Shown here piece after piece: positions 1-64,000 of a DNA stretch of 64,000 nt. Every line of letters starts with the position of its first letter. Positions within the stretch are counted from its first letter, which is position 1. The stretch is taken from contig NC_059426.1 of assembly GCF_021028975.2 (NCBI RefSeq), positions 71,796,001-71,860,000 on the forward strand, read 5' to 3'. The position numbers and the translations under genes are program-made. The DNA is from Sphaerodactylus townsendi (taxonomy: Eukaryota). The notes below the pieces were generated by a model. That model saw only the letters and a program-made list of their open reading frames with translations. It ran no database searches and had not been told where the DNA came from.

Positions 1-58
1 TCTAGACGAGAAAGACAACAACTGAGCACCAAGGAAGGACTTAAGTTTTTGATGTTAC

Positions 59-3000
59 CTTCGAAGTCTACAAGGCCATCTCCATTCAGATCAACATCTT
101 TGAGAATCTCATCTACCTCATGGTAATTCAGCTGCTGCCCCAAGAGTTTGCGCATGGCTTCCCGTAGCTCAGCTACGCTGATTTGTCCATCTCCATTTGT
201 GTCAAACTAGAAGGAAATGAAAAGTTATTAATGTACCTTGTTGACTCTTCTGCCATATCCACACCTCCAGGCTCCTGTACTGCCTCACTGTGCTGAGACT
301 AATGGACAGCATCATTATCCACTGTTCCTAACCTCAATCAATCAGATGTGTCAATGGAACTCTCTGGGGGTTTAAGAACAACCCCAGCCTGTGCAGTGAG
401 TATGACATAGAACAAACACTTCAGTATCAGCCACATTACAGTGGATACTTACACCACAAGGCCAAAATCATGTGTACATTTTACTATGCTTTAATTATTA
501 CCCTAAAATATTCACTAGCTTTGAATGATGTGTTACCACTATTAACAATTTGGAGAGGACTGCTTTAAAGGTTACCACACTCTCTCCAGCTAGTGTGGAA
601 ATTCATGCCATCTTGTGATTACACTTGGTATCTGCTTCTCAGGTGTCCTTCCAGCCAACCTCACCATCATTTCCTTTGTCACCCTTCCTCTAGTCAAGGG
701 AAATGTTGTCAGTTTCACTAAGCCAGTTTTACCAAAAGCCAGCCCCATGTGCACACAGACAAGTGTGATCGTTTGATCTGGTTTTGCTGCCTAGAAATAT
801 TATTATTGTAGTGGCAGACAGAAGTACAAACATGTATTTATGTTAGAATGTCCTCCAGTACCCCTACACACACTCTTGTACACTCTAGTGCTAATCTCCT
901 TGTGTCCTAGAGATGGGCTAAATGTGGCTCTTACCTCCCGGAAGGCATCCCGCAGTTCTTTCACCCCAATCATGTCTGCAGTTTCTGCCAGCATTTTGGG
1001 GCCCATAAGGTCCACAAAGTCATCGAAATCTACCTTTCCTCCAGCTGTAGATATAGAAAGACTATTTCAGAACTGGATAACACCAGGTTATTATACTTAA
1101 GGCTGATTCACAGTCACCATCAGAGCTTCTTTAAACCTACAATGTAATTTCCTTAACTTCCAAATCACACAGTCTTGCTGACACTAGAGTGCTTATAACA
1201 AAGGATTCTGACCTCCATGAAAGCAAATCACCAGTGTGTTGATTCCAAGTTGGCTAGGTTTTGTCCTTGATAACAGTTAAAAGCTTACTTTTTCTTAACT
1301 ATCACACTTAACCCCTCTGCAGCTGTGTGATGCTTCTCTTGATGTAACATATCTGCACTATATACTTCAAAGGTCATTGGTGGGAGAGTGGAAGTCTGCA
1401 CAAGCTCCCAAGGGAGAAGCGAGGGGGAGCTGCACCCGGGGCATGCCTGCATCCTGCATCCTGTCTCCTGCCATGCCTCCCTCGCCCCAAAATACCCCTT
1501 CTCCGCCCTCACACGCCCGGTGAATTGTGCCCCACCCTGCCCTTTTGGCTCTACGGCACTGCAAGCTCCTCTGTATAGGAAGGATTTAGACATGCAAATT
1601 AATGGATCTTCTGAGCTCTTGGGTACAACTCAAAGATGGCTTGGGACTGTTTCCTCCTATACTATTCAGTTCACCAGAAGATCTGCTTCTGAAGCCCTGC
1701 TCTGTGCTTCTCAAGCCTTGCTCCATGCCCCAGCAGAGACATGGCATTTTCTCTGATGCCATCTCCCTCTGGAATGTCCCTCCCTCCTGCAGGTTTACTT
1801 GGCACTTACTTTACTTTCTTTCAAGCTGAAGCGTACATATTTTACCCAGGCTTTTAATTGGGTTATTTTATCAGTTTTTTTAATGGTCTGTTCGATTTTA
1901 TGGACAGTTTTTATGCTGTTTGCACTTAATGGCTTGTTTTTAATAACTTGTTTTTATGATGTTACATTGTTTTAATTGGACACCACCTAAAACAGGACTC
2001 TGCTCTGGCAGCATGGAAATATCCTAAACAAATAAATATGTTCTATCTAACCCCACCAGAGCAAAAGCTTCTTGATCATGGTTGTGCTAAACATGAGCAG
2101 AGAGGAATCAAGAATTACTATTGACCCTATTTACATATTGGGTTCTATACTCTTTTCCACTGAAAGATCCAAGCAAATTTTTAATTCATCCGCTGACACT
2201 TCCTGGACCTTCTTTGTTCTAGAATGCTCCTGTTGGGTCCTAGTGCCTGGCAACAGCCTTCCCATGCCCCCTCCCCACACACACGCACACTGATGCAGAC
2301 ACCAAGTCAAGCCCAGCAGGACAGCAGTGGCAAACCGCTCTCCCACTGGGCCTGTCAACAACCTCCCCCATTCCCCCCATCTTCCCATAGACCCAACACA
2401 CCGCTCATCCGCCTGCCAGTATTCCTGCTCGCCCACCTCCCTCCCAACTCACCACTCACTTGTCTGCTGCTTCTGCTATGCTCTTCTACTGTGGAAGAGT
2501 ACTACTCTCTTCTGCTGCACCACCACTGACCACTCTTGTATTTGGTGGAAAAGGGTATAGTGGACAACTATCTCTAGAACATATGTACAGACTATAATTG
2601 CTTCTTAATTCTATTCCAGTCAAATTAGTTCAACTGGGAAATGTTTTTTATTGTTTTGTTTGAACATCAAACCAGCAGAGCATCAATAAAAATCTACTTC
2701 CTTGTACTGAAAAAGGCACAGCTTGCTATGGCTAAAGGTCACCTTTCCCTATTGGACTGGTAAGTTTTGTTGCAGCTAAGGATCTGACACCTGCTCTCCC
2801 CAACAGTCTCTCAGGTACTGCTAGGGCATGCTTAATCAGTGCATAGACTTCTTGTTTTACATACATATGCATGTGGGTTAACTGCTAGTGCTAGCATACT
2901 ACATCACCTGGGCTATATGCCAAGTGAAGCACAGATCAAGGGATAGGGGAGTTTCCAGTGCTTATGAAGTGATGGAAACTCAGGACCAAATTACACATGA

Positions 3001-6000
3001 TGCTGGATTGCCGTGATTAAAACTACTGATTTTGGGGATGGAGGGCTTGATATAGGGCGTTTCCCCACGCTCCCCTATCCACCCTATGCCGCTCGCCCGG
3101 GCGTCCCCACGACCCTGCACTCTGCGCGGGGTCATCAAAAGGCCCCCTTTGCAAGAGCGGCAGGGATGCCATGCGCCGAGGGGGTGCGACAGCGGCAGCG
3201 TCGGGGCGGCTGCGCTGTCGCAGCCCCTCTCGTGGGGGGTGCTGAGGAACCCTGTGCTACTCTCCTCAAGTAGCGCGAGGCTTAAGGTAAGTGGGGAAAG
3301 GCCCATAGACTGTAGCTGTAGCATTAGGGAATGAGGAGGCTTAATCCCACCCCCACTCCCCTCCAAATACTATCTCCTTGGTAAAAAATGCTCCCCAGGC
3401 AATTTTTCACCCTGGGCAAGGAAAAGTTAGGCACAATATGAGTACCTGCCTTCTTTTCTACTTTTATAGGAAAGGGCATTTTCCATCAGAGAAGCTGTAT
3501 GGGGGTGAGGGAATTAACAGTCCTTCCCCCAGTGTTCAACACCAATCCATATCAGACCCACAATCAAGTGGATCCTTTTCAGAGTCATAAAATACATCCA
3601 GCAGCAACTGCCATTGCGAGTCAGGTGGGTGCAGCTGCTATGAGAGAAAGGGAGTGCCAGTGTGAGCAATCACTGCTGCTGCAAGCAGAGGGATGAGCAA
3701 GTGGGTGCAGCTGCCAGGATTGAAGGAATGGGTGGGTACAAACAACAGTAGCCACCAAAATTATGAGCAGTGGATGCATTAGAGGGTGGGTATATCCACA
3801 GCTGAAGACGAAGCCTGCACTTCCTAGTTTCCCGCCACCACCATTGGGAGGGGGGGCAGTCTGGGAGAAGGAGCATTTTTGCCTGTTCTGTTCTGCAAAA
3901 CACATTTTTTTCTTGAAATAAGGAACTGACAGCAATATAGTTGCCACTGTCTTATGGCTCCATTCTGCACTGCTCTGGTACCATAAGAAGTAGACTCCAT
4001 TAATATTGGCTGATGTGTCCTGCTGATAACACACATTGTTGTGAAGCACATCTGGATACAGAACAGAGACTTAGCATGTAATCTACTGTAGCATGGGACA
4101 GAAATATGAAGTCACTGCCATCAGTGGTGGGATTCAAATAATTTAACAACCAGTTCCGGTGGTGGGATTCAAATAATTTAACAACTGGTTGTTTACAAGC
4201 ACCATTTTAACAACCAGTTCTCTCGAAGTGGTGCGAACCTGCTGAATCCCACCACTGCTGCTAACTGTATGAATGGGTCTGTAGGAGCCACAAAGAAAAG
4301 GCAGAATGAATGAAGGCCAGACTGGAAAGCAAAAGTCACAATCCTTCCTCTTCCAGTAGTTCCAATATTTTTACATTATTAGACAGGCATGGGCCGTAGA
4401 TACAGGACTCCTCCCTATAATATAAGAACTTGGTCTGTAAGAGGGAGTTCCTGATAACTACTACAAGTGAGTCAAACCAATATTGGGATTTCCTTCAATT
4501 TGTGCTTGACATTGTCTTCCCACCTGATACACTGGTGGGCCAGTGACTATTATTAATGCTTGGATTAATGTCAGAGAACTTTAACTGAGGGAAGGAGATG
4601 AGATTGAGATGTTCTAATGAAAGGGCAGAGTAACAACAAGGACGAAGTTCACTACTATATGAGTGCAGGGTTGGGAGCAGTCAAAAAGATCCAATTGTTA
4701 CAAGACCAAGAGGAATGAGATGGTCAAAGTTAAGTATTGTTACCATTCAGTTGCAGCAATGGAAGATAGGGGACCAGAAGAAACAGTATGGACTAAACTG
4801 GATGCAACTGGAAATTAGTAAGCTGGCACAACCCCCAGTTCTGTAGGGTTTGTTTGGAGCATCAATATACTTAGTAGTAGTAGATACATACTGATCTGTT
4901 GAGAAAGTTCAATGAGTTCCATCTCAGTAGGCATGTAGCCCATAGTTCGCATACATTCTCCCAGGTCCTTGTAGCTGATATAACCATCATGGTCTTTGTC
5001 AAATTCCCGGAAAGCTTCTCTTAGCTCTGGAAGGAGAAGAGAGGCTGTAAGAAACATATTCAGTAACTTCCCAAGTCTGCTGATTACCCTTGCAAATCAG
5101 GAACTTCAGCTATATCTTGCAGACAGCGCATGACTACATGGGGAAACTGGGCAGCAGGATGAAGAATACACTACTTAGCAAATGCGGTATTGTGCTTCAA
5201 CAACATTCCTGTCTCATTTTGGAACTGGACCTGAAATCTTCTCTAGCGAGATAGTAGCTATGGATGTGTCTAGAAGAGCACTGGAGTTTCCTGTTTCAGG
5301 ACCTGATACATGGAAATACCCAAGTCTCATACTTGAGTGAAGCCAAGTCTCATACTTTCAAGAAGCCACACCTGGGTAAAGAGTACATGATGCAGAGATT
5401 TTTTAAAAACATATTTCCCTCATATTGACGGAACCATGATCAAGATCCTGAGGTTCTTCCAATCTGCAGTGTTAACTACCAAAAGGACAGCTTGGATGGT
5501 ATGCATTTTGCAAGGATGCCTAAATCAGCAAACCACCACTTTGGAAGTGCCTGGGTTGTCTTAGATCCCCTGGGCTAGTATTGCACCAAGCCATGAGAAA
5601 AAATGAAGTGGCATGGTCACTTATTGTGCAATGACAGTGGACAACAGCCCTGGCCTTCCATAGAGAAAAACACGGTGATGATGTTGGTCATGTTACCTTC
5701 GATCTCTTCTGGTCGCAGGTCTCTGTCCTGGCAAAAGAAGGAAAATAGAGACTGGTTTAAAAGAATAATAGCCCCACCCCTTCTGTGGCCTAGTACTGCC
5801 TGCCAAATGTGCAATGTCTTATGTACAAAGGAACTGAGAAGAAGACCCAGAAGGGGCGGCAAGCAGTTAGATAGAAAGGGCTGTAAAATTAGTGGCCGCT
5901 TTGTCCTTTCGTGTCACCTCTTGTCTTCCTTAGACTGATAATCTTCTCCAGCCTATTCCTTCTTAGAATTCTAGTCCCTTTCTGAAGCATGGTCCTTTGC

Positions 6001-9000
6001 ATATTTACCTGCACCACAAACTGTGTTCAGTAGAATTTATTCCTAAATCAACTTGCCCAGGATTTCAAATAGATGCTGCACCAAAATTTAGTCCCATGCA
6101 GTATCATTTCAAAATATGACTGCAGATGATGGGAAGTCCTCGTTCACTGCAGAAAAAAATCTGTGAAGGCTGCCCTTCTAGTCACAGATTCTTGATGTGA
6201 AGATGTATGTCCTGTGGTTGAAAGCTGGCATAGCAGAATGGTTAAAACCCGGAGAAGCTAATCAGGATGTCCATCATTCAAACCCGGACTCTGTCATAGT
6301 CTCATTCTTTCCTAACCTTCCCCTACACACCTCATCCTCAATATTTATGTATTAGATTTTTACACTATCCTTCCTCCAGTATGGAAAGTGTGTGTGTGGG
6401 GGGGGGGGATGGGAAGTGTGGGGGGGGATTTTATTCTTACAATATCCCTGGGAGGTTGGTTAAGGATAGAGATAGTGACTGGTCCAAAATCACACATAAG
6501 CTTCACTGCTGAGCCGAGGTACAACTCAGGTCTCCCCAGCTCTAGAGCAACACACTAGCCACTATATCAATAACCCACCACACTAATTCACCTTAAAAAG
6601 TTGTTGTAAGGATCATAGCAAGATAATGGATGTGAAGCACTCTGAACTCTTTAGAACACTATATTACTACTAAGTATTATTCATCGTTATCATCAAAACA
6701 GACCATTTACTATCTCTTATCATATGGAAAAAGGGTTCAATGAAGCAACCTCTCTACTATCCAGTCTCCATGCAAGAACAGATTTATATGCTATGGCATT
6801 AATATTTTTTTCACAAATATATGGATGAAACAGCTACTGCACATATCAACTGCCTGCTGCATACTTATGGCACTTATGTTGCACTTAATATGCTAAAGTG
6901 TACATACTTATTCCTATGTACAGATTACATTCCATGGAGGAAATGGTGATGCATGAAAAAACCTGAACTATACTTCAGTACAGAATTCTCCACTGAGTAG
7001 TGGGAGGAGGTAGCATAGTGGCTATGTGCAGTGGCAGAACATAGAGACCAGACTGTGGTAGAGACCATGATGTGATGTGCTGTATAAGAAATGAGATGCT
7101 GGAAGCACAATACGTACGATCTGCGTGATGGCGATGCTCTGGCGCAAGAAGATGCAGGCTGGCCCCACCAACCCGTGCAGCACAGAATAACTCTGCAATG
7201 CTGGCTGGTGTGTGCCATCAATCATATCATCCAAGTCGCTGGTGGAGGCTGGAGAGCCTGGAGCTTCTGAAGGATGCTTATTCTCCTGTGATATAGCTTG
7301 CAATTAGCTAAATCTGGTTACAGTGCCTCATCCCCTCCCCCCCATTTCCCACAAGGCCTGCATGAAAGCCAAGGTCATAACCCCCGGGATATTCTAAGGA
7401 AGGGATAAAGACAAAGAATTGGAGTGCACTCAAACAGGTACCTGAAAAGCCTTATATTCCTCCCCTGTGAATTTAACTCACTGACTCAGCACCATAGCCC
7501 ACACTGTAAATACTACAGTTAGAGCTGCACACAGTCTCCATGAGTAACTAATGGCAAACCATTAGCAGCCATCACACCTTAATCCATGTTGGAGTGGAGG
7601 TATCCACCTACCCTAAGATTGAAGCCATGTCATTCCCCTCTGTTCGTAGCACCCACACACGTAAGCCAGTGTGCTGTACCAGTGATAAGTGATGTACACT
7701 ACAAATAGCACACACAGAAATGTGCCATAGCAGCAAACATTAGGATACAATACAGTAACCATATACACACATAGCACCAGCTAAGACCTACACTAACATT
7801 CCTTTGCTATTTCTGTCTGTCAGCGGAGGTCTACATTATTGATTTAAACTCACTGAATAGTCATCAACTGTACATGGAGATCTGTATGGATCTTTAGCAG
7901 AGAATTCTCAGCATGTTTCCACAGTATGACTGCTTGAGGGGTGATTCGATCATGAATAGTATAAAACTGACCTACATATATAGGGTAAATATGCCTCTTA
8001 TTTTCTCTCAATTAAAAACCAAATAACCAAGTGGCGAGTGCTCACTCATTCTGGTGAGTAAAATGCCATGTCACAGCTAGTGATTGACATGGATTCAGTT
8101 ATCTAAAACACTTATCAGAAGCTTTTCTTCTTTATGGAGCTCAAGTTACATAAACAAAGCATGTAAAATAAAATACACTAAAGGCCAAATTTTAAATCAC
8201 AACACATTTAAATCACAACAAATTTTAAATCACAACCCAGGACTGGTAGGGAGCTTAATCAAATGCAGGCCTAAATAAAACTGTCTTTAAGTGCCTCTTA
8301 TGGACTGAAAGTAAGGGGGCCAGACTCACTACCTTAGAAGTTGCTCCATAATTGTGGGGCTGCCCCTGAAAAAGCCATCTTTTGTGTACTCACCAAATAA
8401 GCTTCTTTGATTGATGTGAAATCAGGAGGGTCTGTCCCTTTGATCCTAAGTCCCAGGGAGGAGTGTATGAGAGAAGGAGATCCTTCAGATATTTAGGCCC
8501 CAAGCCAAGTAGGTATCATCAGCCCACATGGCAAAGACATTTCCCATTTCAGGCTCTAAATTATTTGTATTTCTAAATAGTTGCAAGAGGTGAAACGAAA
8601 TTCTCCTCAACATATGGATGGAGGATACAGATGTGGCTACTAACTGGCTGAACAGCCAGCATGGTTAATTGTTCCTTAGTAAATGATCATGTGAATTTAC
8701 CCACTGCCTTTCACTCATTCCCTTCACTTCTTTGAGAAATATACACATGTTGCTACACAAGTCTGCCTTGACACATACAAAAGCAAGGCCAATCTATTTC
8801 CTGGAACTGGCACTCATGCATGTATATATTGCTTGTTATTTTCTCTCTTGCCCAACCTTGCCTCAGGTTCACCAATATGCCCTGGAACTGACTCGTGTAG
8901 TGGCTTGATAATAACACAGTCAAGATTACTGAGAAAAGGACAGAAAATTACACTAGCATTAACCTACTCAGATCTCACTCCTATCCCAATGTTTCCAGTA

Positions 9001-10455
9001 TACCAAACTCAAACCTCTGTCTCTGTAACATGCTTGCCTCAGAAGCACAAACTAGCCACAGGACCCATACTCACCCCCCTTACATCCCCAAGAATGACAC
9101 ATATCCAAAAAAACACATAAATATGTCCTATCACCTACAAATAGCCTGTCTGAGTCATAATGTATAATAATATTTAATAATCTGAAAAGTCACAATAGTG
9201 ATAGTTCTAGCAGTGCTTTTTTTTTCTTTTTGTAGCAGTAGGACGGGTACAGAATACTAGCATCTTTTGGGAAGCCCAAAGGATCTGGGGTGATTTTGTG
9301 GAAATCAGGGCGAGTATATATTTGAGTACTGGTGCCTTTTATTTTTTTTTTTAAGAAATAATATTGGTTCTACAAGTCAGAATCTGTCTTTCTATTCACA
9401 TTCTCTGAATTACAATTGAGTTCAAGGGCCTAAATAATTAACTCGGAGGACCAGATCTAGATCCTGGTCTTCCACTCCTCCACCCCATTCTAGAATGGCC
9501 AGTATCTTAATTTAATTATCAGTTAACATCAACATTTTCCAGGGGATACTTATTTGTTTCCTTCCCTGGAACAACTGACAACATTATTTCCCTCATATCC
9601 TGTCACTGATACTGCATCATATCATCTCTACTCACTACGTGATGTTCTTAAAATTCATATACATGTATAAACAGGCACTGATACACTAACGCATGCCCAG
9701 CTCAATTCATGCTTTGGCACCGATATACAAAAAAGTACTTATACAGCATTTACAGAACTCTTCTCGGCTTCAGGTGCTGAAAAACTGACTCTTAAGAACA
9801 TACAGAAATACAGAAAATGCCATGAATAGCCATAATCAGTCCCTGCAGTGTCTGCATACTCTTGAACATGGGAACACCCGTCTTTTTGTACCTCAATTTA
9901 CCCCAACTCAGGCCTTTTAAAAAACCTACTAAAAAGGATGGGGTATGGAGAGAGAAAGACACAGAATAATACTGAGTCTTGCTTGAATTAAAAATGACAT
10001 AGATACTGATCTAAGGAGGACGAATTGTAGGCAAGGAATGGAAAGAAGGGACCTTTTGGGCCAACTGCACACAGGCAAATACTTGGTCTCACTCTATTAA
10101 TCTAGTGTCTTAGGGTGAAAACCTGGGGGTGACTGAATTTGCCACAGTGCCACATGAACCTGAGATTGGGGGGTTGAGGATGTGGTACTGGAGAGGTCTA
10201 GCCATCAAATACCACATTTTTGCGGTGTCTTCTTGGGCACAGCAGAGCCTTAAACCCAAGACTTTGGCCACTGACAGGGATCAACATGGAGGGTCTGAGA
10301 AATGTAGGAAGTATAGACAGACACATGATGAACGAGCGACACACAGGAACACAGCAGGGCTCAACATAATGATGAAAGGGGCCACCCTCCCTCCCTCCCT
10401 CCTCCCCTCCTACCTTGGAGAGCCGCCTGCCTGGGGTTTTGGTGCAGTTGCCCAT
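59..10455 (-). CDS. CABP2: Calcium-binding protein 2 (CaBP2), myristoylated L/S isoforms; 3'-partial
   Basis: Exons on the - strand, all GT-AG and in phase: 10414-10455 ([14 protein letters not shown]; MG myristoylation start), 7118-7285 (L-isoform exon, ...[18 protein letters not shown]), 5697-5727 ([10 protein letters not shown]), 4892-5026 (EF1 [12 protein letters not shown]...QQI), 935-1044 ([10 protein letters not shown]...RDAFRE) and 59-206 (EF3 [14 protein letters not shown]4 [11 protein letters not shown]). The shortened, disabled EF2 loop 'QQITGGKVDF' is the CaBP2 pattern; CaBP1 has QQINMNLGGHVDF. Adjacent to GSTP1 as in mammals. The final exon is outside the window. Confidence 0.93.
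3055..3304. mobile_element. PIF/Harbinger-like MITE, 250 bp, CpG-rich
   Basis: 14-bp TIR gggcgtttccccac / gtggggaaaggccc (1 mismatch), 3-bp ATA duplication on both sides and an internal palindrome. Confidence 0.7.
4122..4257. mobile_element. hAT-like MITE with a duplicated left end
   Basis: TIR cagtggtgggattca / tgaatcccaccactg. The first about 34 bp are tandemly repeated. The TSD is degenerate. Confidence 0.6.
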
Positions 10456-10639
10456 GGCTGCTAAGGCCCTCCCATCCTGCAGAGCCTAGTATGGGGCTGG
10501 AGGCGGCTGGCACTGATGGCAGGGTGTTTTTTAATAGTAACAAGTGATTCTCTTCCTGGGAGGTTTAGACGCTTTGGGGATTTTCAGGGTTTTTATTGTT
10601 GAATATCTCCAGAATATTAAGGGAAAGTGAAAAGAGCGG

Positions 10640-10906
10640 GGGAGGGGGAGGGCGTGGGCCAGAGCCATAATCCTCAGGATTATACGCAACTCAATCATAG
10701 ATGGTGCTAAAGGAGAAAATGGGGGACCAGCAGCTCTTCCTTATGACTGTTCAGACTTGCCACACTCCACGAAGCAGAGTCCTACCCCTGCTTCGTCTTT
10801 CTTGCTTCCATTCCAAAGCCCCTATCAGGCTTAGACATACAGGCAGTCATCAAGGATTATGGCCCACCAGCATCTCCCCTCTCCAAGAGTAGGAAGGCCA
10901 TAATCT
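10640..10906 (-). promoter_or_regulatory. CABP2 proximal promoter with OTX2/CRX-type TAATCC sites and a GC box
   Basis: Palindrome ATAATCCT-C-AGGATTAT at 10667-10683, GGATTA at 10854-10859, TAATCT at 10901-10906 and GGGGGAGGGCGTGG near 10645. These lie about 200-450 bp upstream of the ATG at 10455. Confidence 0.5.
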
Positions 10907-12769
10907 CCTGTGACAATCACAGAGATTTTTTTCAAATCTTTGCTCTAGGGAGTGGCTGCTCTTGCTGAGCTCTGACAATGCTGTTGGGCGGGGGAAGGGT
11001 GAGTGGGAAACGAGGTAGGGGGCATACAGTACCCAGAGTGTCAGTCAGACTTAGTGGTTGGCTGCAATAAGTGAACCAGCTAGTAGAATCCACTGTATTT
11101 ATAGACTCATAGGGTATTATCAGCAGTGACATTAAGAACAACTTTTAATCTCTCATGCAGAACTTGTGAATGTTGTTAACATAGGATAAAAACGGGAAGA
11201 GAGTCATTTGAAATTCAAGTATAAGCACTGATCTTAAGAACACTTTAATTTGCTTTACAGTCAGATCTGGGAAATTAAATCTATGAAAGCAGCCAGGGGT
11301 TCTACAGGGTAGTTTTTAAATCACTATTTAGATCTGGTCACCTTTCTTAGCACATTTGCCTGGGCTCACTTTCCTTGAAAACCTCCAAAAAATAAAAGAA
11401 CTCCATTATTTCTTTTGAAGTGCTTGAAGCCCTTTTAACATGTATTTCAAATTTCCCCCACAAAATTGGTATGATAAAAGCCTTACTGTTCTGAGCATGA
11501 AGGGTCATTATTTCTCTGCCTCACTACCTTACTGCATTGAACAGTAGCAGAGATGACAGCATCACATGACCTTTACCTCTCCTTTAAAAAAATCTAGCAC
11601 ACACAAAGGCCCAGAAATCATGGAGAGGTTGGAGAGGTTTCTCTATGTCAATCCATTTATGAAAATTAGACATGCTTTCAATTTCTCCTGAACAAAGCAG
11701 ACAAGTGTTTAGAATTTAAGGGAAAATGCCAAAGAAAATTTTCAGCCTGACTCATGTATTCAACAGCAGGTGGAACTTATAAAGCCTTCATCACTATTTG
11801 AGCTTTCCTACCTCCTTCTCCCTCAGCTTTGCGGTATGCATCTATGCATGGTGGATGGGTTCCAAGCCCTGCTGGGTCCATCCCTTTCCAGATTTGTGCC
11901 ATCCGAGAACTGGTAACCCACATCCTTAGCAGTTGACACTAAGATGTGGCATTAGAGACATGAAGAGACCTGCATGTGTGGCTGCTGTCCTGAGGGAAGT
12001 ACTGCTGGCTAGTAGTCAATGGCTGTGCCCTTGCTGAGTTTTAGATGTGCTTGCCCTACCTCCAATGCCACCTCTTAATGCTCATTAGTAAATGTGTGGG
12101 GCTTTTTCTCCTAGTTGCTGCTCCACAGTGGCAGCCAATCAGGGCTGGCCTGACCATATAAGTGAGTTATAGTGCACCAGACTTTAATGGGTGTCAAATT
12201 ACATGGAAGTGAATTTTTCTCTATTTAATGTGTTGTAGTTTATTTTTCTCTGTTCTGAACATAGGTGTATGCCAAAGTAATAACTTCCTACAGCACCCAA
12301 ATCCTTTGGGGCTAGTCCTACAGTCACCTGCTATCTCCAACCTCCCCTAATTTTTGTGTCTTTGAATGACCATTGTGGTGTGTGTTAAATATATTATGGC
12401 TTGGTTCAGCTCAGGAGGCTTCATTAAAGGAGCAGGCTGGTATGATGTGGGTTGCCGCATTACAAATGAGTTCCTTGGGGATTATTTACACACACATTAT
12501 CTCAGTCATTGTTATAACAACCATGTACAATCAATATGTCCAGGTTAGTTGCTTTCTTTCAAGGCTTCCTCAAAGGCTGTGGGGATGGCAAAGAACCTTC
12601 ACTGGTGCTAACCTTCTAGGGCTGCTAACTCCTGGTTGAGAAATTCCTGGAGAATCGAAAGTGAAGCCTGCGGAGGATGGGGTTTGTGGAAGACAGGGAC
12701 CTCAGTGGGATATAACATAGAGTCAACCCTGCAAAGCAGCCATTTTCCCCAGAGGAATTGCTCTCTGCA

Positions 12770-12970
12770 GTCATAGAATCATAGAGCTGGACAGGACTAT
12801 ACAGGCCACCTAGTCCAATCCCTGGTTCAATGAAGGATCAGCCTAGATCACCCCTGGTAAATATATTTTAATATTTTTTATTCAGCCATTGCTTGAAGAC
12901 TGCTCATGAGGGGGAGCTCACCACCTCCCTAGGCAGCTGATTCCACTACTGAACAAGTCTTACTGTAAAA
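12770..12970 (-). mobile_element. CR1 LINE 3' fragment inserted in another repeat
   Basis: catagaatcatagag microsatellite tail followed by a typical CR1 3' end (ctagtccaatccct...ggggagctcaccacctccctaggcag). Confidence 0.55.
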
Positions 12971-13431
12971 ATCTGGAGATCGGTTATATTTCTGGAGGAC
13001 ATCTAGGCCCCTCCTGGAGGCTAGTAACTATATAGCCTTGATGCCTAAATTACAGATTTCAGGCTTAGGAGGTTTCCCAACTGACTTCCCTTGGATCGAA
13101 AGGGATGGACAGGATTATGTCATAAGCAAGGGCCCCTTTTCAAGGCCTGGAGTTCTACTTACACCTCTGTCATGGACATCAGTATTTTGCTCTGGGGTGG
13201 AAAACTTGCTCATCAGCCATATGCTTGAGGGTTTAATTTCCTACAGAAACTGGCTGGAATCCTGCTACAAAAGCCCCTTAATCAGAGGGGAATATCCCTT
13301 ATTTCAAAACATCCCACTTACGTAGAACCCACAACACAGTTATCCCCCCTTTCAACCATTACCTTGTATTTTGATATCTTCTCTGTTACTTTACAATGTG
13401 TCCTATGCCCCTTTCCCCTCACACCAGTTAC

Positions 13432-13776
13432 CTGCCCAAAGACAGAGTTGAGAATAGGCTCCATCTCCCAGAAGCTTGGACATCCTTCTGTGTGAGATGA
13501 ATTAACTCTTCCTTCTGCTCCTTGTAACGGCTCATCCTTGGGGCTGGCTCCAGCCATTTTGTCGTCTACTCCGTGGTGGGTGCCAGACAGGGCCACAGAC
13601 GGAGCTGTTGGTGCTGCTTCCAAAGTGCTCTTAGACCTGGGCTGCTGCATGAGCAGCTTGTCTTCTTCTTGGGTCCGATTGCCTGTCCTGCAGAAATGGC
13701 CACTCTTGGACCGCTGGTGCAAGCCACTTCGAGAGAGAGCACGGGATGGCTGCAATTCTGGTGCCTCACTGCTCAT
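13432..13776 (-). CDS. CABP2: Putative alternative first coding exon of CABP2 (caldendrin/CaBP4-like N-terminus, 115 aa; a second in-frame ATG lies at 13806)
   Basis: Open frame MSSEAPELQ...FWEMEPILNSVFGQ ends exactly at a CAG|GTAACT donor in phase 0. That phase matches the phase-0 acceptor of exon 5697-5727 ([10 protein letters not shown]). The final residues resemble the equivalent junction in caldendrin (...PMLSSAFGQ|DRSL) and CaBP4 (...PLLNRVFGK|DREL). Confidence 0.7.
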
Positions 13777-13895
13777 GCGTTGGGTCTCCCGGAGAAAAAA
13801 GAACATGTTGAGACTTAATAAAGGGCTGCTCTTCTCTCTTGAAGCTTTTGGTACCCCTCTGCCTTACCCTTTTAGTAAGACTTAATTCACCTTCA

Positions 13896-14183
13896 ACTGA
13901 GCCCTGTGGAGCAGAGTGGTGAGCTGCAGTACTGCAGTCAAAGCTTTGCTCACAACCTGAGTTTAATCTGGATGGAAGTCAGTTTCGGGTAGCTGTCTGA
14001 AAGTTGACAGCCTTCCATCCTTCCGAGATGAGTAAAATGAATGTCCAGCTTGCTGGGGATAAAGTGTGGATGACAATTGCAAACCACTATGTAAACACAG
14101 TCTGCCTAGCAAACGTCGTGATGTGGCGCATTCCATGGGTCAGAAATGACCCAGAGCTTGCACAAGAAGCTACCTTTACCTTT
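13896..14183 (+). mobile_element. Sauria-type tRNA-derived SINE
   Basis: tRNA-like head (tggagcagagtggtg), (ACCTTT)n tail and near-perfect TSD aattc(a/t)ccttca. Confidence 0.7.
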
Positions 14184-16389
14184 AATTCTCCTTCAGACAG
14201 TTTCTATTCCTGCTGGCCCCATTTCCATGTCTGCCTGCTATGTCTCACTACAATCCTGCCTTCCTAAGTCTTCTCTTGCGGTTGTGCTTCCACACTGCTG
14301 TCTGTAGCCCACCTTCCTGCAATGTTTCCTCCTTGTAGCCAAACTATTCTGAACTGGCACACTACTCTTGTACTTTCCTCACATACAGTTTCTTGCTTGT
14401 ATTCTCTCTCTCAAACACATACTCCCCTCCCCTCCCAGCTGATTGTCATGCTTTGAAATTCCTGGTTCTGAGGTTCAACATACACCCTTCTATATTTCTT
14501 CCCCTTTCACTCCCTGTCCCACTCCACCCTACAGTCTTCTTTCCCTCTTCTTCCTCCTTCTCAGGCTGCCTCTTTGACTTGTTCCTCAGCTCCTTTCTCT
14601 CTACCTTTCTCTCTCTTCTTTTGCTCACTTCCTTTGCTCCTGGAGGCACCTTTACTCTTTGCTCTCGGCCTAGGCCTGTCCCCTGCAAATCTTCTTAAGA
14701 GATCCACCCCTGTGCTCCACAGATCCCCAGACTTGCATGGAATAAGGAGGCATCTGCTTCTCCAACTGCTCTCCCCCAGCCTACCATGCAAACTTAATCA
14801 AGTCATCTTATTATTGCATGCAGTGAGATTGAAGGAGGAGGATAGAGAGGGAATCTGAGCTTATTAGGTCAGACATACGACCCGGCTTGGATCCGTTTTT
14901 CACTAATGATACAAACAAGGTAAAACAACCCCCAGCAGCTGGAAACCCAAGAGGCCGAGACACACAGATAGAGCAGCAGGAGGATTCCCTGGTTTCTCTG
15001 GTACTCACCTGTCAGAAGGAAGGCAGGAAGGAAATAAGACAGCAAAGATGCCTTTGGGATTAAATGAACTTGTTTCATGTCTTTCACCTCTTCTTCACCA
15101 CCTTACAGATACCCCACCACCATTAAATTGATTTTCCTTCCTCTGGGCCCCCTTTAGTCTCTCCTCAGCCACAGTTCTGAGGACTTTCCTTCCTCCCTAC
15201 GCCCTCTGTATCCATTCCTGTGGCTTTTTGTTTCAGCCCTTTAAGACCTCTTCCCCAACATACCCCTCAGCCAGATCCTGATCAGTTTGATAAATTGGGC
15301 CCCACCTGTGGTACTTGGTGCTTCCCCAGTCCTGAGGATGACAGACACGAGGGACCCTGGCAAAGCTGCCACCAGTGCTGCTGCGCAGACATCTCATGAT
15401 TTATTCAATACCAAATTGGCTCAGCTCCAGCAACGACAGTAACTGGACCCCACCTAGTGCAGACAATGCCAAGACGCACGGGCTGAGACTCAACACTCTT
15501 GCAGCTCAGGAAACATCAGAAAGAATTATCTGGGAAATAAGCCCTGTTCTCTCTCCCACAAGGGGATAGGAAATATCTTTCTTTCCTAGAGCAGATTAAA
15601 TAACATATTTTCTTGTAGAGAATATCAACTTTCCTATTGGGTTATTACTGGAGGCAGGAATGTGTCTCCTGTTTCTTTAACAGTGGCACAGTGAGCAGAA
15701 AGATCAATAACTTTTTCATCACTGTCTCCAAACTAGGAAAGCGTCATCTACAGAATTGATGCCTATCAGGGATTTTCCTCTACTATTATAATGCTGCCAA
15801 AGGCATGATGAAGTCACATACTACCACATACTAGGGTGCTGGAAACAAAATGACATATCTAATCAGCCAGAAAATGTACATCCCAACCACACTGTATCCT
15901 TTCCCTGACAGTCCCCTAAATACCATTCAAAGACAGTATTATAGCATGATATCCCATGCACATGTGTCAGAGGAGGGTTAATGGATACTTTACTTCTTTG
16001 AGTGAGATAAGGAAGGATTATGAGGAGAGTGGTGTATTCCAGCTGTGGAAATGAAGGGGCACAGCAATTAAAGGTCAATTAAAAAGGAGAAACAACATTA
16101 AAAAGAAAAGAGAACAAGTTACAAAAAATGGGATTTTTTAAAAGGAAGAGGCAGCAGACATGCATGAATTCACCTCCCATTTGGCACAATTTAGCATATC
16201 TGGGATTGTGCCTCTCTCACATACCACAGGCTGGAAAGTAGTCACGTCTCACTGTTCTGTTGATGGATTCTAAATGCAGAGCTCACAAGCAGCAATGGAT
16301 GGAAACTGGCATATACTGTATCTTTATTGACCACCACTCATTAACTTCAGTTTGAGACCCACAGAAAAGAACAGGTTCCTATGACCAGA

Positions 16390-17600
16390 TTGTTTGTCAG
16401 CAGAGTTTGACTTAGTTGATCACACCATCTTGACTAACAGCCTTGTCACTGTGGGGATTCAAGGGACAGTCTTACAGTAGCTGTGCTCATTTCTCCAGGG
16501 TCAGGGACAGAAGGTAGCCATTGGTGAGAGGATTTCTGTTCCTCACTTGTTGGTGTATGTAGTCCCACAAGGGGCGATTCTATCACCAATATTGTTTAAC
16601 ATCTTTATGCAACCCCTCTCCAGGTTAATCTGAGAGTTTGGTCTGGCCTGTCATCTGTATGCTGATGACACCCAGCTATATCTGATGATGAGAGGTCATT
16701 TGGAGGCTGCCCCAGATGTTTTGGCCAGCTGTTTGGAGGCCATAGTTCGATGGATACAAGAGAGATCACTGAAACTGAATCCATCAAAGATGGAGGACCA
16801 GTGTGGGTCAGGTGGGGAGTGCCAGCTGCCAACCGTGGATGGAATTCAGCTTAAAACGGCATCTTTCATTAGCAGTCTCGGTGTGCTCCTGGACTGAACT
16901 ATGGAGGTCCAGGTAGTGCACACAGATCATATGATATCTTTTCATCTGCACCAGGTGAAGTAGCTTGTGCCCTGCCTTGTTCAGTCTGATCTTGCCACAG
17001 TAATCACGCAACAGTCACCTTCAGATTAGACCTCTGCAACATGCTCTACACAGGGCTACCCTTGCGCCAGCTCCAGAAACTCGTTGATCCAAAATGCAGT
17101 AGTGAAACTCCTGACAGGCCATGATGGGCACCCATCCATCCAGTGCTCTGCCAGCTGCATTGGCTCCAGGTGCTTGTACTTACATATAAAGGTTCAAGGT
17201 GCTTGTACTTATGTATAAAGCGCTTAACAGTCTGGGGCCCGCGAGTCTTAGGGACGGTCCCTCCTGGAACATTCCCCAAAGAGCACTTAGATCTGCAAAT
17301 AACAATTTACTGCTGGTCCCTGGCCCCAGAGACATTTGGCTGCCAGCAGAATATCTCTGGGGTCACGGACCATCAGCAAGTGGTTAATCACAGATCTAGG
17401 TGCTCTTTGGGGAATATTCCAGGAGCGACGGTCCCTAAGATACATGGGGCCCAGACTGCTAAGGGTTTTGTGCCTAAACTTTTTCAGCCCTGCCTGGCCC
17501 CAGTGGAACACTCTGCCTAATGAAATCAGGGTCCTGCAGGATCTTACATAATTCCACAGGGCCTGCAACGAAGAGCTGTTCCACCAGGTGTATGCCTAAG
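16390..17600 (+). mobile_element. Degenerate L2 LINE ORF2 fragment (RT and C-terminus) with an internal fold-back duplication
   Basis: RT remnants (VPQG..ILSPILFNIFM, LYADDTQLY, LKLNPSK) and LHWL..VLVL.YKAL..LGP..L. Many stops and frameshifts. Confidence 0.8.
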
Positions 17601-18344
17601 GCAGCCAAAATTACCATCTGGCCTCCTTCTCCCTCTTTTCCTCCCCCTTCTGTTTCCCTTCTCCCTCCTTTGTTTTCTTCCCCTCCCCCCTCTTTCAATT
17701 TTTTCCCTTCTTATTTCTTGATTACCTGTCCTGTGTCATGACACACCCTTAAAGAATAGTTGTATTTCTCCTGGATTTATTAGATTGTTAGAATGTTTTT
17801 AAAACTTTTAAATGGTTTGCTGTGTATATGTATTTTAGTAGTATGATGTTAGCCACCCCAAGCCTGGAAGGTGGGGGTGGGGGTGGCCTATCAAATCAAA
17901 CTAATTAAATTCAATTGGTATCAGAGGCACAAGCACCTTACTAATCTATTTCCCTTCTAAATGAACTGATGCTTTAGGGATCCAATTCAAACTGCTGAAG
18001 AGACATGGAGAAAATTATTATACACTTTCTTCCTCTGTGGGCTGTGGCTGTCCCCAGTGGCAGAGCATCTGTTTGGTGCAAGTTCCAGGCTCAATCCAAA
18101 GTATCTCCAGTAAAAAGGATCAAATAGTAGGTGATGTGAAAAACCTCTGACTGAGACCTGGGAGTGCTACAGTCCATCAGGGCTAAACTAGTCTAGTCAT
18201 GACTTTTTAAACAAGTTGGGTTGGAGTTCTTCAGACCCGACACTCATGCCCCTGAATCAAAGGGCAGCTGCTGAAAACTAATTTCCTAGGCATCACAGGA
18301 TCAGGACTGTGGCACAGGGAAGAGAAAAGGCTTTACCCCCACCC

Positions 18345-18593
18345 CAGAGGCGTAGCTATGTGGGGGCGCCATGCACCAGGTGGATGCCGTGGGGGGTGGA
18401 AAATCACCGTCCCCGCCCCTTACCCCACCTCTCCAGACCTGGTCCCACACCCCCAACTTGCCCCGTTTTCAGCTGGCAAAAAAGGTAAGTGGGGCAGTGC
18501 TGCAGGAGGTGGTGTCGTGGGGGGCAGGGCTGCGAGGGGCGGTGCACAGGAGCCATTTTGCCCCAGGCACCATTTTATCCCCCTACGCCACTG
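18345..18593. mobile_element. hAT (Tip100-like) MITE
   Basis: TIR cagaggcgtag / ctacgccactg and a perfect 8-bp TSD ccccaccc. Confidence 0.75.
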
Positions 18594-21500
18594 CCCCACC
18601 CCCGCCATTTTGCAAACTCAAAACAGTCTCAGAGGGGCAGTATTTGGCCTGGCTGTACATGTCTGTTTTGGCTACCAAATTAGATAATACTTGGTAGACA
18701 ATGGTCTGACTTTATAAAATAACTTTATGTGTTGAACCATTTCCCAGTCCTATAGTTTGGGACCCCTGTGAAACCCAAGACTGTACATACTTAGTCAATT
18801 CACATTATTAATTTCACAAATTGCAGTTAAGTACAAGAGCCGCATGAAATTGACAAGCTTTGTTTGTTGTTGTTTTAAAGATCATAATCTCCAGGGAGCT
18901 GGGACATGCTGCTTTAGTTATTATGAAGCATCTAGTATGCTGCTAGATCCTGTAGCCCCAACCCAGCAAATTTTGGTTGCATTGAGTCTCATTCAAATCA
19001 ACAGTATGTTGTGATTAATGTATGTTGTGATTAATTTTTCACATTGAAATCAAATGTGACCAATTCCAACTGGATTGGAACCTAAAGTTTATTTGTATAT
19101 GAATTGAATTAATTGTAGAAACATTATGCAACATACAATTTGGAAATTTAAAAAATGTGTGCACATGGTGGTAAAATGAGCACACACAACCTTCTCCCCC
19201 CCCCCCCGATTTTAAAAAGACATAACAATTAATAATTTGCCAAAGAATCTCCCCAGTTCAAACTTTAAAGCACAATCATTGTGAACTTCCTGAATTAAAC
19301 GTTTGGATTCCAAAGTAATGCTGTTTGTCATCAGTCAAATTGAACATAGTTCATTATTAGATCAATCATCCTACTTTCCCCCAATGGAGACACCATCTGC
19401 AAACCAAAAACAAGCTTGGGCAAACAAATGAAACAGATGGGAAAGGAAGTAACAATGCCCAAGAGAGAGATAGAAGCCAATGCAAGTTCATGAATAGGTT
19501 ACCTCTCACGAGGCATCATATCTCCAAGGTCTTGGCTGAGGCTGTGCTATGTCATAACAACAGCTTGTCCATCCATGTCCCCAGCTAATAATGCTAGAGT
19601 AAAGCAGTGGTTGGTCACCTCCTCTTCACCTACTATTGCTGCAGTTATTCCTATCAACAGCATTACTTTGCACCGGTGGTGTGCTTGGAATTTTACAGAA
19701 GGGAGCCAGTCCCCACCCAACTTTGCACTGTAGAATGGAGTGGGAAAGACAAAGGCATAATATAAGGTAACGAGATTAAGGGTGGCTAGTAGAAGAGGAT
19801 TAGTCATAGAATGTAGCAGTTCAGGAAAGGGTTTGCAAGAACTGGCTTTAGGCCAGTCAGACGTCTCAGAGAAGATGTCTGAGAGGGGATATGATTGAAG
19901 TCTATAAAATTATGCACGGCATCATGTGGGGGTGAAAATTTTTCCCCCCAGACTCCCTTCCCAGGGACAGGGGCGGATTGGGGTGTAGGCGGGTCGAGGG
20001 CAGGGGGTACAGCAGGCAGTTTCCTCTCCCTCCATCCCTGATTTACAGGCCACCTATTCCCACCAGAACCTGCCCATCAATTGAAATCTTCTGCACAGGC
20101 TGGGGAGGGGGCAACTAGACAGGGGAACAAATCACTACCTCTCCCTCTTACAAAGGCATAGCAAGCTTCCTCTTTCTCCCTGTCCTTTCTTTAAGGGCAG
20201 GCCAGTGTAACATCCATTATGGTAATCTAATCTAGGTTCAGGTGGGTAGCCCTATTGGTTTGCAATAGAACCTTAAAGATCAACAAGATTTCCAGGGTAT
20301 AAGCTTTCAAGAGTCGAAGCTCTCTAATCTAAAATTCACCAAAGCATGAATGACAGAAGTCAGGTCTTTGTGCTGTCCTTGTGTTGTTTCTAAGCAGTTA
20401 GAACTCAAACAAAATAGACTCAAACAAAAAAGAGACAAAAATACAAAAGTCTATAACAGCAAATCTTGTTTATACTTCTACAAACAAAATGTAATACTGG
20501 AACAGAAATGTTTTTAATCAAATATGACAGATTGCCAAGATGGAAAAACTGGCCTGTATTATATAATCTTGGGAAGGGAATATATGTAGCTGCATCCACA
20601 CATAGCAATTATTACCTGTTGTGAATTTATTGCTGAAGTGAATGCAAAGGAATTCATAGCAGCAATGGAACATTCACATAGAGGTTTTCGATGTGCTTTT
20701 CTTGGTCAGTATTTCATGGCTGCCATTTCCTTACACCACTGGAAGACGCTTGACTTTGCCAACTTAAGTGGTAGTTGCCACATCCCTATAACATTACTAA
20801 TGTTTCTAAAATTCTGGTAAAATGATAACCGGCTAGGACTGCAAAGTTTCTGGAAAGGTTCTAGCAATGTGTTTGCAAGGTGATCTTGGGCCATTCACAC
20901 ACTCTCAGCATAACCTACGTCACAGGGTTGTTGTGAGGGTAAAATGGAAAAGAGGGAATGTACGCTGCTTTGGGTCTTCATTGTGGAGAATGGTGAGTGC
21001 CAGATAAAGTAAATTAACAAATAATGCTTCCTCATCTCTGCCAATTATGTTGCTCTTAAAGGAAACCTCTCTAGAAGAAAACATGCCTAGACCAAGCATT
21101 TCACAAAATCTAACAACACTTGGCAAATACAGACTACCAGTTTACCCAGCGGAAAAATGTGTGGAAATTTACTTTTTAAAATGTGTGTTAAAATGTGGCA
21201 ATACAGACAAAGATGGCTGGCAAGGTTGCTCCACTCTAGTTATTGATTCATCCCATTAAGTGAAAGACATTTCAGTTGTTCCCATTGTTCTACCCATTGA
21301 ATTCTGTCACTATTTCTGGGGTCTTTCTCTGCAGCCTGCAGATATAGATAGGTGCAAAGGAGATATAAACAAGTGCCTATTGAGGATAATTTAAATCACT
21401 GATGGACAGCCTCTACCACAATTCTTCCCACAGTTGGACTTTGCTTTATTTTTAAAGTTTTGTCATGGATAATAAATAAAAGACAGGGAATGTCACATAA

Positions 21501-22629
21501 AAGTTTATTTTTCACATTAAATTCAAAAGCATGTGTTTTCACACAATCTGCCTAAGCCTCTCATTAAAGGACCCATAACTTCAAAAATATTAGTGCACTT
21601 TTTTGGCTTAAAAATCTTTTAAAACTTCCATAAATTGTAAAAAAAAAAAAGCTCAAAAATTGCTGGATATCATGCTATTGACCCACTATAGTAGTCTTTC
21701 AGTACTGGGTTGTCTTGTCCACACAGGTATAATTACTATAACTTAATAAGTGCACAATAGCCAACCATATATGAATACAGTCCAAATCTGTTACCTAAAC
21801 CTTGCAAAGGACACAGATGTCAACTGGAATTGTTAACTGCAGCAGCAATGGAGTGTCCACATGTAGTAATTCTCCAGCTTTCCCTCCTTACTCACTAGAG
21901 CCTATCATGCTCCCAGTAATTTAAAAAAGTCAGCAGTATATTCCTATATTGCTATGCTATAGAAATATATCTACTAATGATCTTTTTTTAAAAGCTCACC
22001 ACTGATGGTGAAGAGGACAGGTGGGCACAAAGGGATAGATAGGGAGGGAAATTGGTGCTGGATGTGAATAGGGATATTTGGATACCTGCACTTCTTGTAC
22101 AGATTGAGGGCAAACCTACTTTGGCTTTGGTCTCTCTGGAAAAGTTGGACCAAAGCTTCTGGGAACATCACAGCAAAGATGTGATACCACAGAAACAAAT
22201 GAAATAGAACAGCTGGAAGACAACACTATGTGTATGCTCTAAAAAATCCTGCTTCAGTTTGACAGCTGAGTTGGAGCAGATCCTCTGTGTGAAAACAGCA
22301 CAGATCACCATTTTGCATCATTGGAAAGCTTGGTAAAGACCCCAGCCTCCATTTCATGAGAATTTGTGGCTGAGGTGGGTGGAGGGAATCTCTCATTCAT
22401 AGTAATACAGATTGAGAAGAAATAACAGGGAGGAAACCCCTGCAATATGGTGAACTGTTGTCTTGGGCAAGATCAGACATACAGGAGAATGACAAGAAGA
22501 GCCATGAGGTAGTAAAATGGTCTGCAGGATTGTGAGTGAGTGGTTCCAGCTTTAATTGTTCCTTTGCACAAAAAGACCATGAAAGTAGAAAACTAACACA
22601 GTAAAGGAAAAAATTCTAGCCCCCTCTGG

Positions 22630-23190
22630 GCAACGAGGATGATTGAGGGATTGGAGCACCTTCCTTATGAGGAGAGGCTGCAGCATTTGGGACTCTTTAG
22701 TTTGAAGACATCTGAGGGGGGATATGATTGAAGTCTATAAAATTATGCATGGGGTAGAAAATGTTGACAGAGAGAAATTTTTCTCTCTTTCTCGCAATAC
22801 TAGAGCCAAGGGACATACATTGAAAATGCTGGGGGGAAGAATTAGGACTAATAAAAGGAAACATTTTTTCACGCAACGTGTGATTGGTGTTTGGAATATG
22901 CTGCCACAGGAGGTGGTGATGCCACTAACCTGGATAGCTTTAAAAAGGGCTTGGACAGATTTATGGAGGAGAAGTCGATTTATGGCTACCAATCTTGATA
23001 CTCCTGATCTGAGATTGCAAATGCCTTAGCACACCAGGTGCTCAGGAGCAGCAGCAGCAGAAGGCCATTGCTTTCAAATCCTGCAAGTGAGCTCCCAAAG
23101 GCATTGGGTGGACCACTGCGAGTAGCAGAGTGCTGGACTAGATGGACTCAGGTCTGATCCAGCAGGCTTGTTCTTATGTTCTTATGTTCT
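22630..23190 (+). mobile_element. CR1 LINE 3' end (5'-truncated)
   Basis: GLEHLPYEERL...DMIEVYKIMHG...KHFFTQRVIGVWNMLPQEVV and a (TTCTTATG)n tail. A short related piece lies at about 19840-19920. Confidence 0.85.
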
Positions 23191-24038
23191 CTGCTTACTT
23201 ACTGTTTTAGTTTTTTATTCGCATGGTCTGAGTTTTCTGGCTTGGACTAGATGGCTCAGGGATCTCCAGCCTTTAAAATCAAACAGATAAACAATATCAA
23301 AAGAGCATAAGATCATCAAAGAACCAGTATAAGAAAGTAAATTTGCCTAGTTGAAATTGTGACTTCTCTCAGCATTTAATCAGTCTGGTCCACTGGGTAG
23401 TATACTACACTACACAGGGGGCTCACACTTGAAAGACACAAATCCTGCCCCTCCCCCTTTTTTAACCTCCCCCCTGCAAATTTGGTTACAAATGTCTATG
23501 TAATAATTTTATTTCTTACACATTTGAAGAAGCCTGGTATGGAATAAATGTGGTTAGTCTTAAAGGTGCCTGCTGATTCCTGTGCTACTATACAGCTTAA
23601 CATTATTGATAAATGACATGCTGTTCCATAACCCATGAAGTCTTGAATCAATTGCTCTTGAAAGTTTTGTTAGCAAATGGCTCACAGTGGTTCTTACAAT
23701 CAGTATTAAATATATATTCCCTGTGTGATTGTTTTAGGGCATTGGCATAAACTTGTCCATGGAATTTGCTTCTATCATTTACCTTTCTGAAAAATATCTC
23801 TATGAAAGCCTGTAATAGCATAAAAAGTTTTGCCTGCCATTCCCTTCATCTACTGCTTAGTTTAGTATCCCATTTACCTCTCCAATACACCTTATTTTAT
23901 TTTAAAAGACATTTGGCGCCAGAGCCATAAGCTGAGATAAACATTCCAGCTCTTAGAAATGCGACCCTCCACAAATTTTGATGTTCATTTTATCATCTTA
24001 GAGTGCTGCTGCCCCCTTCTCAACCCTCTCCCTATGTT

Positions 24039-24798
24039 CAGAGGCAAAGCTACCAGGGGACGGGGGAGCACGTTGCACCGGGCACCCCCTTGTGGGGGGG
24101 GGGTGTGTGTGTGTGCAAAAATTGCAAGTTCATTTGTTTTTAATTTGTTAGCGTTTTTTCCAGTTTTTGGCCTGCAGGGGGTGCAATTTTTAGGTTAACA
24201 GCACCAAAATTTCAGAGATTTTTCAGGAGACTCTCCTGATGACACCACCCAAGTTAGGTGAGGTTTGGTTCAGAGAGTCCAAAGTTATGGACTCCCAAAA
24301 GGGGTGTCCCATCCCCCATTGTTTCCAATGGGAGCTAATAGGAGATGGGGGCTACACCTTTGTGTAACTTTGGACCCCCTGAACCCCCATAACTTTGGAC
24401 CCCCTGAACCAAACTTCACCAAACCTGGGTGGTATTATCAGAAGAGTCTCCTAAAGATACCCTGAAATTTTGGTGCTGCTGGCTTAACAAATGCATGCCT
24501 CACAGCAAGCACCCTCCAAATTTCCCCAGATTCTCCTTTTAAATCCACCCCCTTCGGCATGGATTTAAAGGGGGAAAGTGAGGTCCCCAGTTTAAACATT
24601 AAAAGTTATACTGTTTCAGGGTAGGGGAGAATCCACCCCAAAACAGCATCACTTTCAATGGTGTTTAAACTAGGGAGCCCAGATTCTCCTTTTAAATCCA
24701 CCTTAAAGAATTCCAGCATCACAGCGGCTGCCCATTGGTGGGAGGGGTGCAAAACTCAGATTTTGCACTGGGCTCCATTTTCCCTAGCTACGCCTATG
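24039..24798. mobile_element. hAT (Tip100-like) non-autonomous element with internal repeats
   Basis: TIR cagaggcaaagcta / tagctacgcctatg, TSD cctatgtt/cgtatgtt (7 of 8), and internal direct and inverted repeats (ccataactttggaccccctgaaccaaacttcacc). Confidence 0.7.
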
Positions 24799-25821
24799 CG
24801 TATGTTTGAACCAGCCGACTTTCACCATGCACTCTCTTAAAAGTAATAGATCTACATCAGTTTCTGCATGGCACAGTTATACAAGGTTACAACCAGTATC
24901 TTACAATCTGGGTCTATTTTATCCCGGTTCCTCCCTTCGCTTGGCTGCCCGTTTATGTGAAGGAATCAAGTGAAGACTGGGAGGAAATACTCCACTTTGT
25001 TTTGTACAACCCTGAGTCTTTTGTATTTACACTGCAAACATCCATAAACATCCCCAATGTCCCTCATTCTGATTGGCTGTTGTTTTTGGCCGGCAGCTTG
25101 AATGCACATGGCAAGCGGCAGGGGAAAAAAATGGGGCACAGCATCACATCACATTCCCACTCACGTTCTCACATTTTTGTGTAAAACGAGAGACTCCCCC
25201 CCTCCCATATGCCCACAAACATTTGGCCCAAAGTGCACATCTCCCTAGTTATACACTCTGAACAACCAGTACCTGTACAGAAAAGAAAGCGGGGACATTT
25301 TGGCACTCCACTCCTGACTAACTCCAGCGAAATGGCACCTGTTGGATGCCATGAGCAGAACACCTGCTTGGGGGAACGTTTTTGGGAAGGAAGGGCTGCA
25401 ACGGTCGGCGACTCAGCAGAGTTGAAAACTGACATGACAGAGATTAAGAGATCAGGCGGCTCGGGGGAGAATAAATTAGAATAAACTGATTTTGCACCTC
25501 CCGTGATATTTGAGCCGTGCAGGAACGACCGTACGACATGAAGAAAGCTCAGTCAGCTTAGATTCAAAGGCAGCGTTCCTTTTCTCATTCCTTCACAGTC
25601 CCCAAGATGACGCTCTAATACTGTAACCAACAGAACCCTGGACCCGGAGCTGAACTTCGGTCAGCAATAATCCAGCTGGAAAAGCTTCTTTTCGTACTCC
25701 TGTGTCTTTAAGGAGGCGCTGATCCAGCGTGAGTCAGCATTTTCCCTGCAGAGATTGCGCTGCCTTGTTTCGAGGAGAGGAGAATCTCTTCGGGGTTTGT
25801 CTCGAGCGTCGAGCATTCGGC

Positions 25822-30796
<4,975 letters not shown>

Positions 30797-31857
30797 GAAG
30801 AATCCCTTTGGCAGGGTGCAGCAATTTCTCTTATTTTTTAGAACACAGTAGTTTTGTATCATTCTGTGTTGAATATAGCTCATTTGAAAAAAGACTTCTG
30901 TGTGTCTTTCCTGGGGAGGGAAAATTACAGAAGCTGGCAGATGGCTACTGTGAGCGAAAGAGAGGTGCATAGAGCCAGATGTCCTGATTCCTGTAGTGGA
31001 ATCAGTAAGTTAGAAGACAAGCTGCTTGATCTATGGTTCATACTGTGTTCCAATAGGCACTCCAGCACTGAGGCTGCTGATAACTCCTCAGTTCTTCCAT
31101 ATCTGGAACTCTGCTGTGGCCTTTTCTTAATTGAGCACAATGATCCTGAAAGCACAGCTTCTGCTGAACAATTTTGTCTCTTAATTTGCCTGTGGTTGAG
31201 AGAGCTTAGACTATACTGGCCTATGCAGATTTATTCCAGTTTAAGGCTGTTTCCACATATACTTTGCTCTGTGTTGGCTTTGCTACTGCAATACTGTTTT
31301 CAAGAGCATCCATATGTCAACATCCTCATATTTGTTCCATGTCTTCTTTCCCCCTACCCCATTTATTGAAATTTTCCCCAAAACTGGTTTGGCAGTGTCT
31401 TTTTTGAAAGATTATATTCAAATGACATTTGGACTACCCTGTGGACAGGAAGATTAAACTGCCTTGTTGTACCAAGGCCCATCAAATCCAGCAGTCTGTT
31501 CACAGGTGTACTGTTTTGATAGAACACTTCCTCTGGCTTGCAGTGCTGCGGGTGATGCTCCTCTAGGCAATCTTTTACTTGCTCTCAGTTTAGGGAGCAA
31601 GATGGGGAACTCGTCTAACTCATAAGTGCTGACATATCTATTATTTATTTATTTTTATTTTGCAATATTGTCTGCCTCGCTTTTCTGCCCTGATAAGGGC
31701 AACCAGGGCGGCTGACGAATTATGAAATGCATGTTAAAATTAAAAACCAAAAATACATAATTAAAGCAATTAAAACCAGAGCTATAATACATACAAAAAC
31801 ATAAAAGTAACAAAACATTAGGTAGTAAGGAGGGAAGCAAGTTTAAACCTACTAGTG

Positions 31858-32095
31858 CATCGGTTCTCAACCTGTGGGTTGCGACCCCTTTGGGGATCGA
31901 ATGACCCTTTCACAGGGGTCGCCTAAGACCATAGGAAAACACATATTTCCGATGGTCTTAGGAACCAAGACACAAATAATTTTATGGTTGGGGGTCACCA
32001 CAACATGAGACACAAATAATTTTATGGTTGGGGGTCACCACAACATGAGGAACTGTATTAAAGGGTCGCGGCATTAGGAAGGTTGAGAACCACTG
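31858..32095 (+). mobile_element. SPIN (Space Invader) non-autonomous hAT element
   Basis: Ends catcggttctcaacctgtgggttgcgaccc and gcattaggaaggttgagaaccactg match the SPIN/URR1 termini as I recall them. Perfect 8-bp TSD tactagtg. Perfect internal 40-bp tandem duplication at 31969-32048. Confidence 0.8.
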
Positions 32096-34039
32096 TACTA
32101 GTGGGAGACAGTAACAGAAGAGGAACTAATAAACTAGCTGTGATCCAGGGTCCCACTTAGCATCCTATCCATGGTTGGCTAGGGCTGACATTTATATGCA
32201 TGTGAGACACTTTCTGTGGCCTGTGCTGACAAAGGGTAAGACCAATGTATAGTTTAAATGTGGGATCTCAGCCACTTGTTTTAGTTCTGTGCTGAAGTGT
32301 TAATGCTGTAGTGAGCTCCCAAATGATTTTGGCTGCTCATGGTTGTGCGTTGTGATGTTCTAATGGCCTCAAAGGACTCAGTTGAATTTTGTACAGGTAC
32401 CCAAGAGAGTCCTCTTGTAACTACTGGAGTTAAATTGAGGTTGCTTTTTTCTTTTTCCTCAAACACAAATACTTTTGCCATTAGCTTATGTGTTTTGGGG
32501 GGGAGGGAAAGGGGTAGATGCTGGGGTGATCATGTTTAAAGAACTAGGCAAAATGGGTTCCCTCCTTTGCTACGTGCCATTGTGCTAGCCAAGGCCCCCT
32601 ACAACAAACTCAATGTAATGGGATCATCGTTCTCAAACCAAGAATCAACAGGATCAGCGAGATCAACTGTGTAATCCTCCTCCTGGCAGAGCAGCTCAAC
32701 AGCTGTTTCAAAATGAGGCAAACTGACAAAAGTTATGGTATTCTGGAACAGAAGAAAATAGTGGGTCTTTTGGGCTTCCAATTCTTTCTGTGTAACATTA
32801 CCTTATCTCATTAAAGAGATCTACTGGCTTGTCATGCAGCAGACAATCATGCTGTCACCACTTCCTTGCTTAGGTGATAAGATGAAAAGGGACTGAAGAG
32901 AGGGACTAAAGTGAGGAGGACACAGCATCTTCCTTGAGAAGAAAGAATAAAGTAGTCAGGCCATGGTTCCCAGCTTTTTTGAGATGGGGATGGAGTGCGT
33001 GAGAAAAGTAGGCGCAACACTTAAGAAAATAAATACTAGAAGACAGAGAATAAAATTGGGGTCATGCTAAACAAGTATTTCAAACCAATATATTTTACAG
33101 GGTTTATTTTCATAGGCTGTACCAATGACTATCAACCTAAAAATATTTTTACCATGTAATCCTAAAAAGATTTGTTCAGAAACCAACTGAATTGTATTTA
33201 GTGGGGCTTATTCACAGGAAATTGTTTCTAGTTCTGTTGTGTAAAAGGACTAAACACATTTGTTAAGAGGTTAATGGCCATTTCGCATTGATAAGGGGAG
33301 GTTGGGGAAGGGGAAATTGAATCTCCATACTCAGAGGTGATTTTGCTGACAAAAGACACCTGGAAATTATTGTTGTTATGCCCTGTTTATAGACTCCCCT
33401 GGGGGCCACAGCTGGTGTTTGTGTGAAGGGCATTTGGCCTAGGCATCTAGTGTATTCAAATTTATGCAACCTATGCCTCAGGGTTTTTAAAAATGTTTTC
33501 ATATTCTGTCATTTTTAAATGTTGTTATGGCCAGTGGCCTTAAATGCTAGAAGTGATCCAGGTGTCTCTGAACCTATGAGAGGCCCTGCCCGGGCCTTCT
33601 GATGGGTTGCCAGAACTGTAAGGGATATGCAAAGGGAAGTACTTGCCTCAAGCACACAAAGAGGAGGGGCACAGAAAAAGTATAAAATGACTAAAATAAA
33701 AATTGTGTTATTACTCTTGTTATTTATGTATTTAGCTTCTTGCAAAAACAGCTGCTAAGAAAAGGGGCACAATTTTATATTCTTGCCTCAGGCATAAAAT
33801 TAGTTAGTTGTGGTTTTGTTGGTTGCTTCATGCTATGGCAAATCCATCTCTTCCATTGTGTTTTGTTTGCGTAGGAAGTTGTGGCCAATTTCAGGTTCCT
33901 AGTGAGTATACCTGTACAGTAGACGTTCATCATGATAACAACTGCAGTTTTTCATGTACATGTGAAATATTTCCAACAAACATCCTCTAAATCCTTAAAA
34001 ATAGAATCCTGGACTATACTGGACTCTGATAAAATAAAA

Positions 34040-35540
34040 TCCTGGACTCTGATAAAATAAGGAGAACTCTTGTGGCATCTGCACACATGACAAGCTTTGG
34101 TGTGCCAGCACTCGTTTCATCAGATGCATGTAATGTGTATTCAGTGAATTCACACACACAAAGAAATTATGTCTTAAACAGCAGGTTAAAATGCCGTGAA
34201 ATACAAGATGCACCAGGTGAGATGGAATTATGTAAAATTCAAAAGTAATCAAAAGCAGAGGCATTCAGGATATTAATACAATCTTCATAACTTTTGCTAA
34301 ACTAGATAATGCTGTAGTGAGGAAATCCATGTTCTCGTTATATTATAGGAGATTGCATCAAACTTATTGTACTTCATTGGATCTGTTTTGTAATCCCCAG
34401 AAAGCCCGGTATAATTCCTTTAAGTGGCAGTCCCTGTCCAAAGAATTGGAACAAATACAGTTATATAATAGAGTTTGGCAGTGAACAATGAATTGTGTGG
34501 CATGATCAGTATGAGTACTGGAAGCTAGCAGGTAAGAATAGAAGTCAAATCGGGGGGAGAATAAGGTCATTTTTTAAAAAGAATCAGGAACCTTTATTAG
34601 GCACCATGTCATGCTTATTTATGTTTATTTTATTTCATTTCTTGTCTGCCTGTCTGATAGAGACTCAAGGCAGATTACAAAATTATAAAAGATAATACAA
34701 AAATGCTACAGTATGTAAAATAAACAATTAGATAAACTGGAAGATATAAACTGAAGTACGATAAAACAATATAGAACATAATGTAGATTTCACAATTAGA
34801 GAAATGCTGAAGTACATTCAGTGTAATACATCTAGTGAACAATGCAGTATAAAGGGGCAATGGGAATAGTCTGAAAACTAAAATTTCATTGTCCAAACAG
34901 AAAGTACTATTCTTATGTATCCATACTGAAGTTGTACAATGGTGTTCATAAAACAGACCTCACTCAAGCTCAGAATGAATGGATGAATGTTGTGGAATGG
35001 CTGATGGAATTCTTGAAATCCTCCCCATGGGTCCTGGTGGTGAAAATGCCATTGATAAAAATATGGAGAACAGAGCAAATGTTAAAGGGCAAAAGATGAA
35101 AAAGCACTGCTGTAAGATGAATATAAATATGCTTGTATATTTGGGGGGCATTTGGCTGCCCATGGCTGTACCTGAAGGAACAAACTGTTGCCAAATCTGA
35201 AGTAACTATGGGTAAGGAGAAAGTGGAAAGATGATCTTTCTGATGACTGGTAGACCATATTGGTATACACAGTTTCAACATCCATTGCAACTACCACTAT
35301 TATTTCTACCTCAGGGCCTTGAGTAGTTGGTTTTTTCTTGCTTACAGATATCCCAGACATAAAACAGCTTCTTGCACAAGCTACCTAACAAAGACACAAT
35401 CCCAAGGACTATACTCAGCAACGAACACAAGCCCCAGTGTTATTAATAAACAAATAGCATCAGCTATGCCATTTTTAGTTCATCTGCTTGGTCATCCATC
35501 AGTGGTGTTACATGCCAACAAAGTCATTTTATGAACCATA
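34040..35540 (-). mobile_element. Degenerate Penelope-like retroelement (RT remnant plus terminal repeat with a decayed hammerhead motif)
   Basis: - strand remnants VAMDVETVYTNM, FLLTHSYFRFG..LFLQ, GIF...THGE and FHNIHP.I.LS match the PLE reverse transcriptase pattern. CTGATGA...CAAAGCTT lies at about 34092-34123. An opposite-orientation terminal piece lies at about 35590-35725. Confidence 0.65.
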
Positions 35541-36031
35541 AATCCTGCTGTTTACAGTTTTTTTTCTTTCAGACCTTTGTGAGTATACTAATGCACGATC
35601 TGTCTATATATGATAAAGAGGGTTCTAGTTTTCAAAGGTTTGTATTAGAATAAAAAACTTATTTGCTGTCCACAAGACTTTTATTTATTTTTGGTGCAAC
35701 AGTAACATGACTACTTCTCTGCTGGAATAGATCTTTGGCCTAACCTGCATATCACTTTGCTTTTTATGGAAAGTCCACTAGGAAGAGCTGCTGAACAGAG
35801 ATATAATTTCTTGCTCTTTTGTAAGTGAAAGACCTGCAAAATTGAATGAAGAATTCAGTTGTAGGAACAGACAGAACATACATAGCGAAAAGAACAGGTT
35901 GCTAATAAATGTAATTAACTGGGTATATTCTATATAATGCTAAAATGGGTGTAATGTATTGTTGAAGGCTTTCATGGCAGGATTCAGCTGGTTGTTGTGG
36001 GTTTTCCGGACTGTGTGGCCCTTGTCTGGTA

Positions 36032-37253
36032 CAAGGATGTAGGTAAGAGGGGGAGGGGGTTTTCTCGGGTTCAACCCCCTCCCATTGCATGTCCAAAGCT
36101 CCGCCCCGTTTGTTTTTTTATATTTGTAGGGTTTTTTCGGTTTTTGGCCTGCAGGCTGCGCATTTTTAGGCTAGCAACACAAAATTTCAGGGATTTGTTG
36201 GGAGACTCTCCTGATGAGATTTGGTGAGGTTTGGTTTAGGGGGTCCAAAGTTATGGACTCCCCAAGTGGGTGCCCCCATCCCCCATTGTTTCCAATGGGA
36301 GCTAATAGAAGATGGGGGTTACACCTTTGAGGGTCCATAACTTTGGACCCCCTGAACCAAACTTCACCAAAACTGGGTGGTATCATCAGGAGAATCTCTT
36401 ACTGATACCACCCAGGCTTTGTGAAGTTTTGTCAAGGGGGTCCAAAGCTATGGACTCCCAAAGGGGGTGCTCCATCCCCCATTGTTTCCAATGGGAGCTA
36501 ATAGAAGATGGGGCTACACATCTGAGGGTGCATAACTTTGGACCCCCGAACCAAACTTCACCAAACCGGGGTGGTATCATCAGGAGAGTCTCCTAAAGAT
36601 ACCCTGAAAGTTTGGTGCTGCTAGCTTAACAATTGCACCCCTGACAGCAGGCACCCCCCCACAATTTCCCCATATTCTCCTTTTAAATCCACCCCCTTCA
36701 GCATGGATTGGGAGAATCTGAGGTCCCCAGTTTAAACATTGAAAGTGATGCTGTTTCAGGGTGGGGGAGAATCCACCCCAAAACAGCATCACTTTCAATG
36801 TTGTTTTAACTGCGGACCCCAAATTCTCTCTTTAAGGTGGATTTAAAAGGAGAATCTAGGCTTCCTAGTTTAAACACCATTGAAAGTGATGTTGTTTGGG
36901 GCAGATTCCAACATCACAGTGGCCACCCATTGGGGGGGATGGTTGTGCAAAATTCAAATTTTGCACCGGGCTCCATTTTCCATAGCTACGCCTCTGCCTG
37001 GGGGGGGGGAGTCCATAACTGTGGACCCCCTAAACCAAACCTTACCAAACCTGGGTAGCATCATTAGGAGGGTCCCCCAAACAATCCCTGAAAGTTTGGT
37101 GCTGCTAGCCTAAACAATGCGCCCCCTGCAGGCCAAAAACCGGAAAAACCAGTAAAAATGTTTTAAAAACCCACAAAGGGGGGGGCGCTTCGGACATGAA
37201 TGTGAGGGTTGAAACCAAGAAACCCCCCCCCCCCGCCCTTACCTACGTCCTTG
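36032..37253. mobile_element. Composite hAT-like non-autonomous element related to 24039-24798
   Basis: Outer TIR caaggatgtaggtaag / cttacctacgtccttg, with the same internal repeat modules. An internal second terminus (catagctacgcctctg) ends at 36996. No TSD seen. Confidence 0.6.
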
Positions 37254-37510
37254 CTACTTTGTTGATGGCAGCCTAAAAAGGCTTTTATGTATACAGAAAC
37301 GATGCCGCCTGATCTCTAGCTACAGGGACTACAATTCCCACAATCCACCACTCCTGAAGACGCGACTTCGTTGGGGCCCATAGAGAGGTTCAATATGTGT
37401 CGTCACTACGCGTCGCCTGAAATAGTGACGTAGAATCGCTGCGCAAAACAGGTGAAGGTGACGGGGGTCGGTGAGTGCGGCTGGGGGGACCCCTTTTTCC
37501 CTCGAGTGCT

Positions 37511-44034
<6,524 letters not shown>

Positions 44035-44216
44035 ACAACTGAAACATCCACCTCACCTTTGAACTTTGGGTGGGATCTCTTGAGAGCAGTGTGATCTGTT
44101 TTTTGGCTTGTGCATTTGGAACAGTACATTTACTTGATCTGTCAGGTTTTTGGCATATGAGTGTAGGTTGTAACCTACCTCAGTTCCTCTTGCTCTCTTA
44201 ACAAACCAGATAACCT

Positions 44217-44222
44217 ATTAAA
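44217..44222 (+). terminator. Probable NDUFV1 poly(A) signal (ATTAAA)
   Basis: About 180 nt after the stop, followed by a GU/U-rich downstream element (tgtttgtgactgattttggtggttgttt). Confidence 0.6.
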
Positions 44223-44410
44223 TGTTTGTGACTGATTTTGGTGGTTGTTTATTTTTGACTGAAGAGAAAGCAAAGAAATAGACTAGATACATGTACATAA
44301 TTGCAATTATTTTCCTTGCAGAATGGGAAAGGAAAGTTGTGCCTGTATTTCTTAAGTTTTTTTAAGTCTTCCCTTTAAGAGCAGGATTCACGTTTCTGGG
44401 GCTTATTTTG

Positions 44411-45715
44411 CTTTATTTATTTATTTTATTTATTTATACTTTGGGCTTCTAGACCGCCCCATCCCCGAGGGGCTCTGGGCGGTGTACAGCAGATAATAAA
44501 TACAATTTTAAAACATCATAAATAGGCTAAAACTTATAAAAGCAGCGAAAACTAGCTAAACATTAGCATTTAAATGTAAAATAAATATAGGTGTAGGTGG
44601 CGCCCGGTGCCTAATATTAAATTCTTCCACCCCCAGGGAGAACGGTAGGTCTAGATAGATGTTATAGGCCCAGATGTAGAGGCCGGCGGAAGGGCCAGCG
44701 AAAGGGGCGAGCGGAAGGGGGCCAGCGGAAGGGGGCACCATCAGCGGCTGGACTCTCCAAAGGCCCGGCGGAACAGCTCCGTCTTGCAGGCCCTGCGGAA
44801 CTCACCAAGGTCCCGCAGGGGCCGAACAGCTGGTGGGAGAGCGTTCCACCAGGCCGGGGCCAGGGCTGTAAAGGCCCTGGCCCGTGTGGAGGCCAGCCGC
44901 GTCATCCCGAGGGGCCGGGGACCACCAGTAGATTGGCCTCTACCGAACGAAGAGACCGTGTGGGAACATATGGGGTGATCGCGGTCTCGAAGATACGAGG
45001 GTCCCAGGCCGCGTAAGGCCTTAAAGGTCAACACCAACACCTTGAAAACGATCCGGAACTCTACTGGGAGCCAATGTAGTCGGCGCAGCACAGGCTGAAT
45101 ATGGTCCCAACTGGCGCTGCCTGTGAGCAGGCGCGCCGCTGCATGTTGGACCAGTTTCAATCTCCGGATCGAGCGCAAGGGAAGGCCAGCGTAGAGCGAA
45201 TTACAATAGTCTAGCCTGGAGGTGACCGTTATGCGATTGGATTAAGTGGCTAGGTCCGCTTGGGAGAGGAAGGGGGCCAGCCGCCGGGCCTGGCGAAGGT
45301 GGAAAAAGGCAACCCGGGTTATATGGGCCACCTGGGTCTCCATAGAAAGAGACGAATCCAGGTGGACCCCCAGGTTACGCACAGAGGGGGTCGGCGCCAA
45401 TGTGACCCCCTCCCACACCGGCGGCTGAAAAGTCCCGCCCTCCCCCTCGCGGCCAAGCCAAAGGATCTCTGTCTTCGATGGATTCAGCTTTAACCTGCTC
45501 TGTCGCAACCAACCAGCAACCGCCTCCAGACAATGCTGTAGAGCCGCAGGGGCGGCGGCTGCTCCCCCCTCCATCGACAGAATGAGCTGGGTGTCATCCG
45601 CATACTGATGACAGACCAGCCCAAAACTCCGTACCAGCTGAGCAAGGGGTCGTACATAGATGTTAAATAATAGCGGGGATAATAGCGCCCCCTGGGGTAC
45701 ACCGCAAGAAAGCGG
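44411..45715 (-). mobile_element. Relatively young 5'-truncated L2 LINE
   Basis: - strand CGVPQG, CHQYADDTQL, LKLNPSKTE and LHWLPVEFRIVFKVLVLTFKAL. CpG-rich with few frameshifts. (TAAA)n tail at about 44411-44437. Confidence 0.85.
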
Positions 45716-47649
45716 GCCTTTCAGCCCTGCTCAGCTGGCGGGCAGGCAGACAACAGATTTATATCTTGCCCCTCCCTGACCAAGGTCAGGCTCAGGGTGG
45801 CTAACAATACAAAAATGTAAACAATTAAAATACATAAATAAATTTAAAATCCCCATAAACACAGTTTTGTCTGCTATTGACTTCAATTCAGCATCTGGAA
45901 AGAAGTATAACACTAAGTATTCTTTGAAAAAGAAATGTATCTCTAAGCCTTCTGTACATTTATCATCATTTTTTTCCATCAAGTTTTAGCCGACTTATGG
46001 CAACCCCATAGGGTTTTCAACACAAGAGGGGTTTAGAGGTGGTTTGCCATTACCTGCCTCTGCATAGTGACCCTGGTATTCCTTGGTGGTCTCCTACCCA
46101 AATACTAATTTGAACTGACCCTGCTTAGCTTCTGAGATCTGATGAGATCCTTAGCCTAGCATCTGCATTTAGTTATTGTGAAATTTACATAATAATCATT
46201 GAAAGAAACAACAGAGGAGAACTTTGACTTTTGAGATTTCCCATTGTCAGAAGAAAAGTATAGAAAAGGAACATGCTGTACATACTGCAGAACTTCCGTG
46301 TTGCGTTTTGTAAAACATGAGCTATGCTTTGCCTTTCTGTACCAACCACCTGAATTTCTACATCAGCAACAACTACTTTTAAAAGAATTTATGTAAAATA
46401 CTCTATGTCTGGGAAGATTCAATGAACTGTGGCCTGAACTATAAACCAGTTCAGCTAGTTCATCTCCCATCATGTACAAGTTTTACAATAGTTAACTATG
46501 GCCGAGTTGCCCAGTCATTGACCCTCGTTTTATGTTTTGCTGCCTTTCCTCAAAGTAACTGAAGGTGTTGTGCAATTCAGATGGTCTCATAGGGCTGTTT
46601 CAAGAATTGGAATGGCCTCAGCTGACAAGTTTAATTTAATGGATGAACCAGGAATTTGAATCCAAGCCTTCCAAAGCCTTTGTCCTAACATTACCCACTC
46701 TCCTCTATTTATCTAGTTTCTGTCTCTTTTGATTACCAAAATTCTGAATAAAGTTAAAAAGCTTTAATTTGTAGGAAGATAGATAGTAACAAAAATGAGT
46801 GAGTAGGGATAAAATTATCATGCTGTAAGTTAAAATATTGTAGTTTTGTGGATTTTCAGGGACCAGAATGGTATAATTGTTTGGTAGACCACACGTCATT
46901 TCATAAATTTTACTTTGCATGGAAGTAGATTAAAGTAGATTAAAGATAACTGGTGCTGTTTACACCTTTAGAAAAAAGTTGGGACAATCTGCACTGGACA
47001 GTTGCTCATAGCCATCTAAGCTGCGATCACTAATAAGTGATCTGGTCCAGACTTTTGCTGAATTTTATAGCAAAAGGTAAAGTTTAAAAACGAGTGGAGA
47101 ACTCTAATAGGGAGAAGATGGCTCGATTCCCCACTCCTTCACGTGAAGTCTGCTGGATGACCTTTGGCCAGACAAAGTTCTCTCATATCCCCCTCAGCCC
47201 AGGCAGAGGTAGGCAAAGGCAAACCATTTCCAAACATGTCTTGAAAATCTTATGGGGCTGCCATAAATCAACTGCAACTTGATGACAAACACATACAGTA
47301 GTAAATAAATTATGAAAGTAGAACAAACCAGGTCTGGGGCGAAGGGAGTACTTTCTTCCATCATAACATTTAAAAAGGCTGGGAGAAATGTCACAATACA
47401 ACCAGCCTCCTTTGCGCATGCAGAATAAGCCAGTATAATAAATTATACCGCTAAAAACTGCAGGAAAGGTTTCCTCCCCCAACCATTGTGAACAGAAAAG
47501 CTGCATAGCAAGCAAAAGAAAAGGAAGGGAACACGAAGCCCTTCTTACTGAGCTTGTTTTCTAGACATTTATGCAAACGGACATTCAAAACTGCAGTACA
47601 GATGATCGGTTTCACGTTCTTATTAAGCACTATCAACACTAAGCACTGC

Positions 47650-48230
47650 AACTCAGCGGTCTATGCCAAGCCCCTCCTCGAAGCTGACAGAGTGCCGTGG
47701 GGGCGAATCACGCCTGCGGATCCAGCTAGGGGCGGGGCGTTGGATCCCATTGGCGGTCGTGGGTGCCCCAGTCTCTCTTTCCCGCCAGCCTGGGTTGCAG
47801 AGAAGACTCCGTGCCTAGGAACTCGAGAAGGTCGTTTCCTTTTATTGCTTGGCGGAAGTGCGTCTTTTTACACGCAGACGCCGGCGATTTCTCATTTGTT
47901 GGGGCAAGCTGGGAAGCTTTCCGGGGTACTATGTTTCTTGAGGGTCTTGGGCAGCGTTTGACATTCCCTTCCTGGCGTAGCCTGTTTACTCAGAAGTAAA
48001 TTCCATTTTTTTCAATAGAGTTTACTCTCGGGTAAGCATGCTTAGGATTGCAGCCTTACCGCTACGGTAAACAGGAGTCTTGTAGATCCTTAAACAAAAC
48101 ACGTGCTTACGATGCCGCGAGTTCTCTCTCTTTTTAAAAAAGCGTGCCAGTCTTTAAAGTGCCCTAAGGTGTTTGTTTATTTTTGCTACATCAGGCGCAC
48201 ACGGCTGCCCCGTTAGCATATTCTGCCGGG
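47650..48230 (+). promoter_or_regulatory. NUDT8 CpG-rich promoter and probable non-coding first exon
   Basis: GC box GGGGCGGGGCG (about 47729), inverted CCAAT (ATTGG, about 47749) and ETS/GABP site GGCGGAAGTG (47851-47860). The NUDT8 ATG exon has a splice acceptor 6 nt upstream of the ATG, so a 5' UTR exon is needed. Its donor was not pinned down. Confidence 0.6.
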
Positions 48231-48676
48231 AGTGGGGTTTACTGGAGATTCCTGGAGTTGAAAGATCCCTGCTAAGTGACTTTAAACCAAACGCTGGGAA
48301 ACTGGTATTGCTTCATTAGACCCATCCATCACATTAAGAATTTACTGAACAATTAGTAGTTAATAAGTGTGTTATGTAAGACTCTTGCTAAACGATTAGG
48401 CTTTGAAAAACTGATATCACTGGATCAAGTGCATCCATTTTGTTGAATACATTAAATTTAAAAAGTTTTAATTGGATTTTGAATGCATTTGCCATTACCT
48501 GCCTCTTTAATTGTTACTGTCTTGCATTTTATTGTTACAGACTCTTCTTTAGTGGGTCAGGGAAACTTCTTTTCTGAATAATGTTTTTTGTAGGGTAGGG
48601 TAAGGGGGACTGGGAGTGAGTATATGGAACCAAGGAGGCAGTGGGCTGAAGAAGTTTGGGAACTGGTGGTCTAAAG

Positions 48677-49078
48677 CAGGGGTAGGGAACCTTTAGCACT
48701 CAAAGAGCCATTTGGACCCGTTTTCCATGGGAAAAGAAAACACTTGGAGCCGCAAATAATTTTTGACATTTAAAATGAAGATAACACTGTATATATTGGG
48801 GTTTTTTTACCTTTTACTCCGCTCATTCTAAGAAGCGCATGGATGCGTCCGCCCTGCTACCTGCAGGGCGGGCAAGGATGGGGCCAGCGGCTCAGCCTCG
48901 CCAGCCGCCGGGAAAGCACCCGCTCCGCTCCAACGGGGCAGGCGAGAGGGGAAGCCTGCGGCGCGGCCCAGCCGGCTGCAGGCAGTTGGTGCGCCCGCCC
49001 TGCTGCCTGCTCATGGAGCCGCAGTGCAAGGGCAGAAGAGCCGCATGCGGCTCTTGAGCCGCAGGTTCCCTACCCCTG
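48677..49078 (+). mobile_element. hAT (Charlie-like) MITE, 402 bp, copy 1
   Basis: 16-bp TIR caggggtagggaacct and a perfect 8-bp TSD gtctaaag. Confidence 0.9.
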
Positions 49079-50485
49079 GTCTAAAGCAACCTGGCCTGAT
49101 AAATACCTAAGGTGGTAAAATAGACCATATTTTTCCAGATTGTTAGTAGGGATGCCATTTTTAGCACTTCTCCATGTGCAGAATCCCTTGCATATTAAAA
49201 TCTAGTATAGTAGGTAATAGTATATATAGTAGGTAATATCTAGTATAGTAGGTATCTAGTATAGTAGGCAATATAGTATAGTATTTTTCATATGAAGTGA
49301 GACTTCAATGTCACATGCTACCAGTAGTCTCCTATCTTCTGCTTTATATGTAGGCCAGGGTTGGCAATGGCCTTGGGACAGACTGGGCAGTGGACTTTAA
49401 TAACCAGACAGGCAAATGGGTTCAAACTGTAATCACAGCGATGTGGCAGGCTGATGACTATGGACTACTTTTGGGAACTCCCCAAGGTTTCAGCTGACAA
49501 AGAGAGAGGATTATTTGTAGGTCACCCTTTCTTCCCTGTAGCTCCAGCCCATTCTCTCTGGCTCTGTCACAGCTGTCTGAGAAGTTTTCCTTTATCTTGA
49601 GATGAGAGGCTTTATATGTCTTCCCACAACCCTCTGGGTCCACCCTCTATTCTGTTCTCTTGAGAACAGCTAAGCCCCCATTGCCCTGACACCCAGCCCA
49701 ATGTAGCAGATTGCTTCCTGCTTCTCCTGGTCAAGACACACTGCACAGCTTTTGCTGACAGCACCAAACAGCTGATATTTGCTGGCATTTCTGTGCACTC
49801 TCTTGCCACCAGTAAACTGTGGTTAGTATCTTCTCCCTGCATTAGGTTGCCAACTTTGGGTTTGGAAATACCTGGACATTTAAGGTACAGCCTTAATATG
49901 ATGGGTTTGGGGAGGGGCGGGACCTCACTGGTCTATGATGCCGTACAGTCTACCTTCCAAAGCAGCCATTTCCCCCAGGAAAAATGGAATAAATTTTTAA
50001 TAAGTAAATCTTAAATAAATAAGCTATGTATATAGTCTGAAGATCAGTTGTAAACCATGGGGATCTCCGGTCCCTCCCTGGAGGTTGGCAACCACATCCT
50101 GCATACCAGACAGTATGGCCTTGCTTTCCAATGGCCTGTTGGAACAAGAGCCATCACAAGCAGTGGACCTTGGACAACTGCCAGGTCTTTTTTTCTGGAT
50201 CATTTATTTCTGACAGACTTGGCTTCTTTTATTTTTATCTTTGTGCTCTAGCAGACATTTGTATAGCATGCCCAAGTACTAAAAACATTACTAGATTGAG
50301 GAATAGGAAATGAGTTGATAATAAGAACCCATGTTGTTGTAACTATTAAATTTTTCTGGTTCCTGTGGATTCCTGGGATACTGACAGAAGCTTCGTTCTG
50401 CAATATCTTTGGCTGCTTGTTTTTATACCTCTGGCTCAGCTTGGATGAACAGCATCTTTCTTTCCCCCTTCATCTGCAGGGCATT

Positions 50486-52714
50486 ATGTTTCCAGCTCTT
50501 CGCCACCTCTGCCAGGGTATTCCCCCTTCACCTGTTTCCAATGTGGGCCTAGTACGCAGATACTTATCCTGGGAAAATGAACAACGCTGTCGCAGGTTGC
50601 TGCAGGCATCCACCACCCAGTATAAAAAAGAGCCTGTGTCAGCAGCTGTTCTAGTGTCTCTGTGTACTGTGGCGGGGGTTCCAGCTGTCCTGTACACTCT
50701 GCGTTCCAGCACCATGACTGGCACACACAAAGGAGATGTCAGGTATTGGGTAACCCAACTTTCTTTTCTAATGCATTTAAACAGTCTGGAAATTAAGTTA
50801 TTCTTATCAGAAGCTGTGTTTGCTCCTTCATGTGCTCCATAATTTTCAGAGGCAAACGAATAGTCCTCAGTCGCAATGCATTATTCATAGACCAGACGCT
50901 TCCTCTCCAGTCAGTCACTGCCTTTCAGTTCCAGTCACTACAAAACTCCCTTGACTTTCTAGTACTGGTTTTCCCTTTTGAAAGAACTTTGATTTGCTCA
51001 TGCAGCTTCCCAGGTGGTAAGCGTGACTCCCGTGACCGTGATGCCATCGCCACAGCACTCAGGGAGACTCATGAAGAGCTGAACTTGCAACTAGGGGAAG
51101 ACTGCGTCTGGGGAGTCATGAAACCTGTGCCTGACAGGGTAATGCTATATTGGGGTCCCAGTATCTTTGATGATAGGATTATACTTGGATAGGTTTCTGT
51201 AAAGGACTGATACTTTGGGGAATCCCATGGAAAAAATGATTACGAGGGAAGTAGAAGATTGCCTGGAATTGTGGTGTGGGCTAAAAGGTGTGCCTGAGGG
51301 CAGGACCCTTCAGAGGACTTGGCCAAGGGAGGTAGCACTTTTGGCTGCTACTTGCAGGAAAAGATTGGAGGGGTTTCGAGTTCCTTGGTTTTTAACTCTG
51401 GCTTCTTTTCAGAGAGGATTGGCTGTTGCTCCTGTTCTTGCAAACCTGGGTCCTCTGGAGCATCTGACCCTGAAGCCTAACTCCCAGGAGGTGAGTTAAA
51501 TGCTATTCTTCCAATTGAGGAACCCACAGAAAATACTAACATTCTTTGTCCACCTGCTAACACTTAGAAAATTTTAATGACCTCTTTTCCTTTGGAGAAA
51601 AGGCTGATGGGCAGCCTTTCTCAGGTAGCTGAGAAATTAAGACAGAAAGTCGTGTTGCTAATCAGCTTTGGAGGAGTGTGAAAATTTGGGTGATGTGGTA
51701 GTTGAACTATTAGAGTGTTGGACTAGGACTGGAGACACCCAGGTTCAAATCCTCACTCTCTCTGAACTCTACATCACAGGGTGGTTGTGAGGACCAAATT
51801 GAGTAGGGGCAAATCATATGTGCTACCTGGAGCTCCTTGGTGGATGGGATAAATTGTGATAGGTAAGGGTAAAAGCCAGATTTAAGGCTTTTATTATTTA
51901 AAAATGTATGCTCCACCTTGTGGGTTTTGATTTCTTAGGTTCTGCTACAGTTTATCAAATATATTAATTACAACTAGTTCTCCCTCAGGATGCCTTTGGT
52001 GAACATTAAGGGCAAGCAACAAGCCAGCTTTGAACTATGTATGAGTGTCTGTCAGAGTGGGACAGTTTCCTGTACCTCCGCTTATTTGTTTGAGGCATTT
52101 ATGAGAGTGGCATCAATGGGGTAGAGCCCAAGATGGTGCCCTAGCTAGATATACTGGGGAGGAATGACTGCTGTCAACACACATCTCCCAGATAATGATA
52201 GTAAATGGAAAGTGGTAACATGAATTCACACTTTCCTTCTATTAGACATTGCCAAAGAGACAATGGGGGTGGTGGGTGGTGGGAGGAGACATGATTCAAA
52301 AGTGCAAAGTACTGTATTATAGTTAGGACTGAAATGGAAGGCTTGTGAGTATTCTTGTCCGGGTTGTGATTGTGATTTTCTGTTCATTTAACCGAACTCT
52401 TAAGACTTGTGCAGGGAAATCATAGCTCTGCAGCTAACTGGGAGATGTGCTCTTCTACTTTGGTCCACTTATTTTTGCAATCTGATTTGTAGGTTGAGAC
52501 TGTGTTCACACTTTCCATTTCCCACTTGCTGCAAGAAGAAAACCAGGGCTACACAAACTTCTGCCAGAAGAGGCAGTACAGCTACACATTGCCTGTCTTT
52601 CTGCATGGTCCTCACCGCATATGGGGTCTCACAGCAATAATCACTGATTTGACTCTAGAATTACTGGCTCCAGAAACGTACCACAGGCGGACTCGAATTC
52701 AGGCCACTCGCTGA
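50486..52714 (+). CDS. NUDT8: Nudix hydrolase 8 (mitochondrial CoA diphosphatase family), 229 aa
   Basis: Exons 50486-50742 (acceptor at 50479/50480), 51006-51138, 51413-51490 and 52493-52714 (690 nt). CoA-type motif LYTLRSS..G.HKGDVSFPGG, Nudix box GKRDSRDRDAIATALRETHEEL, and C-terminal YTLPVFLHGPHRIWGLTA. Confidence 0.93.
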
Positions 52715-52965
52715 CCTTTGCAACCTGTATCTAAAGGATGACTTCTAAGCTCTGTGGCCCTCTTCCATGATATTTATCAAAATACTTGATACAGGTAATT
52801 CCACCAGCCAGATCCTGATCACTAGCATTTTGGAAAAGTAAGGGTATTTGCCTTTCTCCTTCTACAGCACCTGGGCCCCTGAAGCAAATGATTATGTGTC
52901 ATTAAGAGGATGAGAACCACTATAGTAATCTATTCTTCCTACTGCTGCTGTAGGGCCTATTTTTG

Positions 52966-52971
52966 AATAAA
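52966..52971 (+). terminator. Probable NUDT8 poly(A) signal (AATAAA)
   Basis: First canonical hexamer after the stop at 52714. Confidence 0.55.
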
Positions 52972-55364
52972 AGGAATAATTTGGCACTGAACTTTGGTTA
53001 TCTCAGGTCATTAATGTTTGATTGGCATGAAAAGTTAGGCAAGCATTTGACAAACAAGATACATATCTCTTGAGTATTCATGGAGTCAGGATGCCCCATC
53101 CAGAATATTTATTTGTTTGTTTGTTTATTAAACTTGATAGGCCACTTTTTCTCATTAGAGAAATGTCTTACATCAGGATGTCTTACATCAGTTAAACCAA
53201 CATCTTAAAACACAGTTGCCATACAAAGTCCTGGTGCCTTAATTTCTACTATAACTCAACCAGAGGGAATGAATTAGTAATAAAGTATTGGACCGCTTAA
53301 CTAAGCTCAAAGGAAACAAAAATCAAGGAAGCTGAAAAAGCACAGGGCCAGCCAATTGGACTGCTGTTGTAGTCTTCAAACTTCTGCCACAAGAGGCAAG
53401 ATTTGTGTGAGCCTTGCAGGCCAGCTAGTCTTATAGGCCCTGCTACATGTAATAGGCCTTGCAGGTCCATGTCTCACTTGAAAGAGCATTCCACCAAGCT
53501 GCGGCCAGGGCTGAGGAAGCTCTGGCCCTGGTTGAAGACAGCCAGTAGTTTATGAACAGTTTTAGGTAGTTGAGGATAGCCAGATAGGCTCTGACTGGGG
53601 AATACATTTTTATCCCTGACTCTGTAGCTTATGGCATCTAGTCTGCTGCCTGGCTCCTCAGTAGTGGTGTGATTGCCAGACATATTCCAGTTCTAACTTT
53701 TCTCCACATTTCTTTCCATTTTCCTAAAACCAAATATAGTACCTAATCGCATAGTGTTCATAAAGTGGCATTTCATCTTTCAAAACTGAGCTATTAAAAG
53801 CCATACAATTGCCACATTAAAAATAAGCTCAAGCAGAAAGGTTTTAATTTATTTCTTGAGCCCTTTCCACACCAGGATCACCAAACAATATAACTAGTAC
53901 AAAAGTCAGTTCTGTGATTCTACTTACCGGTATTCAGTGTGTAATTTCTGTCCAAAAATTGTATATATGGGGATAGAATTGCCATAGATGAAGCTTTATC
54001 TACTTTTTCATTAAGGCATGACAAAAAATAAGGTGACATTAGCATTTTTTAAAAGTTGCTGGTGATATACCAACAAGACATTATTTTATCACAGCAAAGT
54101 ATGTGCTGTTCACTTTAACCCCCATATGTCAATCTCTGTTCTTATATTTTCCATTGCCTCCTTATTCAGGCCCACACTCCCCTGCATACAGAATTTAGTA
54201 GGCTGATGGATCACTAATTCTGATGAGGCATATTCTAAACAGCAAAGCTTCACTTGATGTTACCAGTAAAAACCCACAAGAAACATGCGGGGGGGGGGAT
54301 CCCCTTTGCTTCCTCACTTCTCCCCTTTTTTGTCAGTATTCCCTCTTTCTTTTTTCCCACCCTTTATCAATCTTCCTTCACGCCTCCCCTTATCCCCTCA
54401 CTCCTCCTGTACCAGTGTTTCCTCCTCTTTTTCTCTCCTTCTCTGGCAGTCCTTGGTTTCATCCTCCCCCCATTTCTCCCCTCACCCCTTGTATACAATC
54501 TACTTTTTCTCTTATCACCCCAGCCCTTCTCAGACACTGTCCCCCAATTTCCCCCTTCTCAATATGTCCCTTTCTCTCCCCCACTCCTTCACAATCTCTC
54601 CTCATCCCACCTTGGGAGCCATGGCGACAGCAGCAGGGCCCTGATTGTGAGGAGCTCCACTGAGGAGCCTTCCCCAAACTTTCCCCTCAATTGCTGATTG
54701 CCTACCTACCCGACTCCAGAGCTGTGGCTTCATTCTTGGCATCAGGAACTGAAGTGAAAATTTGGGGAGGGCAGTTGAGATGACTGACTGGAGATGGTCA
54801 TTGATCAGCTCCCAGCCATTGCGTAATAACATTAGCAGCTCTTTCCTCCCGTCTTGCAGCTTAAATGGTGGCTGTGGAGGCCTTCAAAACTCACAGGAGG
54901 AATCCCATTTTCCTGCCCCAACCCCTTTCACTTGGCACAGATGTGGACAGGCCCACCAAGCTTTGAACTTGTACACATAATGCTATGATTAATTTTAGAA
55001 GAATTTAAAACCCCCCCCCCCATGTATTTTTAAAAACATTTTACATTTTTCTACAAGATGTAGGGGGTCCTCCAAGTCTGCAGAAAAACTTTTGGGTAAC
55101 AGTGTTCCTCCTGTCTGTGGATTTAAGGCAAGGGGAACATGTGAGAATTAGATATATAGATAATGATTTAAATGTAGTTTCTACTTTTAAAGGTCCTCTG
55201 TTTGCACTCTGGTACTAGTGCTTTAATTGTGTTATAGACAGATATAGGCATTCTACCCCTGATTTTTCTCCATGAATATTTTGGAACACACTTGGGAGAA
55301 GCTGGGGGGAAATGCTGTTACAGGACTGAATAATGGCATTTTATACTATTTTATCATAAGGAGA

Positions 55365-56094
55365 CTAGCATGCCTGGCCATGCATTGCTGTGGCTGAGTC
55401 TGGTGAAGTGGAAAAGGAAGAAAAGGGGAAGCGAACAGTTCGAACATGTGTCATTGCACAATGATTTCAAGGGAGGGGAGAGGCAAGGGGCCCCTCGCTC
55501 CCCTCCCTCTCTCCCATTCCCTTGCATGGCAACCCTGAAGGTCCCTCCCTAACATTCCCCTTCCTCTGCTAGGGTGGGTGGGCCATGTCCAGGTGGGCTG
55601 GTCCTGTCCCTTTCACTCCCTTCCCTTACAGGCGAATTATCTAGCGTAAAACACGCTGGGAGGCATGAGCTACATTGTGTTCAAATTTCAGAGTGTTTGG
55701 TCCAGCAAACCCCTGGACCCTCCCTCACTTTCCCCTTCCTCCGCTAGGGTGGGTGGGCCATGTGCAGATAGCCCGCCGCATCCCTTTCACTCCATAAGGC
55801 AGTGGTTTTCAAGGAAGGCATGGTTGGTTCCCTTGTATCAGAGGGTGTTGGTTTGATGGCCAGCAGATGGCGCTGTTGCGGAACAGAACTGTGGTTCCAA
55901 CTGTCACAGGTGTAGCATGTATACAATAACTGGCACAGTTGTGACATGTACACAACAGGAGGTGTGGAAACAGTATGAAAACCTGGCCGCACGTGGATGT
56001 AACGTTGTGTGAAAAATTCAAAGCAATCGGTCCAGTAGTTTGGGAGATTACCTGTCAGCAGAAAAATGAACTGATAGATTTTCATATATATAGA
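55365..56094 (-). mobile_element. Non-autonomous Helitron-like element
   Basis: On the - strand: 5' A|TCTATATATA, 3' GCCA..TGGC hairpin followed by CTAG|T, A|T target and no TSD. Internal direct repeat near 55555 and 55733. Confidence 0.65.
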
Positions 56095-59000
56095 TTATGA
56101 GAAAAGATTCCCAAGATGATGTTTATTACAGGAAGCAATTTGGAACATGAAATACCTTTTCCATTTCAGGCCAGGGTACAGCCTGGATGAGGCACAAGGT
56201 GTATCATTAATTGAATTTATGGAACTTCAGGGCACAAAACATCTTCAGTGTATCCACTTTAGTGTCTGGAGTTGAAGAGTGAGAATTTAATGCTGCCCTA
56301 AAGGGAAGGCAGTTCTAACTGAACTTCAGGGTACCCCTCACAAGAATCTTACAAGTTTCTTTATAATGAATAGGAAGTGATGTTTTAGAAAGAGTTCAGT
56401 TGCAGATTCAGTTTCTGTGAGCTGTCCGTCCTTTCAAAGAGTAGTCAGTACTGAATAAATTGTGGTAGCTAAGATTAATCTGCTGGGGACACTGGTCTGG
56501 GCAGCAGGCAAATAGCATGGGCACAGGACAGTCCTTCTGGGGATGAGGAACTTTTTCAAAATGGTACCTGTCTCTTCTAAGGAGAGTTCTCTGTGTAGAT
56601 CATTCTGAGATACATTGGGACAATAAAGAACAATAAATAACGATTGGATAAGAATGCCTCTTCACCCCTCCTGTGCTGACTGTGACCTTTAGGGAGATTT
56701 GACTGCTGGAGTCAAAGTTATGATGGACCAGATTGTGGCTTCTCTGTCCCTTGGCGTATTCCCCCCAAACAAACACATGCCAGAAATAGCTAACAAATTT
56801 TCCACAAGTTACAGCCATTGGGATATAGTTTCATGTGATGTGCCACTAGACAGGATAGCTTGTGCCTCATGATATTTTGCAAAGGGCTTAACATTACAGT
56901 CTTCAGTCAGTAGATGGTGCTGCCATTTTAGAGGATCAGGAGATTGCTCTGGTGGATTATTCACTGCCTTGTACACGGAGTTGGAAGCGGAGACAGCCTG
57001 GACATCTGAGTGACTTACTGTGGAGAGAGCAGCCTGCCCTTCTCAGTGACGTCTCCCCCTTCCCTAGGAATGCTTGACCACCTCCTGTAGAGCAACAAGC
57101 AGGCTGCCATTCAAATTTGCATGATATCACTGGGGCAAAAAGTCAGAAAGGCCCGTAACAGGAATCCCCTGTCTCCACTGTGCTTGGAAATTCAGTGAAT
57201 CCAGGATGGGCTTCTTTTGTTCATGGAACAAAATTCATCGAGTAATCTAAGAAATCCCTGTATCGAGTCTTTCAGTCACTGAATTGGGTAATAGAGAACA
57301 TAATGGTGGTCTGGTACACTTTACTGAAATACAGTAATAAAAATGATTTCACTATTGTACTTTGTTTTTTTTTAACGGTTAAGTCCAGCTCTGAATCTTC
57401 ACATGGTACTATAATTTAGCATTAAGAAGTATATTAGTGACTTTGTTGACTTTTAAATATTTTTTTCCTATTCCTTGTTTGTAAAATTTTTGTCTCTCTA
57501 AACATTTTTCTTATAACTTGTTTCAGTCAAATTTGACAGCTAGGACTTTTCATGACAGAAACCTGCCTTTTCTAAATGTCCTACTTTATTACCATGTCTA
57601 TTTATGAAGGTGCATTAATGATAATATGGGAATTTTGCATGAATAAATCATTTAAATAATTTTAATACTGTTAAGATATCTACTTTTTCATTTGGTTATA
57701 TTTTTCAAAACATTATAAAATGGTGAACCCACATGGAGCTTATTCTATAAAAGTCAGCCTTAAAGTCAAATAAACTAAACTATACTATTTAAGGCTTTTG
57801 TGTTGGATCACAACTCTTGTTTTCCTCCAAACAAAAGTATTTGGTCAAAGTGCCAAACTGGCATACTTGATAAGGACGACTGGTCTTGTTGAATAGTTCA
57901 TCTGAACCTATGCTGCTTGCAGGTCAGTTATTTAGCAAAGAAGATATAGTTTTAAAACAGAAGGAAGATACAGTGTTCTGTTACTAAGAATCTGTGCATC
58001 TAGACACTGCTATTGATGCATAGAAAGTTGGAAGAGAGTAATAATGCTGACACCCCTTCAGGCCCAGTGACACCCCATCCATTCACACCCTGCCTTTGCG
58101 GCTCTCTGCAAGAAAGTGCTTGCCTTCTGTTACTGCAAGCACAGCAAATATTTACATGCTCAGATTCTGCAAAGGTTGTCTCAGCTACAACATGGAGTGG
58201 AACTGACATTACATCCCCGAAGGGTTTAACAGCTTTCACATAATGCATTCCTTGAAGGAGGAGGATTTAGACTAATTTACATTATGGAACTACTTGGATC
58301 TATTCCACCTGCTCTTCAAGAAACATTCCAAGCATTTTTTTTTCTCACAAAGAAGCTGCTTGACAAATTCTTAGGTGTCGTGTTAAGCTCATGAATATGG
58401 GATTCTGTCATTGTTTTGGTTATGTTTGATGTAATTGCAATATTAGAATTTTCAGCATCAAGTAGAAATCTTGATATTCTGTGAGATCTTTTTTTTTATT
58501 GGCTCTACTACATAAAGGAAAAAACAAATTCTGCCAGTTTACCAAGTTTCATTAATTTGATCCAATACAAATATTTTAGTCATTCTGTCAGCAGCAGATA
58601 TGGCTTGCGCTTATTTCTCCCATGTAAGTTTAATTTTGTATCGTCTTCGCAAAACAGTTGTATAGTTAAGAGGAAGGACAAATGGAATCCTAAGATATTT
58701 TTTAGACAGGGTAATTACTGAGTTTGATGGGGAGGATCAAGACGACTACAGGGAAGTCAATTTAAAAGCATCCAAAGCCACTCCTAATTTTGGATATTCA
58801 ATAGATACTTCCTTCAACCAATTGTGTTCATTTCAATCATGAGAACGAGAAATTTGATCTTTACAAAATGACAGCTGAGGTTTTCAGGAATCTGATTAGC
58901 ACTTTGTGTTGCTTGGGAAGCTAATGTCCATGTATTGTGACATGTGGCAGGATCCTAGCCAGGCAATAAAACAAAATGAATGACCAGAACTTATTCAGGT

Positions 59001-59095
59001 AGACCTGACACATTCCAAATTTGTGATTATCGAATGAAGGGATTGTACAAACTCTGAAATTCAAGACTGCTGATTCTAGCCTGATGATCCAGTAG

Positions 59096-59375
59096 ATCAG
59101 TGTCAAACTCATTTATTACAAGGGCCGGATATGACATAAATGTGATTTAGTGAGGCTGGGGCCAGATATATCTGTGGCTGCCTCAGCCAGGTGTGTGTGT
59201 GTGGGGGGGGGGATGGCTTTCTTGAGAGGATTTATCAGGCCCACAAGCCAGCTGAGGCAACTCCCCCCCCCCCAGATCAGGAGGGGGTGGTGGTTTGCCT
59301 TAGCTGACTCAAGAGCCTGATAAGCTTTCTCAAGGGGCCAGATTCAGCCCCCAGGCCACATGTTTGACATCCCCA
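59096..59375 (+). mobile_element. Degenerate hAT (MER30-like) MITE; an inverted relative lies at about 60367-60757
   Basis: Termini gtgtcaaactc and gtttgacatcccc. Shared body (gccggatatgacataaatg / catttatgtcatatctggc). Boundaries are approximate. Confidence 0.5.
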
Positions 59376-60774
59376 TGGACGTTGCCCATTTTCCCAGTGA
59401 CTGAATGGTTGATATCACCTGCGTCCCAGCAAGCTTGATTGTGATTAGATTCAATCTGCCTCAGACTGTCCTCATTCTAGCTTTCAACTACAGTGACAAT
59501 GTTTTCCCCCCAAATTGCCTCTCCAAATACTGGCCCTGAGTGACAGCCTTAATTTCTACAAATGATGAGTAAGATGTGGTCAATAACTCAGTGCACCACC
59601 TGCCATTATATTTTCAGATCCAGCCTGTAAGAAATGTATTTCTGGAATTCACAGCTGAAGCTCACCGGCCTGAATATATTTCACTCTGGCCTGTTACTGT
59701 GGAGTAGCACCAGAGTAGGAAGGCAACAGAAAACAGAACTGTATAGGTTTGGAAAATTTTCTTCAAGCTTTATGGCTGTGGATAGTGGAACTTGAATATG
59801 ATATAAATGGCTGGGTTAAATTTTACACACACATACACCATTCCTTGAACACTGTTGTTAAACATGTGGGCTCAAAGAAGAGTCATATGAAGGATTCTAC
59901 AGGATCTGCTAATCGCTGTTCTGAGAACTAGTTAGATCTAGTTAATTTTCTGTTGTTCCTACAACATCTCCCATTTTGCAACCTCTTGCTAATAAATGTT
60001 GTGAGGTGCCTGCTGGCTTGACTGCTATTCTCAGCTCTTACACTAGCCACAGATTTTTAGAGATTTACTGTTGTATAGTGTGTAGACCAGAACCTGGTTC
60101 CAAATTCCTACTCGACCATGAAAGGTTCGCTTAGTCAGTTACACTTTCTCTAAAGTTGCCTTGCAAGGTTATTATGAGGGTACAAATTGGGACTGGGAGA
60201 GCAGTGTGTGCTGCCTTAAACTCCTTGGAAGAAAGGTGGGATTAAAAATACACTATGTAAATAAATAGTGACCTATCCATTAGCACAATATATGTTTTCT
60301 ATTGGGGCAGCACTTGTGTATTTTCATGTCTGTGCTGGCAAGGATGTATGTATGTATCCCTCTTTAGCATGGATGCCAAACATGTGGTCTTGGAGCCAGA
60401 TCCAGCCCCTTGACAGAGCTTATCGGGCCACAAGCCAGTTGAGGCAACCTCCTTCGCTCACCAGTCCAGGCACCCCCCCCCCGCCACACACACACACACT
60501 TCCAATCTGGCCTGGTGAGCCCCCCCGCCCCCCCGCATGCCAAGCTGAGCTGAGGCAGCCACCCCCTCCAAGTGCTGATTTCAGTTGATGAGCCTGCTAT
60601 GAGCTCACCAAATGAGGCAGCTATGCACCTTTCCAGTGCTGGTCTAGGCTGGCGAGCCTACTGGGGGCTCACCAGAGGCAGTCACCCCTGACCCAGTTCA
60701 ATCAAGTCCCATTTATGTCATATCTGGCTCTCATAACAAATCAAATTGACACCCCTTCTCTATAGCCTTCTAAT

Positions 60775-61254
60775 CAGTGGTGAAACTGCCCCGGGTGCCA
60801 TGTGGGGGCGCAAAATCGGCCCTCCACGTGACCAGGAAGACCAAGTCCTGCTGCCCTGTCATCTTCTGGCACCCTTGGCCCCACCAATGTTGATGACCAC
60901 ATGGGTGGGACCAAGGAAGCCAGAGGACCCCCCCAACCTCACCCCCCTCCTGGTTGCCAGCTCCCCCCAAGCCCCGCCGCCCTCCCAGCTGCCGACTCCA
61001 AACTGGCAGCTGGTAGTCCTTTCTGCCCTCTCCTCCAGGGGCATGGCCCCACCCCCAAGCTTATAAAGCAAAGGCCCCAGTACAGAGTCTTCCAGTTGCT
61101 TCTGTCGGGCAGAAGGGGCTGCCAGCTGCCAGCTCAGAACTGGCAGATGGGAGGGGGCGGGGCTTGTGGGCGGGGCAGGGCCCACCCCAGGCATAGCGGG
61201 GGAGCACCCACAAAACAGATGTCTCCAGGTGCCATTTCCCTCGGCACGCCTCTG
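60775..61254. mobile_element. hAT (Tip100-like) MITE
   Basis: Termini cagtggtg and cacgcctctg, with a perfect 8-bp TSD cttctaat. Confidence 0.7.
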
Positions 61255-61854
61255 CTTCTAATGATATCTGCTCAGGGTCAGAGAAAGAACAGAGCTGGGG
61301 CCTGTGAAGATTTTTGGAAGGAAATAAAGGGTCTAGAAATTTATCCACCCCCCAGGTTTCTCAGAGGCACAGTGGAGTTTAAGTCAGATTAGCAATTTAC
61401 AGGGGGCACCTGGCAATCTCCAGCTATTACAACTGATCTCCAGGTAATCAAGATAATTTCCCCTGGAGAACAGGCTGCTTTGGAAGAGGGGCTCTGTGGC
61501 ACTGTATTTGCTGAGATCCCTCCCCAGGCTCTGTCCTTCCCAGATTACACCTCCAAAACCTCCAGGTATTTCCCAACCCAGAGCTGGCAACCCTGAGCCT
61601 TAGGCTGGCTTCCTCTTTTCCCATCAACTCAACTGCTGTTTAAAAAAATCCCTGTAGAGAACTATTGGACAATTTTTTTGAAGGGGGGGGGGATATTTTT
61701 GTAGTTTCCCCTTTTCCGTTTAGAAAGCCACAATTTTCTGAAAAACTCAGGTTGTCCCCTGATAATGGAGAAACCCACCCACCCCCCTTGTCTGTGGGTC
61801 ATCTGGTTTAAATGTTTCTGTGACTGGCGCAGGCGTCAGCCACTTTGGATAGAG

Positions 61855-62256
61855 CAGGGGTAGGGAACCTGCGGCTCAAGAGCCGCATGCGGCTCTTCTG
61901 CCCTTGCACTGCGGCTCCATGAGCAGGCAGCAGGGCGGGCGCACCAACTGCCTGCAGCCGGCTGGGCCGCACCACAGGCTTCCCCTCTCGCCTGCCCCAT
62001 TGGAGCGGAGCGGGTGCTTTCCCGGCGGCTGGCGAGGCTGAGCCGCTGGCCCCATCCTTGCCCGCCCTGCAGGTAGCAGGGCGGACGCATCCATGCGCTT
62101 CTTAGAATGAGCGGAGTAAAAGGTAAAAAAACCCCAATATATACAGTGTTATCTTCATTTTAAATGTCAAAAATTATTTGCGGCTCCAAGTGTTTTCTTT
62201 TCCCATGGAAAATGGGTCCAAATGGCTCTTTGAGTGCTAAAGGTTCCCTACCCCTG
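61855..62256 (-). mobile_element. hAT (Charlie-like) MITE, 402 bp, copy 2 (inverted relative to copy 1)
   Basis: Same TIR, perfect 8-bp TSD ggatagag, and 4 substitutions versus 48677-49078 by my reading. Confidence 0.9.
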
Positions 62257-63179
62257 GGATAGAGTGATGTTTTTATAGTTTTGGGTGCAATGACAATTCT
62301 AAGCGACATCTTTCTCCATTGTCCAAATAGATAAACATTTCCCACACTGTGCTGAGGAGAAAGTGAAATGAGAAAGACACTCATGAAGCTGGCTTAATTA
62401 GACCATATCACCTACTACCCAGTCCTTTTAATGGGACATGTCAAGGGAATGAACTGGGGACGCTCTGCATGAAAAGCAGTTGCCCAGTTCCAAGTCATGG
62501 CCCCTCCCTGTAGCTCAGCCAGCATTTATATGAAAGGAAACTGACTTTCCTTATTTGCTAAAAGTTGCACTGATTAATATCCTCTGATGGAGTTTAAGAT
62601 AAGAAGGATTACACAGCTGCAGGTACAATTATTTGCTCTCTTCTTCTGCCAAAGTGAGAACCACACACCTCAAAGCATTTATTTTACTTTCACTGAGAGC
62701 CAAGAAAGTTATCTGTGAAACTAAGCACAATGATGGAAATTGTGTCTTACATGACTATTTTTACGACTTGTTGATCTTGACCATAAAATCTGTATTTTTG
62801 TCATACAAGATAGTTACTTGGTCCATGGCATGGTCAAAAGAAAGTTTGTGCACGAGACAAAGTTATACTGACACAATTATTTGGAAATAGAAAATATATT
62901 TTAATCATGTATAGAACAGACTTCGAATCACACTCATGTCTCTATAATGCACAACTGGGATACTGACTTCCAAGATTTTATTTTTGGCCCTTCTGGTTGA
63001 AACAACAGGTCTCTCAACTGTGTTACAAATGGCCCTTTCACATCCAGGCTTGGGACCAGCAATGGCGGAGTTCTGTTGGGAAGAAAGTTGTACAAAACAT
63101 TGTACACCATGTGCACCTTCTGGAGGAGAGGTGATATTGTTTTTAACGCTATTAGCTTAATGCTAAGAGTGTGCCCTGT

Positions 63180-63380
63180 CCTGGATGGCCAAGGCTAGCC
63201 TGATCTTCTCAGATCTCCAATAGGAAGCAGGGTCAACCCTGGTTAATATTTGGATGGTTGACCACCAAGGAATATAAGGGTCACTATGCAGAGGCAAGCA
63301 ATGGCAAAGTACCTCTGAACATCTCTTGCACTGAAAACCCTATGGGGTTACCATTAGTCAGCTGTTATTTGTCAGCCAAA
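63180..63380 (+). mobile_element. 5S rRNA-derived SINE (relatives at about 29660-29790 + and 45990-46160 -)
   Basis: 5S-like head (gatct...aagcagggtc..cctggttaatatttggatgg..gacc) fused to a non-5S tail (gaggcaagcaatggcaaa..acctctg). Confidence 0.55.
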
Positions 63381-64000
63381 ACAACAACAAAACATAACTC
63401 CAGCAACATAGCAAACTCTCACCTTGGACAATTAAGGAAATGTGGACGTGCCCATAATATCATGCAGGAAAGAAAATGTTTGTTGCAGTCTGTTGATAAA
63501 CCATAATCAGGATTGTACCCCTAGACTTAATTTCTGTACCTCTGTCTTTAGAAGTGTGTATTTTTATCAGAGAGTCTTATTTCTAAGCCTACTGCCTATT
63601 AAAGTCAGGCATCTTGCAGCTCAATTTAGCAAAATGCTTTAGCCATATATATCTTATGGAATTTTAATCTTGGAAGCATCCTGTGAAACTCTTGGGACTG
63701 AAATGTTTGCATTTTGCAGTATCAGGAACTATTTACCATTTATTCAGCTGGACCAAATGTTCATCACAACCTCCGCACATTTTTGTACTTAACACTGTAT
63801 AATGTTTTGACATTTTAATGCTCCCTTTGATTCCTTAGGGTTACAGAGTATGGGGCTCCAGTGGGAATTTCTTCTTTCCAGCGGGACCCCACTCCTATTC
63901 CTAGGTCTGCTGCAGTACAGGAAGTCGTGTTTCAAAAACCATGACACATTTATGGCCAGGAAAGCAGCCAGATTTCATTATGCAGAACTGATTTGTTCTT

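Follow-up and report, generated by a model that had tools for sequence, protein, structure and literature searches.

The closest described counterpart of the exon considered here is found in the mouse, for which Yang et al. 2016 (PMC4725724) reported three Cabp2 forms, one of them, CaBP2-alt, using an exon 1a "like caldendrin". According to the available part of that paper, exon 2a belongs to the L form only, a statement made for CaBP1 with CaBP2 said to be similar, and CaBP2-alt is the form dominantly expressed in the hair cells of the mouse inner ear. An extra non-coding 5' exon in mouse is mentioned in the accessible portion of PMC6424336, and in zebrafish cabp2b has been described as the hair-cell paralogue (PMC3547026, seen as an extract). 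Caldendrin itself, the exon 1a form of CABP1, is portrayed in the available text of PMC4110014 as having a highly basic, proline-rich N-terminus with PxxP, and this N-terminus is stated, in the accessible part of PMC2873350, to be encoded by mammalian genomes only.

In the present study we analysed a stretch of 64,000 nt of Sphaerodactylus townsendi DNA (the window), in which a minus-strand exon at 13432..13806 is, as we hold with good confidence, the coding exon 1a of gecko CABP2 and the likely orthologue of the CaBP2-alt exon, predicted to be spliced to the shared EF-hand exons and to yield a 274-aa calcium sensor without a myristoylation glycine that likely dampens Cav1.3 inactivation in ear hair cells. 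The translation (13806-13432) runs for 125 aa without a stop, with the terminal residues FWEMEPILNSVFGQ, from an ATG that has A at -3 and in-frame stops upstream. Its 375 nt keep phase 0 and are followed at once by GTAACT (13431-13426), i.e., a CAG/GTAACT donor, as the original prediction of a 115-125-codon frame ending at such a donor had it. The predicted richness in S/G/A/P/E/Q (50%) and the distance of about 3 kb from the MG exon (2,977 nt down to the start of the MGNC exon at 10455) proved equally correct. Among the six ATG frames of at least 125 codons in the window, this is the sole one with an in-frame AG/GT[AG]A donor after codon 125. Searched alone, exon 1a hit none of the Pfam families and had no usable match in the ESM Atlas; Rfam gave no match in window positions 1-20000.

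Downstream on the same strand lie exon 1b (MGNC..., 10414..10455), which starts the S and L forms and supplies Gly2; exon 2a, specific to the L form and read from the sequence (7118..7285); exon 2b, the first shared exon, behind a CAG acceptor (5697..5727); and the shared exons with EF1 (4892..5026), with the shortened EF2 plus linker (935..1044) and with EF3 and EF4 (59..206), the final exon being located beyond the window, in L029. When exons 1a>2b onward are spliced by coordinates, a product of 274 aa results, with canonical splice sites and 0 internal stops, and its residue 2 is Phe; a third, long CABP2 form without Gly2, made through an alternative coding 5' exon, was thus rightly predicted. 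The core of this product is identical to that of Paroedura picta CABP2 at 146 of 149 positions and is of the CABP2 type (EF2 shortened, no NMNL insertion), and CABP1 and CABP4 sit at other loci of the same genome. In the core trees the nearest rows are all sauropsid CABP2 and no starred clade contains the window core, so far as these sequences go a weak support for CABP2 as a whole. A fold search with residues 127-273 only, exon 1a thus being outside it, retrieved calmodulin/centrin-like matches. The same window holds, on the plus strand, exons of a Pi-class GST (27883-30793) and NDUFV1-type exons (Complex1_51K / NADH_4Fe-4S, 37955-43822). We take GSTP1 and NDUFV1 to be the neighbours of human CABP2, an arrangement which the gene order of the window matches. 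As a separate observation, position 12 of the EF1 loop is Asp in the gecko exon. CaBP1 and zebrafish CaBP2 likewise carry Asp, mouse and human CaBP2 Glu; Asp at this position is of the Mg type according to the available parts of PMC2873350 and PMC13659490.

Exon 1a occurs once in the genome, and its region shows 0 differences over the full length to contigs of runs X2 and X3. The related organism X5 spans the region gap-free with 16 differences in 1,016 nt; among the differences listed, five fall in the 375 nt of the exon and seven in about 500 nt of single-copy flanks, so that on this count the exon is not better conserved than its flanks. Three of the five listed exon differences are amino-acid changes, and the exon differences lie at codons 13-98, sparing the start and end motifs and introducing no stop or gap. 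Frame and end motif, whose disruption in relatives would have spoken against the exon, are on the listed differences intact there as well. A contig of run X1 covers the exon 1a start at 13760-13813 only, with 49 of 54 letters. In a second X1 contig exon 2a is joined to 2b, which hints that the run contains spliced RNA; that run X1 is RNA is our guess. The 13432>5727 joint was absent from the matching contigs and reads, X1 contributing seven short pieces that are uninformative on expression. We also considered a splice acceptor situated 7 nt ahead of the ATG, where the X1 match begins (13813), and regard it as unlikely: X5 changes position 13815, and by eye the loose letters of X1 resemble the genomic sequence upstream.

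Within this genome, CABP1 has the order 1a-1b-2a-2b (G000:C13:35.34-35.37 Mb), and the gecko CABP2 exon occupies in its own gene the same slot of the four-exon 5' layout as the caldendrin exon; the supposition of an ancestral layout is supported as regards the order of exons, its two promoters being putative. CABP1 exon 1a has 177 codons and ends with LHPILSSVFGQ before GTAAGG, and the first exon of CABP4 ends with LNTVFGK before GTGAGT. The junction segment of CABP2 exon 1a (SFWEMEPILNSVFGQ, 13432..13476, minus), a predicted amphipathic helix just before EF1, is homologous to these two ends and to the mammalian CaBP2-alt exon end. For the comparison of exon ends, a 12-mer anchored at the junction was used with the last residue dropped, and 7,301 12-mers served as the null, a pool that includes a few true exon ends and is therefore conservative. 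The gecko 12-mer reached scores of 35-42 with the four long CABP1 forms compared and of 28 with the CABP4 of the alligator, in agreement with the predicted homology to the caldendrin and CaBP4 ends. Long CABP1 forms with the same exon end are named in booby, frogs, lungfish and catfish, and these non-mammalian records do not fit the mammal-only statement in the available text of PMC2873350.

How far the gecko form may be called "caldendrin-like" differs between its parts. It shares with caldendrin the exon position, the exon end PIL.SVFGQ (the last ~12 residues, a predicted helix), the lack of a myristoylation glycine and a disordered tail. In contrast, caldendrin is a product of the other paralogue, CABP1, and its basic, PxxP-bearing tail has no match in the gecko: the exon 1a tail has a net charge of -1, 7% Pro and a single PxxP, which four other squamates lack, whereas lengths of 222-337 aa, a net charge of +9 and 1-4 PxxP were measured for the tails of three long CABP1 forms. 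The name therefore applies to position and end and not to the tail. CaBP4 has a homologous end, P[LF]LN.[MV]FGK, before the shared exon, but it is encoded by a different gene, 2.5 Mb from CABP2 on the same contig; a scan by pattern turned up no exon of the MGNC type behind the first exon of CABP4, and since it also missed the shared exon of that gene, this negative is weak. Several further observations were made along the way. The caldendrin-type exon 1a of CABP1 (L015:9458 onward; G000:C13:35370458, minus) contains a poly-Q run near its start and lies 14.6 kb upstream of exon 1b. The paralogue search recovered CABP1, CABP2 and CABP4 loci and, among 20 matches, no clear CABP5 locus, which may be missed, unassembled or lost. 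An intronless calmodulin-like frame of 149 aa is present at L001:1534 (G000:C6:7.257 Mb), with a weaker EF-hand match ~8 kb away.

The same exon was readily found in other squamates. Among 349 candidates of a protein search with exon 1a, all four matches were named CABP2 or CABP2-like, with 43-75% identity over the whole exon (75% to that of Paroedura); these cluster representatives belong to a gecko, a wall lizard, an anole and a snake. With the cluster members added, ten protein rows from seven squamate species were obtained, all of which join exon 1a straight to the shared exon 2b, the squamate CABP2 records being computed gene models. Long models such as those of Paroedura picta (XP_077177188.1), Anolis carolinensis (XP_062823183.1) and Podarcis muralis (XP_028593643.1) have the same exon, start, end and join; they are records of other species, and the 125-aa sequence of the window is absent as such from the protein collection. 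A search with 43 residues across the junction returned three lizard proteins only, the query being too insensitive. The original prediction of an under-described product did not hold up: the mouse isoform was described in 2016 and has a curated RefSeq entry, and models exist in seven squamate species. As a new gene product, the gecko exon 1a product is no discovery. Literature listings, with subscription papers, figures and supplements outside the search, contained no title on a reptile CaBP2-alt.

Conservation among the squamates is concentrated at the two ends of the exon. Of the first ten columns, MFFFLRETQR (codons 1-10; 13777..13806, minus), nine are invariant among the window, Podarcis, Anolis and the snake, with one sequence per lineage, compared with 16 of 103 columns in the middle of the exon (Fisher p 3e-6); seven of the last 12 columns are invariant as well (p 0.002 against the middle), the Fisher windows having been chosen after looking. 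Protein P0138 has the identical MFFFLRETQR and a core 87% like that of the lizards, and protein P0046 combines an MFMLIRE start with the exon end LYPIVDSVFGQ; neither of the two takes a firm place in the core tree. Starts of a related kind are seen in the CABP2 of falcon and cuckoo (MFF[LF]FRGPQRR), in salmonid cabp2b (MFMIIPK) and in a mormyrid (MFMFIRE). The mean hydrophobicity over the first five residues is 0.98-1.08 for MFFLFRG, MFFFFRG, MFMLIRE, MFMFIRE and MFMIIPK. An MF-hydrophobic start was found in 0 of 90 CABP1/4/5-type proteins, and no mammalian row among those compared has an MFFFLR-type start, which is also lacking in the trumpetfish cabp2a model. A full-text literature search for four start strings, with subscription papers, figures and supplements beyond its reach, yielded no papers. 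In the bird CABP2 models P0015, P0016 and P0161 the start motif is kept and the exon end has drifted (PPAFQQ, PTFGQ). It may also be mentioned that the L exon contains ACIFLR (7118-7165, minus), whose hydrophobic-F-L-R pattern is common to MFFFLR; chance or a common function is possible.

We tentatively propose, as an idea with clearly less than an even chance of being right, that the MF-hydrophobic-R start is an ancient lipid-free anchor of hair-cell CaBP2, at least of bony-fish age, kept letter for letter in squamates and lost in placental mammals, and that the long-exon layout predates the CABP1/2/4 split. If true, this would contradict the 2010 mammal-only statement for the caldendrin N-terminus. 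The conserved block is situated at the very start of the frame, and the first ten codons may instead be held constant as a signal acting in the DNA or RNA, of a promoter or of a translation start, and not as a protein motif. Such an explanation, which concerns the motif and not the exon, seems to us unlikely, given that in birds and fish the letters vary and yet the chemistry is kept. The start motif is the one lead here that merits work at the bench.

In order to compare the gecko exon with its mammalian counterpart, we made use of a profile search over cluster representatives, the best 150 of which included a seal CABP2 whose upstream exon ends with ELEAQVQAAYGQ. A search with the seal exon gave 46 proteins among 158 candidates (mammalian rows), 44 of which have an upstream exon with a ..AAYGQ-type end; mouse isoform 3 (NP_001153725.1) and human A0A1B0GW24 are among the cluster members, with the exon end ELEAQVQAAYGQ. 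The forward primer published for CaBP2-alt (PMC4725724) translates to GPVKVGK, a peptide that among the proteins compared is confined to two mouse Cabp2 models, where it lies upstream of the mouse exon, and the reverse primer corresponds, by eye, to ELRPEEIE of the shared exon. With the forward primer just upstream of that mouse exon and the reverse primer in the shared exon, the alt form of the paper is the one ending in ..AAYGQ. Mouse CaBP2-alt resembles the gecko form in that the same gene has an exon 1a before 1b and 2a, joined to the DRELRPEEIE exon, with no Gly2 and with a predicted helix ending in ..[YF]GQ at the junction. The exons differ at their starts (MALPEG in mouse, MFFFLRETQR in gecko) and in length (54 and 125 aa), and hair-cell expression is demonstrated for the mouse form only.

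The exon may be real with a main product other than the predicted one, namely 1a-2a-2b, which would be longer, or a transcript reading through into 1b as in the bird model. Both the 2a and the 2b acceptor are in phase 0 to exon 1a; of the 44 mammalian models, nine splice 1a to the L exon, as against 20 that go to the shared exon and 15 of other or read-through structure, and the barbet P0016 and arowana P0022 models also use the L exon, while the cuckoo P0161 continues into MGNC. Against these stand the squamate rows, ten of ten of which join 1a straight to 2b together with the curated mouse isoform 3, and the assignment of exon 2a to the L form only in the available part of PMC4725724 (for CaBP1, with CaBP2 said to be similar). 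We consequently regard a different main product as quite improbable, and the direct 1a>2b join as the preferred one.

Whether the mouse CaBP2-alt exon is orthologous had been left open in the original prediction, and our answer, from primer location, exon position and junction score, is "very likely". The gecko 12-mer scored 16 against both mouse and human, a value reached by 0.12% of the null, with three identities of 12 to the mouse; against three fish cabp2 models it scored 13-33, against the falcon exon end -1 (4.6% of the null), barely over background, and against five other exon ends -8 to -21 (20-88% of the null). Outside the last 12 residues no convincing alignment was obtained between the gecko and mouse exons. 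On sequence grounds, the link between the two exon ends is real but thin. The small number of identities, the unlike lengths and the missing MFFFLR start in mammalian rows could be read to mean that the squamate and mammalian exons are of separate descent and have in common only their position and a donor-biased end. This is more improbable still, considering that, with the final residue left out, the score lies above 99.8% of the null, that the helices share the same register, and that CABP1, CABP4 and fish cabp2 all carry the motif at this very junction, which argues that an ancestral exon existed. We therefore keep to orthology of the gecko exon 1a and the mouse CaBP2-alt exon as very likely.

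Immediately upstream of exon 1a there is a high-copy interspersed repeat (approximately 13899..14200), beginning ~93 nt upstream of the ATG and with a contig depth more than 1,000-fold above single-copy. It has 3,631 candidate genome copies, 39 of the 40 scored being other places at 76-85% identity, and no tRNA was detected in it; it may represent a Sauria SINE. The repeat may lie in the 5' UTR or the promoter of exon 1a and could have altered the promoter. Further high-copy pieces were noted at 12617-12971, in the intron that directly follows exon 1a. That the gecko makes little use of an intact exon, the repeat having landed in the 5' region of the latter, draws on the nearness of the repeat and on the lack of excess conservation against X5 among the listed differences, but it is hardly credible for an exon with intact frame, start motif, end motif and donor, with X5 changes confined to codons outside both motifs and free of stops and gaps, and with 75% identity to the Paroedura exon.

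Taking the gecko exon as CABP2 exon 1a, a mechanism may be outlined. AlphaFold models of the Paroedura and mouse proteins give a calmodulin-like core and a disordered tail, in line with the disorder predicted for exon 1a, and a helix that ends two residues before the junction (Paroedura 111-122, pLDDT ~72; mouse 33-52, pLDDT 55-58), its hydrophobic face being in the same register in both; the N-terminal helix has a pLDDT of ~41. In the available part of PMC13659490, several CaBPs are described as having a single helix in their N-segment, and the N-segment of the L form as stabilising Ca binding. For caldendrin, the tail is said to fold back and raise Mg affinity (PMC4110014, available text) and to be required for PIEZO2 inhibition (PMC10919251, available text). 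Suppression of Cav1.3 inactivation is known for mouse CaBP2-L, and the accessible portions of PMC8417311 and PMC11668525 state that the alt form was neither compared nor used. The 1a>2b splice would follow the database models of relatives, and hair-cell expression would be expected by analogy with mouse and zebrafish. The shared core would, by analogy with mouse CaBP2-L, bind Cav1.3 and suppress its inactivation. Exon 1a would then act as a disordered spacer of ~100 residues between two constrained ends. The predicted amphipathic helix before EF1 likely substitutes for the helix of the L-form N-segment and tunes ion binding, and the hydrophobic-then-basic start is proposed to replace the myristoyl group as an anchor to membrane or partner. 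In sum, exon 1a would swap the pre-EF1 helix and the anchor and leave the channel-binding core unchanged.

CABP2 is known as the deafness gene DFNB93, and its most abundant transcript in the mouse cochlea is reported to be CaBP2-alt. Studies of gene therapy and of the biochemistry relied on the L form, the difference being called unknown in the available parts of PMC8417311, PMC11668525 and PMC13659490. The comparison presented here points to those parts of the alternative exon that have lasted across vertebrates, namely the helix of 12 residues that precedes EF1 and, in non-mammals, also the ten-residue start. These two segments would be natural targets for deletion or swap. Furthermore, the older view, as expressed in the accessible part of PMC2873350, of long first exons as a mammalian trait within the CaBP family is corrected.
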